Assembly (NCBI GenBank): GCA_049325335.1
Contig: JBMOMC010000045.1
Span: forward strand, 50,032 to 114,031
DNA from: Nitrospirota bacterium
GTDB taxonomy: Bacteria > Nitrospirota > Nitrospiria > 2-01-FULL-66-17
Length of the DNA stretch: 64,000 nucleotides
Reading direction: 5' to 3'
Of this stretch, positions 1-64,000 are shown one piece after another. The notes below the pieces were generated by a model. The model was not told where the DNA came from. It searched no databases and saw only the letters and a list, made by a program, of their open reading frames with translations. How positions within the stretch are numbered: position 1 is the first letter of the stretch; each line of letters begins with the position of its first letter. A program made the position numbers and the translations under genes.

Positions 1-259
1 GTCACAGAACCTACCGCGGTCTTGGCGTGACTGAAACAAAGCCAATTATGGAGCGAGATAAGAGGCGGGACGTGGTCACAGAACCTACCGCGGTCTTGGC
101 GTGACTGAAACACAGCAGCACGCCCATCCCCGTCAGAATCCCCATCGGTCACAGAACCTACCGCGGTCTTGGCGTGACTGAAACTGACTCCGCACGTCTC
201 GCCTGGATCGATGCCCTCCAAAGTCACAGAACCTACCGTAGTCGCGACGCAACTGAACC
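1..259 (-). CRISPR. CRISPR array end (probably continues left of the window): 37-bp repeats at 1-37, 75-111, 148-184 and a degenerate repeat at 223-259; spacers 37, 36 and 38 bp
   Basis: Three exact copies of GTCACAGAACCTACCGCGGTCTTGGCGTGACTGAAAC with unique spacers; the fourth copy has 8 mismatches. Minus-strand orientation (GTTTCAG... start) inferred from the anti-repeat and cas gene. Confidence 0.96.
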
Positions 260-286
260 GACAGCAGTGGCCACATACACACCAAT

Positions 287-455
287 AAAAACAGAGCATC
301 TGAGCTCGCCGGGCTCCCTTGATTCAGAAGTACGAAGCAGACCGAACTGCTCAATCCGGCCGTTCACCACAAGGGGTGTCGCGGTCTCCCATCGGTTCGC
401 CCTAGAACCGACGGTCGTACCGCCCGGCTCTTTTCAGCCGTAAGACCAAGACGTT
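287..455 (-). ncRNA. Putative tracrRNA
   Basis: Minus strand 452-431 reads GUCUUGG-UCUUAC-GGCUGAAAA, complementary to the repeat 5' end GUUUCAGUC-ACG-CCAAGAC (lower stem, bulge, upper stem). It is followed by hairpins (390-413, ~335-350) and a GAGC-UCAGAU-GCUC hairpin plus U-tract ending ~287. Ends are approximate. Confidence 0.8.
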
Positions 456-477
456 GGGCAAATGCCCAAACTATTCG

Positions 478-491
478 GTTGTCAAAGAACG
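478..491 (-). promoter_or_regulatory. boxA-like antitermination motif CGTTCTTTGACAAC upstream of tracrRNA/array
   Basis: Resembles the boxA consensus GYTCTTT(A/G)ANA; lies between the cas9 stop and the tracrRNA. It also contains a TTGACA hexamer. Confidence 0.4.
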
Positions 492-541
492 GGACTACTT
501 ACTTGAACGGAGTCGATTATCGAGAACTTCCCTTGTTGCTG

Positions 542-3500
542 TCAAACGGTACTCGTTACAGCCACCGTTGGCCCAACACGGACATCAGTGATTCGCTCAA
601 ACACGCCTGATGGCCAGTCGCCACTCCGGTGGTTGTGATAAAAATACGATGTCCCGTCATCGCGAATCAGCGTGCAGCCCGCACGCACCCAATGAATCTC
701 TCCACAGAGGGCGTGAGTTCGCATCCACTCAGAAATTGCGCGACGTTTCTTAAAGACTCTCGGCCGCAACGGTGTTTTATCGTGCGCCAAGGGCTGAATC
801 AATTCAGCCGGGAGCACGGGGACATCGCGATATGACTTTCGTTCAGGCTCCCGATCGAGCGACCAATCAGCGCGAATGCTCAAGACGATCGGCTTTTCTC
901 TTGCTACGCCGCCAGCAGGCGTCTTTCGATAACCCACGACTTTAAAGAGCACACCAGAGCTCGCCGCCCGATAGTGCGTGTGACTACCACGACGCAGCGG
1001 AGTGACTTCTCCCCGCCCTTCCTGTATGAGACGAACGGAGAAGTCTTTGGGAATATCGGTCGGTTTCGCATCAGCCTTTCCAAGAAACTCCTGAATGGCC
1101 TGCCACCGCGCCTGGATCGTCGGATGCACCACATGCGATGCGTTCGGCCCCGGCCTGTCATAACCGCGGGCCGTATTACGATACCATACGACCAGAGCGG
1201 TTCCCACCGCATCGCGCCCGCCACGCGCGAACGCCTCGCGGAGACATTGCTGAAGGCGCGGGTGACAGATCCGGCGAATTAAGTCGCCTCCATTCTCTGA
1301 GTCACTGCTGAGATGATCCCAAAAGTCTTGAACGGATTTCCGAATAGCCAGTACTGGACCGCCGCCATTTTCCCTCGGCCGATAGCTATACAGATTTTTG
1401 TCAAACGAGGACTTCTTCACCGTCGGAGGCGCCACTGCAGTCAGCGCAACTCCCGGGTGTTCCGTCGCTTTCTCCTTCGCGCCCCGGGATTTCCGTACGC
1501 GCCCTCCCACCACTCCCAGCGTTGTCTTGGCTTCGAGGCCAGCCAGGGGCTCGACGGCGCTCAAGGTAAACCGGCCATCCTGGCGAAAGTGCGGATCAAC
1601 GGCGTCCGCCGCGCCCTGAATCGCCACATAAGCGTCTCGGCCGAATCGTTCGGCGATGGCCAACTTCGGAAATCCTTCAGCGGCGGCGCCGAGGGCCAAC
1701 ACGTATGCGTCCAGCGCGTGATTATCGACTTTATCGCCCTGACGTTTCGCCACAGTCTTTTCGAAACCGTTGGCCACCGCGTCGCGGAGAATGGCGGTAT
1801 GGCGACCGGAAATACGCCGGACCTGCGTGGCGTCCTGCAGATTCAACCCGAATTCTTCAGCCAATAATCTTCGAAGATGCGCGGCATACCGAGAGACCGC
1901 CGTCGTCTGTACCATCCAACGTCCGGCCATGTCCAATAGTGAGTGCTCCGCGCGCTCAACGTCACCTTTGTTTTGCTTGACGTGCTCAGTCATTCGCTCT
2001 GCCGTAAGGTTCTGCAAAAGTCCCTTCTTGACCTCAATGATCGGGTGAATTGCGCCGTTTCGGCTCCTGGCGCGCTGTTTTCGTTCTTCGACTGAATGCC
2101 CAAAAGCCGCCAGCGCCTCGGGAGCAATCGACAACCGGCGACGGAACAACGAATGTTTCCCTTTTTCACGGTTGCATCGTGTGTGACAGGGAACGCGCGC
2201 TAAATACCCATCCATCGGAAACCGCGAGCCGGCAAACATGTGGTCCTCTTCGAGGTCCTTCTCGATACTCCGACCGCAATAGGCACACAGGCCGCCGAAT
2301 TCCTCGCGCAGCATCTTCTTCGTGTCACCGTCATAGTCAGCCTTGGGACCATACCAATACAGATCATAGGCCAAGCTCTCGTTCACCCGATCAGAGGAAC
2401 GCGCGCTCGCCGTTCCGTACGTGCGCGGCTTCTTCCTCAAAATCTTCACCGCGTCGAAACCGGTTGATTCAATCACCAGCCGATCAACCGTCTGCCCGTG
2501 AAGCAACGGTAATACCCTCCGTTTCAGGTACGCCAACATTTTGTCGCCGACAATGGAAACCCGCCGCGAGACATCCGCTGATTCGGCCTTCTCGGGCCAA
2601 CGTTCGCCGGCGCGAAAGCGCTGGATGAACTCCTCTTGATGAACGCGGCACCACCGCGATCGAGCAGCCCGGCCCGATGAATCCCGCTTTCTCGCCTCTT
2701 GAAATTCCCGCTCAACTGTTTCTCGGATGTTTTCCCGCTTGGCCTTTCCGAGCCATCGCTGTACGACCTTAAAATCGGATGTAGTGGAGTTTGCCGAGTT
2801 TGTTAGCCAATCAGCCAGAATCTGTTTCGCGCTCGCTCGGCGTCCACGCGACGAGGGAGGTTCTGGGTGCTCAGCCTTCACCGCATCAACGATCGCCTGG
2901 TCGAATTGACTTATCGCTTCGGAAGGCATGAGTGTGCTCTTCACGGCTTGTTCACACACGCTGGCGATCATCTCGCGGGAAATAATGGCACGGAACGGTT
3001 CCAGCTTGCCTTGAATGCCAAGGACAAGCGATCCGACGCCTTGGCGACCAACACGGTTCCGACAACCCTCCCACGCGCAAACACCAACGCCCCGCGCATT
3101 GATCCGCATCGGCCTCCGAGATCGCCTCCCCAATATCGAGCGCGCAATCAGGTGTGTCCGTTGGGCGCGGTCTGAGTCGGTGATAAACGATTCCAAGAAC
3201 GTCCTGAGCTGCTGCAGGAATTCGGCGTTCGGAAGCGAGGCACTCGAAGGCTGTTCATCCTCGGATTTGTTCTCGTCATCACCCCAGAAATGACCGCGGC
3301 GCTTGCAGTAGGCGAGCACCACGCGAGCCGTCTCTGCGTCGTCATGCAGAGGACCCGCGTGGCCCGTCAGCGCGTCCTGTAGACGCTTGAGGCGTCTTTT
3401 CCGTTCGTGATACGTCCTCCGTATCCGGCGCATCTGGGCACGCGGCTCGACCATCTCTTTGAGGGGTTTCTCTTCGAGATAGAGTGTGCCCACATACAGT

Positions 3501-3604
3501 GGGGTGGCGACGTTTTGGGTTGGATCAAACCGCACCAATGCCACGCCATGATGAATCTGGCCCGTGTCGATCGCCAAGAGATGGAACGGACGATTCGCGT
3601 TCAT
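542..3604 (-). CDS. cas9: Compact Cas9-family RNA-guided nuclease (type II-D / SMART-like), 1020 aa
   Basis: RuvC-I LLAIDTG, Arg-rich bridge helix RAQMRRIRRTYHERKRRL, RRSRR motif, Zn-ribbon CAWEGC...WCRVH, RuvC-II LVIES, HNH CAYC...EDH...CHTRCNREKG, RuvC-III NHALDA; adjacent array and anti-repeat. Confidence 0.9.
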   Translation of the reverse strand: MNANRPFHLLAIDTGQIHHGVALVRFDPTQNVATPLYVGTLYLEEKPLKEMVEPRAQMRRIRRTYHERKRRLKRLQDALTGHAGPLHDDAETARVVLAYCKRRGHFWGDDENKSEDEQPSSASLPNAEFLQQLRTFLESFITDSDRAQRTHLIARSILGRRSRRPMRINARGVGVCAWEGCRNRVGRQGVGSLVLGIQGKLEPFRAIISREMIASVCEQAVKSTLMPSEAISQFDQAIVDAVKAEHPEPPSSRGRRASAKQILADWLTNSANSTTSDFKVVQRWLGKAKRENIRETVEREFQEARKRDSSGRAARSRWCRVHQEEFIQRFRAGERWPEKAESADVSRRVSIVGDKMLAYLKRRVLPLLHGQTVDRLVIESTGFDAVKILRKKPRTYGTASARSSDRVNESLAYDLYWYGPKADYDGDTKKMLREEFGGLCAYCGRSIEKDLEEDHMFAGSRFPMDGYLARVPCHTRCNREKGKHSLFRRRLSIAPEALAAFGHSVEERKQRARSRNGAIHPIIEVKKGLLQNLTAERMTEHVKQNKGDVERAEHSLLDMAGRWMVQTTAVSRYAAHLRRLLAEEFGLNLQDATQVRRISGRHTAILRDAVANGFEKTVAKRQGDKVDNHALDAYVLALGAAAEGFPKLAIAERFGRDAYVAIQGAADAVDPHFRQDGRFTLSAVEPLAGLEAKTTLGVVGGRVRKSRGAKEKATEHPGVALTAVAPPTVKKSSFDKNLYSYRPRENGGGPVLAIRKSVQDFWDHLSSDSENGGDLIRRICHPRLQQCLREAFARGGRDAVGTALVVWYRNTARGYDRPGPNASHVVHPTIQARWQAIQEFLGKADAKPTDIPKDFSVRLIQEGRGEVTPLRRGSHTHYRAASSGVLFKVVGYRKTPAGGVAREKPIVLSIRADWSLDREPERKSYRDVPVLPAELIQPLAHDKTPLRPRVFKKRRAISEWMRTHALCGEIHWVRAGCTLIRDDGTSYFYHNHRSGDWPSGVFERITDVRVGPTVAVTSTV

Positions 3605-3625
3605 ACTCGTTTCACGGGTTGCGGC

Positions 3626-4216
3626 TCACGGCGTTGCCCGCACGCCATAGCGAGGCGTCTTCTCTCGGACACGAAACCCAATCCGCGGGCGGGGCGCTTC
3701 CGGCTCAGGCTCCCTGGGAGGGCTCAGCAGGGACATGATCTGCTGGATGACGTCGGAGATCACGCGCTCGTGAAGATCCAACCGTTCCGTCAACGTTTTC
3801 TCCACGACTGCCAGCTTCCCGGCCGAGTCCTTCTGGGCCGACAGCATGGCGCGCATTTTTACGAATGCGCGCACCACGAAGACGCTGGTCTGGATCGCGC
3901 GCTCGCTGCGCAGAATCGTGGCCGCCATGACCGCTCCGTGCTCCGTAAACGCCCAGGGCAGTTTTCGCACGCCGCCGTGGCCTGGACTTGATATCGCAAA
4001 TTGCGATATCAAGTCGGTCAGTTCTTGCCGTGTAAGCTGGAAAACGAAGTCGTGTGGAAAGCGCTTGCGGTTCCGTTTGACGGCTTCGTTGAGGCGGAGT
4101 GTCGCCACGCCATACAGCGCCGCAAGATCTCGATCGAGGATGACCTTGTGCCCCCGAACCGGGATGATGACGGAGTCAATGCCTTGCACCGCGTATCGTC
4201 CCGATTTCTGCGTCAT
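3626..4216 (-). CDS. ORF6N-domain DNA-binding protein (phage antirepressor-like)
   Basis: VRGHKVILDRDLAALYGVAT..LNEAVKRNRKRFP..F.FQLT and FTEHGAVMAATILRS signatures; C-terminal coiled coil and RIGF motif. Confidence 0.88.
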   Translation of the reverse strand: MTQKSGRYAVQGIDSVIIPVRGHKVILDRDLAALYGVATLRLNEAVKRNRKRFPHDFVFQLTRQELTDLISQFAISSPGHGGVRKLPWAFTEHGAVMAATILRSERAIQTSVFVVRAFVKMRAMLSAQKDSAGKLAVVEKTLTERLDLHERVISDVIQQIMSLLSPPREPEPEAPRPRIGFRVREKTPRYGVRATP

Positions 4217-4645
4217 GGTTCGTCCTCGATCACCGGTTCATGCCGATTCACACACGACACGCACGCACTCACCGAGTCATTCCAACAATTGCATCGAGAG
4301 AATGGCGGCCACCACGTCATCCGTGGCGAAGGAGTGGTCCACTCTAGCAGAAGCGGTCGGCGGGGAACAAGGTTGCCGCCGTTAGCTCATTCTCCGACTA
4401 CGCCGGGACCACCGCGGGTCACCGGCTCGGGTATACACCAAAATGGTCTTGGAGACCTCGGCCGCAAGGTGCAGGCGGGGCTGCCGGGCATGACGGACGA
4501 CTTGCCCTCCGGGGTTGACCACCAACAAGCGACGGCGAGTGGCCCACGCGTCCGCAACCTCTCTGGGATGCCGCGCCCGGAGCTTCGATGCCGCTGCAAT
4601 CGCTTGCTAATCCCCCTGTGCTTGTCCTATAGTGCCCCCGCTGCA

Positions 4646-6130
4646 ATGGATGATCTGAACGATCAAATCCGCTCGCGTCTCGCCAAGCTCGACACGCTCA
4701 ACGCCCTCGGCATCGCTCCGTTCGGCCGGCGATTCGTGCCCGATGACTCGGCCCAGGACGTGCACCGGCGGTTCGGCGCGCTGTCGCGGGAACGGTTGGA
4801 CGCGGACACGCCGTCCGCGGAAGTGGCGGGGCGAATCGTGGGGTTGCGGCGGTTCGGCAAGGCCGCGTTCGTCCACCTGCAGGACGCGAGCGGGCGAATC
4901 CAAACGTATTTGAAGCGCGACGCGCTGTCGGCCGCGGATTTTGCCGTGGTGGAACAATTGGACCTGGGCGACTACATCGGCGTGCGCGGGAGGGTGTTCC
5001 GCACTAAAACCGAGGAACTGACCGTGGAAGCGCGCGAGGTGGTGCACCTCGCCAAGGCGTTGCGCCCGCTCCCCGAGAAATGGCACGGACTCACCGACGT
5101 GGAGATCCGCTACCGGCAGCGTTATTTGGATTTGATCGCCAATCCGGAGGTCAAAAATACGTTCGTGCGTCGAAGCCGGATTATCCAAGGCATCCGGAAT
5201 TTCTTCAACGCCAAGGGTTTTCTCGAGGTCGAGACGCCCATGATGCAGGGCATGGCGGGCGGTGCGGCAGCGCGGCCGTTTGTCACGCACCATAACGCGC
5301 TGAGCACGGACCTGTACCTGCGCATCGCGCCGGAGTTGTATTTGAAGCGCCTGATCGTGGGCGGGTTCGAACGCGTCTACGAGATCAACCGCAATTTCCG
5401 CAACGAGGGAATCTCCACCATCCACAACCCCGAGTTCACGATGTTGGAGTTTTACCTCGCGTACGCGGACGTGACCGACTTGCTGCCGATGACCGAGGAC
5501 TTGATCACCACGTTGGCCAAAGACGTGTGTGGCACGTTGGAGCTGACCTATCAAGGCAAAACCATTGACCTGCGGCCGCCGTGGAAGCGCATCGGCATGC
5601 TGGACGCCGTTGCGGAACGACACCACGTGACTCGCGACACGGTCCGGGACCGCGACGCGGCCTCGCGCCTCGCGCGGTCGGTCGGGGTGCCGGTCAAACC
5701 CGACGACACGCTGGGTCAGATCCAGGCCGCGTTGTTCGAACATTCGGTCGAAGCCGATATCGTCAATCCCACGTTCATCACGGACTTTCCGACCGACATC
5801 TCCCCGCTCGCCAAACGGCGCGCGGACGACCACTCGCTCACCGAACGATTCGAGTTGTTGATCGCGGGCCGCGAAGTGGCCAATGGATTTTCCGAATTGA
5901 ACGATCCCATCGACCAGCGCCAGCGGTTTGAAGCGCAGGCCGCGCAACGGGCGCGCGGCGACGAAGAAGCGCACCGCGTGGACGAAGATTTTCTTCGGGC
6001 GCTGGAGCACGGCATGCCGCCCACCGCGGGTGAAGGCATCGGCATCGACCGACTGGTGATGCTGCTGACGGACCAGTCGTCGATCCGCGACGTCATTCTC
6101 TTCCCCCAGATGAAACCAGAAGCCCCGTAG
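4646..6130 (+). CDS. lysS: Lysyl-tRNA synthetase (class II)
   Basis: RYRQRYLDL, LYLRIAPELYLKRL, FRNEG, GMPPTAGEGIGIDRL; start placed at ATG 4646, not at the ORF-track start. Confidence 0.97.
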   Translation: MDDLNDQIRSRLAKLDTLNALGIAPFGRRFVPDDSAQDVHRRFGALSRERLDADTPSAEVAGRIVGLRRFGKAAFVHLQDASGRIQTYLKRDALSAADFAVVEQLDLGDYIGVRGRVFRTKTEELTVEAREVVHLAKALRPLPEKWHGLTDVEIRYRQRYLDLIANPEVKNTFVRRSRIIQGIRNFFNAKGFLEVETPMMQGMAGGAAARPFVTHHNALSTDLYLRIAPELYLKRLIVGGFERVYEINRNFRNEGISTIHNPEFTMLEFYLAYADVTDLLPMTEDLITTLAKDVCGTLELTYQGKTIDLRPPWKRIGMLDAVAERHHVTRDTVRDRDAASRLARSVGVPVKPDDTLGQIQAALFEHSVEADIVNPTFITDFPTDISPLAKRRADDHSLTERFELLIAGREVANGFSELNDPIDQRQRFEAQAAQRARGDEEAHRVDEDFLRALEHGMPPTAGEGIGIDRLVMLLTDQSSIRDVILFPQMKPEAP

Positions 6131-6154
6131 GGGCGCACGGCCGTGCGCCCCGCC
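6127..6154. repeat. GTAG-type REP palindrome overlapping the lysS stop
   Basis: GTAGGGGCGCACGGCCGTGCGCCCC hairpin; related copy at 63451-63478. Confidence 0.65.
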
Positions 6155-6165
6155 ACGATCAGCCG

Positions 6166-7416
6166 GTGAGCTATCACATCCTGATCGCGCTCCGTTACCT
6201 GCGCGCCAAGCGGCGACAGCGCACGGTTTCGCTCAACACGTTCATCTCGATCGCGGGAGTCACGTTGGGCGTGGCCGCGCTCATCGCCACGCTGGCGGTG
6301 ATGAGCGGATTCGAGGAAAACCTGCGGGAGAAGATCCTCGGCACCACCGCGCACGTCGTGGTCGTGGATCGGGCTCAGCGGCCGATCGAAGATTACGACG
6401 CAACGGTCAAGACCGTGTCGGCCGTGCCGCACGTGGTGGCGGCCGCGCCGTTCATCGTCAATCAGGTCTTGCTCACAGCGGACTCCAACGTACACGGCGT
6501 GGTGCTGCGGGGCATCGACCCCGCGATCGAAGGCGCGGTGACCGATGTGGAGCGCAACTTGATCGACGGCCGACTGGCCGACCTCACCGCCGAGTTCCCC
6601 CCGCCTCCGGACAAACCCGAGCTCTCGTCGCGCCACGGCATCATCATCGGCAGGGAACTGGCGTTACGCCTGGGCGTGTTCATGGGCGATACGCTCAACG
6701 TGGTGTCCCCCCAGGGCACCATGGGCCCGTTCGGCGTGGTGCCCAAACTGCGTCCGTATCAGGTGGTGGGGCTCTTTGAGTCCGGCATGTACGACTACGA
6801 TTCCTCGTTCGCGTACATCTCGCTCGCGCAGGCCCAAGACTTCTTCCAACTCGGCGCCGGCGTGACCGGAATCGAAATCAAGGTCGATGACATCTTTCGC
6901 GCCGCCAACGTGGCGATCGCGGTGGAGGCCGCGCTCGACGGCCGATTCTGGGTCCGGGATTGGAAGGAGATGAACCGCAATCTCTTCTCCGCGCTCAAGC
7001 TCGAAAAGGTCATCATGTTCATCATCCTGGTGCTGATCATCCTGGTGGCCGCGTTCAACATCATCGGCACCCTCACCATGATCGTGATTGAAAAGTCGCG
7101 CGAGATCGCGATCCTGAAAGCCATGGGGGCGACCCGACGCGCGATCATGGGCATCTTCATGCTGGACGGCTTGATCATCGGCGGCGTGGGCGTGGCCATC
7201 GGCATCCCACTGGGGTACCTCGTCTGCTGGGCGATCGAGACGTTCTACACGTTGCCGGCCGACGTGTACTACATCAGCCACATTCCGGTTCGCATCTACG
7301 CCTTCGACGTGGCGTTGGTCGCGGGCTCGGCGTTCCTCATCACGTTCCTCGCCACGGCCTATCCGTCGTGGCAAGCCGGGCGCCTCGCACCGGTCGAAGC
7401 CCTGCGGTATGAGTGA
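6166..7416 (+). CDS. lolE: Lipoprotein-releasing ABC transporter permease LolC/E
   Basis: [43 protein letters not shown]. Confidence 0.92.
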   Translation: MSYHILIALRYLRAKRRQRTVSLNTFISIAGVTLGVAALIATLAVMSGFEENLREKILGTTAHVVVVDRAQRPIEDYDATVKTVSAVPHVVAAAPFIVNQVLLTADSNVHGVVLRGIDPAIEGAVTDVERNLIDGRLADLTAEFPPPPDKPELSSRHGIIIGRELALRLGVFMGDTLNVVSPQGTMGPFGVVPKLRPYQVVGLFESGMYDYDSSFAYISLAQAQDFFQLGAGVTGIEIKVDDIFRAANVAIAVEAALDGRFWVRDWKEMNRNLFSALKLEKVIMFIILVLIILVAAFNIIGTLTMIVIEKSREIAILKAMGATRRAIMGIFMLDGLIIGGVGVAIGIPLGYLVCWAIETFYTLPADVYYISHIPVRIYAFDVALVAGSAFLITFLATAYPSWQAGRLAPVEALRYE

Positions 7417-8122
7417 GCCGATCATCCGGACCGAGGGACTGTGTAAGTCCTTCGCGATCGGACGGGACACGATTCACGTCCTGCGCAGCATCGACTTGAT
7501 CATTGCGCGCGGCGAAACGGTCGGGCTGGTGGGCGCGTCCGGCGCGGGCAAGAGCACGCTCTTGCATCTCTTGGGCGGATTGGACCGACCCAGCAACGGC
7601 GCGATCACCGTGGATAACGTGCGCGTGGATCAACTGCGCGAAGCCGAGTTGGAACCGTTCCGCAATCGTACCGTCGGGTTCATCTTCCAGTTCCACCACC
7701 TGTTGCCGGAATTCACCGCGCTGGAAAACGTGATGATGCCGGGGCTGATCCGCGGACTCGCGCAGGCCGAGATGCGCGAGCGCGCGCGACACATCCTGGA
7801 CGCCGTCGGGTTGGGCCCCCGACTCGCGCATCGACCGGGCGAACTCTCCGGGGGCGAACAACAGCGCGTGGCCATCGCCCGCGCGCTCGTGCTGGAGCCG
7901 CCGGTGGTGCTGGCGGACGAGCCCACCGGCAACCTCGACACCCACACCGGCGACGACGTGATGGCCGTGCTCAAGCGCCTACGTCAGGCGCGCGGGACGA
8001 CCTTCTTGATCGTCACGCACAACGAAAAACTGGCGACTGAAACGGATCGGGTGATCCGGATGGTGGATGGGAAGATCGAAGGGACGAGTGGGGGAGTGGG
8101 CGAGGGGGAGAGTGGGCGATAA
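7409..8122 (+). CDS. lolD: Lipoprotein-releasing ABC transporter ATPase
   Basis: Walker [34 protein letters not shown]; overlaps the permease. Confidence 0.93.
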
Positions 8123-8184
8123 AGGCGCTAACGACTTTTCACCCCCTCATCCCTTCTCCCACTCTCCCCCGTCGTCCTTGCCCT

Positions 8185-9297
8185 TCAGAACCCCAGGCTG
8201 AGTTGCGCCACGTGGCGGCGGTCCGGGTCTTGGCCTGCGAACGCGCCGACTTCTTCGATGGAATACGCGTACGCGATCTTCAGGATTCGCAGATCCATCG
8301 TGGCGCCGGCCGCAAGATATCCTTGATTCATCCCGACGCGTAACGAGAGCACAGCGGGGAACGCGAACTCCGCGCCGGCGTGGAGTCGTTTACCCATGTC
8401 GTTATCCGCACCCAACTCTTTGGTCACATCCAACATATCCGCGGCCAGGGTCAACCGGCCGAACCCGAGCGACGGCTCCAGCGCAACCCCCATGTTGATC
8501 TGCTGCGGCAAAATTCCCGCGTCCCCCAAGTCTACGTCTCCGATGTTTTGGACCGCGACCCCCACCGAAGGACTCAGCGGCAGGGGGAATCCCAGGATCA
8601 CACCCGCGTCGAACCCGAACCCGGACCCGTCGAGCAAATCGCGATCCAGGTCGATGCCATCCTGTTGAACCAAGTCGTTCGCGGTGTAGGATTGATCCAG
8701 CAACGACCGTTGCACGTATTTGCCGGTCACCCCCACGCGCAGCGTGGATCCGAACGGCGAAAACCCCATGGCCCCGGACACTACGCCCGCGATGTCGTAT
8801 CCCCCGCGAATATCGAGCGCGTTACTCCCAGCAGCGTTGTGGACGGCCCCGTCGAACTGGCCCTGCCCCAACACCCCGACTCCGAAATTATGAACGGTCA
8901 GATTCGGGAACACCGCGGCCCGAGCATGGAAACGTTCTCCCAACCACTTGTCGAGCAGATCCGCGGCCAGGATCGCCTGTTGGGTTTCGTCCTGCGCGTC
9001 CGCCACGTCTTGCAGGTCCTGGGCAAATTCGATCGTGTTGGTGCTGATTGCGGCCAACGGATTGAGCAGATCAAACCGCCCGAATCCCTTGATCTTGTTC
9101 AGCCCGGCGGGGTTATACATCATCGCGTTTTCATCGTCGGCCACCGCGGTAAATGCGCCCCCCATCCCCAACGGACGGATGCCTTGATAGAACAAGGGCA
9201 ATGGATCAGCCCACGCGGCGCTCGTGTGCGCGACCGCGAGACACACCCCCAGGGTGACGCCCCTGCCCCAGCCTGACATACCCCGTCTATACAACAC
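8185..9297 (-). CDS. Outer-membrane beta-barrel, TraF-like/PorV-like family
   Basis: Signal peptide, RPLGMGGAFTAVADD..A..YNPAGL motif, C-terminal Phe (QLSLGF). Confidence 0.75.
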   Translation of the reverse strand: MLYRRGMSGWGRGVTLGVCLAVAHTSAAWADPLPLFYQGIRPLGMGGAFTAVADDENAMMYNPAGLNKIKGFGRFDLLNPLAAISTNTIEFAQDLQDVADAQDETQQAILAADLLDKWLGERFHARAAVFPNLTVHNFGVGVLGQGQFDGAVHNAAGSNALDIRGGYDIAGVVSGAMGFSPFGSTLRVGVTGKYVQRSLLDQSYTANDLVQQDGIDLDRDLLDGSGFGFDAGVILGFPLPLSPSVGVAVQNIGDVDLGDAGILPQQINMGVALEPSLGFGRLTLAADMLDVTKELGADNDMGKRLHAGAEFAFPAVLSLRVGMNQGYLAAGATMDLRILKIAYAYSIEEVGAFAGQDPDRRHVAQLSLGF

Positions 9298-10108
9298 AGT
9301 TCACCCCCGTCAGATCAAATCCCTGCCTGGTCAGATAACCTTGGAGGTCGTCGCACGTCACGGCATTTCCGGCGTCCCCATCCTCGTTGTTAATGTCGAA
9401 CAGGATCGTGTTGATCGAGTCCTGTACCTCGGAACTCACGCCCAGCCCTCCCAGCACTCCGGACGCATTGTTGAGCGCATCGACGATGTCGGACACGTTC
9501 GTGGTCGAAATATCACACCCCGCGATCGCGCCCTGTGTGGCGGCGCAATCCACCACTCCGTTCACGTAGTTGAGGATGTCGCTCACCGTGAGCACCGCCT
9601 TGACCATCTCCACGAGCGCCAAGATAAACGCCGCGTCATCGTCATCGTTGTACGCCAGCGGCGGGCTGGCGCTCAGATCCGCAGCCAACAGCGTCTCGGC
9701 CGACGCAATTTCCGCGGGCCACGTAGTGCTCATGGACGTCAGGGCCGCGTCCGCAATCTGTTCGAACACTTGGTTGCTGGTCACGTCGCCGCTGCCGAAC
9801 ATGGCCGCCACGCTGATAAACTCCGTGACATCAAACCCCGCCGCGCACAAATACGCGGCCGAAAGATCGAGCCGGCGCGCCACGTTGGTCGGATCAGCGG
9901 TCTGCAACTCCTCGAATAACGTGACGGCGGTGCCGCAATCTCCGCTGTCCAACGCGGATTGCGCCACCGCCAGCTTGGCCTCCGCAGATTCTTCGTCCGC
10001 GAACCCGGAGAGCAAATTATTGTCACCACATGAGAGCAGAATCCCCCCCAACAGCCCCATGGCGACCCACCCGGGAATTCGGTACATCAACCCCTTACAT
10101 GTGAACAT
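9287..10108 (-). CDS. Acidic helical lipoprotein with TPR-like segment
   Basis: Lipobox LLSC, helical repeat; coupled to the barrel gene; start uncertain. Confidence 0.65.
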   Translation of the reverse strand: MFTCKGLMYRIPGWVAMGLLGGILLSCGDNNLLSGFADEESAEAKLAVAQSALDSGDCGTAVTLFEELQTADPTNVARRLDLSAAYLCAAGFDVTEFISVAAMFGSGDVTSNQVFEQIADAALTSMSTTWPAEIASAETLLAADLSASPPLAYNDDDDAAFILALVEMVKAVLTVSDILNYVNGVVDCAATQGAIAGCDISTTNVSDIVDALNNASGVLGGLGVSSEVQDSINTILFDINNEDGDAGNAVTCDDLQGYLTRQGFDLTGVNCVV

Positions 10109-10256
10109 GGCTGACCTCTTGCACGATGAACGGTTCGTTGAAACCCACCACCGGCTCACTATATCGGAGCCCGACGGATTGTCAACGACACCCGGCCACG
10201 GCGCGTCGAGCGCCCGTCGGGTCGGCGAACGCCTGTTGTCGGCGAGAAAACCGCGA

Positions 10257-10607
10257 TTACTGCGGGCGAGGATCCGGGGCTGCAAGGGTCGTAATCTGGA
10301 TCGCGCGGAACACGTCCGTCCCGCGGATGTTCTCGAAGAACTCGGCTTGCACCTTGATCTGTTTCCCCTTGGTGAGGCCGGGGTGCAGCCCGATGAGGGC
10401 GATCCCCTGCCCCGACGCGAACCCTACCGCGGTGATGGACAACATTTCATTGTCGTACGGCACTTCGGTGTGGATGATGTTGTCGATTTCGCCGGAAAGG
10501 GTCGTCTTCGTGCCCTTCTTCATGTGGGTGAACCCGGACCCGCCGCAGCCCACCGGCACCACCACGAGCAGCACCCACACCGCCAATCGCAGCATACGAA
10601 CGGTCAT
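10257..10607 (-). CDS. Small hypothetical lipoprotein
   Basis: Hydrophobic leader with PVGC lipobox; GGAGG RBS; follows trpA. Confidence 0.6.
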   Translation of the reverse strand: MTVRMLRLAVWVLLVVVPVGCGGSGFTHMKKGTKTTLSGEIDNIIHTEVPYDNEMLSITAVGFASGQGIALIGLHPGLTKGKQIKVQAEFFENIRGTDVFRAIQITTLAAPDPRPQ

Positions 10608-10620
10608 CGCATTCCTCCGG

Positions 10621-11442
10621 TCATGACGCTTCCACGGCGGGCAACGCGGCTTTCAGCGAAGCCACGAACGCGCGCGCCTCATTGATCCGACGCTGGGGAT
10701 CGGACTGCGACTGCAAACGTTTAATCAGCGCGGACGCCACGATGACCCCGTCCGCCACGCGGGCGATGGGTCCCGCCTCTCCGGGCGTGGACACCCCGAA
10801 ACCCACGGCGACCGGCAAATCCGTCACCCGCTTGATCCGCGTCACGCCGTGCGCCACCTCATCGAGCGCGGGCAGCTTGGACCCGGTGATCCCGGTCAGC
10901 GACACATAGTACAGAAATCCTCCGGCCCGCCGCGCGATCAATTTGACGCGGGCAGCCGGCGTGGTGGGCGCGATCAGGTAAATGAGGTGCAGTCCTGCGG
11001 CGCGGGCCGCGTCGTCCAAAGGGCCCGCTTCCTCGGGCGGCAAATCCGGCACGATCAACCCATCCACCCCGGCCGCGGCCGCCTCGTTCGCCAGCCGCAC
11101 GTCGCCGTATTGAAAGATCAGGTTGTAGTAAGTCATGAACAGTAATGGGATCTGGACCGTCGCGCGCAGCCGGCGCACCAAGGCCAGGGCGTCGGCGAGC
11201 GTGACCTTCTGCGTCAGCGCGCGCTCGGCCGCGCGTTGCAGCACCGGACCGTCGGCCAATGGATCCGAAAACGGCACGCCGATCTCCAACAGGTCCGCGC
11301 CGGCCGCGGCCGCGGCCAGGGCCAGGGCTTCGGTCGTTTCCACGTCGGGATCACCCAACATCACGTACGGGATCAGCGCTTTCGCTCCGCGCGCGCGCAA
11401 CTCGGCGAACGTCCGGTCGATGCGGTTCGCGGATCGGGTCAC
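10621..11442 (-). CDS. trpA: Tryptophan synthase alpha
   Basis: [32 protein letters not shown]. Confidence 0.97.
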
Positions 11443-12677
11443 AGTTCGATCCCCCTGATCTTGGCCACCTCTTGCACGTCTTTATCTCCGCGTCCGGACA
11501 GGTTCACGATGACCACGTCGCGCGTTCGCATCCTGGGCGCGAGCGCGGCCACGTGGGCGATCGCGTGCGCGGACTCCAACGCCGGGATGATGCCTTCGGT
11601 CCGGCTCAACACATCGAACGCTTCCAGCGCCTCTTTGTCGGTCACCGACGTGTACTCGATCCGTCCCAGATCGCGGTACCACGCGTGCTCCGGCCCCACC
11701 GCGGAATAATCCAACCCGGCGGACACCGAGTGTGTGATCTGGATTTGCCCGTTCGGGTCTTGCAGCACTACGGTCTTGGTGCCCTGGAACACGCCGGTGC
11801 GGCCGGTGGCGAATCGCGCGGCATGTTGCCCGGTCTCCACGCCGTGCCCGCCCGCTTCCACGCCGATCATGCGCACCCCGGAGTCCTTGAGAAATCCCGA
11901 GAACAGGCCGATCGCGTTGCTCCCGCCGCCCACGCAGGCCACGAGCGCGGTGGGCAGTCGTCCTTCCGCCCGCAGGATCTGACGCCGCGCCTCGCGGCCG
12001 ATCACGGATTGAAAGTCGCGCACCATCATCGGGTACGGGTGGGGCCCTAACACGGAACCCAGGATGTAGTGCGTGGTCCGCACGTTGGTGGTCCAGTCGC
12101 GCAGCGCCTCGTTAATGGCGTCCTTGAGCGTGCGGCTGCCCGCGGCCACCGGCACCACGGTGGCGCCCAACAGCCGCATGCGAAACACGTTGAGCGATTG
12201 GCGCGCCATGTCTTCGGTGCCCATGTACACGTCGCACGACAGGCCGAGCAGCGCCGCGGCCGTGGCCGTGGCCACGCCGTGCTGCCCCGCGCCGGTTTCC
12301 GCGATGATGCGGCCCTTGCCCATGCGTTGGGCGAGCAACGCCTGTCCAATGGTGTTGTTGATCTTGTGCGCGCCGGTGTGGCACAGGTCCTCGCGTTTGA
12401 GATAAATGCGCGCGCCGCCCAAGGCCTTGCTAAGCCGCGCCGCGTGATAGAGCGGCGTGGGTCGACCCACGAACGCGGCGAGCCGGTGATCGATATCCGC
12501 GCGAAAGCGCCGATCCGTGCGGGCTTTGGCGTACTCCGCGACCAACTCCTGCAACGCCGGCATGAGGGTCTCGGGCACGAATCGCCCTCCGTACGGGCCG
12601 AAGTGGCCCGCCTCGTCCGGTACGCCGGTCGGCCTACGCGTTTTTCGCGGCTTGGATGAACGCGCGGATTTTCCCAT
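11439..12677 (-). CDS. trpB: Tryptophan synthase beta
   Basis: [34 protein letters not shown]. Confidence 0.98.
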
Positions 12678-13251
12678 GGTCCTTCACGCCTTTGGTCGTC
12701 CCTTCCACCCCGCTGGACACGTCCACGGCAAACGGGCGAACCCGCCGGATCGCCTCGGCCACGTTGTCGGGCGTGAGCCCGCCGGCCAAAATAATCCGAC
12801 CGTACGCCTTGGCCGACACGGCCAGGTCCCAATCGAACATCTGACCGGTGCCCCCGTATTCGCCCTCGCGGTACGCATCCAGCACGAACGCGCGCACGCG
12901 ATAGTTGTCCATGATATCGAGACTCGCGCGATCTTTCACCCGGATCGCCTTGATCGCGCGCTGCCCGAATCCTTCGCAGTACTCCGGCGTCTCGTCACCC
13001 TGAAACTGCAACGTGTCCACCCCGCAGCGCTCGGCGATGACGCGCACCCAGTGCGTGGGCTGGTTCACGAACAGTCCTACCGTGGTCACGAACGGCGGCA
13101 GGTGACGGATGATCGCCTGCGCCTGATCCGTGGGGATGCACCGCAGGCTTTCCTTATATAACACGAACCCCAGCGCATCGGCCCCCGACTCTGCGGCAAC
13201 CATCGCGTCGTCGACGTTCATAAGCCCGCAGATTTTGACCCGCACGCTCAC
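12634..13251 (-). CDS. trpF: Phosphoribosylanthranilate isomerase
   Basis: [31 protein letters not shown]. Confidence 0.96.
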
Positions 13252-14060
13252 GTTCGCCGCTGCGCCCGCACCGGCGCTTCCGCGCCCATCAGTTCGCGAA
13301 CCTTCTCCTCGATCACGGGAGCCCGCATAAACGTTTCGCCGATCAACACCGCATCCACCCCGAGCTCTGACAGCCGCCTGACGTCGTCGCGTGACGCGAT
13401 TCCGCTTTCACTCACGAACGTGCGATCCCCCGGTCTTTCGCGCAACACCCGTTCCGTAGTCGCCAGATCGGTCTCGAACGTGGCCAGATTTCGATTATTG
13501 ATCCCGATCAACGTGGCGTCATCCACCACCCGCTCCAGTTCCGCCTCGTCGTGCACCTCAACCAGCACGGACAGCCCCAATTCGCGGGCCAAGTGCGCGT
13601 ACTCTCGGAGTTGCCCGCCATCCAGCGCGGCCGCGATCAAGAGCACGGCGTCCGCGCCCAATGCGCGCGCCTCGCACACCTGGAACTCATCGAGCACGAA
13701 GTCTTTTTCCAAAATCGGCAGCGACACCGCGCCGCGTACCGCGGCCAGATACGCCAGGTCGCCCTGGAAAAACGCGCGATCGGTCAACACCGACAACGCG
13801 TGCGCGCCGGCCGCGGCGTAGGTCTTCGCGATAGACACGGGATCAAAGTCCGCGCGGATGAGCCCTTTGGACGGCGAGGCCTTTTTGATCTCGGCGATGA
13901 GCCGAATGGGGGCGTCGCCGCGTCTGGCCAGCACGGCCTCGAATCCCCGCGTCGGCTCCGCGTCCGCAATCCGCGCGCGAAGCTCCGACGCTCGCGCCGC
14001 GCTCTTACGGCCCGCGACCTCGGCCCGCTTGTGCCGGAGAATGTCGGACAAGAACGACAC
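13248..14060 (-). CDS. trpC: Indole-3-glycerol phosphate synthase
   Basis: IAEIKKASPSKG, GINNRNL, VSESGI. Confidence 0.96.
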   Translation of the reverse strand: MSFLSDILRHKRAEVAGRKSAARASELRARIADAEPTRGFEAVLARRGDAPIRLIAEIKKASPSKGLIRADFDPVSIAKTYAAAGAHALSVLTDRAFFQGDLAYLAAVRGAVSLPILEKDFVLDEFQVCEARALGADAVLLIAAALDGGQLREYAHLARELGLSVLVEVHDEAELERVVDDATLIGINNRNLATFETDLATTERVLRERPGDRTFVSESGIASRDDVRRLSELGVDAVLIGETFMRAPVIEEKVRELMGAEAPVRAQRRT

Positions 14061-14061
14061 G

Positions 14062-15075
14062 TCAGACGGACGCCGTGCGTTGTTTCAGCTTTTCGAGTTT
14101 TTCCACGGCCGCGCCGCTGTCGATCGACTTCGCGGCCAGCGCAACCCCCTCGGCGAAGTCCTTGGCCAGCCCGCACGCAACTAGCGGCGGGGCAGCGTTG
14201 AGCAACACGATGTCGCGCTTCGGGCCGCGCTCGCCCCCCAAGACCGCGAGCAGAATCTTCGCGTTCTCCTCGGGTCCGCCGCCCGCGATGGTCTCGATCC
14301 CCGCGAGCGGGATTCCCAGATCGCGCGGCTCGAGGTGATAACAACTGATCCGCCCCTCCTTGCCCTCGCAAAAACGCGTGGGCCCGGAGATCGAGATCTC
14401 GTCCAATCCGTCCTCGCCGTGCACCACGAAACAGTGCCGCGAGCCGAGTTTGATCAACACTTGGGCCATGAGATCCGCGAGCGGATCGGCATACACACCA
14501 AGGATCTGGATCGACGCGCCCGCCGGATTCGTGAGCGGCCCCAAAATATTGAACAACGTACGGATCCCGATCTCCTGGCGCGGCCCCACCGCATGTTTCA
14601 TGGCGCCGTGGAACACCGGCGCGAACAAAAATCCGATGCCGATGTCGTTCACGCACTCTTCCACCACAAACGGCGCGACCTCGATGTTCACGCCCAACGC
14701 GCGGAGCACGTCCGCGCTGCCGCTCTTGGACGAGGCCGCGCGGTTGCCGTGTTTGGCTACGGTCGCGCCCGCACCCGCCACCACGAACGCGGTGGCGGTG
14801 GAAATGTTGAAGGTGCCCTTGCGGTCCCCGCCGGTGCCGCACGTGTCCACCACGAGCGGATCGTTTACCCGGATCTTGACCGCTTTTTCCCGCATCACGC
14901 GCGCGGCGCCGACCACTTCATCCACGGTTTCGCCCTTTAACCGAAGCGCGGTCAGAAACGCCGCGATCTGGGCCGGCGTGGTTTGCCCCTCCATAATCTC
15001 TCGCATCACGACCTCGGACTCGGCCTCGGTCAACGAAATGCGGTCAGACAACTTGGCAATGGCATCCCTGATCAT
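14062..15075 (-). CDS. trpD: Anthranilate phosphoribosyltransferase
   Basis: [27 protein letters not shown]. Confidence 0.97.
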
Positions 15076-15641
15076 GCGGGAAGCCTCAAGAAGTTGCGCA
15101 ACAGGTCCTTGCCGGGGCGGGTGAGGATCGACTCGGGGTGGAACTGCACGCCCTCCACCCGGTGCTGACGATGTCGCACGCCCATGATCTCGCCCTCTTT
15201 GGTCTCGGCACTCACTTCAAGGCACGCAGGCAGGGTCTCGCGTTTGACGATCAACGAGTGATACCGCGTGGCCTCAAACGGATTCGGCAAACCCTCGAAA
15301 ATCGTCTTGCCGTCGTGATGGATCATCGAGGTCTTCCCGTGCATCAACCGGTCGGCCCTCACCACGTCGCCCCCGAACGCGGCGCCGATGGATTGATGGC
15401 CCAGACACACGCCCAGGATTGGTATCGAGCCCGCGAACCGCTTGATCAACTCGACCGAGATCCCCGCTTCGTTGGGCGTGCATGGTCCCGGAGAAATCAC
15501 CACGTGCGACGGTCGCTTGGCCGCGATCTGACCGAGCGTGATCGCGTCGTTACGAAACACCTCCAACGTCGCGCCCAGTTCGCCCAGGTACTGCACGAGG
15601 TTATACGTGAACGAATCGTAATTGTCGATAACAAGCAGCAT
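15072..15641 (-). CDS. trpG: Anthranilate synthase component II
   Basis: [29 protein letters not shown]. Confidence 0.96.
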
Positions 15642-15688
15642 ACGTTAGCCGGTGCGCCGGTTCCCCGGTTCGCCGGTTCCGCGGGTCA

Positions 15689-17164
15689 TCATTCCAATCC
15701 TTGCTCCGCCATCTCGATCGCCGCGAGCATGGCCTTGGCCTTGTTCACGGTTTCCTCGTACTCCGAGTCGGGATTTGAATCCGCCACGATCCCGGCGCCG
15801 GCCTGGATATACGCGGTCCTTTGATCCAGCACGATCGTGCGGATCGCGATACACGTGTCGAGATTCCCGGAAAAACTCACGTACCCGATCGCGCCCCCGT
15901 ACAACCCGCGGGCGGTGGGCTCCAATTCGTCGATGATCTCCATGGCGCGGATTTTGGGCGCGCCCGACAACGTGCCCGCGGGAAAACACGCGCGCAACAC
16001 ATCGTAGGGCGTCGTGCCGGGCGCCAGATCGCCGCGAACGTGCGAGACCAGGTGCATCACGTGCGAGTACCGCTCGACCACCATAAATTCGTCCACCCGC
16101 ACGCTCCCGGTCTTGGCCACGCGTCCCACGTCGTTGCGCCCCAAATCAACCAGCATGAGATGCTCCGCCCGCTCCTTCTCGTCCGCGGCGAGTTCGGTCG
16201 CAAGGCGCGCGTCCTCCGCCTCATCCCGGCCACGCCGTCGCGTGCCGGCGATGGGACGCACGCCCACCACCCCGTTCTCGCAGCGCACCAACACCTCCGG
16301 TGACGCGCCCACCACCGCGAGCGGCCCCAACCGCAGCAGGTACATGTACGGCGACGGATTGATCACGCGCAGCGCGCGGTACAAGTCCGTGGGCGACGCG
16401 GCAACCGGCATGTGAAACCGTTGGGACAACACCACCTGAAATACGTCGCCCGCCGCAATGTACTCCTTGGCCCGGCGCACCATGTTCACGAACTCGGGTT
16501 TGGTGACGTTCGAGGCCAGCGTCGGATGGGATCGAGCCGGTTGCGGCGTCGGCGGCGCCAGCGGACGGCGCAATACCGCGATCATGGCGTCGATCTTGGC
16601 AATGGACTCGTCGTAGACTTCGCGCAGCGGACGGCCGGTCACGTGCGCGTTGGACACCACTTTGATCTTCTGCGCGAGGTTGTCGAAGATCACCAGGGTG
16701 TCGGTGATCAGCAAACAGAGGTCGGGCAAGCCGAGCGAGGGTTTAGCCCGCATCGCAAGGTGCTCGAACGAGCGCGGCGCCACGTCGTACCCGATGTACC
16801 CGACCGCGCCCCCGACAAACGGCGGCAACTCCGGAACCGTCACCGGGGTGTAATCCGCCATGACCTTCTCCGCAGCCCGGAGCGGGTCGTCCGTTTCGAC
16901 CACCTCGACCCGTTCGCCGCGACGGATCTCCACGCGCGGCCCGCGCGCCTCGATCACAACCGTCGGACGGCTCCCAAGGAACGAGTAGCGCGCCCACTGC
17001 TCGCCGCCCTCCACGCTCTCCAGCAAGTAGGCATAGCGGCCGTCATCGAGTTTGAGAAACGCGGAGACCGGCGTCTCGAGATCCGCCAGGATCTCCTTGT
17101 AGACCGGGATCAGATTCCCGTGACGCGCGCTCGCGGCAAACTCTTCAAAGGAAGGACGATACAC
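15689..17164 (-). CDS. trpE: Anthranilate synthase component I
   Basis: LLESVEGGE, NPSPYM, PIAGTR, EHLMLVDLGRND, GAPKIRAM. Confidence 0.97.
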   Translation of the reverse strand: MYRPSFEEFAASARHGNLIPVYKEILADLETPVSAFLKLDDGRYAYLLESVEGGEQWARYSFLGSRPTVVIEARGPRVEIRRGERVEVVETDDPLRAAEKVMADYTPVTVPELPPFVGGAVGYIGYDVAPRSFEHLAMRAKPSLGLPDLCLLITDTLVIFDNLAQKIKVVSNAHVTGRPLREVYDESIAKIDAMIAVLRRPLAPPTPQPARSHPTLASNVTKPEFVNMVRRAKEYIAAGDVFQVVLSQRFHMPVAASPTDLYRALRVINPSPYMYLLRLGPLAVVGASPEVLVRCENGVVGVRPIAGTRRRGRDEAEDARLATELAADEKERAEHLMLVDLGRNDVGRVAKTGSVRVDEFMVVERYSHVMHLVSHVRGDLAPGTTPYDVLRACFPAGTLSGAPKIRAMEIIDELEPTARGLYGGAIGYVSFSGNLDTCIAIRTIVLDQRTAYIQAGAGIVADSNPDSEYEETVNKAKAMLAAIEMAEQGLE

Positions 17165-17356
17165 GGCAGAATGCGCCCCACAGAGGCGCGCGAGCCGTTA
17201 CCGTAACACGGCGCGGAAGAACTTGTCAACCCACGGGCGGTATACCGCCGCAGCACGCGGCGACCAGGAACGGGTTAACTCGGATTATGTACGAAGGTTC
17301 GTCGCGAAACCGCGGATACGCCGCGGTTGCAGCGGGAGGTTCGTGAAGGGGCGGGG

Positions 17357-17554
17357 CTAAGACTTCCGGCTGGACGCCACGCGCTCCAAGTCGCGTTTGA
17401 AGCGCAGCTTTCGGAGAATCTCCTTCAGCGACTCGACGACCGCGTCGTTGAGTTCGCGCTCTCCCAACGCCGCCGTGACTTCCAGATACAACGGCGTGGG
17501 AACCATGATCCGCATTTGCGCCGCCGCCCCATTGATCTTGTTATGCTCGGACAT
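17357..17554 (-). CDS. Small hypothetical protein, ribbon-helix-helix-like
   Basis: GGAGGG RBS; strand-helix-helix pattern (MRIMVPTPLYLEV...LNDAVVESLKEIL). Confidence 0.5.
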   Translation of the reverse strand: MSEHNKINGAAAQMRIMVPTPLYLEVTAALGERELNDAVVESLKEILRKLRFKRDLERVASSRKS

Positions 17555-17838
17555 CCCCGCCCTCCCAACCTAAATACCACCCGAGGCCCCGGTGGAGATG
17601 GCTTCCTGACTCCGCTGCTTATCCAGCCAAACACTTAAACCGGAGGAATCGACGGAATATTCCCTGCTTGGAAGATCGTCAGCGGGTTAATTATTATTAC
17701 TATTAGTGTTTGTTACCAGTCGTCTGTTGTTCGTCATAATACCCTCGCGAACAACGAAGAATGCGGCACCCAACCGACCAGATGTGATACTGTGGTCCGA
17801 TGCTCCGCCACCCGTGAGAGCACCCGTTGAGCGAGCCC

Positions 17839-18570
17839 ATGTACATGGAATCAAGGATCACCAGACTCAACAGCCTCCTGAACAAAGCCTCCCGCGTCAC
17901 CGTCTTGACGGGCGCCGGAATTTCGGCTGAAAGCGGTATCCCCACCTTTCGAGGTCCTGAAGGCTTGTGGCGGAGCTACCGGCCGGAAGACCTTGCCACC
18001 CCCGAGGCGTTTGCTCGCGATCCGAAGTTGGTCTGGACATGGTACGACTGGCGGCGCGGAATCGTGGCCAAGGCCGAGCCCAACGCCGCGCATCATGGGC
18101 TCGCCGCGCTCGAGCACCAGCGCGCCGTCACCGTAATCACCCAAAACGTGGATGGACTCCACCGCAGAGCCGGCAACCGTGAATTGATCGAGCTGCACGG
18201 CAACATCTGGAAGGTCCGGTGCACGCGCTGCGCGTTGATCGCGGGCAACACCGAGGTTCCGTGCGCGACCATCCCTCCGTTGTGCAAGAGCTGCGGGGCA
18301 TTGGTCCGCCCGCACATCGTGTGGTTCGGCGAATCCGTGGACCCCTACGACTTCCAGCGCAGTGTGGAAATGAGCCGCAGCGCGGACGTATTTCTGGTGA
18401 TCGGCACCTCGGGTTTGGTCCAGCCCGCCGCCTCATTCGCCCAAATCGCCAAATCTTCCGGCGCCACCGTCATCGACATCAACCCCGACGACACCCCCAT
18501 CACTCCAATCGCCGACCTGATCTTCCGCGACCGCGCAGTCCCGGTATTCGAAGCCCTCGCCAGTCCCTAA
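17839..18570 (+). CDS. cobB: NAD-dependent deacylase (sirtuin)
   Basis: GAGISAESGIPTFRG, TQNVDGLH, CxxC pairs, RPHIVWFGE, GTS; start uncertain. Confidence 0.95.
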   Translation: MYMESRITRLNSLLNKASRVTVLTGAGISAESGIPTFRGPEGLWRSYRPEDLATPEAFARDPKLVWTWYDWRRGIVAKAEPNAAHHGLAALEHQRAVTVITQNVDGLHRRAGNRELIELHGNIWKVRCTRCALIAGNTEVPCATIPPLCKSCGALVRPHIVWFGESVDPYDFQRSVEMSRSADVFLVIGTSGLVQPAASFAQIAKSSGATVIDINPDDTPITPIADLIFRDRAVPVFEALASP

Positions 18571-18674
18571 GCCCTCCCACCCCACACAGGTAAAATGCTT
18601 GACACCGCCCCGCTAATTCCGTTACGTTTAAGAACCCTCCGGATGGTTGATCCAGCCGCGAGTTAGGTCCCCAA

Positions 18675-23271
<4,597 letters not shown>

Positions 23272-23279
<8 letters not shown>

Positions 23280-24720
23280 TATCCGCGGCTTTCTCAAGGT
23301 CAAACGCGAAGGCCCCAAGCGCCGTCCGGTCGACGAACGCGTCCACGACTGGAAGGAGTTCTACCAGCCGATCGCGGAAGACACGCTCCGGAACCAAGGC
23401 TCGCGGTGCATGGATTGCGGCGTGCCGTTCTGCCAAGGCAACACGGGCTGCCCGGTCGAGAACCTGATCCCGGAATGGAACGACCTGGTGCATCGTGGCC
23501 GCTGGCGCGACGCGCTCAAGGCCCTGCACAACACCAACAATTTCCCGGAATTCACCGGCCGCCTCTGCCCCGCGCCCTGCGAATCCGCCTGCGTGTTGGG
23601 TGTGATCGACGACCCGGTCTCGATCCGCGTGATCGAATGGAACATCATCGACAAAGGGTTTGACGAAGGCTGGGTCTCCCCGATCCTGCCCGTGGTTGAA
23701 ACCGGCCAACGCGTGGCAGTGGTGGGCTCGGGCCCGGCGGGCTTGGCCGCGGCCCAGCAACTGCGCCGAGCCGGGCATCAGGTCACGGTCTTCGAAAAAG
23801 CCGACCGCGTCGGCGGCCTCCTGCGCTACGGCATCCCCGACTTCAAAATGGAGAAGTGGGTCATTGAGCGCCGCCTGGAGCAGATGACCGCCGAGGGCGT
23901 GCAGTTCCAGACCAACGTGGACGTGGGGCGCGATATGCCAGCCGACCGCTTGCGCCGGGAGTACGACGCGGTCCTGCTGGCGACCGGCGCCATGGTGCCG
24001 CGCGACCTCAAGGTCCCTGGTCGCGAACTCGCGGGCGTGCACTTCGCGATGGACTACCTGACGCAGCAAAACAAAATCAACGCGGGCGACCCGCCGCCTG
24101 CGGCTGACAAGCGCATCACCGCGGAGGGCAAACGCGTGGTGATCATCGGCGGCGGCGACACCGGGTCCGACTGTCTGGGCACCGCACACCGCCAGAACGT
24201 CAAAGAGGTCTACCAGTTCGAACTGCTCCCCGAACCGCCGCCCCAACGCGACGCCTCCACACCATGGCCCTACTGGCCCATGCAGTTGCGCTCCTCACAC
24301 GCGCACGAAGAAGGCTGCAAGCGCGAGTGGAGCGTCTCCACCACCAAGTTCTCGGGCCGCAACGGCCGCGTGGAGAAGCTGCACGCGGTGCGCGTGGAGT
24401 TCGAGAAGGATGCCCAAGGCAAGACCAAGATGGTGGAAGTCCCCAACTCCGCGTTCGAGTTGGATGCGGATCTGGTCCTGCTCGCCATGGGATTTACCGG
24501 TCCTGAAAAACCCGGCCTGCTCGCCGACCTCGGCGTGGTCCTTGATCCCCGCGGCAACGTGTCCGTGGACGCGAACTATATGTCCAGCGTGCCCGGCGTA
24601 TTCGCGGCCGGCGACGCTAAGCGCGGCGCCTCGCTCATCGTGTGGGCGATTGCGGAAGGCCGCAAGGCTGCGGCGGGCATCGAACGCTTCCTCGCAACCA
24701 AAGTCCCCGTGGGACGTTAA
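23272..24720 (+). CDS. gltD: Glutamate synthase small subunit
   Basis: [34 protein letters not shown]; start ATG 23272. Confidence 0.98.
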
Positions 24721-24887
24721 ACCATTTACGCGTTGCGTGGTTTGTCTATGGGGAGTCGGGCAACGAGCTACAGAGAATCCGACCTCGCAACAAAGACTCT
24801 CCTCCAACAATCATCGGGGCACCTTGGGCGAACACCATCGGGACGCCTCCACGGAGATATTCTCTCTTCGGGAATGGCTAACGTCTC

Positions 24888-27800
24888 ATGACCCCTCGAA
24901 GACCACCTCCCTGGACAATCATGATGTCGGTACTCCTTGCCCTGGGAGCAGTACTTTCAGGGTGTGCGGGCTCATGGCATGCTTCCCGTCATGGCTGGCA
25001 CCAGCAATCAGGCGTATCTGCATACAACCGAGGCGATTACTATAAGGCTGAGCGCGAGTTTACCACCGCAATTGCGGAGGCTGAGTATCCGGGCCAGCCG
25101 ATGACCTCATTGACACGGAGTATATCCAGCCTCGCCAATCTGTATCGAGTCGTAGGAATGATCGATGATGCTGAGAGGCTCTACCGCCGCGCGCTTGAAA
25201 TTCGCCTGCAGACGCTGGGCCCTGACCATCCCGACACGGCGGTGGTCTTTGCCAGACTGGCTGAGATATACCATGATTGGGGATTTTTCGATCAGGCCGG
25301 AGCGGTGTATTGGCGGGCGCTAAGCGGATTGTCCTCCCAGACACCCGTCGCCTTTCGGAACCAGGCTCAGACCACCGCACTCATCAACGATATCCGAGCG
25401 CTATGCAGGGCTGCCCAGCGCGATTGCTCCACGCTCGATCTGTTAACGAGAACCCTGACGGTTCCCGACAACACGGGCGCAGGATTGTCCGAACCGCTTT
25501 GGAGCGACCCATCCGTTGTCTATAGCGGGAGGATGTCGTCGTATGCGCTACGAGCGAATATCAGCGGTCATATGGCCGTCTTATGGACCACCGGCAACAG
25601 CAGACTCGCGGAAGATCATGAGCTATGGGTGAAACCATATGAACCTGACAAAAAATGGGGAAACCATGAGTTGGTCCGCGCGACCACGGATCGACTCTCC
25701 CAGCCTCAACTCGCAATCAATGAAACCGGTGACATGGTGGCCCTCTGGCTCGAACGTACGGCGTCGGATGTGGATGTCTGGTCGGCGCACTACACCATTG
25801 GCAGAGGGTGGAACCAGCCTGCGCTTGTCGAGACAATCACCGGCGAGGCGGATCACCCCGACATCGCGATTGATAACCAAGGAAACGCCGTCGCCGTGTG
25901 GAGCCGGTTCAGCGGGTTGCAGAACGATCTTTGGGCAAACCGGTATGAGCCTGGGATCGGCTGGAATACGCCCGTCCTGATCGAGACTCATGATGGCGAC
26001 GCGTTACGCGCTCGCGTCCAAATCAGTCGACATGGCCATGCGCTGGTGGTGTGGACCCAAAGCGGCCACGTGTGGGCCAACCACTACAAATCGAATATCG
26101 GGTGGGGGGCGGCCACCGCGATCGAATCGAACTCCGGACCGCCGTCCCATCCTACCGTAGCCTTCGACCGCGAGGAGAACGGCGTCGCGGTGTGGTTTCA
26201 AGATGCCGGTGTTTGGACAGGCCGACGTCTCCTCGATGGACAATGGGAGTCTCCACGACGAATCGGCGAAGGGTTTCAGGCATGGAGCCGCCCGCAGATC
26301 TCTGCGCGTCATGACGGCAGCCTGCTGGCCGTTTGGAAGGAGAGCAGCCTCTCGAACGACTTCCTCGTCAGCCGCTACGATGCTGCGTCCGGCTGGAGGA
26401 GCGCGACACGGATCAAGAGCCCCCACAGTGCCGATATATTTGAGCGCGGCCAATACCTTGTCGCGCGACAGCGAACGTCGGCGGACGAGTCTACGCTCAC
26501 GTTGCGTGTATTCGATACGCACGCTTTTCTCGCGAGCGATCCGGGGCACTCTAACGACCGGCCGTTTACAGTGCCTCCCGAGGCAGTGACGATGCCCGAC
26601 CACCCCGACGTTGCGTCAAGCCTTAACCGGTTGGGAGTTTCCTATCTTCAGGAAGAAGCCTACGCGCCCGCAGAAGCGCTGTTCCGCTCCGCCCTCGCCA
26701 TGCAAGAACGGACCCTCAAGCCTCACGATCTGCGGATTGCGAGAACCCTGCGGCTGATGGCCTATACCGAACACCGGCAACAGCACTACGCTCCGGCGGG
26801 ACCTTTGTACGAACGCGCACTGACCATCTTGGAGAGAGGGGTTGGCCCAACTCACCCGCTCGTCGCCGTGACGCTCCGCGACCTCGCCGCGTCATATTTC
26901 GCACAGGACCGATTTCATGATGCGCGGTCCCTGCTCGAACGCCAAGTCACGATGCTGAAGGAAGTCGGGGCTTCGGTGCAGACCGAAACCGCCGCGGCCC
27001 TTGTGAATCTCGCCCGTACGGAATTCGAACTCGGAGCCCTGCCACCCGCCGAGGGCCACGCGAGGGAAGCTCTTCTGATACATGAAACCGCGGGAACCGG
27101 TGGCAACGATCTCTCCCAGACGCTCAAAGTCTTGGGGGGAGTCCTCTTGGAGCAAGAGGCCTATGGTGATGCGGAATCGCTCCTTCGTCGCGCGCTCGCG
27201 ATCGACGAGACGACGTGGGGAGCCGAGCACTACGCGGTTGGAGACGGGCTCCGAGCATTGGGGCGCATTGCCAGCGCGCAACGGCGATGGTCCGACGCCA
27301 CGGAGCTGTACGACCGCGCCAGCGCCATTTTCGAGAAGACCGTCGGGCCTGACCACCGAAATATGGCGCTCCTGATGGTCAATCAGGGCGATCTCCACTT
27401 GAGCCAAGCGGACTACCTGTCCGCTGAGAAACGCTACCGCAGCGCCATCCCGATTCTCGAGAAGACGTTGTCGCCTGCGCATCCGGATATCGCATACGCC
27501 CTGACACAGTTGGCCGCAAGTTTGCGCGCCCAGCGAAAGGACGCAGATGCCGAGTCCCTACTACGTCGCGCCCTCGATATCAGGGAGCAGGCATTCGGGA
27601 ACGACGCCCAGGTCGTCGCATCGAGCCTCGGTGATCTGGCCACGGTGTTGATTGAGCGGGGGAGCTACGACGAGGCTGAGTCCCTGCTCACGCGAAAACT
27701 GGCCATCCTCGATAGCGCCGCCGAGAAAAGCGATCAGCAGGTCGCCGACACACTCCAACTCTTGGCCTGGAGTCACTATCGTCAAAAAGAATTTGCCCTC

Positions 27801-28133
27801 ACTGTTCCATTGTTGGAACGTGTGCTCTCGATTCGTGAACGCACCTTAACGTCGGAGGATCATCGGGTCGCGCAGGCATTGGAAGACCTCGCCGGTGTGT
27901 ATCTGATGCAAACCAGATATCTCGACGCAGATTCCCTCTACCGACGCGCGATCACCATCCTTGAGAAGTCTCCCGATCGCTTGTTCGATCTGACTCGAGT
28001 CGTTGAGACATACGCGGATCTCCTATGGAAAATGAAGCGGCCGCTTGAAGCGATGGAGTGGCAGACCAAGGCTCGGAATATGTGGTCGCTCGCGCTTCAA
28101 CGGTCATCCTACATCCGGAAGGGAATCCTTTAA
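24888..28133 (+). CDS. Large lipoprotein: TPRs, beta-propeller-like repeats, then a long TPR array
   Basis: Lipobox LSGC; kinesin-light-chain-like TPRs (LGPDHPDTA, AE.LYRRAL.I); central repeats P.IA....GNAVAVW...WANRY....GW. Confidence 0.85.
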   Translation: MTPRRPPPWTIMMSVLLALGAVLSGCAGSWHASRHGWHQQSGVSAYNRGDYYKAEREFTTAIAEAEYPGQPMTSLTRSISSLANLYRVVGMIDDAERLYRRALEIRLQTLGPDHPDTAVVFARLAEIYHDWGFFDQAGAVYWRALSGLSSQTPVAFRNQAQTTALINDIRALCRAAQRDCSTLDLLTRTLTVPDNTGAGLSEPLWSDPSVVYSGRMSSYALRANISGHMAVLWTTGNSRLAEDHELWVKPYEPDKKWGNHELVRATTDRLSQPQLAINETGDMVALWLERTASDVDVWSAHYTIGRGWNQPALVETITGEADHPDIAIDNQGNAVAVWSRFSGLQNDLWANRYEPGIGWNTPVLIETHDGDALRARVQISRHGHALVVWTQSGHVWANHYKSNIGWGAATAIESNSGPPSHPTVAFDREENGVAVWFQDAGVWTGRRLLDGQWESPRRIGEGFQAWSRPQISARHDGSLLAVWKESSLSNDFLVSRYDAASGWRSATRIKSPHSADIFERGQYLVARQRTSADESTLTLRVFDTHAFLASDPGHSNDRPFTVPPEAVTMPDHPDVASSLNRLGVSYLQEEAYAPAEALFRSALAMQERTLKPHDLRIARTLRLMAYTEHRQQHYAPAGPLYERALTILERGVGPTHPLVAVTLRDLAASYFAQDRFHDARSLLERQVTMLKEVGASVQTETAAALVNLARTEFELGALPPAEGHAREALLIHETAGTGGNDLSQTLKVLGGVLLEQEAYGDAESLLRRALAIDETTWGAEHYAVGDGLRALGRIASAQRRWSDATELYDRASAIFEKTVGPDHRNMALLMVNQGDLHLSQADYLSAEKRYRSAIPILEKTLSPAHPDIAYALTQLAASLRAQRKDADAESLLRRALDIREQAFGNDAQVVASSLGDLATVLIERGSYDEAESLLTRKLAILDSAAEKSDQQVADTLQLLAWSHYRQKEFALTVPLLERVLSIRERTLTSEDHRVAQALEDLAGVYLMQTRYLDADSLYRRAITILEKSPDRLFDLTRVVETYADLLWKMKRPLEAMEWQTKARNMWSLALQRSSYIRKGIL

Positions 28134-28191
28134 CCGTCTGAGCTCACCTCCCTCCGAAAAATCAGATCCCTGGCCACACAGTCTCGCAGGT

Positions 28192-28305
28192 GCGAGCAAC
28201 GCCAACCGCGGCGCCTCGCGGATCGTCCGGGCGATTGCGGAAGGCCGCAAAGCCGCGGCCGGCGTCGAACGCTACCTCAAAACCAAATCGCCCGTCGGGC
28301 GGTAA
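28192..28305 (+). pseudogene. Diverged duplicate of the gltD 3' end (matches 24607-24720)
   Basis: Encodes [32 protein letters not shown] versus glt[33 protein letters not shown]. Confidence 0.9.
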
Positions 28306-28330
28306 GAATCCCCGGGCATCTTCGCTGCAG

Positions 28331-28356
28331 GTCATTCCCGCGAAGGCGGGAATCTA
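28331..28356. repeat. GTCATTCCCGCGAAGGCGGGAATC palindromic REP-like unit
   Basis: ATTCCC-N8-GGGAAT hairpin; only one copy seen. Confidence 0.6.
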
Positions 28357-28454
28357 GATGCCCCTGCCGTGAGAATCCACGCGTGGGGTCGCTTGACCTC
28401 GACTGCGTTTTACCAGACAATGATCGATAGTTACGCCTGAAACGGAGGCCTGCC

Positions 28455-28664
28455 GTGTCGACCACGACGATTTCTTCAAAATTTCAGATCGTGATTCCCA
28501 AAGATATCCGGGACAAGCTCGGCTTGAAACCCCGACAGCGGTTTCATGTCCTCGAGAAAGGCCGGACCATCATCTTAGTCCCCGAAGTCCCGTTGTCATC
28601 TCTGCGGGGAATTGCCAAAGGAATCGATCGTTCTGGAATTCGTGAAAAGAAAGATCGATCGTGA
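28455..28664 (+). CDS. AbrB/MazE-family antitoxin
   Basis: ISSKFQIVIPKDIRDKLGLKP; GGAGG RBS; overlaps the PIN gene. Confidence 0.88.
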   Translation: MSTTTISSKFQIVIPKDIRDKLGLKPRQRFHVLEKGRTIILVPEVPLSSLRGIAKGIDRSGIREKKDRS

Positions 28665-29032
28665 AAGCACTGGTCGATTCCAGTGGCTGGATCGAGTTCT
28701 TTGCCGAAGGCCCACTGGCGGACCGTTAAGCATCTTACCTGCGGTCCCCGGCTCGGCTCGTCACGCCAACCGTCGTACTGTATGAGGTGTATAAGCGACT
28801 GAAACGTGAACTCGGAGAAGACCTTGCGCTATTTGCCACCGAGCAGATCCGGGCGACCCACATCATCCCCCTCACCGAGTCCCTGGCTCTGCTGGCCGCT
28901 GACATGAGCCTTGAACACGGTTTGGCTATGGCCGACGCAATCGTGTACGCCACGGCACAAAACCAGAATGCGCGGTTAGTCACCAGCGATGCGGACTTCC
29001 AAGACCTCCCAGCCGTCGACTACGTACGCTAA
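28661..29032 (+). pseudogene. vapC: VapC PIN toxin with in-frame TAA at 28727-28729
   Basis: MKALVDSSGWIEFF...ADR*ASYL...PTVVLYEVYK...LAMADAIVYATA...LVTSDADF, all in one frame. Confidence 0.85.
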
Positions 29033-29399
29033 CACGATCACCGTCTATGGTCGCGAAGGCTGTCCCATGTGCGCGGACGCGAAACAGTGGTTGACCGAGC
29101 GCAAGATCGCGTTCACGTTCCGGGAAATTTTCGAACAGCCGCTTTCCGCGGATGAATTGCGCGCCCTGGCCCAAAAAACCTCGAACAGCACCTATGATCT
29201 GTACGCCCCGAAAGGCGCTCGAAGAGTCGGTTTGCCCGAGGATGGACGCGCACTCACCTCTGATCAGATCGTGAATCTCCAAGTCGGCAACCCCGATTTG
29301 ATTCGTTACCCGTTGTTCGAGTTCGACAACCGACTGCTCTTTGGTTTTCACCAGGCCACGCGTGATGCGCTGATGGCCCTCGTAGGAGAATCCGGATGA
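28989..29399 (+). CDS. ArsC/Spx-family thioredoxin-fold protein
   Basis: [31 protein letters not shown]; start uncertain. Confidence 0.75.
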
Positions 29400-29791
29400 C
29401 CGAGAAGATCACGAAATCCGATGCGGAATGGAAAGCCCAGCTCACGCCCGAGCAGTACCAGGTGACGCGCAAGAAAGGCACCGAACGCGCGTTCACGGGC
29501 CAGTACCACGACTCCAAGGAACCCGGCACTTACACCTGCGTGTGCTGCGGCAACCCCCTGTTCAGTTCGGAGACGAAATTTGACTCGGGCACGGGCTGGC
29601 CCAGCTTCTATCAACCCATGTCTCCCGACGCGGTCAGCAGCGAGGACGACAGCAGTTTCTTCATGCGCCGCACCGAAGTCCTCTGCAGCCGCTGCGACGC
29701 CCACCTGGGCCACGTGTTTCCGGACGGACCGAAGCCGACCGGACTGCGCTACTGCATCAACTCCGCGTCGCTGAAGAAAACGAAACCATAA
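29396..29791 (+). CDS. msrB: Peptide methionine-R-sulfoxide reductase
   Basis: [38 protein letters not shown]. Confidence 0.97.
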
Positions 29792-29804
29792 CGAGAGGTC
29801 GATC

Positions 29805-30764
29805 ATGGGACGATTCCGCAACGCCCTCCCCCAACTCGGTGGTGAGTTCTTTCTGGCCGACGGCGGCATCGAGACCACCCTGATCTTCAACGAAGGACTC
29901 AACCTGCCGGACTTCGCGGCGTTCGACCTCTTGAAGCGCCCGAATGGTGAGGATGCGCTCCGCAAGTACTTCCGAACCTATGCGGAAATGGCCCAACGGT
30001 TCGGCGCGGGATTGATCCTGGAAAGCGCCACCTGGCGGGCCAGCGCGGACTGGGGCAAGCGGTTAGGTTACGACGACAAGGCGCTGGTTGACGCGAACCA
30101 GCGCGCAATCCGGTTGCTCGAAGCGATCCGCGACGAGTTCGGCCGCGACGCCAACAACGTGGTCATCAGCGGATGCGTGGGCCCGCGCGGCGACGGGTAC
30201 AACCCGGCGCACATCATGTCCGAGAAAGACGCGGAAACGTATCACCGCAAACAGATCGACACGTTCGCGGATAGCGCGGCGGACATGGTCACGGCGATCA
30301 CCATGAATTACGCCCAGGAAGCAATCGGCGTGACCAGGGCCGCTCAAAAGGCCGGCATGCCGGTCGTCATCTCATTTACTGTGGAGACGGACGGCAAACT
30401 CCCGACCGGTCAACCGCTGCAGGCCGCGATCGAACAGGTGGACTCCGCCACCTCGAATTATCCTGCCTACTACATGGTCAACTGCGCCCACCCTGCGCAC
30501 TTCGACCACGTGTTATCTGAGTGTCGGCCCTGGACAAACCGCATTCGCGGACTGCGGGCCAATGCCTCGCGCAAGAGCCACGTGGAACTCAACGAATCCC
30601 CGACTCTAGATATCGGCAACCCGACTGAATTCGGCACCGAACACGCGCAGCTCAAGAAACGGCTCTCGCACCTCAACGTCCTGGGCGGCTGCTGCGGCAC
30701 GGACCACCGTCACATCGAGCAAATCGCCTCGGCCTGTTCCCCGCTGTTTCGGAAACCAACCTGA
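29805..30764 (+). CDS. Homocysteine S-methyltransferase family protein
   Basis: DGGIETTLIF, GPRGDGY, VNCAHP, GGCCGTD. Confidence 0.9.
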   Translation: MGRFRNALPQLGGEFFLADGGIETTLIFNEGLNLPDFAAFDLLKRPNGEDALRKYFRTYAEMAQRFGAGLILESATWRASADWGKRLGYDDKALVDANQRAIRLLEAIRDEFGRDANNVVISGCVGPRGDGYNPAHIMSEKDAETYHRKQIDTFADSAADMVTAITMNYAQEAIGVTRAAQKAGMPVVISFTVETDGKLPTGQPLQAAIEQVDSATSNYPAYYMVNCAHPAHFDHVLSECRPWTNRIRGLRANASRKSHVELNESPTLDIGNPTEFGTEHAQLKKRLSHLNVLGGCCGTDHRHIEQIASACSPLFRKPT

Positions 30765-30834
30765 CAGACGCCGACGAGCCCACATGCCTCCAGGTCAGGA
30801 CCGGCGCAGGCAAGAGATTCGGGGAGGGCGTCGC

Positions 30835-30864
30835 TTGACATACTATATTTGATATAGCCATAAT
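30835..30864 (+). promoter_or_regulatory. Sigma70-like promoter with operator palindrome for the HigBA module
   Basis: TTGACA-N18-CATAAT with CTATAT-TTG-ATATAG between the boxes; ATG 5 nt after the -10 box suggests a leaderless mRNA. Confidence 0.7.
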
Positions 30865-30869
30865 GCGGC

Positions 30870-31151
30870 ATGTGGCGCATTGAGGAACACCGACGGGTCG
30901 ATAAGCAGGTCGGATCGGCCCCTCGGGAGATTCTCATGCGATATGAAAAGTGGAAGGACATCGCGGCACTATCTGGCCCGGCCGGGCTTCGTCTCATCAA
31001 GGGGTTCCATGACGAAGCGCTTTCCGGCGAGTGGCGCGGGTATCGATCCTCCCGCCTTGGAATTCAGTGGAGGGTCATTTACCGCGTCGTCACAAAAGAG
31101 ATGCTTTTCCAAGTTGCGTCGATCACCGCGCATGACTACCGGAGGCCGTAA
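30870..31151 (+). CDS. RelE/HigB-family toxin
   Basis: GFHDEALSGEWRGYRSSRL..QWRVIY; lies upstream of an HTH antitoxin. Confidence 0.85.
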   Translation: MWRIEEHRRVDKQVGSAPREILMRYEKWKDIAALSGPAGLRLIKGFHDEALSGEWRGYRSSRLGIQWRVIYRVVTKEMLFQVASITAHDYRRP

Positions 31152-31412
31152 ATGAAAGACTATCGTCCCGCGAAAAAGCGCATCACCGTCTCGGTCGGCG
31201 AATCCGTCCGGATTCTTCGCGAGCTGCAGGAGCTGAGCCAGAACCAACTAGCCCGACTGACCGGCATTCCACAGACAACGATCTCGGCCATCGAGAACGG
31301 TCGTGTCCGTCTCGGTGTCGAGCGAGCCAAAGTCTTGGCCCGAGCACTCAAGTGCCACCCCGGAGTGTTGGTGTTCCCGGGTTGGACGCTTTCCGACGAA
31401 ACGGCCGCATAA
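31152..31412 (+). CDS. Xre-HTH antitoxin (HigA-like)
   Basis: LSQNQLARLTGIPQTTISAIENG. Confidence 0.87.
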   Translation: MKDYRPAKKRITVSVGESVRILRELQELSQNQLARLTGIPQTTISAIENGRVRLGVERAKVLARALKCHPGVLVFPGWTLSDETAA

Positions 31413-31438
31413 CGACGAACGGCGCTTAAGGCAACCGC

Positions 31439-31837
31439 ATGGAACCCCGAATCAGCTTCATCACCCTCGGCGTCGCGGATCTCGATCGAGCCACGCGCTT
31501 CTACGAACACGGCCTTGGCCTGCCGCGACTCGAAACTCCGCCATCCGTCACGTTCTTCGAACTGGGCAAGACCTGGCTCGCCTTGTGGCCGCGGGAGAAC
31601 CTGGCAGCGGACGTAGGTTTGTCGCCGCAAGGCTCCGGATTCTCCGGCTTCTCCCTAGCCCACAATGTCCGCTCCCCCGCCGAAGTCGATGCGCTGCTGG
31701 CACACGTCGCCACGTTCGGCGCCAAAGTCGTGAAGCCCGGCCAACCCACATTCTGGGGCGGCTACGCCGGCTACTTCACCGACCCCGACGGCTTCCTCTG
31801 GGAAGTCGCCCACAACCAGGACTTTCCGCATGTGTAA
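31439..31837 (+). CDS. VOC/glyoxalase family protein
   Basis: ISFITLGVADL..A..FY, FWGGY.GYF.DPDG.LWEVA. Confidence 0.93.
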   Translation: MEPRISFITLGVADLDRATRFYEHGLGLPRLETPPSVTFFELGKTWLALWPRENLAADVGLSPQGSGFSGFSLAHNVRSPAEVDALLAHVATFGAKVVKPGQPTFWGGYAGYFTDPDGFLWEVAHNQDFPHV

Positions 31838-31881
31838 ATATTCAGGGGACGGTCGACCCCTGAAAAATTCGAGGTATATAT

Positions 31882-32679
31882 ATGGCTCACCGCTGGCCTA
31901 CCACTAATCTCAACTCCGAAGTGGACGTTCTACAAGTGTGTGCTGAGCTTCGCGGCAAGAGATGGTTATGTCGTGGGCAATCGAAATGCTATGGCAGCCT
32001 TATCCCATCGATCGACCACGAGCCGCGACACACACTCTCGCGTTCTGAAAAGCTTTCGCTAGAACGTCAGAGCATCGATGTCTTTCGTTCAACGGCGAAG
32101 TTCTTCGCACATCCAGGCGAACAGGGCGCTTTGACTGATGACTTTATTGCATTGATGGTGTTGCGACACTATGGAGTACCAACCCGGCTTCTCGATTGGA
32201 CCATGTCTCCCTATGTAGCAGCGTATTTCGCTGCTTGCAGTCGCGACACGGAAGACGGCGAGATTTGGAGTTTTGACGAACCTTTTTATGAGCAAGAGGG
32301 AAAGAAACAATGGGTTCGGTGGCCGGAGACAACGACTGATGGTACCGGCGGCGATTCCAAGTTCGCTGCCGGGCTGACGGCCTTTACTCTACATGAGCCA
32401 CCCGATTGGTTCATCTGCGCTTTCTACCCCGGAGGTTTCCCCCGTCAACTTGCTCAGGTCGGTGCCTATACTACCACCGCCCGGTTCGGTCAAGACCATA
32501 CCATTGCTATTGCTAACCTACTGTCCGACCCGGCTCGCTACCACCTTTACATCATCAGTGCCAGACTGAAGCAAAAACTACGAACAAACTTACGCGAGAG
32601 CCACGGTATTTGGCGCGGATCACTTTTCCCGGATTCTGCCGGAGCTGCTGCCACTGCGGCAACAGGGTTCGAACAGTAG
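31882..32679 (+). CDS. FRG-domain protein
   Basis: WLCRGQ..L.PS, HYGVPTRLLDWT.SPYVAAYFA, terminal SLFPD; visibly more AT-rich than its neighbours. Confidence 0.85.
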   Translation: MAHRWPTTNLNSEVDVLQVCAELRGKRWLCRGQSKCYGSLIPSIDHEPRHTLSRSEKLSLERQSIDVFRSTAKFFAHPGEQGALTDDFIALMVLRHYGVPTRLLDWTMSPYVAAYFAACSRDTEDGEIWSFDEPFYEQEGKKQWVRWPETTTDGTGGDSKFAAGLTAFTLHEPPDWFICAFYPGGFPRQLAQVGAYTTTARFGQDHTIAIANLLSDPARYHLYIISARLKQKLRTNLRESHGIWRGSLFPDSAGAAATAATGFEQ

Positions 32680-32682
32680 GTT

Positions 32683-33513
32683 ATGCCCAATATGGGTAAC
32701 GAATCCCCTCTTCCAAGTCCCCTCGCCACTCCCCAGCCCTGGAGCCTGGTGGCGGACGCGTATACCGCGGAGTTGTTGTCGCAGTTCGAATTATTCGCTC
32801 GCGACGCGCTGCGGCTTGCCGAGTTGCCGAGGTCGCCGCGCATCGTGGACGTGGCCACGGGGCCGGGAACGCTGGCGTTGATTGCGGCTCAAGATCATGG
32901 CGCGCAGGTCAGCGCCATCGACTTCTCTCCCGTCATGATCGAGCATCTGCAACGGCGGGCCAAGCAAGTCCGGCTCGCTTCCATCGACGTGCGAGTGGGC
33001 GACGGCCAGGCGCTCCCATTTGCCGATGACGCCTATGACGGCGCGTTCTCCATGTTCGGTCTGATGTTCTTCCCAGACCGCGCGGCCGGGTTCCGCGAGC
33101 TGCGTCGTGTGCTGCGGCCTGGGCGGCGAGCGGTGGTGGGCAGTTGGGCCCCGCTCGACGGCGCGTTCGCCCTTGTCATGGACGGGATTCGCGCCATGCT
33201 ACCCGATTTGCCGTTCGGCGACGGCAAGGGGCCGTTGAGTGACCCGGAGGAGTTCAGGGCAGAGATGACGGCGGCGGGATTCCGCGACGCAACGGTCCAC
33301 ACGGTCACGCATCCGTTCTCCATCCCCTCGTTGACCGAGTTCTGGGGCGTGGTGCAGCGCACCACGGCTCCGGTCGTGCTCCTGCGCCGCAAGCTGGGCG
33401 AGGAGCGCTGGGCCGACGTCGGGCGCGGAGTGTTCGATCGACTGCGCAGCGCGCTGGGCGACGGCCCGGTTACGGTTTCCGGCGTGGCGCGCTTGGGCGT
33501 TGGCGTGAAGTAA
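32683..33513 (+). CDS. Class I SAM-dependent methyltransferase
   Basis: VDVATGPG, GDGQALPF, FGLMFFPD, RVLRPG. Confidence 0.9.
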   Translation: MPNMGNESPLPSPLATPQPWSLVADAYTAELLSQFELFARDALRLAELPRSPRIVDVATGPGTLALIAAQDHGAQVSAIDFSPVMIEHLQRRAKQVRLASIDVRVGDGQALPFADDAYDGAFSMFGLMFFPDRAAGFRELRRVLRPGRRAVVGSWAPLDGAFALVMDGIRAMLPDLPFGDGKGPLSDPEEFRAEMTAAGFRDATVHTVTHPFSIPSLTEFWGVVQRTTAPVVLLRRKLGEERWADVGRGVFDRLRSALGDGPVTVSGVARLGVGVK

Positions 33514-33545
33514 GGCGTCAGGCGCCCACTACGCACGAAACCTCT

Positions 33546-34229
33546 ATGTCCTGGCGCGATTCGATTCGGCAACTCAGTCCGCGATCTGAGTTTCTGATCG
33601 TCATCGGTTCGACCTTCGGGATCAACTTCGTACTCTTTCTCGCAGGCCTCGCGCAGCAAGACATCCCGCATCAGATCGAGTTCAACGACGCGCGCCTGCT
33701 CTGGCTCCTGACGTATGAAGTCATCGTCAGTACGTTGCTCGTAGGGTTTCTGTACGTGCGAGGCTCGCGGCCGGCGGACTTTAATCTCCGGCTCACACGC
33801 CGAACCTTCGGAATGGCCGGGTTCTTGTTCGCGGGGTTCTATCTATATGGAATCGTCATGGGGGTGATCGCCAATGCGTTCGGCGTGTCGCACGTTTTCA
33901 CCCAGATTTCGTTCCAGGGTTCAGTCAGCCTCCCCGTCATCTTTTTGGTCTCGGTCATCAATCCGGTCTTCGAAGAGGTCCTGACCATCGCCTATGTTAT
34001 GAAGGCGCTCCGCCCGCACGGGGCGGCCTTTGCAATCGGAACCAGCGCGTGGCTCCGCCTCGTTGCGCACGCCTACCAAGGCCCGCTCGCCGCGGTGGTG
34101 GTGTTTCCCCTGGGAATCGCGTTCGGCATGGTTTACTGGCGCACGCGCGAGCTCTGGCCGTTGATCCTCACCCACGGGTTGATCGACCTCGTGGGCTTGC
34201 TGAGCATCCGGGCAGCCGGATCGTCCTAG
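33546..34229 (+). CDS. CPBP/Abi (CAAX) intramembrane metalloprotease
   Basis: NPVFEE, AHAYQG, LWPLILTH; multiple TM segments. Confidence 0.85.
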   Translation: MSWRDSIRQLSPRSEFLIVIGSTFGINFVLFLAGLAQQDIPHQIEFNDARLLWLLTYEVIVSTLLVGFLYVRGSRPADFNLRLTRRTFGMAGFLFAGFYLYGIVMGVIANAFGVSHVFTQISFQGSVSLPVIFLVSVINPVFEEVLTIAYVMKALRPHGAAFAIGTSAWLRLVAHAYQGPLAAVVVFPLGIAFGMVYWRTRELWPLILTHGLIDLVGLLSIRAAGSS

Positions 34230-35182
34230 CGTCTGCTCGGCTTTCGACGAGTCGATTGCCCCGCCACAGTTCCTTTGTTCGGGTACGCCTCTCGAATCGT
34301 CCCGGCAATTTCCTTGAGCGCCCTCCCGAGCGGAGAGGTCTTGCGCCACGCGAGCGCGATGGTTCGACACGGCGCGGGCTGCGCGAATGGACGGACGGCG
34401 AGGCCCGCGCGCCCAGCTTCCGTCGGGACGGCCAGCTCGGGCAGTAACGTGACTCCCCCACCGCCCGCCACCATCTGAGCCAATGTCGAGAGACTGGTGG
34501 CGCGGAACTCCAGTTCGCGGGCTTTGGCACTCGAACAGACCGCGAGCGCCTGGTCGCGGAAACAATGTCCGTCGTCCAAGAGCAACACGCTGGCCCCGCG
34601 GAGTTCCGACGGCGCGGCCGGCGATCGTTTGGCCCCAAGCGGGTGCCCGGGAGGCGTGGCCAGCACGAACGGATCGCGGGCCACCACTTCGCGTTCCATG
34701 TCCCCGATATCGGCCTCCAGCGCGAGGAGCGCCGCGTCCACCTTCCCGGCATCGAGCTGGCGCAGCAGCGTCTCGGTCTTGTCTTCCACCCAATGCACGG
34801 TCAATTTCGGATAACGCGATCGCAGCGCGGGAGTGATCCTCGGCAGGAGGTACGGCGAAATGGTCGGGATGACGCCCATCCGCAGCGTACCGGTCAAAGG
34901 GTCGCCCAGTTGTTTGGCGGCTGCCATTAGGTCGTCCGCTTCAATTAGGATCTGCCGAGCGCGCCTGACCAGTTCGTTCCCCGCTTCAGTGGGAAACACT
35001 CGTTTGCAATTGCGCTCGAACAGACGCACACCCAACGCGGATTCGAGCTGGGCGAGCTGCGCGCTCAGGGAGGGCTGGGAGACGTGGCACTGCTCCGCAG
35101 CTTGGCGGAAACTTAGCGTCTCCGCCACCGCCACCGCGTATTGGAGTTGCCGCAGGGTATAGGGATGGGACCCTAGCTTCAT
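34226..35182 (-). CDS. oxyR: Peroxide-sensing LysR regulator
   Basis: LysR HTH; LLLDDGHCFRDQALAVC carries both redox Cys; ATSL.TL.QMV; divergent from katG. Confidence 0.9.
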   Translation of the reverse strand: MKLGSHPYTLRQLQYAVAVAETLSFRQAAEQCHVSQPSLSAQLAQLESALGVRLFERNCKRVFPTEAGNELVRRARQILIEADDLMAAAKQLGDPLTGTLRMGVIPTISPYLLPRITPALRSRYPKLTVHWVEDKTETLLRQLDAGKVDAALLALEADIGDMEREVVARDPFVLATPPGHPLGAKRSPAAPSELRGASVLLLDDGHCFRDQALAVCSSAKARELEFRATSLSTLAQMVAGGGGVTLLPELAVPTEAGRAGLAVRPFAQPAPCRTIALAWRKTSPLGRALKEIAGTIREAYPNKGTVAGQSTRRKPSRR

Positions 35183-35217
35183 AGCTACAGACTATCACAT
35201 CTATCGAAACGATGTCT
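35181..35217. promoter_or_regulatory. OxyR binding site
   Basis: ATAG-N7-CTAT-N7-ATCG-N7-GTCT versus consensus ATAG-N7-CTAT-N7-ATAG-N7-CTAT; overlaps the oxyR start. Confidence 0.75.
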
Positions 35218-35259
35218 TAGACCTTTCATGAGGTTTCCCGCATAGTGGGCACAACATGA

Positions 35260-37479
<2,220 letters not shown>

Positions 37480-37564
37480 TCGGAACCCCTGCCGGGGCCG
37501 CTCGGGTACCGGGCGGCCCCGACGGGAATGGAGAGATCCCGTCATGCACTATTGGGGATTCGAC

Positions 37565-37833
37565 CTCCTCCGGCTCTCTTCGTATCCCGACACCCAGCGG
37601 AACCGGCTCGGCCCCAATTACGCGCAGATCCCGGGCAACTGCCCGTTCTCGACAAAAGCCATTAACGATCAGCGCGACGGGTTGATGCGCGTAGACGGCA
37701 ACGGCATGAACGCACCCAATTACTCGCCCAACAGCCGTGGCAGGCCGGTCGCGACATCCAGCGGCGGCAACTGCACCACGTCCTCAACGCCGACATCGAA
37801 TACGGCACGCGGATCGCGAACGCCCTCGACCTG
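37565..37833 (+). pseudogene. Remnant of a monofunctional heme catalase (two C-terminal fragments)
   Basis: [23 protein letters not shown]...QRDG.MR.DGN...PNY.PNS, then DIQRRQLHH...AD.EYG.RIA.AL in another frame. Confidence 0.85.
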
Positions 37834-37871
37834 CGCCCCTCCGACCCGCCATCTCCGCCGCCAACCGGCCG

Positions 37872-38687
37872 TCAGCCCGATCGCCTTCCGTGTTTCCATC
37901 CCGACAGTACACACCGCTGAGCTGTCAGGGGTGTGAAACTCGCAATGTCGTGGGACACCTGTTTCATAACGTCTTCCGCGACGCGCGGATCGTCGAAACA
38001 GTCATACACGTCGTCGAGAAAACCTCCCCGAAGGATCGGATGACGAAGAAACGCCTGGCCGGGGCCGGTGGGAATTTCCAAGGGCCACTCGGTCACGTCA
38101 ATCCGTTCGAGCCCCAGCATGTCGAGCCACGCCCGGCCTTCGTCCGCGGACGGCCGTTCCGCCACATACGCATCAAGGGATTGTCGCTCCGCGCTGAGAC
38201 CGCGCGCGGCCAGTTCCCGGTCGATTCTCCGCCAGAGTAGATCAAACGTGCCGCGGGACGGGAAGGTCAGGACCAGTTGACCGCCGGGATTGAGATGGTT
38301 GACCAGTCCTCGGATCGTGTTGAACCGGTTCGGACGAAAAAACAACACCGAGAGATTGCCGGTGATGCGATCAACGTTCGGGACGCGCGAGGGCAGAAAC
38401 CGCATGTCCAGGCACTCGAAACGCAGCCACGGAAGATGTTGGCGTTGCACCTCCCGAGCGCAAGCGACCTTGTGCTCGCTCACGTCGATCCCCAGCACCT
38501 CCCCGGCCGGCCCCACCTGCTCCGCCAGATAGAACGCGGGGATACCCCGGCCGCACGCCACATCCAGGACCGTCGCTCCCGGATAGAGATCCAGATGGTG
38601 GAGCAATACCTCGGCAAACGGCCTGGACCAATGGTCCTGCTCGGGAAGCGGCCAGCGTAACACCCTGTCACGTTCCGAGGCGATCAT
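37872..38687 (-). CDS. Class I SAM-dependent methyltransferase
   Basis: [25 protein letters not shown]. Confidence 0.85.
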
Positions 38688-38775
38688 GCCGCCGACGCGC
38701 GGGGCGTCTTCGGCGACCCCTCATGCCCCTGCTCCGCGAGCGCGGGGCAGGGGCGTGTCCCGGCCGGATGATGCA

Positions 38776-38919
38776 TCAGGCCGACGCGTGTAAGGAGGCC
38801 TTCAAATCCTGTACGGCCTTCGCCACGTCTCCCTCCGTGGACCCGAACCGGTCGCTCATCACCTTGATGGCCTGATTGATGGCCTTTGTCATTTTCGCGA
38901 TGTGTTCTTCCGGTGTCAC
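38776..38919 (-). CDS. 47-aa helical small protein (not in ORF track)
   Basis: AGGAGG RBS then GTG; MTPEEHIAKMTKAINQAIKVMSDRFGSTEGDVAKAVQDLKASLHASA. Confidence 0.65.
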   Translation of the reverse strand: MTPEEHIAKMTKAINQAIKVMSDRFGSTEGDVAKAVQDLKASLHASA

Positions 38920-39012
38920 GATATTCCTCCTGAACGCGCCGCCTCCCGCTCGTTGCCAATAACAACAGACGACCGCGGACCACTACTGATGAACGATGCT
39001 CGACGAGGACGC

Positions 39013-39111
39013 TTAGCCCCGCTTCTTACTCACGGATCCCCACATGGCCAAACCCAACGTCAGACACAACACCCCGACCAACCCCACGATACCGCTCCAC
39101 GCAAGATACAT
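39013..39111 (-). CDS. 32-aa single-TM small protein (not in ORF track)
   Basis: Purine-rich RBS; MYLAWSGIVGLVGVLCLTLGLAMWGSVSKKRG. Confidence 0.55.
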   Translation of the reverse strand: MYLAWSGIVGLVGVLCLTLGLAMWGSVSKKRG

Positions 39112-39185
39112 TCCGCCTCTCTCTCCCTCGTCACGAGGATCAATCCTTCCTGAGCCCGATACAAGACAACCGGGCCCTCACCTGA

Positions 39186-39347
39186 TCAGGAGACGACCCG
39201 CACTCCAGCGAGAAACAGTTGCCCGCAGACCGTACATACGGTCTTTCCCGTGTCTTTCCCCATAAAAAACTCAGACTCCTTAGTGGGATGCTTACACGGC
39301 TTGGTTCCCCATGCCTCTCGCGTCACTACGGCTTTGTTAAAGTCCAT
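39186..39347 (-). CDS. 53-aa CxH...CxxC zinc-finger microprotein (not in ORF track)
   Basis: [63 protein letters not shown]. Confidence 0.7.
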   Translation of the reverse strand: MDFNKAVVTREAWGTKPCKHPTKESEFFMGKDTGKTVCTVCGQLFLAGVRVVS

Positions 39348-39660
39348 ACCGCCTCCTTGATAAAGTGTAGGTGCTCATGTCCTTCACACGGCCATCACCC
39401 CCAACATGCGCGACTCCTTCCAACATGTCGGGCTCGAAAGGGAAAATCCCCTCGTTCACTGCGCTCTCCCCGGCAGACCGCTGACGGGTCTCCCCTGGGC
39501 GGATCAGTGCAATGGTCACACGACGGTTGCCGTTCGTGTGCAGGAAACAACTACAGGGACTTCGGCGTAGAAGCGGCGGAGACTGGGGAATCGGTCGCGC
39601 GAAGGAGAACTGCCAGCGCGAAGGATAGGACAGCCAGCGAGGCTAGAACGTCATGGGCCG

Positions 39661-39689
39661 ATAGTACGCTGATTGGGAGACGCGGTCAA
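39661..39689 (-). promoter_or_regulatory. Sigma70-like promoter upstream of the small-ORF cluster
   Basis: TTGACC-N17-TACTAT on the minus strand. Confidence 0.55.
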
Positions 39690-39886
39690 GCGCGATGGCT
39701 GAAGCTGGGAAGTGGGACTGAAATTGCTCACCAATTTAGCGCCTCTGAAGCCCCTGCGTCAAGGCATGGGGACGGCCCAAGCATGTAGATGGTCCATAAC
39801 TTGCGGCCGATACAACCCAGAACGTGTGGAATGCGGCGTTGTCGATTGTACAGTTTTTTGTTTACTTGGGACCGTCCCCAACCTTT

Positions 39887-39953
39887 CCTGAACGGCAGGC
39901 ATCAGCCGCGCGAGCCGCCTGCGGCGAAGCGTCGGCTGCATGCGGTGCTGGGC
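39887..39953 (-). mobile_element. attC-like integron recombination site (degenerate)
   Basis: Minus strand GCCCAGC-ACCGCATGCAGCCG...CGGCTGATGC-CTGCC-GTTCAGG: imperfect palindrome with an extrahelical base and R boxes. Confidence 0.65.
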
Positions 39954-39973
39954 CGCCCCACACCACGTGGATT

Positions 39974-40092
39974 GAAGATTCCCTGCAGCAAGCTGCAGGG
40001 AATCTTCGAAGTGCAAGCAGGTAAAAGAGCACGGCTTCCATGTTGCTCGCTTACCCGTAGCAAGCTGCGGGGAATGCGCTCGCAATGCACTT
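39974..40092. mobile_element. Small two-hairpin non-autonomous element (IS200/IS605-end-like or REP doublet)
   Basis: GAAGATTCCCTGCAGC-AA-GCTGCAGGGAATCTTC (39974-40007) and the related TTACCCGTAGC-AA-GCTGCGGGGAA (40051-40074); no transposase. Right end approximate. Confidence 0.55.
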
Positions 40093-40566
40093 TCAGGCTC
40101 CAGGCTTCGGGTGGGCTGGATCAATCCAGTTCACCTGTTCAGGGCGCTCCACGACCCGAATATCCAGATTGACCACAATCGGCTCCTGATCGCTGCGCAC
40201 CACCACACATTCCAAGGGCTGATCCGCTTGGGCGTTCATTTCTTGATGCGGCACAAACGGCGGCACGAAGATGAAATCCCCTGGCCCCGCCTCGGCCCAA
40301 TACTCCAACTGCTCCCCCCAACGCATGCGGGCACGACCGCGCACGACATAAATAATGCTTTCTAATGCCCCGTGGTGATGCGGTCCGGTTTTCGCATTCG
40401 GCTGGATAGTCACCGTGCCGGCCCAGAGCTTGTGGGCCCCCGCGCGGGCCGAGTTGATCGCTGCGGCACGGTTCATGCCCGGCGTTTGGGGCGTGTGGAA
40501 GTTGAGTTGGTCGCTGCGAATAATGCGGACGCCATTCTCACGCCAGGGTGGTTTCGAGTCTGACAT
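40093..40566 (-). CDS. Cupin-domain protein
   Basis: TGPHHHG.LESIIYV..G, GDFIFVPPFVPHQE. Confidence 0.92.
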   Translation of the reverse strand: MSDSKPPWRENGVRIIRSDQLNFHTPQTPGMNRAAAINSARAGAHKLWAGTVTIQPNAKTGPHHHGALESIIYVVRGRARMRWGEQLEYWAEAGPGDFIFVPPFVPHQEMNAQADQPLECVVVRSDQEPIVVNLDIRVVERPEQVNWIDPAHPKPGA

Positions 40567-40634
40567 ACATCTGCTCCTTACCTAGATAGTCCGCCGACTC
40601 CCTTGAGCCAGTCGCACTCGATATGGTCTGTGCC

Positions 40635-40700
40635 GCCCAACGCCCAGCGCTGAGCGGCGCGCCTGCTCCTAGCGCATCCGCCTCCGGCGCCGTAGTAGGC
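40635..40700 (-). mobile_element. attC-like site
   Basis: Minus strand GCCTACT...GCGGATGCGC...GCGCGCCGCTCAGCGCTGGGC-GTTGGGC, 5 bp after an ORF stop. Confidence 0.65.
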
Positions 40701-40705
40701 GAAGG

Positions 40706-41218
40706 TCAATTCATCCGGATAACCACCTTTTCCACGAGCTTGCCATCTCGAAAAACAGCATATCCCTCCCTCCCGAACATGGCGGTCCAAGAAACCGGCG
40801 AAGATTCATAGAAATAGATCTTGTCATTCAGTTTTATTGGGAACCGGCTTCCAGAGCGTTCACGGAATTCCATCTCGCCGACGCTGTGTTTGATCCAACT
40901 GATAATCAGGTCTGTTTCGGAGTCGGCAGAAAGCGTAAAGAGGGGTGCCGTCACGTCATCCGGTTTGAAGAACTTTCTGATATAGACATCATGAGCGTGA
41001 GACACCGCCATCATTGCCATATTTCGTGTAACGTACTCGCACCGCGCGCGTTCCTGTTCGTATGTAGGAGTCGAACGTAGCGAATGATCTGTATGACCTT
41101 GCTTGAGCATGTCGTAGTCAGTAAGCATTTCTTTTCGAAACTATTTGCTGACATCCGCGAGAAGAGGTAGCCCCGATTTCCTGGACAGGTGGTTAAGCAC
41201 ACGCGCCTCGGCGTTCAT
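40706..41218 (-). pseudogene. Hypothetical cassette-like gene with in-frame TAG at 41141-41143
   Basis: GGAG RBS and ATG 41218 are in frame with the 140-aa ORF (MNAEARVLNHLSRKSGLPLLADVSK*FRKEMLTDY...); AT-richer than the core genes. Confidence 0.55.
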
Positions 41219-41276
41219 ACTGCTCCGGAGTCTGATAGTCGAGAGTGGCGTGCACGCGACGGAGCGCGCCGCTTGC

Positions 41277-41765
41277 TTACGGTTGCTGACGGTCGCGCTC
41301 TTCGCGCAACGCTTCGAGTTCCGCGATGGCCTCCAGATCTTTGGGCCGACCGGCCGCCCGCTTCACCCGGATCAGCGGATCGAGATCGAGACACCGACAC
41401 GACACACCGAATACTTCGACTTCGATCGAGTCTGGGAGCACGTCAGCGTACATCCCCCCACCGGCGATTTCACCCAAGAGGTCCAAGCTACCCAGCGTGG
41501 TCGTCAGCGTGAAGTTCAGTCCGCGGCGGAGCGTCTCGACATCCCAACGAAACGGCAAGCCGGGAGGAGCTCCACGGAGATAGGGGGCGAACGGCGTCAG
41601 CGCCGCGACAAGCCGCGTCATGTTCTGCGGCGTGCGGGCGTAAACAATGTCCACGTCTCTGGTGAGCCGGGCCGACCCGTGGGCCGTGGCGGCCAGCCCT
41701 CCCACCAATACGAACTCGACGCCGGCATCGCGTAACAGGGTGAGGATGGCCTTAAGATCGGTCAT
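41277..41765 (-). CDS. Nucleotidyltransferase-fold protein
   Basis: VEFVLVGGLAA..HGS.R.T.DVD, L...KRAAGRPKD. Confidence 0.85.
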   Translation of the reverse strand: MTDLKAILTLLRDAGVEFVLVGGLAATAHGSARLTRDVDIVYARTPQNMTRLVAALTPFAPYLRGAPPGLPFRWDVETLRRGLNFTLTTTLGSLDLLGEIAGGGMYADVLPDSIEVEVFGVSCRCLDLDPLIRVKRAAGRPKDLEAIAELEALREERDRQQP

Positions 41766-41946
41766 GCCGCGCGACGGCTCCGGCGCGTTGTAGTTCCTCC
41801 GCCGCGTGTTGAAGGGCCATCAATTCCAGGAACCGCTCTTCAACCGTCAGCTTGAGGTTTTCGCGCAGCAGGGTCCGATCTACGTCCTTCTTGTACGCCT
41901 CGATCACCGGGTCGGGATCAAGGGAAATGTCGTATCGTGGATTCAT
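41752..41946 (-). CDS. Small partner protein of the nucleotidyltransferase
   Basis: YKKDVDRTLLRENLKLTVEER; overlaps the downstream gene. Confidence 0.7.
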   Translation of the reverse strand: MNPRYDISLDPDPVIEAYKKDVDRTLLRENLKLTVEERFLELMALQHAAEELQRAGAVARHDRS

Positions 41947-42044
41947 CGTCGTGTCAGGGTCGGCAAGGCATCATACCGCAGACCCAAGGACGCGGACAAG
42001 CCAACGGAGTGTTCCCTCCGCAGCATGCGCCCGTTTCTGACGAA

Positions 42045-43160
42045 TCAGACGTTGAAGCGGAAGTAGATCACGTCGCCGTCTTTTACAATGTACTCCTTGC
42101 CTTCCAGGCGCAGAAGGCCTTTCTCTTTGACGGCGGCGGTGGATTTGAGGGCGAGGAGGTCGGGGCAAGACATGACCTCGGCGCGGATGAAACCTTTTTC
42201 AATGTCGGAGTGAATCTTACCCGCGGCGGCAGGAGCCTTGGTGCCGGCGGTGACGGTCCAGGCGCGACACTCATCTTCGCCCGAGGTGAAAAAGGTGATT
42301 AGACCAAGCAGGCCGTAGGCGGCATGGGCCAAGCGGTCCAGGCCGGATTCTTTGAGGCCAAGACCCGCGAGAAAGTCGGGACGATCCGCTTCGGGCAGTG
42401 CGGCGATTTCTTCTTCCACCTTGCCGCTAATCACCACCAACGGCGCGCCTTCGCGCGCGGCCAAGCGGCGCAAGGGCGCGACCAGCGAGTTGGGTGGTTC
42501 ACCAGAGGTTTCCGCGGCCACGTCGGCCTCGGCCACGTTCGCCACGTAGAGCAAGGGTTTGCCGGTTAACAAGCGCAGGTCTTTGAGGATCGGCTCATCT
42601 TCGTCCGTGGCCGGGAAGCTGCGCGCGGGTTTGCCTTCGCCCAGGTGTTTGACCACGCGCGCCATGAGTTCGGCTTCGTGGCGTGCGGTCTTGTCCGCGG
42701 TCTTGGTCTTTTTCTCCGCGGTTTGTTTACGCCGCTCGGCCGTGTCCAGGTCAGCCAGGATTAGTTCGGTGGTAATGATCTCCACGTCGCGGTCCGGGTC
42801 CACTTTGCCGGCCACGTGGACCACGTCGGGATCTTCGAAACCGCGGACCACGTGGACGATGGCATCCACTTCGCGGATATGGCTCAGAAACTTATTGCCC
42901 AACCCTTCGCCCTGGCTTGCGCCTTTGACCAGGCCCGCAATGTCCACGAACTCCACGGTGGCGGGCGTCGTCTTTTTGGGCTTATAGAGCGCGGAGAGTG
43001 CGGTCAGCCTCGCATCCGGCACCTGCACAATGCCCACGTTGGGATCGATGGTGCAGAACGGATAGTTGGCCACGGCCGCGGCCTTCGCCGCGGTCAGCGC
43101 GTTGAACAAGGTGGACTTGCCGACGTTCGGCAGCCCCACGATTCCACAATTCAATGACAT
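42045..43160 (-). CDS. ychF: Redox-regulated ATPase YchF
   Basis: GIVGLPNVGKSTLFNALT, NYPFCTIDPN, DIAGLVKGAS.GEGLGN. Confidence 0.97.
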   Translation of the reverse strand: MSLNCGIVGLPNVGKSTLFNALTAAKAAAVANYPFCTIDPNVGIVQVPDARLTALSALYKPKKTTPATVEFVDIAGLVKGASQGEGLGNKFLSHIREVDAIVHVVRGFEDPDVVHVAGKVDPDRDVEIITTELILADLDTAERRKQTAEKKTKTADKTARHEAELMARVVKHLGEGKPARSFPATDEDEPILKDLRLLTGKPLLYVANVAEADVAAETSGEPPNSLVAPLRRLAAREGAPLVVISGKVEEEIAALPEADRPDFLAGLGLKESGLDRLAHAAYGLLGLITFFTSGEDECRAWTVTAGTKAPAAAGKIHSDIEKGFIRAEVMSCPDLLALKSTAAVKEKGLLRLEGKEYIVKDGDVIYFRFNV

Positions 43161-43194
43161 GCTGTTCTTTTCTTTTTAGGAGGACGCGCCTCAC

Positions 43195-43317
43195 CTGGCC
43201 GCGGAGAAGGTGGCAGTGCAAGGCGGAGGGGAGGCCTCGCGCCGCAGCGTACTGTACGTACGTGAGGACGCGAGGCCTCCCCGACAACGCCGCAGATGCC
43301 GCCTTCTCGGCGGCCAG
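43195..43317. repeat. ~120-bp palindromic MITE-like intergenic element
   Basis: Terminal inverted repeats CTGGCCGCGGAGAAGG / CCTTCTCGGCGGCCAG; inner GAGGCCTCGCG / CGCGAGGCCTC around a CGTAC..GTACG core. Confidence 0.7.
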
Positions 43318-43319
43318 AC

Positions 43320-45365
43320 TCACACGATCAGCGGTACAACCAACAGAGCGACGATGTTAATGATCTTGATCATCGGATTTACCGCCGGCCCCGCCGTATC
43401 CTTATACGGATCGCCGATGGTATCCCCGGTGACCGCGGCCTTGTGCGCGTCGCTGCCCTTACCGCCGTGATGACCTTCTTCGATGTACTTCTTCGCGTTG
43501 TCCCACGCCCCGCCGCCGCTGGTCATGGAGATGGCCACGAACAGGCCGGTCACGATACACCCCACCACCACGCCGCCCAGGGCCTTCGGGCCCAGAACCA
43601 CACCCACCACGATCGGCGTGAGCACGGGGATCAACCCCGGGATCATCATCTCTTTGATCGCGCGACGGGTCACGATATCCACGGCGTTACCGTAGTGCGG
43701 CTTGGCCGTGCCTTCCATGATGCCCTTGATCTCGCGGAACTGCCGCCGGACTTCCTCGACCACCATGCTGGCGGCCTTGCCCACGGCTTCCATCGACATG
43801 GCCGAAAACAGGTACGGCAGGAGGCCGCCGATGAAGAGCCCCACCAGGACATACGGATCGCTGAGCGTAAATTCCATGACCTGGCCGCCCGTGCGGATCG
43901 AAATTTCTTCGGTATACGCAGCGAACAGCACCACCGCCGCAAGCCCCGCGGACCCGATGGCATACCCCTTGGTCACGGCCTTGGTGGTGTTCCCCACCGC
44001 GTCCAACGGATCGGTCACGTTGCGCACCGACTTGTCCAGGCCCGCCATTTCCGCGATGCCGCCGCCGTTGTCCGTGATCGGGCCGTACGCGTCCAGGGCC
44101 ACGACGATGCCGGCCATGGAGAGCATGGACACCGCGGCGATGGCCACGCCGTAGATGCCCGCCAGCTCGTATGAGGCCAACACGCCCGCGCCGATTACCA
44201 GCACCGGCAGCGCGGTGGACTTCATGCCAACCGCCAACCCCGCGATCACGTTGGTGGCGTGTCCGGTGGTGGACGCCTGCGCGATGTCCCGCACCGGCTT
44301 GTACTCGGTAGACGTGTAGTATTCGGTGATCATCACCAACAACGCGGTCACCGCCAAGCCGACCAACGAGGAGAGATAGATGTCCATCACGCTGGGTCCG
44401 CCGGTGCCGCTCATCATCCAGGAGGTCACCGGGTAAAACGCCGCCGCTGAGATCAGCGCGCTCCAGATCAGGCCCTTGTACAACGCGCCCATGATGTTGT
44501 TGTTCGAGCCCAGCCGAACGAAAAACGTCCCGATAATGGACGCGATGATCGAAATGCCGCCGAGCACCAACGGATACACCAGCGCCGTGTTCACCGCCGA
44601 ACCCGTGAACGCCAGCGCGCCCAGCAACATGGCGGAGATGATGGTCACCGCATAGGTCTCGAACAGATCAGCGGCCATGCCCGCGCAATCGCCCACGTTG
44701 TCGCCCACGTTGTCCGCGATCACGGCCGGGTTGCGCGGATCGTCTTCCGGGATCCCGGCTTCGACCTTGCCCACCAGATCCGCGCCCACGTCCGCGGCCT
44801 TGGTGAAGATCCCGCCGCCCAAGCGCGCAAAGATGCTGATCAGGCTCCCGCCGAATCCGAGGCCCACCAACGGGGTGATGTTCACGGCCTGGCCTTCGGG
44901 CGTGGTCGCCTGCAGGAACCAGTAGTAACCCGCCACTCCCAGGAGGCCGAGACCGACCACCAGCAGGCCGGTAACCGCGCCGCCGCGAAACGCCACGTTG
45001 AACGCCGCGGCCAGCCCGCCGCGCGCGGCTTCCGCGGTGCGCACGTTGGCGCGGACCGACACGTGCATGCCCACGTATCCGGCCAACCCCGAGAGCACCG
45101 CGCCGATCGCGAAGCCCACCGCAGTTTTCCAATCCAACGCGACCAGCAACGCCACGAACAACACCGCGCCGACCATGGCGATGGTGGTGTATTGCCGGTT
45201 CAGGTACGCCATCGCGCCCTCTTGGATCGCGCGCGCGATGTCCTGCATGCGCGTATTGCCCGCGGACAGCCCCACGACCCACTTCGCGCTCACCGCGCCG
45301 TAGACGATCGCCGCCGCGGCGCACGCCAGGGCGAACACCATCGCCAGTTGCTCCATTGCCATCAC
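43320..45365 (-). CDS. hppA: Membrane pyrophosphatase, probably a K+-independent H+ pump
   Basis: [26 protein letters not shown] (Lys determinant), GDPYKDT. Confidence 0.95.
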
Positions 45366-45471
45366 TGCGCTCCTTCTCGGTATGGAATGCTCGTCGTGTC
45401 GAGCCGACGCGCGGTGCCCGCCGCGCGCTCGATCACGTCACAAAAAACGCGACCGTGGTCGCGTCCCCTCG

Positions 45472-46053
45472 TTACTCGCCCGTTCCGGAACCTTCGGCGT
45501 GAAAGCGATTCATCGCGACGCCCGCGCCGTCGGTCAACGCCACGGTCACGGCCTCGCGCGCCCGCTCGACCACCCCCGCAACCACCGGCTCCTCATCGCG
45601 GGAAAACCGCTCCAACACGTAGTCGGCGCTCTCTGAACCGGCCGACGGCCGGCCGATGCCCACCTTCAATCGCAAAAACTCGTTGGTGCCCAGCGCCTCG
45701 ATGATCGACCGGACCCCATTGTGTCCGCCGTGTCCGCCCCGACGCTTAAACCGCAACTGACCCAACGGCAGATCCAAATCATCGTGCACAACCAACAAGG
45801 CGTCCGGCCCCGCGCCGGTCTCGTTCAAGAGCCAGCGGACGGCCGCCCCGCTGCGATTCATATACCCCTGGGGCTCGGCGATCCAGACCTCCTCACCCGC
45901 CAACACTCCGCGTCCCGCGACCGCCGGTCCGCCCATCGAACGCAGCCGAATCGCGCAGGCGGCGGCCACCGCCTCGGCCACGAGAAACCCCACGTTGTGG
46001 CGGGTGGCGGCGTATTGCTCGCCGGGATTTCCCAACCCAACCACGCACTTCAC
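45472..46053 (-). CDS. pth: Peptidyl-tRNA hydrolase
   Basis: GLGNPG..Y..TRHNVGF, HDDLDL, GGHNG. Confidence 0.96.
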   Translation of the reverse strand: MKCVVGLGNPGEQYAATRHNVGFLVAEAVAAACAIRLRSMGGPAVAGRGVLAGEEVWIAEPQGYMNRSGAAVRWLLNETGAGPDALLVVHDDLDLPLGQLRFKRRGGHGGHNGVRSIIEALGTNEFLRLKVGIGRPSAGSESADYVLERFSRDEEPVVAGVVERAREAVTVALTDGAGVAMNRFHAEGSGTGE

Positions 46054-46059
46054 GGACCG

Positions 46060-46785
46060 TTACTTCTTGCCTTCCTTTTTCTCTTCCTTGCCCTTGGCCT
46101 CGACCTTGGCTTCCGGCTTGGCGCCCGTCGCGGCTTCGCCCTCGACCTTCTTCGCGGTCAACACTTCGGGCTCTTTGACTTCCTTGGGCGCTCCGGCCAA
46201 AATTTCGGCCAGTTTTTCTTCCGACATCGGCATGGTCACGGAGACAATCACCGTGTCGGGATCACCCAGCACTCGAATGCCTTCACCCAACCGCAAGTCC
46301 CGCAGATGCACGCTGTCGCCGGTCTTTAACTGCGACGCGTCCACACGCACCGCGTCAGGAATCAACGAGGGCAGGCATTCGATTTCGACCTCGCGCGTCC
46401 CGTGCTGGAGCACGCCGCCTTCCTTGACCCCCAACGGCGTCCCGCCCGTGATCTCCACGTGCACCCGCAACCGCAGCGCGCGATCCAGCGCCACTTCGAA
46501 CAAATCAATGTGCAGGGGTTTGCCGGTGATCGGATCGTGTTGTACCTCGCGCAGGACCGCCAGCCGTTCCTTGTCCCGCTTCCCGTCGATGCGAATGTCG
46601 ATCAAGGTGTTTTCGCGCGCGGCCGAGTGCAGCAACTTCGACAGGTCCGCCGGATTGAGACTCAACTTGGTGGACTGCCCCCCGCTGTACAACACGGCCG
46701 GAATCCGTCCGACTCGCCGGAGGCTCCGCGCCACGCCTTTACCCGCTGTGGTTCGTTGTTCAACCGCCAATTCGACACGCTGCAT
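46060..46785 (-). CDS. rplY: 50S ribosomal protein L25/Ctc
   Basis: GKGVAR.LRR.GRIPAVLY, HIDL, GVKEGG. Confidence 0.95.
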   Translation of the reverse strand: MQRVELAVEQRTTAGKGVARSLRRVGRIPAVLYSGGQSTKLSLNPADLSKLLHSAARENTLIDIRIDGKRDKERLAVLREVQHDPITGKPLHIDLFEVALDRALRLRVHVEITGGTPLGVKEGGVLQHGTREVEIECLPSLIPDAVRVDASQLKTGDSVHLRDLRLGEGIRVLGDPDTVIVSVTMPMSEEKLAEILAGAPKEVKEPEVLTAKKVEGEAATGAKPEAKVEAKGKEEKKEGKK

Positions 46786-46809
46786 GTGCTGCTCCTTCCT
46801 TTCAGACTG

Positions 46810-47748
46810 TCACACAAACAGAGAACTGACCGATTCTTCCTCATGGATCCGCTTGATCGCCTCGCCCAACAACGGCGCCACGGTCAACGATACGAGTTTG
46901 CGACAGGCTTCTTCCTTGCCGTTGAGTGGCACGGTGTTGGTCACGACCAGGGTATCGATGGGCGAAGCGGTGATGCGATCGAGCGCGGGGCCCGACAAGA
47001 CGGGATGCGTGCAGCCGGCCATGATGGCGCGCGCGCCCTTGTCCCGCAACGCCTGCGCGCCTTGCGTAATGGTGCCGGCGGTATCGATCATGTCGTCGAG
47101 CAACAACACGTTGCGGCCGGAGACCTCGCCGATGATGTTCATCAATTTGGTTTGATTCGGGCCCTCGCGCCGTTTGTCGATGATCGCCAGGTTGGCTTTG
47201 AGCCGCTTGGCGAACGCGCGCGCGCGCTCCACCCCGCCCGCGTCCGGCGAGACCACCACCAAGTCTTCGGGTTCCGCCTGCCGGAAGTGCTCCAACAACA
47301 CGGGCGTGGCGTAGAGATGATCCACCGGGATGTTGAAGAAACCCTGGATCTGCCCGGCGTGCAGGTCAATGGTCAACACGCGGTGCGCGCCCGCGGTGGC
47401 GATCAGGTCGGCGACCAGTTTGGCCGTGATCGGCACCCGCGGCTGGTCTTTGCGGTCCTGGCGAGCGTAGCCGTAGTAGGGCAGCACCGCGGTGATCCGG
47501 TACGCGGACGCGCGTTTGAGCGCGTCCAGCATAATCAACAATTCCATGATGTGTTTGTTCACCGGGTCCGACGCGGATTGCAGGAGGAAGACGTCCATCC
47601 CCCGCACGTTTTCCTCGACGCGCACCAAAATTTCCCCGTCGCTGAAATGGCCGACCGTGGCCTCCCCCAGCGGGATGCCGAGGTACTCGCAGATTTCCTG
47701 CGCCAACGCGGGGTTGGAGTTCCCCGTGAACAGTTTCAATTCTCTCAT
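46810..47748 (-). CDS. prs: Ribose-phosphate pyrophosphokinase
   Basis: [31 protein letters not shown]. Confidence 0.97.
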
Positions 47749-47785
47749 CGCGTCACCACGTCATGTCACCCGCGCTCAATCACAA

Positions 47786-47860
47786 TGGTTGGGGCGCCAG
47801 GATTCGAACCTGGGAATGGGAGATCCAAAGTCTCCTGACTTACCGCTTGTCGACGCCCCA
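47786..47860 (-). tRNA. tRNA-Gln(TTG)
   Basis: TGGGGCG...GGAGA-CTTTGGA-TCTCC...GGTTCGAATCC...CGCCCCA-ACCA; standard ispE-tRNA-prs context. Confidence 0.96.
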
Positions 47861-47881
47861 CCATTCGACTCGGCGCCCGCG

Positions 47882-48745
47882 TTACCACGGTGCGCGCCTC
47901 AGCAGTCGCACCACCCATCGCCGCCACGAGGGCGACAGATCCTGACACGCCTCGGCCGCCTCCGCGCGGGTCGCGAACAGCCCGAACACCGTCGGCCCGC
48001 TCCCCGACATGCGCGCCGCGCGCGCCCCGGATTTCAGCAGGCGGGCCTTCATCTCCTCCACGACCGGGTATGTTGCGGCGGTGACCCGTTCCAAATCATT
48101 CGGGATCGACCACGGCACGGCGGGAGGGGCCTCAAACGAACGTGGCATTCTATCGACCCCCCTACCGTTTGTCAATCCAAACGCCTCGAACGCCCATTTG
48201 GTGGACACGGTGATCCCCGGGTTCACCAGCACCGCCCACGGGAACACCGGTCCGGACAAGGATGGCCGCGCCTCGGGCAGGGGCGCGACCCGCTCCCCGC
48301 GCCCGGTGACCCACGCCGTGGGGCCGAAGAAAAAAAACGGCACGTCGCTGCCCAGCGTCGCGCCCAACTCGGCCAGACGAGCACGCGACCAGCCCAGGCC
48401 CCAGACGCGATTGAGCCCCATCAGCACCGCGGCCGCGTCGCTGCTGCCGCCCCCGAGTCCCGCGCCGAGCGGGATCCGCTTGGTCAGGTGGATCGACGCC
48501 CCGCGCGAGCCGCCCGCCTCCCGCGCCAACGCCGCGGCCGCCTCGTACGCCAAATTCCCGGGCCCGGCCGGCAACGGCGCGCCTTCAACGGTCAGAACGA
48601 TCCCGGAGCGGCGCGGCCGGATGGTTACGTCGTCGTACAAGCCCGCCATCTGGAACACGGACTCCAGGTCGTGGTACCCGTCGGGCCGCCGCCCGAGCAC
48701 GCGCAGGCACAGATTGATCTTGGCCGGCGCGCGCCACGTCCTCAT
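47882..48745 (-). CDS. ispE: 4-diphosphocytidyl-2-C-methyl-D-erythritol kinase
   Basis: APAKINL.L, GYHDL, AGLGGGSSDAA, MSGSG; start ATG 48745. Confidence 0.95.
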   Translation of the reverse strand: MRTWRAPAKINLCLRVLGRRPDGYHDLESVFQMAGLYDDVTIRPRRSGIVLTVEGAPLPAGPGNLAYEAAAALAREAGGSRGASIHLTKRIPLGAGLGGGSSDAAAVLMGLNRVWGLGWSRARLAELGATLGSDVPFFFFGPTAWVTGRGERVAPLPEARPSLSGPVFPWAVLVNPGITVSTKWAFEAFGLTNGRGVDRMPRSFEAPPAVPWSIPNDLERVTAATYPVVEEMKARLLKSGARAARMSGSGPTVFGLFATRAEAAEACQDLSPSWRRWVVRLLRRAPW

Positions 48746-49005
48746 CACGCGCCCCCCACCACCTTGGACAAGGACAGGAGGACCCGAATCACCAATGGCA
48801 AGAGCGCCAGCCCGATGCCCACCGCCACGAACACCCGGCGCAACCGCGTTTGTCGCCCCATCCACGCCGCGAGCCGCTCGCGATCCGCGTGCCGATCCGA
48901 CGGCCGCGGCCCCAGCATCCGGTCGTACAGCCACCGCAACGGGAAAAAGAGAATGGAAAAGTAGATCAACCACACGCCGATCGAAATCAGTAAGTCCCCG
49001 ATCAT
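48745..49005 (-). CDS. Small two-TM membrane protein
   Basis: MIGDLLISIGVWLIYFSILFF...VFVAVGIGLALLPLVI; stop overlaps the ispE start. Confidence 0.6.
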   Translation of the reverse strand: MIGDLLISIGVWLIYFSILFFPLRWLYDRMLGPRPSDRHADRERLAAWMGRQTRLRRVFVAVGIGLALLPLVIRVLLSLSKVVGGA

Positions 49006-49196
49006 GCCGCGCTCCCCAGAGGCGCCTACGATAGCGCAGCGACCGGGAAAGACGCAACGCGCTTGAGTCGGACGCGCGCGGACTGCTACAGTGGGAGCGG
49101 CTCGTCGCCTACTCCGAACGGCACGCGCGACGGAGCGACGCGAACGCGGCGATCTCACGGGAACCGACACAACCGAATCGTTTCGGAGGACCGGCC

Positions 49197-49814
49197 ATGT
49201 CAGACATCTATCACCACGAGCACCACCAACTCCAGGAACGCTTCGACACGGTGAGGCTCGCCCAAAAGATGGAAAGCGACCTCGTCCAGGACTACATCAC
49301 GGACGAAGACAAGGCGTTTATCGAAGGGATGGACATGTTCTTCCTCGCCACCGCAGACCAGCGCGGCCGCGTCAACTGTTCCTACCGCGGCGGCGATCCG
49401 GGATTCGTGCGCGTGGTGGACGAACGGACCATCGCGTTCCCCAATTACGACGGCAACGGCATGTATCTTTCGATGGGCAACGTGGCGCAGACTGCGGAGG
49501 TGGGCCTATTGTTCATCGACTTCGAGCAGCAATCGCGGATGCGACTCAACGGCACGGCCGCGATCCGCTACGATGATCCGTTGCTCGGGGAGTACCCGGA
49601 AGCGCAGTTTATCGTCCGCGTCACGGTCCGCGAACTCTTCACCAACTGCCGGCGGTACATCCACAAGATGCAGCGCGTGGCGCGCTCGCGGTTCGTGCCC
49701 AAAGCCGGATGCAAGACGCCGGTGCCGGGGTGGAAGACCGGAGCCTGGGTCAAAGATGCGTTACCAGCGAACGATCCGGCAAGGGATCCGTCCCGAGAAG
49801 CATTGGATCGCTGA
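49197..49814 (+). CDS. Pyridoxamine 5'-phosphate oxidase-like FMN-binding protein
   Basis: FFLATAD, SYRGGDPGFV, FPNYDGNGM, NC.RYIH. Confidence 0.9.
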   Translation: MSDIYHHEHHQLQERFDTVRLAQKMESDLVQDYITDEDKAFIEGMDMFFLATADQRGRVNCSYRGGDPGFVRVVDERTIAFPNYDGNGMYLSMGNVAQTAEVGLLFIDFEQQSRMRLNGTAAIRYDDPLLGEYPEAQFIVRVTVRELFTNCRRYIHKMQRVARSRFVPKAGCKTPVPGWKTGAWVKDALPANDPARDPSREALDR

Positions 49815-49952
49815 GCGCACCGGGTGGATGCGGCGCGTGTGCGCCGGGCTCAGCCCTGCCGACACGACCGACATATTAGGGAGCCAAGTCGAACCATGCC
49901 ACCAAATCCGCAACGGCCCCTCAGGCGCGTCCGCTCAAGCGTCCCTTGCGCT

Positions 49953-50822
49953 TTAAGGCTTGATCCAGATGGTGGTATTCATCGTCCTCTCTGGTGTGAT
50001 CAGTTTCACTGAGTACTCTCCGACCGGTAATGCCTCAAGTGTGACCCGCCCAACGCGGGAAAGCATTACCATGAGGCAGAACACCCCAGGCGGGTGAGGA
50101 TTGACTGGTTCGAGTTCCACGACGATCTGAAAGCCTTCGACTCGAACGTTACCTCCCAGAATGTCACATGAATTTGTCGTTCCTATTCTCTCCGTGATTA
50201 CCAGCGTACTTCCGAGTACCTGAAAACTCGGGAGGGGTCCGCTATCCCGGTAGGATGCGGTGATATCTTCAATGGCAGACGTAATGGGTGGCACGTGGGT
50301 GGTGAAGCTCCAAACATATTCTGCCCCCAAATTATTTCCAGCCAGATCCCGCACCCCATCCGTAACCCTACAGGTGTACGTGGTTCCAGGCGCCAATTTT
50401 CCCGCTGGACTGAATGTAGCTGTCGTAATGGGTTTTGAACTCGGATCCACCGACGTACCGACTGACAGCACTCCGTCGATACTATGGTTGTCCGCTGATA
50501 CCATGAACGATTCGCTCGTTAACGTCGAGGAATCTATCAGCTCGGAAAACCTGACATGGATCGAGTCCGAAATCGGCACCCCGGCGGCTCCGATAGCTGG
50601 AGTGGTGTTTGCAATGGCGGGTGGCTCGGAGTCGATGACCCCCTGATTGGAATCGTTGGCCGCTTCATCAGACGCGCAGCCGACCAATACACTACCTGTG
50701 ATCGTGACCATCGCGATCACCCTCAGATCGGGTATCCACCGTCTCGCTCGTAGGAACCATTTCACGGGCGGCAGCTCCTTTTGGTGAGCGTGTACCGCGA
50801 TCCTGCCTCGAAGAGAATGCAC
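49953..50822 (-). CDS. Lipoprotein with bacterial Ig-like (Big_5-type) domain
   Basis: LVGC lipobox; FSE.ID, F.P...L..GTTY.....GVRDLAGN......WSFTT; true start probably ~50711. Confidence 0.75.
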   Translation of the reverse strand: MHSLRGRIAVHAHQKELPPVKWFLRARRWIPDLRVIAMVTITGSVLVGCASDEAANDSNQGVIDSEPPAIANTTPAIGAAGVPISDSIHVRFSELIDSSTLTSESFMVSADNHSIDGVLSVGTSVDPSSKPITTATFSPAGKLAPGTTYTCRVTDGVRDLAGNNLGAEYVWSFTTHVPPITSAIEDITASYRDSGPLPSFQVLGSTLVITERIGTTNSCDILGGNVRVEGFQIVVELEPVNPHPPGVFCLMVMLSRVGRVTLEALPVGEYSVKLITPERTMNTTIWIKP

Positions 50823-51100
50823 TCAAATCGCGCCATACAGGTGAGGGCGATCGATATTGGTAACGGTATGCTATCCGGACTCGACGCAGCGGGTCAAGGC
50901 TTGCGTCACTTGGCCAAACTGCGCTTGGTGCGCGCGGTCGGCACCGCGGTCCAGGGGACAACATTGGGGACGCTCCTTTTATGATTTGATGGACCAATAG
51001 CAGAAGCAATGAGGCATGAGTATTGTCTGGTTCGTCCGTCGACTGTCGTTCAATAGTGAATACCCATGCCTCACTCCATCTGCCATCTGATCCGAGGGGC

Positions 51101-52018
51101 TCAGCCCTGCCGGCGGTCCACCACGTATTGATTGCCGCCGGCTTTCTTGGCGAAGGTCTTTAACTCGGCGGCGGCCGCGGCCACCTTGCCGTAGTGCGCG
51201 ATCGCGGCCACCGGGATAACCGCGATCACGAGGCTGACGAGCGGAATCTTTTTGACCTGGCCGCCCCGGTCCTTGGCGACGTAGTATCCGTTGGCGCGCG
51301 TCTCGTCGTCGAACAGGCCGGCCGCGACCCGTGTAAAATTGCCGATGATGGTTTTGCACGCGGCGTCCACCTTCTCCATGGCCACGATGAACACGAAATC
51401 ATCGCCCCCGACGTGCCCGGCAAACCCCGCCTCTCCGGCTTCGGTCACCGCGTTGGCCATGATACGCGCTACCATTCGGATCACTTCGTCGCCGCGCACG
51501 AATCCGAACGCGTCGTTAAAGGGCTTGAAGTCGTTGATGTCGAGATAACACACCGCCACGGGTTTCCCGAGCGCGCGCTCCACCGCGCGTTGGATCGAGA
51601 TGTTGCCCGGCAGTTTGGTCAGCGGGTTGTTGTCGAACACGCGCTGAATGCGCTGCATGGCCAACCCCAGTCGGTTGAACAGTTCGGGGTACACAACGGG
51701 ATCGGACACAAAATCGTCCACCGGGCACCGCGCCCATTCCACATCGTCGTGGAGCGACTCGTGCCAGATGCCGAGCACGGGAATGGTGGAAAAATTGGCG
51801 TCCTCTTTGAGGTCGCAGACCAACTTGCGGGCCGGCGCGTCGTCCGTCGGGAGGTCCACGATCACCACGTCGGGAGGATCGGTGTACAACTGGCCGAGCA
51901 CCGCCGCGTGCGGTGACAATCCAATGGTCTGATACCCGCGGCTGTGCAGGCGCAGGCGTAAATCCTCGGTGGCGCCGGGGGCCTGGGCGACGACCGCGAC
52001 TCTAAGCGGCCGCGTCAT
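51101..52018 (-). CDS. Receiver-like plus GGDEF-domain protein
   Basis: NPLTKLPGN, DINDFK.FND.FGF..GD, GHVGGDDF. Confidence 0.88.
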   Translation of the reverse strand: MTRPLRVAVVAQAPGATEDLRLRLHSRGYQTIGLSPHAAVLGQLYTDPPDVVIVDLPTDDAPARKLVCDLKEDANFSTIPVLGIWHESLHDDVEWARCPVDDFVSDPVVYPELFNRLGLAMQRIQRVFDNNPLTKLPGNISIQRAVERALGKPVAVCYLDINDFKPFNDAFGFVRGDEVIRMVARIMANAVTEAGEAGFAGHVGGDDFVFIVAMEKVDAACKTIIGNFTRVAAGLFDDETRANGYYVAKDRGGQVKKIPLVSLVIAVIPVAAIAHYGKVAAAAAELKTFAKKAGGNQYVVDRRQG

Positions 52019-52862
52019 CGGCGGACTGGATCTCGAGGCTGAAGTGCTTGGCGTCCACCAGGCGTCCCTCCGCCTCGTCGAGCACTTCGTTGAGCAAGAC
52101 GTCGGACAGCCCCAAGGTCTTCCACGCGTGCGGATGGATGCGCGGCACGAAGTCGTCGCCGGAAAACCCGAACCCGAACGCCTTGATCAACGCGTCCGAT
52201 ACGTGGACCACGGCGGTGCGGGTGCGGTGCGTGACGGACCGCTCCACGTCATGGTGGCATGCGATGGGCTCGGCCAACTTCTCCGGCAAGAACCAGTTCT
52301 TGGCCAGCCATTCGCCGACCTCGGCATGGTCGGTGGACAGGCGCGCGCGTTCCGCATCCAGCATCGACGAGGGCCCTTGGGCCACGGTCGCTTCCAACTC
52401 GGCGTAGCGATCTTCGAGATGGAGCTTGACCAACACCCGTCCCAGGTCGTGCAATAACGCGGCGGTGGAGATCTCCTCGGGCTCCGGCAACCCCATTTTT
52501 TTGGCGATCACGTTCGCGACCACCGCGGCGCCCATGGAATGTTCCCACAACCCCACGACGTGGCGCTCCATGATTTCAAAAATCGACGAACTCAGCACCA
52601 ACCCTTTGACCACGTTGGCACCCAGCAGGATCAACGCGTTGGACACCGTGGACACGCGGCCGGGAAACCCGTAGAACGGCGAATTCACCAGGCGAAGGAC
52701 CTTGGCCGAAAGCACCTGATCGGCCGAGACCACGCGGGCCATTTCATTGACCGAGGCCTTCTCGTCGTTGGCCAACGTGTTGAGTTTGGCCAGAATCCCG
52801 GGCAAGGTTGGCATGGTGCGGATGCCGTTGACGAACAATTGGAGTTCGTTGCGCGCGGTCAC
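52002..52862 (-). CDS. HDOD-domain protein
   Basis: LSAKVLRLVNSPFYG, LWEHS, ALLHDLG, DHAEVG. Confidence 0.92.
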   Translation of the reverse strand: MTARNELQLFVNGIRTMPTLPGILAKLNTLANDEKASVNEMARVVSADQVLSAKVLRLVNSPFYGFPGRVSTVSNALILLGANVVKGLVLSSSIFEIMERHVVGLWEHSMGAAVVANVIAKKMGLPEPEEISTAALLHDLGRVLVKLHLEDRYAELEATVAQGPSSMLDAERARLSTDHAEVGEWLAKNWFLPEKLAEPIACHHDVERSVTHRTRTAVVHVSDALIKAFGFGFSGDDFVPRIHPHAWKTLGLSDVLLNEVLDEAEGRLVDAKHFSLEIQSADDAAA

Positions 52863-53188
52863 GGGGACTCCGCTCGGCCCAACGTCCGTAGCAGGCGCCC
52901 GCGGAAAATCGTTTTCAGTCGCGCCATCAACAGATCATCACCCACGCGCGAGAATCGTCGATCCAGCGCGGCCACCTGCTCGTCCGGCGACGGCTCGCCC
53001 TCCACCACCACCGGATGCCCCTCCACGACCACCGACGCCACCTCCATGCGGGCGAGGCGTTCGATCAGGGCGACGGTCAACGCGGTGCCCTGGCCGCAAA
53101 TCGGCGGGCCCTGCGACACGCCGGGACGCGTCACGTCGCGCGCCAACACCATACCCTCTGTGGCCAGAGCCAGCGGAATGTGCTGCAT
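52859..53188 (-). CDS. Hypothetical protein coupled to the HDOD gene
   Basis: GMVLARDV...G..LT...IERL; overlaps the HDOD start. Confidence 0.7.
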   Translation of the reverse strand: MQHIPLALATEGMVLARDVTRPGVSQGPPICGQGTALTVALIERLARMEVASVVVEGHPVVVEGEPSPDEQVAALDRRFSRVGDDLLMARLKTIFRGRLLRTLGRAESP

Positions 53189-53260
53189 CAGGCCTCCCGC
53201 CGTGGGTCCGGCGAACAGCGCGACCGTCGATCGCTCGCGGCGCGTTCCCGCGTCCCGACG

Positions 53261-54661
53261 TTACTTGATGCCATACTTACTCAGCCGGTAACGGAACGAC
53301 CGGAAATCCAGTCCCAACAGACCCGCCGCGTCCTTCTTCACGCCGCTGGCGCGCTGAAGCGCCTTGAGCAAGAGGTCCTTTTCGATCGTCGCCATCACGC
53401 CCTCGAGATCAAGCCCCTTGGCCGGCAGCGTCATGGCCACCGCGTCTTCAGCGCTCCGGGGCAAACAGTCGCGCACTTGGTCGGCCCCGATCGTTCCGCC
53501 CGACGCCAACGCCACGATCCGCTCCATCACATTTTCCAACTCCCGGACATTGCCCCGCCACTCCTGTTTGCCCAGCAGCGCAACCGCATCCGGCTCGATC
53601 CGCATGAGGGTCTTACCCATTTCCCCGGCGAGTTTGCGCAAAAACGCGTCAACCAACAACGGGATATCCTCGGGCCGTTCGCGCAGCGGCGGCAGCCGAA
53701 TCGGAATGACGTCCAACCGGTAATAGAGATCTTCGCGAAACCGCCCTTCGGCGATCGCTTTCTCCAGGTCGCGATTGGTGGCGGCCACGATGCGCACGTC
53801 GCTCTTGAGATCCCGGGTGCCGCCCACGCGTCGAAACTCCTTTTCCTGCAACACGCGCAACAGTTTGACCTGGATACCGAGCGGCGTGTCCCCGATTTCG
53901 TCCAGAAACAACGTGCCTTCGTTGGCGATCTCGAACAAGCCTTCCTTGTTGCTGACCGCCCCCGTGAACGCCCCCTTCATATGGCCGAACAATTCGCTTT
54001 CCAACAGGGGTTCCGGCAAGGCGCTGCAGTTGACGGTCACAAAGGGGCGTTCTTGGCGGCGACTGTTGTAGTGGATCGCCCGCGCCACCAATTCCTTGCC
54101 GGTCCCGCTCTCCCCGAAAATCAGCACGTTGCTGTTGGTATCCGCGACCTTGCGGATCAAGTCCAAGACCTTGGTGAGTTTCTCGCTGCGGCCGACGATC
54201 TGCTCGAACGACGCCCGGTCGCGCACGACTTGTTTGAGACGACTATTTTCCGCCTGGAGCTGTTTTCGCTCCAAGGCGTTTTTTACGACCAGTTTGACCT
54301 CGTCGATCTTGAACGGTTTGGTCAGGTAATCGTAGGCGCCCTCCCGCATGGCCTCCACCGCGGTCTCGGTGGACGCAAACGCGGTCATCATCAAGACGAT
54401 CGTGGTCGGCGACGCGGCCTTCACGGCCTTGAGCACGTCGATGCCGGATAACCCAGGCATTTTGACGTCAGAAATCACCAGATCGTAAATCTCCTTATCG
54501 ATCAAGGAGAGCGCCTCCGGGCCATGCGCGGCCACGGTCACTGCGTACCCTTCTTTTCTCAGCATGATCGAGAGCACTTCCCGCATGCTTTTTTCGTCGT
54601 CAACGATCAAGACCCGAAACACGTTGAGAGCCGCCTCCTCGTCACAGACCGCGGTCGTCAC
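53261..54661 (-). CDS. pilR: Sigma54-dependent response regulator PilR
   Basis: Receiver domain, GESGTGKE, GAFTGA, C-terminal FRSFRYRL; pil context. Confidence 0.9.
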   Translation of the reverse strand: MTTAVCDEEAALNVFRVLIVDDEKSMREVLSIMLRKEGYAVTVAAHGPEALSLIDKEIYDLVISDVKMPGLSGIDVLKAVKAASPTTIVLMMTAFASTETAVEAMREGAYDYLTKPFKIDEVKLVVKNALERKQLQAENSRLKQVVRDRASFEQIVGRSEKLTKVLDLIRKVADTNSNVLIFGESGTGKELVARAIHYNSRRQERPFVTVNCSALPEPLLESELFGHMKGAFTGAVSNKEGLFEIANEGTLFLDEIGDTPLGIQVKLLRVLQEKEFRRVGGTRDLKSDVRIVAATNRDLEKAIAEGRFREDLYYRLDVIPIRLPPLRERPEDIPLLVDAFLRKLAGEMGKTLMRIEPDAVALLGKQEWRGNVRELENVMERIVALASGGTIGADQVRDCLPRSAEDAVAMTLPAKGLDLEGVMATIEKDLLLKALQRASGVKKDAAGLLGLDFRSFRYRLSKYGIK

Positions 54662-56358
54662 GACGGCGCGGCCCCCGCCTGCGCGGAATCGCGTGCAACC
54701 CCGGGGTCGTCGGCCGCCCGTGTCGACTCATCCGACGTTCCGGCCGGCAGCGTCACCGTGATCCGCGTGCCCTTGTTCCACTCGCTGTGCACGTCCACCT
54801 GGCCGCGGTGTTCCTCCACGATGCGGTGCACGATCGCCAGTCCCAACCCGGAGCCGCCGGTCTTGGTGGTGAAAAACGGGACGAACATCCGAGGGAGATC
54901 CTCCGGTTTGATGCCGTGTCCGGTATCGCCGACCGTGAGGTGGACCACGGGTCCGCGCTCTGCCGCGACGGCGCGCAGGCGGACGCTCAATTGCCCGCCC
55001 TCCGGCATGGCTTGCAGCGCGTTGAGGACCAGGTTCCAGACCACCTGTCGGATTTGATTGGCGTCCGCTTGGACCCACACCGGCGAGTCGGACAGGTGCT
55101 CGCGCACCTCGACCGCCGGCCGAAAGTCATGGTGCGTGCGCAGCAACGCCAACGTCTCGCGGATCAACCGGGCCAAATCACACGAGCGTTTCCGCGGCGA
55201 GGCCGGCCGCGCGTATAAGAGAAACTGTCCGATCAGCCCATCGAGCCGCTCGGTCTCCCGCAGCACAATGCCCATCAACGCCCCGGGCTCGCCCTCCAAC
55301 CGCAGGTCCTGTTGCAGGACCTCCATCGCGCCGCTGATCGACGCCAGCGGATTGCGGATTTCATGCGCGAGTCCGGCGGCGAGCTCCCCCACGCTGGCCA
55401 ACCGTTCGCGCTGGTGGACCGCGTCCTCCAGCGCCTTGATTTCGGTCAAATCCTGGAAGGTCCCGACCATCCCCATGGGCTCGCCGTTGGAATCCTTCAG
55501 CCACGACAACGTCATGCCCAACAACACGCGTCGACCGTCGCGTCGCGCCACTTCCCGCTCGAACCGATACGGCACGTTGCGCGTGGCGACGCGCGCGTAG
55601 AAGTCGGGACCGTCCTCCCACGCGAAGAGGTCCCAACACGGCCGGCCCAACGCGTCATCGGGAGACAATCCCAGCATTGTATAGGCCGCGGGATTCAACG
55701 ACGTCACGCGGCCGTTCAGGTCGGCGGTCACGAGCCCGCTGCTCATGCTCTGGACGATGTTTTCATGGAACGCGGAGAGGGTCCGAAACCCGGTTTCGCG
55801 TTCGTGGAGTCGGCGCGTGGCGGCGGTGGCGGTCGCCACCAGGTGATTGCCCAACAGGAATACCGCGACGAACGCCACCACGCGCATGACCACCGGCGTA
55901 AGTCCGCTGCGCTGCGCCCACCAGCTCGCCACGTCCACGCTCGACATGGACGGCCATGCCACCGCCGCGTAAATCGCGCTGGAGGCCACCGTGGCGACCA
56001 AGCCTCCGGCGGGGCCCAAGACCATGGTGCCCGCCAAGATCACCACCGGATACAAAAACGTAAACGGGCTCTCGATCCGTCCGGTCATCCCGACGACGAC
56101 GGTGATACACGCCAGATCGCCCGCGAGCTGCGCGATGGCGAACAACTGATCCCATCGCGAACTGAGCCACTTGAGCGCGAGCGCATAGACGATCGTCAAC
56201 GTATACGTGCCGACGATCAACAGGCCGAACAGGCGGGTGGTCGGGTCGTCCGAGCCCCTCGTATTGAGAGCCAAGAAGAGCCCCAGGAACACGGTGACCA
56301 CCACCACGCGGAGGCCGATCACCCACCGCAGCTTCGCTCGGATCGGCTCCGCGCTCAC
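54658..56358 (-). CDS. pilS: Sensor histidine kinase PilS
   Basis: TM region, PAS, AHEIRNPL, PFFTTK.GGSGLGL. Confidence 0.88.
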   Translation of the reverse strand: MSAEPIRAKLRWVIGLRVVVVTVFLGLFLALNTRGSDDPTTRLFGLLIVGTYTLTIVYALALKWLSSRWDQLFAIAQLAGDLACITVVVGMTGRIESPFTFLYPVVILAGTMVLGPAGGLVATVASSAIYAAVAWPSMSSVDVASWWAQRSGLTPVVMRVVAFVAVFLLGNHLVATATAATRRLHERETGFRTLSAFHENIVQSMSSGLVTADLNGRVTSLNPAAYTMLGLSPDDALGRPCWDLFAWEDGPDFYARVATRNVPYRFEREVARRDGRRVLLGMTLSWLKDSNGEPMGMVGTFQDLTEIKALEDAVHQRERLASVGELAAGLAHEIRNPLASISGAMEVLQQDLRLEGEPGALMGIVLRETERLDGLIGQFLLYARPASPRKRSCDLARLIRETLALLRTHHDFRPAVEVREHLSDSPVWVQADANQIRQVVWNLVLNALQAMPEGGQLSVRLRAVAAERGPVVHLTVGDTGHGIKPEDLPRMFVPFFTTKTGGSGLGLAIVHRIVEEHRGQVDVHSEWNKGTRITVTLPAGTSDESTRAADDPGVARDSAQAGAAPS

Positions 56359-56415
56359 GCGCCGGCTCCCACGCCCGGCGTTGGGACGTCGCGACGAGGG
56401 AACCCCGCGCGCACA

Positions 56416-57624
56416 TCAGCCCACGACGGATCCCATCTGGAAGATGGGCAGGTACATCGCGATGACGATGAACCCGATCGTGATACCGAGAAACACCATG
56501 AGCATCGGCTCAAGGAGCGAGGTCAACGCCCCGACCGCGGTGTCCACCTCGTCGTCGTAAAAGTCCGCGATCTTGGACAACATGGCGTCCAACGCGCCGG
56601 TGGTTTCGCCGACCGAAATCATCTGGACCACCATCGGCGGGAACACTTTGGTCTGCGCCAACGGCTCGGACACGGTTTTCCCTTCGCTGATGCTCTGACG
56701 CGCGGTCATCAGGGCCTGTTCCACGGTTTTGTTGCCCGCCGTTCGTGCCACGATCGAAAGACCGTCCAGAATGGGGACGCCGCTGGAAATCAGCGTGCCG
56801 AGCGTGCGCGTGAACTTCGCCACCGCGGCTTTTCGGATCAAGTCCCCGACCACCGGAATCTTGAGCGCGTTGTGATCGATCAGCTTTCGGCCGCCCTCGG
56901 TCGCGTAGTAGCGCTTGACGGCCCAGCCGGCTCCGACCGCGCCCAGCACGATGAAGATAATGTTGCTCTTCATAAAACCGCTCGCGGCCATCACAATCCG
57001 CGTGGGAAGCGGCAACACCCCGCCGAAATCCGTGAACATGCTGGCGAAGATCGGGATCACCCACACCATCAACACACCGATTACGATGACCGCGACGCTG
57101 ATAATGATGCCGGGATACACCATCGCGGCCTTGACCTGCTTCTTGAGCTTCATCGACTTCTCGATGTGTTTGGCGAGACGGCTCAGGATCGTATCCAGAA
57201 TCCCGCCGGCTTCCCCGGCCGCCACCATGTTCACATACAAGTCGTCGAACACCTTGGGGTGTTTGCGCAACGCGTCGGCGTACGTCGCCCCGCTCTCCAC
57301 GTCGGCTCGGACCACTCCGACCGTTTTGGCCAGGGTCTTATTTTCGGTTTGGTTGGAGAGAATCTCCAGGCACTGCACCAGCGGCAACCCGGCGTCGATC
57401 ATCGTGGAAAACTGTCGGGTGAAAATCACGATATCTTTTTCGCCGACCTTGCCGCCAAAGCGCCCTCCGACCTTCTTCTCGGCCGGCTTGGGCTGCACCG
57501 ACGGCGACACGATGTTTTGTTTGCGCAATTGCGAGATTGCGTCTTCCTTACTCTGAGCGACCAGTTCGCCCTTTTGGGCTTGCCCCTGGCGGGTTTTGCC
57601 GCTCCACACGAATGTCGTCGCCAT
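56416..57624 (-). CDS. pilC: Type IV pilus platform protein
   Basis: FTRQFSTMIDAGLPL, AGEAGG.LD, YLPIF. Confidence 0.95.
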   Translation of the reverse strand: MATTFVWSGKTRQGQAQKGELVAQSKEDAISQLRKQNIVSPSVQPKPAEKKVGGRFGGKVGEKDIVIFTRQFSTMIDAGLPLVQCLEILSNQTENKTLAKTVGVVRADVESGATYADALRKHPKVFDDLYVNMVAAGEAGGILDTILSRLAKHIEKSMKLKKQVKAAMVYPGIIISVAVIVIGVLMVWVIPIFASMFTDFGGVLPLPTRIVMAASGFMKSNIIFIVLGAVGAGWAVKRYYATEGGRKLIDHNALKIPVVGDLIRKAAVAKFTRTLGTLISSGVPILDGLSIVARTAGNKTVEQALMTARQSISEGKTVSEPLAQTKVFPPMVVQMISVGETTGALDAMLSKIADFYDDEVDTAVGALTSLLEPMLMVFLGITIGFIVIAMYLPIFQMGSVVG

Positions 57625-57656
57625 GGTGTCCTAGCCTCCTCCCGGCCCCGTCAGGG

Positions 57657-58766
57657 CTATTTAACGATCCCGACCCGTCGCGGCGCCGGCGCGTGACTGA
57701 GCCCGGCGCGGTCCATCATGGAGAGCAGCTCGTCGGTCACGCTCGACCGCGCCATCGCGTCTTCATACGAGATGTTGCGCTTGCTGTAGTGATCCAACAG
57801 GGACTGGTTCATGGTCTGCATGCCGAACTTGTTCTGCCCCGTTTGCATCGTCGAATAAATCTGGTGCACCTTGTCCTCGCGGATGAGATTGCGGATCGCA
57901 GGGTTCGGCACCATCACTTCCATGGCCATGACGCGCCCCTGGCCGTTGGCTTTAGGAATCAATTGCTGTGAAATAACCCCCTCCAGCACGAACGAGAGTT
58001 GCGCGCGCACCTGCGGCTGTTGGTGCGCGGGGAACACGTCCACGACCCGGTTGATGGTCTGCGCGCAACTGTTCGTGTGCAGCGTGGCCAAGGTCAGGTG
58101 GCCGGTCTCCGCGATGGTCAACGCGGCCTCGATCGTCTCCAGGTCGCGCAACTCGCCGACCAGCACTACGTCGGGGTCCTGGCGGAGGATGTATTTCAAC
58201 GCGGACTTAAACGTCTTGGTGTCCGACGTCACTTCGCGCTGGTTGATAAGCGATTTTTTATGGCCGTGAATAAACTCGATCGGGTCCTCGATCGTGATGA
58301 TGTGATCGTGGCGTTCGGAGTTAATCCGGTCGATCATGGCGGCCAATGTGGTGGACTTGCCGCTCCCGGTGGGGCCGGTCACCAAAATGAGGCCGCGAGG
58401 CCGCTTGATGAGCTCGGAAATGACCGAGGGCAGGCCCAGCTCCTCCATGGTTTTGGTTTGGATAGGGATGACGCGGATCGCGGCCGCAACCGCGCCGCGT
58501 TGCATGAACACGTTCGCCCGAAACCGGCTTAATCCCTTGAGGCCGAACGAGAGGTCAAGTTCGCTCTCTTCTTCGAACCGATGTTTCTGTGCGTCCGTCA
58601 ACACGCTGTAGATGAGCTGCTTGGTTTCGGCCGGCCCCAACACGGGGTGGTTCATCGGCGTCAGATGGCCGTTCAACCGCATTTGCGGAGCCGTGCCGGT
58701 CGTAATATGCAGGTCCGACGCGCCCTTTTCGATCATCTGTTGCAGCATCTCGTACAGCGTGGACAT
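57657..58766 (-). CDS. pilT: Retraction ATPase
   Basis: ASDLH, GPTGSGKSTT, LRQDPD, AIRNLIRE. Confidence 0.96.
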   Translation of the reverse strand: MSTLYEMLQQMIEKGASDLHITTGTAPQMRLNGHLTPMNHPVLGPAETKQLIYSVLTDAQKHRFEEESELDLSFGLKGLSRFRANVFMQRGAVAAAIRVIPIQTKTMEELGLPSVISELIKRPRGLILVTGPTGSGKSTTLAAMIDRINSERHDHIITIEDPIEFIHGHKKSLINQREVTSDTKTFKSALKYILRQDPDVVLVGELRDLETIEAALTIAETGHLTLATLHTNSCAQTINRVVDVFPAHQQPQVRAQLSFVLEGVISQQLIPKANGQGRVMAMEVMVPNPAIRNLIREDKVHQIYSTMQTGQNKFGMQTMNQSLLDHYSKRNISYEDAMARSSVTDELLSMMDRAGLSHAPAPRRVGIVK

Positions 58767-58806
58767 CAGCGATGACCCTCCCTCTCGTCAAGTGAACGCG
58801 GCACGC

Positions 58807-60651
58807 TCAATCGGCAAAGGTCGTACCGACCACTTCCTCAACCGTGGTGAACCCTTCGCGGACCTTTTGCAACCCGGCCATGCGCAAGGTTTTCATCCCG
58901 GTTTCGATGGCCTTGCGTTTGATTTCATCCGCGGTTCCTCCTTGTAGGATCAACTCGCGAATCCCTTCGCCGACCGGCATCACTTCATATAACGCGACCC
59001 GGCCCTTGTACCCGGTGTCCGTACACGTCTGACACCCTTTGCCGTGATACGTTTTCAACGAGCCGACCTCGGACGGCGAGAACCCGGCCGTGATCAGCGT
59101 CTCCTCCGAAAGCTTGATCTCTTCTTTACATTGAGAACAGATCCGCCGCGCCAAACGCTGAGCCAAAATCAGGACCACCGACGACGCCACCATAAACGGC
59201 TCGATGCCCATGTTCAGCAATCGGTTGATGGTGCTCGGCGCGTCATTAGTGTGGAGCGTGGACAACACCAAGTGGCCGGTCAGCGCGGCCTTCACTGCGA
59301 TTTCGGCCGTTTCATAGTCGCGGATTTCGCCGACCATCACCACGTCCGGGTCCTGACGGAGAAAGGACCGCAGCGCCGCCGCAAAATTCAGCCCGATATC
59401 GTCCTTCATCTGCACCTGGTTGATGCCCATTAGGTTGTATTCGACCGGGTCTTCCGCGGTCATGATGTTGATGTCCGGCTGATTGATCGTGGACAAGGCG
59501 GAATACAACGTGGTGGATTTGCCGCTCCCGGTCGGCCCCGTCACCAACACCATGCCGTAGGGCGAGTTGATCGCCTTCATGAAATCATCCATCGCCTTTT
59601 GTTCGAACCCCAGTTTGCCGAGATCAAGCGACAGATTGCTCTTGTCCAGAATACGGAGCACGACCTTCTCGCCGAACAAACACGGCAGCACCGAGACGCG
59701 GAAATCCACGTCGCGTTTCTTGCTCAGTTTCAGTTTGATGCGCCCATCTTGGGGCAGCCGCCGTTCCGCGATATCGAGTTTGGACATGATCTTAATTCGC
59801 GATGTCGCCGCGTTGCGGATCTTGAGCGGAAGATTCATCACCGTCTTGAGCGCGCCGTCCACCCGGAATCGGACGCGGAACACCGTCTCAAACGGTTCAA
59901 TGTGAATATCACTGGCGCCGACTTTGATGGCGTTGATCAACACGCCGTTGACCAATTTGATGATCGGCGCCTCGATGTCGGTCTCTGCGCCGGTGTCCTG
60001 CTGTTCTTCGACCACATCGACGTTGTCGAGCGCGTCGCCGACGACTTGATCGAAATCTTCCACGTTGACGGTGGGGCCTTCCTCGGTCTCCGCGAACGTG
60101 GTCTCACCGATGTCGTCCACCGTGTAGTCTTTCGCGCTCAGAATCGCGGCGCGGTCATGCTTGGCGGCCTCTTGCGGCTGCCCCTGCCCGCCGCCGTATG
60201 CGGCTTGGATGGCCGAGATGATCGAGGACTCGCTTGCCACCACCGGTTCGATGGTGTAGCCGGTCAGGAATTTAATGTCATCGAGCGCGAACACGTCGCT
60301 CGGGTCGGCCATCGCCAAGGTCACGACTGATCCGGTTCGCTTCACCGGGACCACCTTATATTTCTTGATGGCGTCGGCCGGTATCAACTTCATCACGGCC
60401 GGGTCGACTTTGATCTTGGAGAGATCAACGGACGGCATCCCGAACTGCTGGCTGAGAAACGCGAGCAATTTGGCTTCATCCAGAAAGCCCATCCGCACGA
60501 GAATACTGCCCAAACGCCCGCCGGTTTTTTTCTGCGCGATGATCGCGCGCTGCAGTTGATCGTCGGAGACCAGTTGAGCCGCAACGAGAAGGCGCCCCAG
60601 CTTTTCGCTGGCGACCGTAGAAGGCGGCGGAGAAGATGGGGTTGCGGGCAT
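58807..60651 (-). CDS. pilB: Type IV pilus assembly ATPase
   Basis: N-terminal LG.LLV/RLG.IL motifs, ASDIHIEP, RLPQDG, GPTGSGKS, Zn CxxC pairs; start uncertain. Confidence 0.96.
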   Translation of the reverse strand: MPATPSSPPPSTVASEKLGRLLVAAQLVSDDQLQRAIIAQKKTGGRLGSILVRMGFLDEAKLLAFLSQQFGMPSVDLSKIKVDPAVMKLIPADAIKKYKVVPVKRTGSVVTLAMADPSDVFALDDIKFLTGYTIEPVVASESSIISAIQAAYGGGQGQPQEAAKHDRAAILSAKDYTVDDIGETTFAETEEGPTVNVEDFDQVVGDALDNVDVVEEQQDTGAETDIEAPIIKLVNGVLINAIKVGASDIHIEPFETVFRVRFRVDGALKTVMNLPLKIRNAATSRIKIMSKLDIAERRLPQDGRIKLKLSKKRDVDFRVSVLPCLFGEKVVLRILDKSNLSLDLGKLGFEQKAMDDFMKAINSPYGMVLVTGPTGSGKSTTLYSALSTINQPDINIMTAEDPVEYNLMGINQVQMKDDIGLNFAAALRSFLRQDPDVVMVGEIRDYETAEIAVKAALTGHLVLSTLHTNDAPSTINRLLNMGIEPFMVASSVVLILAQRLARRICSQCKEEIKLSEETLITAGFSPSEVGSLKTYHGKGCQTCTDTGYKGRVALYEVMPVGEGIRELILQGGTADEIKRKAIETGMKTLRMAGLQKVREGFTTVEEVVGTTFAD

Positions 60652-60739
60652 CGTCCGTGATGTCTGAAGAACGGGCGAAAGTCTAATCGAGGGGTCAACC
60701 TTTGTCAAAAAGTTGACATTTTTTGTCTCCGCGCCACGG

Positions 60740-61621
60740 TCATTGCGTGTGAATAGAATGGATCAGCGCCCGCCGCATGACCTGAATGGGCGGTCGACGA
60801 CCGGTCCACACCGTGAAGGCCAACGCGCCTTGGTGCAACAACATGCCCACGCCGCCCGCGCAGGCCGACCCGAGGGCGCGGGCGCGGCGCAGCAGGGCGG
60901 TCGGGGTGTGATAGATCAGGTCGTACACGGCGACGCGCGGCTCCAACCAGTGAATGGGCACCGGCGAGCCGTCTTCCGGCCGCATGCCCACGGACGTGCA
61001 CTGAATCACGGCCCGCAGGGTCCGGGCGGGCGGCAGCGCCTCCAGGGAACGGCCGACCCATTCCACCCCGGGAAACAACCGCCGAAACCGGCGGACCAGG
61101 CCCTGGGCTCTGGACGTCGAACGGTTCGCGACCACCACGGCTCGCGCGCCGGACATCGCCAGTCCCGCGGCCACAGCCCGCGCCGCGCCGCCCGCGCCCA
61201 CGACCAGAAAACGTCCGCCGCGGACCGTGACCCCGGTATCCTCGCGCAACGACCGCAAAAACCCCCGGGCATCGGTGTTCTGCCCGATCAGTCGCCCGTC
61301 CCGACAGACGATGGTGTTGACGGCCCCGATGATCCTTGCCTCCGGCGACACGTCATCTAACATCGGGATCACCAGTTCCTTCAGGGGAATCGTCACATTG
61401 GCCCCGACCATGCCCAGCGCCCGGAGGCCGTGGACCGCGTGTCGCAGGTTTTTCGGCGGCACCGCGAAGGCCACGTATCGGTAATCGAGCCCCAATGCGG
61501 CAAAGGCCGCGTTGTGCATGGCCGGGGACCGACTGTGCGCAACCGGCCACCCCAACACCGCCACCACGCGCGTGCGGCCGGAGATGGCCGGCACGGGAAC
61601 CCGCGCCGCGAGCCGGCTCAC
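60740..61621 (-). CDS. aroE: Shikimate dehydrogenase
   Basis: HSRSPAMHN, GANVTIPLK, GAVNT, NTD..GF, GAGGAARA. Confidence 0.95.
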   Translation of the reverse strand: MSRLAARVPVPAISGRTRVVAVLGWPVAHSRSPAMHNAAFAALGLDYRYVAFAVPPKNLRHAVHGLRALGMVGANVTIPLKELVIPMLDDVSPEARIIGAVNTIVCRDGRLIGQNTDARGFLRSLREDTGVTVRGGRFLVVGAGGAARAVAAGLAMSGARAVVVANRSTSRAQGLVRRFRRLFPGVEWVGRSLEALPPARTLRAVIQCTSVGMRPEDGSPVPIHWLEPRVAVYDLIYHTPTALLRRARALGSACAGGVGMLLHQGALAFTVWTGRRPPIQVMRRALIHSIHTQ

Positions 61622-62163
61622 GCCCGCACTCCCTGCTGAGCGCCAAGAATTTGCACCCCTCGTATCAGATAGTGCAGACCCGACGCCACGGTGAGGACGG
61701 AGACCCCGCCCAGCGATACCAGGATCACCCATCCGGGCAACGGCATGGTGGTCCCCGCCAGCACGGCCAGGATGTAGACGAGTTGGAGCACGGTCGTGGC
61801 CTTTCCCATCAAAGTCGGAGCAATGTCCGGTTGCTCACGAAAGAGGTGGAGCACCAGGGAACCCACGCTGATGATGATGTCTCGGCTCACCACAATAATC
61901 GTGACCCACAGCGGCACGAACCCTCCCACGGACAGCACCACGAACGCCGCCACCAGGAGGAGCTTATCCGCCAACGGGTCCAGATACCGGCCCAAGGTCG
62001 TTTGCTGATTGAGCAGGCGCGCGATCAGGCCATCCAGGGCATCCGTCAGCCCGGCGACCAAAAACACCACTAGTGCGGTTGAAAGATGGCCGTAGAGTAC
62101 GAGGCCCACAAACAGCGGGACCAACAGGATACGAAGCAGGGTCAATGCATTCGGGATATTCAC
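61618..62163 (-). CDS. CDP-alcohol phosphatidyltransferase (PgsA-like)
   Basis: NIPNALTLLR, TDALDGLIAR...T.LG..LDPLADK. Confidence 0.92.
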   Translation of the reverse strand: MNIPNALTLLRILLVPLFVGLVLYGHLSTALVVFLVAGLTDALDGLIARLLNQQTTLGRYLDPLADKLLLVAAFVVLSVGGFVPLWVTIIVVSRDIIISVGSLVLHLFREQPDIAPTLMGKATTVLQLVYILAVLAGTTMPLPGWVILVSLGGVSVLTVASGLHYLIRGVQILGAQQGVRA

Positions 62164-62507
62164 GGACGGCTCCCCCCCATGACCACGACCAACGCCCCTG
62201 CGGATGGCGCAATCCACAAAAACTGTTGACAACGTGTGCACAACCGCGCCTTCGCGTCAAGAATCGCCCGGCATCATCGGTGTTTCAAGCGTGTTGCCTA
62301 AAACGTGGGCACACGTTTGCACAGTATTTCAATGAGTTCGATTCCGATAGGGGTACCCGGTCCACGCCAACGCCGCTGTGGGCCACCCCACACATGGGGC
62401 TTGCCCTCGATCCTTTGACACAGGTATAATTCCCGCCTCTTACTCGAGGGATACGCCGGAATGGTTGGACCGATCCTCCGCACGGCTCGCAAGGGAGAGC
62501 GTCTATT

Positions 62508-62798
62508 ATGATGATGGAAATTCACCAAGTTGAAGGGTTTGATCCTCAACATCGCTCGTTTAATCGCAACGCGGAGATCCACCGCGGTGAGCAAGGCCTG
62601 TCCGCCCGGTTTTTCTATGAAGGGCTCCGCGTGGATACCGGGACGTTTTTTGAGGTCGAGCAGGTCATGCACGATCTGATCGAACGCCTCCGCCGGGTGG
62701 GCTTTACCCTGCTGCGGTCGCGCGTGAATTTTCGAGGCTCCCGCTACCTGGCCGAACGCCAACCCTGGATCGACTATCCGGACCCGGTCGCGCGTTGA
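62508..62798 (+). CDS. Hypothetical protein
   Basis: Clean ORF with purine-rich RBS filling the gap between opposite-strand genes; TATAAT upstream. Confidence 0.65.
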   Translation: MMMEIHQVEGFDPQHRSFNRNAEIHRGEQGLSARFFYEGLRVDTGTFFEVEQVMHDLIERLRRVGFTLLRSRVNFRGSRYLAERQPWIDYPDPVAR

Positions 62799-62805
62799 CC
62801 TCCGG

Positions 62806-63297
62806 TCACGCCACGCGGGGGGCTCCGACCACCGAATCCTCGCGGTGAGCGGATTCGGCGGCCAAGTCCAGACTCTTTTCAATCCCCCGAAGGAATCCTC
62901 GGAACTGCTCCACCAGTTCGATCTGTCGGCGACGCCAGGTAATGACCTCCTGCTCAATGTCATGACGTTCGTCGCGGGCTTTGCGCGTCAGCGAATCCGC
63001 CGCCACCTCCGCCTCCCGGATGCGGAGTTCGGCTTCACGCTGGGCATGCCGCTTCATGTCGTCAACCATACGTTCGGCCGACACTAATGTCTGATTGATC
63101 AACTCTTCCTTACGCTTGAGCTCTTCAAGGGCCGCCTCGAGCGCGGTAATCCGGTCCTTCGAGTCTCGGTTCTCTTTCATGAGCTCCTCGAACGTCTCCG
63201 ACAGGCTCGACACGAACGCATCGACCTCGTGACGATCGTACCCGCGGAACGCGCGACGGAACCCGATTTGCTGAATGTCGGCCGGTGTCACCTTCAT
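62806..63297 (-). CDS. divIVA: DivIVA-domain protein
   Basis: TPADI...F.R.FRGYD..EVD.F plus coiled coil. Confidence 0.92.
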   Translation of the reverse strand: MKVTPADIQQIGFRRAFRGYDRHEVDAFVSSLSETFEELMKENRDSKDRITALEAALEELKRKEELINQTLVSAERMVDDMKRHAQREAELRIREAEVAADSLTRKARDERHDIEQEVITWRRRQIELVEQFRGFLRGIEKSLDLAAESAHREDSVVGAPRVA

Positions 63298-63303
63298 AAG
63301 TAT

Positions 63304-63438
63304 TGCCCTCCGTTGTTCATGTCCGGCCCGGTCCGTCCGCCAACGGACATCATGAGCCAGCGTACTCGCTAGGAACCCGTCCGAGCAAGCCCAGTTGGAG
63401 CCTGTTCAGGGAAGGCCAGATGCCAGGCGGAGGGAGGA
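63304..63438. ncRNA. Structured RNA candidate between yggT and divIVA
   Basis: Long-range pairing TCCGTCCGCC/GGCGGAGGGA, nested GACATC/GATG and GCC/GGC stems, AGCG-TACT-CGCT hairpin. Confidence 0.45.
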
Positions 63439-63450
63439 TCTTGCGCGCCT

Positions 63451-63478
63451 GTAGGGGCGTATGGCCATACGCCCCTAC
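63451..63478. repeat. GTAG-type REP palindrome
   Basis: Perfect palindrome GTAGGGGCGTATGGCCATACGCCCCTAC. Confidence 0.75.
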
Positions 63479-63540
63479 GATAACCGTGAGCACGCAAGAC
63501 CGACCGACAACGCCGCAGATGGCCTTTCATGGACAGGCTC

Positions 63541-63840
63541 CTAATGAAACTGCATCGCCGCCTGCCGCAGGCTCGCCACCAAGAACGACTGCAGGAAAAT
63601 AATGATGACGATGACGATCAATGGCGACAGGTCGATTCCCAGCCCGTACCCGCCCATAACCCGGCGAATCGGGTAAAATATCGGTTCGGTCACCTTGCGC
63701 AGAAACTGCACAATGGGGTTGTATGGGTCAGGATTGACCCACGACAGTAGGGCGGCGATGATCACCACCCACTTGTAAAACTCCAAGACCATGTCCAGCA
63801 CCGTGGCCACCGCCCCCAAAAAATTCCCCGCGACGAACAT
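63541..63840 (-). CDS. yggT: YggT family membrane protein
   Basis: LLSWVNPDPYNPIVQFL..VTEP, IDLSP. Confidence 0.94.
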   Translation of the reverse strand: MFVAGNFLGAVATVLDMVLEFYKWVVIIAALLSWVNPDPYNPIVQFLRKVTEPIFYPIRRVMGGYGLGIDLSPLIVIVIIIFLQSFLVASLRQAAMQFH

Positions 63841-63849
63841 CCGCCTCCC

Positions 63850-64000
63850 TCAGACCTCGCCTATGACGCGTTCCGATTGAACGCCAACCGGAGTTCGGGC
63901 GCCGAAAATCGCGGTCCCGACCCGCACCATCGTCGCGCCTTCCTGCACCGCGATCTCAAAATCGTGACTCATCCCCATCGAGTATTCGAGGCGACGCTCG
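63850..64000 (-). CDS. yggS: PLP homeostasis protein, C-terminal part (truncated by window)
   Basis: [29 protein letters not shown]. Confidence 0.93.

Follow-up and report, generated by a model that had tools for sequence, protein, structure and literature searches.

The beginning of the 64,000-nt Nitrospirota sequence analysed here (the whole of this stretch is referred to as the window) carries a cas9 gene, a putative tracrRNA and a CRISPR array, which raises the question of what kind of CRISPR-Cas system these elements form and how novel it is. The original prediction regarded the Cas9 as a divergent representative, or a new branch, of the type II-D/small Cas9 group and placed the nuclease, the tracrRNA and the repeat all in the window, and our analyses bear out both claims (cas9 at 542-3604(-), tracr element at 452-287(-) and repeats within 1-259). 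The locus lies on the minus strand throughout, in the order (ORF6N neighbour)-cas9-tracrRNA-CRISPR array-terminator-cas1-cas2-cas4, and it very probably represents a complete CRISPR-Cas adaptive immunity locus of type II-D, which is also apparently intact. In the present work, we demonstrate its gene content and order, the intact catalytic and zinc residues of its Cas9, the homology of this protein to Cas9d-MG102-2 and the co-variation of repeat and anti-repeat. The Cas9 belongs to an uncharacterised side branch of an already known and tested type II-D group, whose Cas9s have been characterised both biochemically and structurally; the novelty is limited to membership, the II-D system type being already established, and the locus does not represent a new kind of system.

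The cas9 gene (542..3604, minus strand), recognised from the ORF call, profiles, alignment and predicted structure, encodes a protein of 1020 aa in a reading frame without interruption. The protein comprises RuvC-I, an Arg-rich bridge helix (RRIRR at 59-63), a REC region with a zinc cluster, RuvC-II, an HNH domain with a zinc finger, RuvC-III and, at the C terminus, a WED/PI-like region, and a second Arg motif (RRSRR) is located at 160-164. The catalytic residues read from the translation are D13 (RuvC-I), E379 (RuvC-II) and H629/D632 (RuvC-III) together with D454-H455 ... N478 of the HNH domain, and six of them (viz. D13, E379, H455, N478, H629 and D632) are invariant in an alignment of 12 family sequences. 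Three Cys/His clusters are present, including C176-x4-C181 ... C319-x2-H322 in the REC region and C440-x2-C443 ... C473-x3-C477 in the HNH zinc finger; C176, C181, C319, H322, C440, C443 and C477 are likewise invariant in the 12 sequences. The string PLMP was not found in the 1020-aa translation, which contains 11.7% R and 1.4% M and has a pI of 9.95. The split RuvC, bridge helix, HNH, intact RuvC acidic residues, RRSRR and zinc motifs and lack of PLMP that had been described for this protein are thus confirmed by the translation and the alignment. Its description as compact holds in a relative sense, as 1020 aa is the size of the small type II-C Cas9s but exceeds the 740-950 aa of Cas9d enzymes.

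Profile searches, structure prediction and a phylogeny, all suggested with the original prediction, were used to place the Cas9. The top NCBIfam model is Cas9d (64.5 bits, below the cut-off of 375), while the score on TIGR01865 (41.5 bits) is below the cut-off of 100. Cas9d structures are the top sequence matches among solved structures (E 3e-8), and the top Foldseek matches of the predicted structure (pLDDT 79.4) are the II-D Cas9s 9k32 (7.7e-20) and 9lgi (2e-16); the VIA comparison with 9k32 (Z 16.6, 618 aligned residues) spans residues 6-1008 of the model. The C-terminal region, previously considered unrecognisable, proved otherwise: it aligns to the C-terminal third of MG102-2 and, when folded alone, its sole Foldseek match at E <= 0.001 is 9k32. 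The 946-aa protein encoded at locus L009 is identical over its first 150 residues to Cas9d-MG102-2 as given in the supplement of the paper describing that enzyme, and the Cas9 is colinear with this protein over residues 10-1014 (26% identity, E 1e-65). Judged by sequence, Cas9d-MG102-2, a type II-D enzyme published as an active nuclease, is the nearest characterised enzyme. In the tree, the Cas9 falls in a clade of 10 sequences (SH-aLRT 100), which joins the MG102-like proteins in a superclade with the same support (SH-aLRT 100), and it lies outside a separate clade formed by nine TIGR01865-positive Cas9s (SH-aLRT 100). On this topology, the Cas9 clade is a rare, uncharacterised sister to the tested Cas9d-MG102 family. 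The NCBIfam-defined Cas9d proteins, represented by two proteins, one above the Cas9d cut-off with 408 bits and one under it with 290 bits, are not joined to the MG102/NC10 superclade; a constraint that unites them lowers the likelihood by 34 lnL units with a borderline p-AU of 0.04, for a group that was chosen post hoc, with the tree already in view.

Upstream of cas9, on the same strand and 21 nt away, is a gene for a 196-aa ORF6N-domain protein (3626..4216, minus strand; Pfam ORF6N, E 2.1e-29). Domains of the ORF6N/KilA-N type bind DNA, and the shared strand and the short gap to the cas9 start could suggest a functional accessory of Cas9, e.g. a co-transcribed DNA-binding regulator. Such a role is very unlikely, however, since tblastn detected no homologue in any of the 12 related loci, no ORF6N match was obtained for the 10 scanned ORFs that precede cas9 in loci L005 and L006, and the similarity of the gene to PADLOC PDC-S05, a single-gene candidate defence family (E 1.6e-47), suits an independent defence-island neighbour. 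The gene had been listed as part of the locus, but a conserved partnership is not borne out by these results, and it is probably a separate neighbour (defence-island or mobile) that is outside the Cas9 system.

The array adjoins cas9, as originally described. Its right-hand end (1..259, minus strand) contains 37-nt repeats at 1-37, 75-111 and 148-184 and a first repeat whose 5' half is degenerate (223..259, minus strand), separated by spacers of 37, 36 and 38 nt, and it extends for ~1.2 kb to the left of window base 1. In the array as a whole, 19 repeats (18 of which are identical) and 17 spacers of 35-38 nt, all different, are readable, and there is a 100-nt N stretch. Directly past the array, the minus strand carries a 19-bp terminator, beyond which, left of the window and on the same strand, lie intact genes for cas1 (Pfam 4.2e-68; TIGR00287, 245.6 bits), cas2 (TIGR01573, 47.3 bits) and cas4 (TIGR00372, 125.9 bits), with a promoter-like site preceding cas1. 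The earlier statement that no cas1/cas2 was in view is correct for the window as such, but it reflects an edge effect, as inspection of the sequence just to the left reveals that the locus does have adaptation genes. This cas1 is the sole cas1 match in the 99%-complete genome, which also encodes an RNase III (257.7 bits, above the cut-off).

These observations bear on whether the locus may be a decaying or silent relic, with genes intact by chance and neither spacer acquisition nor interference at present. No protospacer for the spacers was detected in the genome itself, among 50,697 phage records or among 400 genomes from the phylum, relatives are rare (3 of 401 genomes, counting this one, and none of the 3 genomes from the genus), and the cas9 of one related locus, L006, is frameshifted. 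We nevertheless consider a relic quite improbable in view of the unbroken cas9 with every catalytic residue kept, the identity of 18 repeats alongside 17 distinct spacers and the intact cas1, cas2 and cas4; moreover, environmental genomes usually lack protospacer matches. Among the classical subtypes, Cas4 is a hallmark of type II-B. The presence of cas4, and the top PADLOC profiles for Cas1 and Cas4 being "type II" ones (Cas1_II, 270 bits; Cas4_II, 134 bits), could therefore be taken to indicate a II-B-like system that combines a Cas4-containing adaptation module with a very divergent canonical Cas9, but this is extremely unlikely given the low TIGR01865 score of the Cas9, its position outside the TIGR01865-positive clade and its nearest sequence and structure matches, which are II-D. 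Furthermore, in the 2025 classification, cas1-cas2-cas4 is the II-D adaptation module and is common to II-D loci (PMC12669027).

A tracrRNA gene is predicted from a conserved element and a consensus fold at ~509 to ~284 (284..509, minus strand; approximate ends), with an sgRNA core at 452-287(-). A candidate sigma-70-like promoter for the tracrRNA (TTGACA-18-GATAAT; 516..545, minus strand) overlaps the cas9 stop codon; it agrees with the consensus at 11 of 12 positions and is, by consensus match, the sole promoter-like site in positions 1-4600 of the window. The conserved motif GTTCTTTGACAA (479..490, minus strand), upstream of the anti-repeat, occurs at the same place, unchanged or slightly altered, in each of the 12 loci with the tracr element. 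The anti-repeat GTCTTGGTCTTACGGCTGAAA (432..452, minus strand) pairs with nt 2-9 and 13-19 of the crRNA repeat across an internal loop, and is followed by the family-wide UGAAAAGAGC box (436-427, minus strand). A candidate 3' end (284..307, minus strand), based on sequence reading and the centroid fold, consists of the hairpin GAGC-UCAGAU-GCUC (307-294) and then UGUUUUUAUU; the hairpin is missing from the terminator scan because its stem is only 4 bp.

The repeat:anti-repeat duplex has an energy of -20.0 kcal/mol compared with -7.6 +/- 2.6 for 200 shuffles, none of which was as low, and cognate duplexes surpass shuffles in 12/12 loci (0 to 4 of 200 shuffles as low per locus). Over these loci, 93 of the 96 cells of the proximal 8-bp stem are paired, and stem position 7 is a G-C pair in 5 of the loci but an A-U pair in the other 7, i.e. 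repeat and anti-repeat co-vary by compensatory changes. The tracr element (anti-repeat, UGAAAAGAGC, long-range stem and GAGCC) adjoins the array in 12 of 13 loci, its NC10-clade consensus fold has 38 pairs, and the intergenic sequence of L009 is identical to the scaffold of the published active MG102-2 sgRNA. When a covariance model derived from MG102 is run on window positions 1-5000, its top match (456-294(-)) scores only 6.7 bits (E 0.31), and therefore the inner part of the window tracrRNA has diverged. The sgRNA initially proposed (19 nt of repeat fused to 452-287 of the minus strand) fits both the conserved element and the layout of the active MG102-2 sgRNA.

The crRNA sense of the repeat (GTTTCAGTCAC...GTGAC) is assigned to the minus strand because the repeat resembles the repeat part of the published active MG102-2 sgRNA and because the terminator past the array acts on this strand. 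Since the degenerate first repeat adjoins the tracrRNA, array transcription seems to enter via the apparent old array end. That crRNAs instead derive from the plus strand (repeat GTCACAGAAC...GAAAC, an ending seen in many CRISPR repeats), starting from a cas1-side leader and with the anti-repeat located elsewhere, would suit the AT-rich stretch of ~65 nt that separates the terminator hairpin from the cas1-proximal repeat and the location of the degenerate repeat at the array end far from cas1, but is exceedingly improbable, as the repeat parts of the published active MG102-2 and MG102-14 sgRNAs begin with GUUUCAAUCAA (the cas9-sense polarity), in 12 loci the cas9 strand carries both the conserved tracr element and the anti-repeat that co-varies with the repeat, and the strong terminator past the array acts on the minus strand.

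For the type II-D locus with cas9-sense polarity, the ends of the transcripts, processing by RNase III, cleavage by Cas9 and the PAM are inferences, and the proposed mechanism is as follows. Spacers of 35-38 bp would be inserted by Cas1-Cas2-Cas4, and the array would be transcribed in the cas9 direction. The tracrRNA, made from the promoter overlapping the cas9 stop codon, would base-pair with the initial ~19 nt of every repeat (8-bp stem, then an internal loop, then a 7-bp stem), and the resulting duplex would probably be cut by host RNase III. The 1020-aa Cas9 with the crRNA:tracrRNA may then cleave PAM-flanked DNA by means of its HNH and RuvC sites, and this PAM may be a new one, as the original prediction suggested.

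Of the known systems, the canonical type II-C Cas9s (e.g. SaCas9, Nme1Cas9 and CjCas9) resemble the locus Cas9 in their length of ~1000 aa and bilobed fold (Foldseek E 1e-11 to 1e-14; VIA Z 13-15), but they are distinguished from it by its sub-threshold TIGR01865 score, its REC and HNH zinc clusters and the Cas4 of its adaptation module. The small Cas9d enzymes of known structure (Cas9d-MG34-1: 8zq9, 9auf and 8w2z; NbaCas9: 9k32; and 9lgi) provide its top sequence and fold matches; however, they have 733-762 residues and are 15-21% identical to it over structural alignments. With type II-D as delineated in the 2025 classification (PMC12669027), the locus shares a deep-branching Cas9, a tracrRNA and the cas1, cas2 and cas4 module. 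According to the respective reports, Cas9d-MG102-2 is a type II-D enzyme of 946 aa with a 156-nt sgRNA and a 3' nRC PAM (Aliaga Goltsman et al. 2022, PMC9755519), the MG102 enzymes are active RNA-guided nucleases (PMC9755519; 2026 bioRxiv preprint), and MG102-like loci are described as being without cas1/cas2 (2026 bioRxiv preprint). Cas1-cas2-cas4, present at this locus, were found by tblastn within 8 kb in none of 12 related loci, and six motifs typical of the locus Cas9 clade do not occur within residues 1-400 of any sequence in PMC9755519 Supplementary Data 1. The locus differs from MG102 in the limited identity and separate tree clade of its Cas9 and in the diverged inner part of its tracrRNA, whereas the two have in common the cas9-tracrRNA-array order on one strand, the outer tracrRNA framework of anti-repeat, UGAAAAGAGC, long-range stem and GAGCC, the colinear Cas9s with their catalytic residues, and both the REC Cys cluster (NRG..C.W.GC ... 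C..H) and the HNH zinc finger (EFGGLCAYCG).

Our analyses point to a complete type II-D-like CRISPR-Cas9 system, all on the minus strand, in which cas9 would be followed by a tracrRNA, the array, a terminator and cas1-cas2-cas4. The cas9 gene (542-3604, minus strand) is an uninterrupted open reading frame of 1020 aa, and every motif assigned to it in the original prediction was read again in its translation. The RuvC residues D13 (RuvC-I), E379 (RuvC-II) and H629/D632 (RuvC-III) and the HNH catalytic residues H455 and N478 show no variation across an alignment of 12 family sequences. The bridge helix is rich in arginine, with RRIRR at 59-63, and RRSRR is found at 160-164; the REC region carries a CX4C...CX2H motif (C176-x4-C181 ... 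C319-x2-H322) and the HNH domain a zinc finger of the form CX2C-X29-CX3C (C440-x2-C443 ... C473-x3-C477). Arginine makes up 11.7% and methionine 1.4% of the protein, and the string PLMP is absent from its translation.

The curated models see this Cas9 in fragments only, and the profile searches proposed as a check gave no score over any curated cut-off (viz. 64.5 bits against 375 for NCBIfam Cas9d, NF049971; 41.5 against 100 for TIGR01865, the model of canonical II-A/B/C Cas9; 29.4 against 175 for IscB, NF040563; Pfam RRXRR and HNH_4 sub-threshold). A word-indexed search of 5.8 billion proteins identified 11 relatives, one at 90% identity, eight at 42-47% (1005-1040 aa, one of them an NCBI 'hypothetical protein' from a candidate division NC10 MAG) and two at 27-29%, and a profile search of 1.84 billion representatives returned 49 matches at E <= 1e-30 and 95 at E <= 1e-10. 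Twelve related loci were found in species-representative genomes, two of them in Methylomirabilota/NC10 MAGs (42-44% identity) and ten, at 25-31% identity, from Pirellulales, Thermoguttaceae, Syntrophaceae, Desulfomonilaceae, Desulfarculaceae and a 'Proteobacteria' MAG; a CRISPR array adjoins cas9 in all 12. The cas9 of one NC10 MAG (L006:7905-10977) is split over two frames, a 762-aa open reading frame and then its continuation, which reflects either pseudogenisation or an error in the assembly. Within the phylum, Cas9 relatives at E <= 1e-10 are present in 3 of the 401 sampled genomes, this one counted, and in none of three genomes of the same genus. A patchy distribution is usual for CRISPR loci.

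The relationships of these proteins were assessed in a tree of 55 proteins and 536 columns, computed under LG+G4 by a quick search with SH-aLRT as the sole measure of support; three IscB-positive proteins served as the root. Our Cas9 falls in a clade of 10 sequences (SH-aLRT 100), which forms a superclade (SH-aLRT 100) with 12 proteins resembling MG102-2, a tested type II-D Cas9, and with a third clade of nine. The MG102-like group has a support of 91, and the sister relationship of our clade and the third clade a support of 85. The third clade (P0035, P0036, P0038, P0039, P0042, P0044, P0048, P0049 and P0052) itself consists of nine proteins of 944-998 aa (SH-aLRT 100) that score 42 bits or less on NCBIfam Cas9d, one of them without any match. 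The nine TIGR01865-positive Cas9s form a separate clade (support 100), and a further clade (SH-aLRT 100) comprises three proteins of 1311-1359 aa (P0103, P0120 and P0128), which lie under the NCBIfam cut-offs of Cas9, Cas9d and IscB. The tree recovers the grouping with MG102-like proteins at the highest support, but not a join to the NCBIfam-positive Cas9d: two proteins, one over the cut-off of the Cas9d model at 408 bits and the other under it at 290 bits, lie outside our superclade and group with IscB-like proteins of 600-690 aa (support 98). Forcing all Cas9d-labelled rows together was 34 lnL units worse (p-AU 0.04), a borderline result for a group that was named after the tree had been seen, and the 600-690 aa proteins outside the forced group may be early II-D Cas9s themselves. 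II-D membership is therefore treated as resting on the published MG102 assignment, the shared hallmarks and the cas1-cas2-cas4 module. The Cas9d cut-off is reached by none of the 22 scanned superclade members, the MG102-like ones included (best 132.9 bits), and NF049971 therefore does not cover this superclade branch.

The tested enzyme can be placed among our loci by direct comparison. The first 150 residues of the 946-aa protein of related locus L009 read the same, by eye, as those printed for MG102-2, and its intergenic sequence, again by eye, matches the tracr portion of the active 156-nt MG102-2 sgRNA (PMC9755519). Our Cas9 is colinear with the L009 protein over 10-1014 at 26% identity (E 1e-65). 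Six motifs typical of our clade have no occurrence in the first 400 residues per sequence printed in Supplementary Data 1 of that study, where the MG102 family shows motifs as in our distant relatives. Our Cas9 appears to belong to a clade, as yet uncharacterised, whose sister is the MG102 family of tested enzymes.

Structure prediction, also proposed as a check, gave an AlphaFold2 model with a mean pLDDT of 79.4 (33-sequence alignment), for which the II-D Cas9 9k32 ranks first in both Foldseek and VIA-align. In Foldseek against the PDB, 9k32 (E 7.7e-20) and a second II-D Cas9, 9lgi (2e-16), are followed by SaCas9, St1Cas9 and Nme1Cas9; in VIA-align 9k32 has a Z of 16.6 (rmsd 11.1, 618 residues aligned, 21% identity, model 6-1008), with many other Cas9s only 2-3 Z units behind. 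Residues 640-1020, modelled separately (pLDDT 70.5), have 9k32 as their sole Foldseek match at E <= 0.001 (3.7e-4, TM 0.19), and the ranks below it are taken by C-termini of other II-D and II-C Cas9s. This region had been described as unrecognisable; because of the match to 9k32 and the colinear alignment with MG102-2, it can be placed, on the modelled structure, as the putative WED/PI-like part of its lineage. It has diverged too far for any statement on the PAM.

The array is represented by four 37-nt repeats in the window (1-37, 75-111, 148-184 and 223-259, the last of them degenerate) and extends left past window base 1, with 19 readable repeats, 18 of them identical, and 17 readable spacers of 35-38 nt that all differ from each other. 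A 100-nt stretch of N within the array, abutting window base 1 (G000:C45:49932-50031 on the same contig), is likely to conceal one repeat together with the spacers on either side. Approximately 65 nt past the last repeat lies a hairpin of 19 bp with a T-tail, acting on the minus strand, and then, left of the array and behind a weak promoter-like site, the adaptation genes cas1 (384 aa; Pfam 4.2e-68; TIGR00287 245.6 bits), cas2 (106 aa; TIGR01573 47.3 bits) and cas4 (TIGR00372 125.9 bits), all on the minus strand and all passing NCBIfam cut-offs. The best PADLOC profiles are Cas1_II (270 bits) and Cas4_II, and this cas1 is the only match in the whole genome, which is rated 99% complete. The statement that no cas1 or cas2 was in view holds within the window but not for the locus, since the window cut falls inside the array and the left flank, whose inspection had been suggested, contains all three genes. 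Relatives of our cas1, cas2 and cas4 were not detected by tblastn within 8 kb of the 12 related loci.

The repeat nearest the tracrRNA has a degenerate 5' half in the window and in most related loci. It lacks an upstream spacer, and tracrRNA pairing is therefore not needed there; this repeat looks like the old end of the array, in which case spacer uptake would take place at the end next to cas1, and that end would be the last to be transcribed. Duplicated spacers, with adjoining repeat-spacer units 97-100% identical, are seen in three related loci (L005:11331-11476, L016:11295-11421 and L013:11054-11195). Searches for protospacers of the 17 readable spacers in the genome itself gave only chance-level matches of 20 nt or fewer; the array had no match among 50,697 phage records and a single borderline 35-nt match (E 9.6e-4) among 400 other genomes of the phylum, in none of which the array itself was found.

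A tracrRNA with a repeat-complementary anti-repeat is predicted beside the array, and this prediction is backed by co-variation. In the window and in 11 of its 12 relatives (12 of 13 loci), the tracr element directly adjoins the array on the strand that gives the repeat as GTTTCA...; the contig of the remaining locus, L007, begins inside the array. Its parts follow the order GYTCTTTGACAA, 13-33 variable nt, an anti-repeat ending in UGAAA, a box AAGAGC, a stem and GAGCC, the stem being long-range and enclosing variable hairpins. For the window, the predicted anti-repeat lies at 452-432 and the box, identified by the family-wide element order, at 436-427, and the body would end at 307-294 in a short hairpin followed by UGUUUUUAUU (all minus strand); the earlier placement of the tracrRNA at 452-287 agrees with that derived from the conserved element of the related loci. 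A promoter-like TTGACA-18-GATAAT at 545-516 (minus strand), which matches 11 of 12 consensus positions and overlaps the cas9 stop codon, would give a longer primary transcript starting near 509. In two NC10 loci (L005:11032-11190 and L006:11020-11186) the tracr element reaches the first repeat without a hairpin or U-tract between them, and tracrRNA and array may there be made as a single transcript.

The repeat:anti-repeat duplex of the window has an energy of -20.0 kcal/mol compared with -7.6 +/- 2.6 in 200 shuffles, none of which was as low; for the 11 remaining loci, the number of shuffles out of 200 that reached the observed value was 0 to 4. In the proximal 8-bp stem 93 of 96 cells are paired, and position 7 is G-C in five loci and A-U in seven, with no mismatch; repeat and anti-repeat of L015 have both changed (AAGCUGA and UCAGCU, against AAACUGA and UCAGUU in its relatives). 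The distal stems, read by eye, vary from clade to clade, with CCAAGAC/GUCUUGG in the window and CCCC/GGGG in L005 and L006. Consensus folds contain 38 pairs (2 compensatory) for three NC10-clade tracrRNAs and 30 pairs (14 compensatory) for nine MG102-like tracrRNAs. A covariance model built on the latter nine recovered the element of L005 (E 0.013) and some of that of L006 (E 0.14). Run without filters, the model has its top match within window 1-5000 at 456-294 (minus strand; 6.7 bits, E 0.31), for which the location is right and the score is not significant by itself. No Rfam family matched window 1-4300 at E <= 1. A first duplex scan of the repeat against sliding 80-nt windows was uninformative, because many unrelated windows scored better in this GC-rich DNA. 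A plus-strand tracrRNA starting in the degenerate repeat was dropped, as the related loci and the published sgRNA put the element on the cas9 strand.

The motif GYTCTTTGACAA (479-490, minus strand) is conserved in every one of the 12 tracr-bearing loci (the window, L005, L006 and L008-L016), which belong to several phyla; it lies 13-33 nt ahead of the anti-repeat and contains a perfect TTGACA in 10 of these loci. Published active sgRNAs do not include it. A role of GTTCTTTGACAA as a -35 box was rejected: no -10 element keeps a constant spacing from it, and a transcript begun 30-35 nt further on would miss the anti-repeat. The GYUCUUU of GYTCTTTGACAA shows complementarity with the AAAGAGC box that follows the anti-repeat; a pairing of GTTCTTTGACAA with AAAGAGC is unsupported, its variants being without co-variation.

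An ORF6N-domain gene (3626-4216, minus strand; 196 aa, Pfam E 2.1e-29) ends 21 nt before cas9. It is present as originally described, but it is not a conserved part of the system: tblastn revealed no homologue within 8 kb of any of the 12 related loci, and no ORF6N protein is encoded by the 10 open reading frames scanned upstream of cas9 in L005 and L006. Its protein matches three profiles of PDC-S05, a PADLOC single-gene defence candidate (best PDLC04869, E 1.6e-47, residues 9-165), which suggests a small defence island next to the CRISPR locus, and we read the gene as a probable defence-island neighbour and not as a system component.

By analogy with tested II-D systems, Cas1-Cas2-Cas4 would add spacers, pre-crRNA and tracrRNA would pair via the first ~19 nt of each repeat, and the duplex would be cut by RNase III, a gene for which is present in the genome. 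The predicted crRNAs would be ~40 nt, with GUUUCAGUCAC... as their 3' part, and Cas9 guided by crRNA:tracrRNA would cut PAM-flanked DNA.

Type II-D Cas9s are studied both as small genome editors and as a bridge from the IscB nucleases of transposons to Cas9. Our locus adds a further II-D branch: beyond its own 90% cluster no identity exceeds 47%, and the nearest tested enzyme shares 26%. Since the nuclease, its guide RNAs, an array of 19 repeats and an adaptation module with Cas4 are all in hand, its PAM, cut pattern and spacer uptake are directly testable. It also exposes a gap in annotation: the MG102/NC10 superclade as a whole escapes the NCBIfam Cas9d model, and one of the public relatives (P0003) carries only the name 'hypothetical protein'. 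Its length of 1020 aa gives the protein no advantage in compactness over enzymes in current use, and the use of the locus is as an extra branch for studies of PAM and adaptation, with little surprise for the specialist. A bolder reading, which we think improbable, is that our clade, perhaps with the third clade, is a distinct deep lineage beside MG102 and outside Cas9d as now modelled, with a tracrRNA core of its own and a PAM that differs from the MG102 nRC, our locus being among the few in the superclade to keep a dedicated Cas1-Cas2-Cas4; if true, it would be a natural model for II-D spacer acquisition.

The reading of the locus as a divergent type II-D-like system, put forward in the original prediction, is supported by the MG102 superclade (SH-aLRT 100), the hallmarks, the predicted tracrRNA and cas1-cas2-cas4. 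Our Cas9 differs from IscB in lacking PLMP, in its score under the NF040563 cut-off and in its accompanying array and cas1-cas2-cas4, and it lies under the curated cut-off for canonical Cas9 (TIGR01865). The Cas9d-MG102 family is labelled type II-D, with full-length members of 937-1076 aa (PMC9755519, Supplementary Data 1), and MG102-2 is reported to be an RNA-guided nuclease, active on dsDNA, that makes staggered cuts (Aliaga Goltsman et al., 2022) and has a 3' nRC PAM (Supplementary Data 3). Staggered cutting is also a property of MG34 enzymes. A 2026 preprint describes new MG102 members at about 50% identity and further MG102-like enzymes of ~950 aa with an NRC PAM and loci without cas1 and cas2. 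Our Cas9 stands outside this family proper, in a separate clade, at 26% identity to the L009 protein. It contains the II-D hallmarks described in PMC9755519 (viz. zinc ribbons in REC and HNH, RRXRR motifs, high arginine and low methionine). The RuvC-I, -II and -III and HNH catalytic residues, the bridge helix and the lack of PLMP also agree with type II-D, a tracrRNA beside the array with a repeat-complementary anti-repeat is predicted as in that type, and the cas1-cas2-cas4 module, reported as common to II-D loci in the 2025 classification (PMC12669027), is present at our locus.

Follow-up and report, generated by a model that had tools for sequence, protein, structure and literature searches.

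An MG102-like type II-D tracrRNA with an omegaRNA-like core, an apparently rearranged periphery and a candidate second pseudoknot

The window analyzed here is a 64,000-nt stretch of a Nitrospirota contig, and the RNA at positions 287-455 belongs to a CRISPR locus of type II-D (Cas9d, MG102-like) as its tracrRNA. All parts of the locus lie on the minus strand: a gene for a 1020-aa Cas9, the tracrRNA, the repeat array and cas1-cas2-cas4 (Table 1). A gap of 280 nt separates the cas9 open reading frame (3604-542) from the degenerate repeat (259-223). The array comprises 19 repeat copies in the genome, with one 100-nt interval containing N, and the cas1 gene at this locus is the only one in the genome. 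None of 68 related loci had a cas1, cas2 or cas4 match within the retrieved flanks, and cas1 had no match in genomes G431 and G432, which are possibly incomplete. Because the repeat on the tracrRNA side is degenerate, spacer acquisition probably takes place at the opposite end of the array, which is next to cas1 here. The repeat adjoining the tracrRNA is also degenerate in its 5' half in several relatives. Immediately upstream of cas9, on the same strand, is an ORF6N-domain gene (3626-4216), possibly a mobile-element remnant. The search for a PAM gave no credible protospacer, whether in phages or in the genome itself.

Table 1. Features of the locus in transcription order (window positions, except for the last row)
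Feature	Position	Strand	Remarks
cas9d gene, 1020 aa	542..3604	-	residue roles inferred from motifs
Candidate sigma-70-like promoter, 11/12	516..545	-	transcript would start near 509
boxA-like antitermination element	480..490	-	upstream of the anti-repeat
Anti-repeat	432..452	-	8 bp + 5-nt bulge + 8 bp with the 5' half of the repeat
Nexus/lower central stem, 5' strand	424..428	-	supported part of the originally predicted pairing
Inserted hairpin domain	381..423	-	stem 423-419:385-381, internal loop, stem 414-405:398-389, loop 404-399; in 3/36 cores
Upper central stem, 5' strand	370..375	-	pairs with 321-316; RNAalifold consensus; two pairs changed on both sides relative to L003/L004
P3, nexus pseudoknot hairpin	334..365	-	365-363:336-334, unpaired C362, 361-355:346-340, loop 354-347
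Upper central stem, 3' strand	316..321	-	
Nexus/lower central stem, 3' strand	308..312	-	
Nexus pseudoknot, 3' strand	302..305	-	pairs with P3 loop 352-349
Candidate second pseudoknot, 3' strand	292..297	-	with loop 404-399
U-run, likely 3' limit of the tracrRNA	286..291	-	by analogy with active MG102 sgRNAs, which have U-rich ends
First repeat in transcription order	223..259	-	5' half degenerate
Three 37-nt repeats with spacers	1..184	-	array extends past the window
cas1, cas2, cas4	G000:C45:48499-46413	-	after the array; profile matches, each above cut-off

In the Cas9 protein, RuvC-I (D13) starts at residue 7, seven residues from the start, without PLMP. The motifs predict an arginine-rich bridge helix, RuvC-II with E379, an HNH domain with H455/N478 and RuvC-III with H629/D632, and the catalytic residues appear intact. 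The REC region contains a zinc-site motif (C176-C181-C319-H322) that was invariant in all 17 aligned relatives and has the spacing of the Cas9d CCCH site.

Homologues were collected as 59 protein representatives and then as 18, 45 and 3 loci from three collections. A motif-anchored parser recovered the RNA in 47 of the 66 loci, giving 48 RNAs with the window and 36 distinct cores; two loci were added with a looser loop, and where a locus offered several tails (five loci), the last one inside 125 nt was used. Letters in the pseudoknot strands were set by the parser, which also required five of six P3 pairs, and those counts are partly built in; the lower stem was unconstrained. The 19 loci that gave no parse were in many cases cut at contig ends or unrelated. 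Four loci (L005, L021, L022 and L027) encode Cas9d with upstream arrays, and neither patterns nor the RNA model located a tracrRNA near them. The FastTree protein tree comprised 47 sequences, none of them II-A, II-B or II-C, was rooted on two MG34-type proteins and omitted four short or ambiguous entries (L014, L055, L060 and L061). The proteins of the window, L003 and L004 formed one clade with P0001-P0003 (FastTree support, 1.0). Further clade members were absent from 401 genomes of the window's phylum, in which the strong matches (L069 and L070) belonged to another branch, while among 251 genomes around G432 three matched the protein, one of them a contig-edge fragment without the RNA. RNA model R1 matched nothing except its training sequence in 151 genomes and in 25 sequence sources, and none of 13 pattern matches in viral contigs was this RNA. 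Protein matches were likewise absent from a single-protein locus search of genome contigs, from the genomes of 60 relatives and from plasmids.

Several other arrangements were seen along the way. In L069 (G318:C58:36776-39745) and L070 (G313:C12:10216-13215), a 1000-aa MG102-type cas9d lies right behind a short remnant of an MG34-type cas9d N-terminus, and the downstream repeat and tracrRNA, on the opposite strand, look MG34-type; this looks like replacement of the effector gene in place with the old RNA kept. Two loci (L014:5658-5739 and L066:5879-5960, the latter on a viral contig) have a minimal 82-nt core with no accessory hairpin, located upstream of cas9. Seven proteins of 940-1000 aa (P0024, P0025, P0027, P0029, P0031, P0034 and P0037) form a sister clade with a divergent HNH motif and C terminus.

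The anti-repeat and the repeat form a 16-bp duplex (-20.6 kcal/mol), and five unpaired bases (433-429) precede the lower stem. The original prediction extended this stem over seven pairs, 428-422 with 314-308, and these segments are indeed an exact 7-bp Watson-Crick complement on the minus strand. However, 74 of 300 dinucleotide shuffles of 287-455 contained a perfect complement of at least 7 bp at a distance of at least 60 nt, and a 7-bp complement in a single sequence thus proves nothing. The homologues were more informative: positions 428, 427, 426, 425 and 424 paired in 36, 36, 36, 36 and 35 of the 36 distinct cores, respectively, with two-sided changes, up to four pair types per position and four clearly different versions of the stem. 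In contrast, position 423 paired in 32 of 36 cores and was G-G in the two closest relatives, and position 422 paired in only 4 of 36. Covariation thus upheld the outer five pairs, while the two inner ones, which have a probability of 0.66-0.68 in this sequence alone, failed in the two closest relatives. The long-range stem is real over 5 bp and had been overextended by probably two pairs.

Inside this stem, A363:U336 and C362 of the P3 hairpin were invariant in all 36 cores. The original drawing lacked the nexus pseudoknot; judging from the homologues, the P3 loop forms an omegaRNA-type knot with 305-302. This pairing (352-349:305-302) was present in 143 of 144 cells, and at two of its four positions both partners had changed, in one case in the window RNA. 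When a 19-pair core was evaluated on a sequence-only alignment of the 36 RNAs, 95.5% of cells were paired and 14 of the 19 pairs showed two-sided change. Shuffles gave 78.5% paired cells and never reached as high a value (0/500), a result that kinship among the sequences inflates, and slid controls gave 21-50%. The two-sided core changes fell in separate branches of the protein tree. Two hairpins had been proposed within the long-range pairing. The one at 390-413 holds as the 414-389 stem (pair probability, 1.0), and L003 and L004 have hairpins of other sequence. The one near 335-350 was not supported, with 57% of cells paired and a probability of 0.04-0.06; the conserved element there is P3 (365-334).

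Counting by eye along the MG34-1 sgRNA reproduced the residue numbers of the structure papers, so that the window core could be compared with the NsCas9d/MG34-1 cryo-EM structures (accessible text of PMC12339737, PMC11903963 and PMC11706934). By eye, lower P2 from G61:U139 onward, the base of P2 in the solved Cas9d structures, corresponds to 428-424:312-308; A82:U110 with the flipped C83 corresponds to A363:U336 with C362; and the kissing loop G94-C97:G142-C145 corresponds to 352-349:305-302. This one-to-one match of stem, P3 and nexus pseudoknot bears out the proposal of an omegaRNA-type scaffold on a long tracrRNA. The MG34-1 protein and the window Cas9 also share the CCCH zinc site and the REC-linker motif. 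Unlike the window system, MG34-1 has a P2 that runs on uninterrupted by a 5' hairpin, together with a small P4 and a single pseudoknot; its protein has 747 aa and its RNA core ~90 nt.

As the comparison of homologues shows, the RNA behind the anti-repeat closes the 5-bp stem 428-424:312-308, the base of the Cas9d/omegaRNA central helix, around P3, the loop of which is paired to 305-302 just 3' of the stem. By analogy with the Cas9d structures, the anti-repeat would pair with the crRNA repeat and RNase III would cut the duplex. The nexus stem would be held by the bridge helix and the central stem and P3 by the REC linker and zinc site, and the RNA and the 270-residue REC would jointly read the guide-target duplex for DNA cleavage.

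The predicted tracrRNA, from 452 to the end of the U-run at 286, is 167 nt long; its core has 132 nt, against 118 nt for MG102-2 and 82-135 nt over the family (36 cores). It had been described as unusually long, with II-A and II-C tracrRNAs as the only yardstick; long it is, but within its own family it is not extreme, being 14 nt longer than MG102-2. The related suggestion, that RNA length compensates for the small REC lobe, is a published idea for Cas9d in general, as far as the accessible text of the literature goes. Here, however, the extra length is not matched by a smaller REC: this region has 273 residues in the window protein, 258 in the MG102-2-like protein of L008 and 209 in an MG34-type protein, and despite this shortest REC the MG34-type RNA core is shorter, about 90 nt as counted by eye. 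The accessible literature on II-D likewise already contains the omegaRNA likeness, an RNA size intermediate between those of sgRNA and omegaRNA, and the hybrid module of RNA and REC, and an omegaRNA-like scaffold is a published II-D hallmark rather than a new trait.

Upstream of the anti-repeat, one sigma-70-like promoter candidate was found where 0.4 was expected, which is not significant alone. The boxA-like motif occurred in 35 of 36 distinct loci, 33-57 nt upstream of the anti-repeat and mostly ~40 nt before the nexus, against a background of 273/3600 and of 69/3000 random 90-mers. It is close to the boxA quoted in the accessible text of PMC7862264, which reports boxA ahead of CRISPR arrays. 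Reading the motif as a -35 box was rejected, as no -10 box lies at the proper spacing (by eye) and the start would land in the anti-repeat. The genome contains rnc and nusB, and in L003 and L004 only 7 nt separate the pseudoknot from the first repeat. On the grounds of the boxA-like motif, the promoter candidate, rnc and nusB and the 7-nt gap, the tracrRNA and array are probably made as one transcript with a boxA-protected leader, which RNase III would cut and which would then be trimmed. The occurrence of the motif in 35 of 36 loci suggests that antiterminated tracr-plus-array transcripts may be found across the MG102 lineage. Contigs of a possible source sequencing run had no differing letters in 287-455; they are not independent of the window.

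The periphery of the RNA differs from that of the rest of the family. The spacing between linker and P3 on the 5' side is 67-69 nt in the window, L003 and L004 versus 19-23 nt in the other 33 cores, while the spacing 3' of P3 is 29-33 nt in these three versus 52-69 nt in 32 of the 33 others (29 nt in L014). RNAalifold, applied unaided to the three sequences, returned the lower stem, inserted hairpin, upper stem and P3, and in L003 and L004 this comparative fold has a probability near 1 (stems, 0.99-1.0). The window sequence by itself leaves the interior ambiguous: alternative folds lie within 2 kcal/mol, and the probability is 0.13 for the upper stem, 0.45 for stem 423-419:385-381 and 0.43 for a rival long-range stem. 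The 43-nt 5'-side hairpin (423-381) and the loss of the usual 3'-side hairpins look new and appear confined to 3 of 36 RNAs and one protein clade; these variant features rest on two independent sequences, as L003 and L004 are nearly alike. The L004 cas9 (L004:5902-8980) is split over two frames of 763 and 389 codons, by a frameshift or an assembly error, and the L004 RNA may therefore be under relaxed selection. In these three RNAs, peripheral mass has shifted from the 3' side, where MG102-2 has P4 and a small junction hairpin, to a hairpin between the lower and upper central stems on the 5' side. Loss of P4 in the clade fits the tolerated deletion of P4 in MG34-1. None of the 10 MG102 and 3 MG34 sgRNAs inspected by eye in the accessible published material has a 5'-side hairpin.

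The loop of the inserted hairpin may take part in a second pseudoknot. In the window, loop 404-399 can form 6 pairs (4 of them Watson-Crick) with tail 297-292, 4 nt behind the nexus pseudoknot, and this match was noticed before the relatives' sequences were compared. In L003 and L004, a loop and tail with other letters can form 5 Watson-Crick pairs in the same loop register, 1 nt behind the nexus pseudoknot. Between the window and these relatives, two of the pairs had changed on both sides and one on one side. Among 5000 random 15-mers, 80 (by run) or 487 (by energy) matched as well as the window tail and 220 or 81 as well as that of L003, of which L004 is not independent. Swapped partners were weaker (-2.9 and -3.2 versus -6.1 and -7.7 kcal/mol), and 2 of 33 control RNAs passed the threshold, with another loop. 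Both pseudoknots face competition in the window from a tail hairpin of 4 bp (307-304:297-294). On this comparison we regard a second pseudoknot between 404-399 and 297-292 as about evenly balanced. If formed, it would clamp the inserted hairpin onto the core right behind the nexus pseudoknot and mark the mature 3' end. The same strands were rejected as the nexus pseudoknot itself, which the homologues place at 352-349:305-302. The wider proposal, that a deep MG102-like Cas9d clade uses a double-pseudoknot tracrRNA in which a hairpin at the IsrB SL3 position replaces P4 and pairs with the 3' tail, we place slightly short of an even chance. In another subclade (L011, L017, L023, L060 and L061), up to 8 bp (in L060) can form between a conserved purine-rich P4 loop and the U-rich tail, which may be a parallel case of loop-tail contact.

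The inserted hairpin could instead be a dispensable peripheral decoration that makes no tertiary contact and has a chance loop-tail match, the RNA ending a few bases after 302; this is a serious possibility, somewhat below even. Deleting P4 in MG34-1 costs no activity and SL3 of IsrB is optional and peripheral (accessible text of PMC9581776), the chance of such a match in a single case is 2-10%, and the tail hairpin competes for the same bases. Such a reading fits poorly with the recurrence of the match in the relatives with other letters and in the same loop register, with a loop that stays at 6 nt while the stem letters change, and with clade tails that, unlike most of the family, are not U-rich right after the pseudoknot. 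The variant with a 5' hairpin or second knot was not described in the accessible text of PMC12339737, PMC11706934, PMC12669027, PMC13622844, PMC11903963, PMC9581776 and PMC9755519 or in that of bioRxiv 2026.05.08.723843, 2024.04.08.588528 and 2026.08.17.745286, and a term search of the PMC9755519 supplements, whose protein cells were limited to 400 characters, gave no match to the clade motifs.

It is also conceivable, though improbable, that the same core encloses another interior, nearer to the drawing of the original prediction, in which the full 7-bp stem continues as 421-415:335-329 and encloses P3 as well as hairpins 414-389 and 385-366, while a small hairpin at 328-315 occupies the 3' junction. 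In that case the accessory hairpins would do no more than come before P3, as in the SL4/SL5 shuffling described for IsrB omegaRNAs (accessible text of PMC9581776), or the RNA would switch folds. This is the minimum-energy fold of 433-302 with the pseudoknot strands open (-56.5 kcal/mol, versus -54.8 to -56.5 for comparative-type folds), with a probability of about 0.43, but in both relatives it has a probability of 0.0 where the comparative stems have 0.99-1.0. It also leaves the two two-sided changes in the upper stem 375-370:321-316 unexplained, and only the comparative fold keeps the family order, with the upper stem directly before P3.

Membership in the OMEGA class (a single RNA with its own guide beside a 300-500-aa PLMP protein) is effectively ruled out by the anatomy of the locus: it is very improbable that an IscB-like system uses this RNA as its omegaRNA, for all its topology in common with the DtIsrB omegaRNA dot-bracket and the weak IscB and RRXRR profile matches at the Cas9 N-terminus (RRXRR below cut-off), since the protein has 1020 aa with no PLMP region ahead of RuvC-I, the guide is supplied by a separate array of 19 repeats, accompanied by cas1-cas2-cas4, the RNA has an anti-repeat, and none of 27 Rfam matches (E up to 5, window 1-12000) falls in 287-455. 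In the accessible text of PMC9581776, the DtIsrB omegaRNA shares with this RNA the nexus stem, an optional 5'-side hairpin (SL3), a short linker, the central stem, the pseudoknot hairpin, and 3-nt and 2-nt 3' linkers followed by the nexus pseudoknot. It differs in having the guide on the same RNA, terminal hairpins and a PLMP-bearing protein, and its second (adaptor) pseudoknot connects SL2 to SL5, whereas the candidate here would connect an SL3-like hairpin to the tail. The likeness to IsrB/IscB omegaRNAs is one of topology; likeness in sequence was checked by Rfam only. With its nexus stem, central stem, pseudoknot hairpin and nexus pseudoknot, the tracrRNA works in the manner of an omegaRNA core, although it is not an omegaRNA.

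The protein points to type II-D. Its best sequence matches among solved structures were 747-aa Cas9d entries, and the best fold matches of its AlphaFold model (mean pLDDT, 75.7) were NbaCas9 and a type II-D Cas9. Cas9d (NF049971) was the best of three matched NCBIfam models, at 64.5 bits far under the cut-off of 375. The REC region lies below the ~300-aa II-D criterion, and the protein exceeds the 600-970 aa given in the accessible text of PMC12339737 while falling inside the <=1050 aa of PMC9755519. The II-D set of central stem, P3 and nexus pseudoknot is present in the tracrRNA. In its scaffold letters, locus L008, which encodes a 946-aa protein, agrees with the published MG102-2 sgRNA, as does L049 with that of MG102-14, and the homologous RNA family is therefore the MG102 lineage of II-D. 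MG102-2, as described in the accessible text of PMC9755519, shares with the window the cas9-tracr-array order on a single strand, the start of the repeat, the five-purine linker, the lower stem, a P3 hairpin whose loop has 8 nt, the 2-nt linker and the 4-bp pseudoknot, and its protein is related (about 26-27% identity). In contrast, the window RNA has the 43-nt 5'-side hairpin and lacks P4 and the 3' junction hairpin; its tail is G+C-rich and complementary to the new loop, where MG102-2 has an immediate U-run; its protein is ~70 aa longer; and cas1-cas2-cas4 is present. Overall, we consider it likely that this is a II-D tracrRNA of a deep, long-branched MG102-like clade that keeps the core fold and has rearranged its periphery.

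The omegaRNA-like scaffold that headed the original prediction is known for II-D; the plausible second pseudoknot and the clade rearrangement are what looks new. For practical use, the analysis gives scaffold boundaries for a compact Cas9 ~27% identical to MG102-2, and a guide ended at the customary point, a few bases after the pseudoknot, or based on the minimum-energy fold, could fail. The locus retains cas1-cas2-cas4, absent from most MG102-like loci, which makes spacer acquisition testable in this lineage. If the double-pseudoknot proposal is true, the SL3-position hairpin was either kept from the omegaRNA ancestor or re-invented, and the second knot would be a tertiary contact absent from the accessible Cas9d literature. 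It would fix where the mature tracrRNA ends on the 3' side once cut out of a tracr-plus-array transcript, and, comparable to the lid of the omegaRNA, it could gate the region near RuvC/HNH as an RNA element. Accounts of the transition from omegaRNA to tracrRNA usually describe a steady loss of RNA. To judge from this clade, II-D scaffolds also reshuffle their outer parts and may acquire a tertiary contact, with a protein that is larger rather than smaller.
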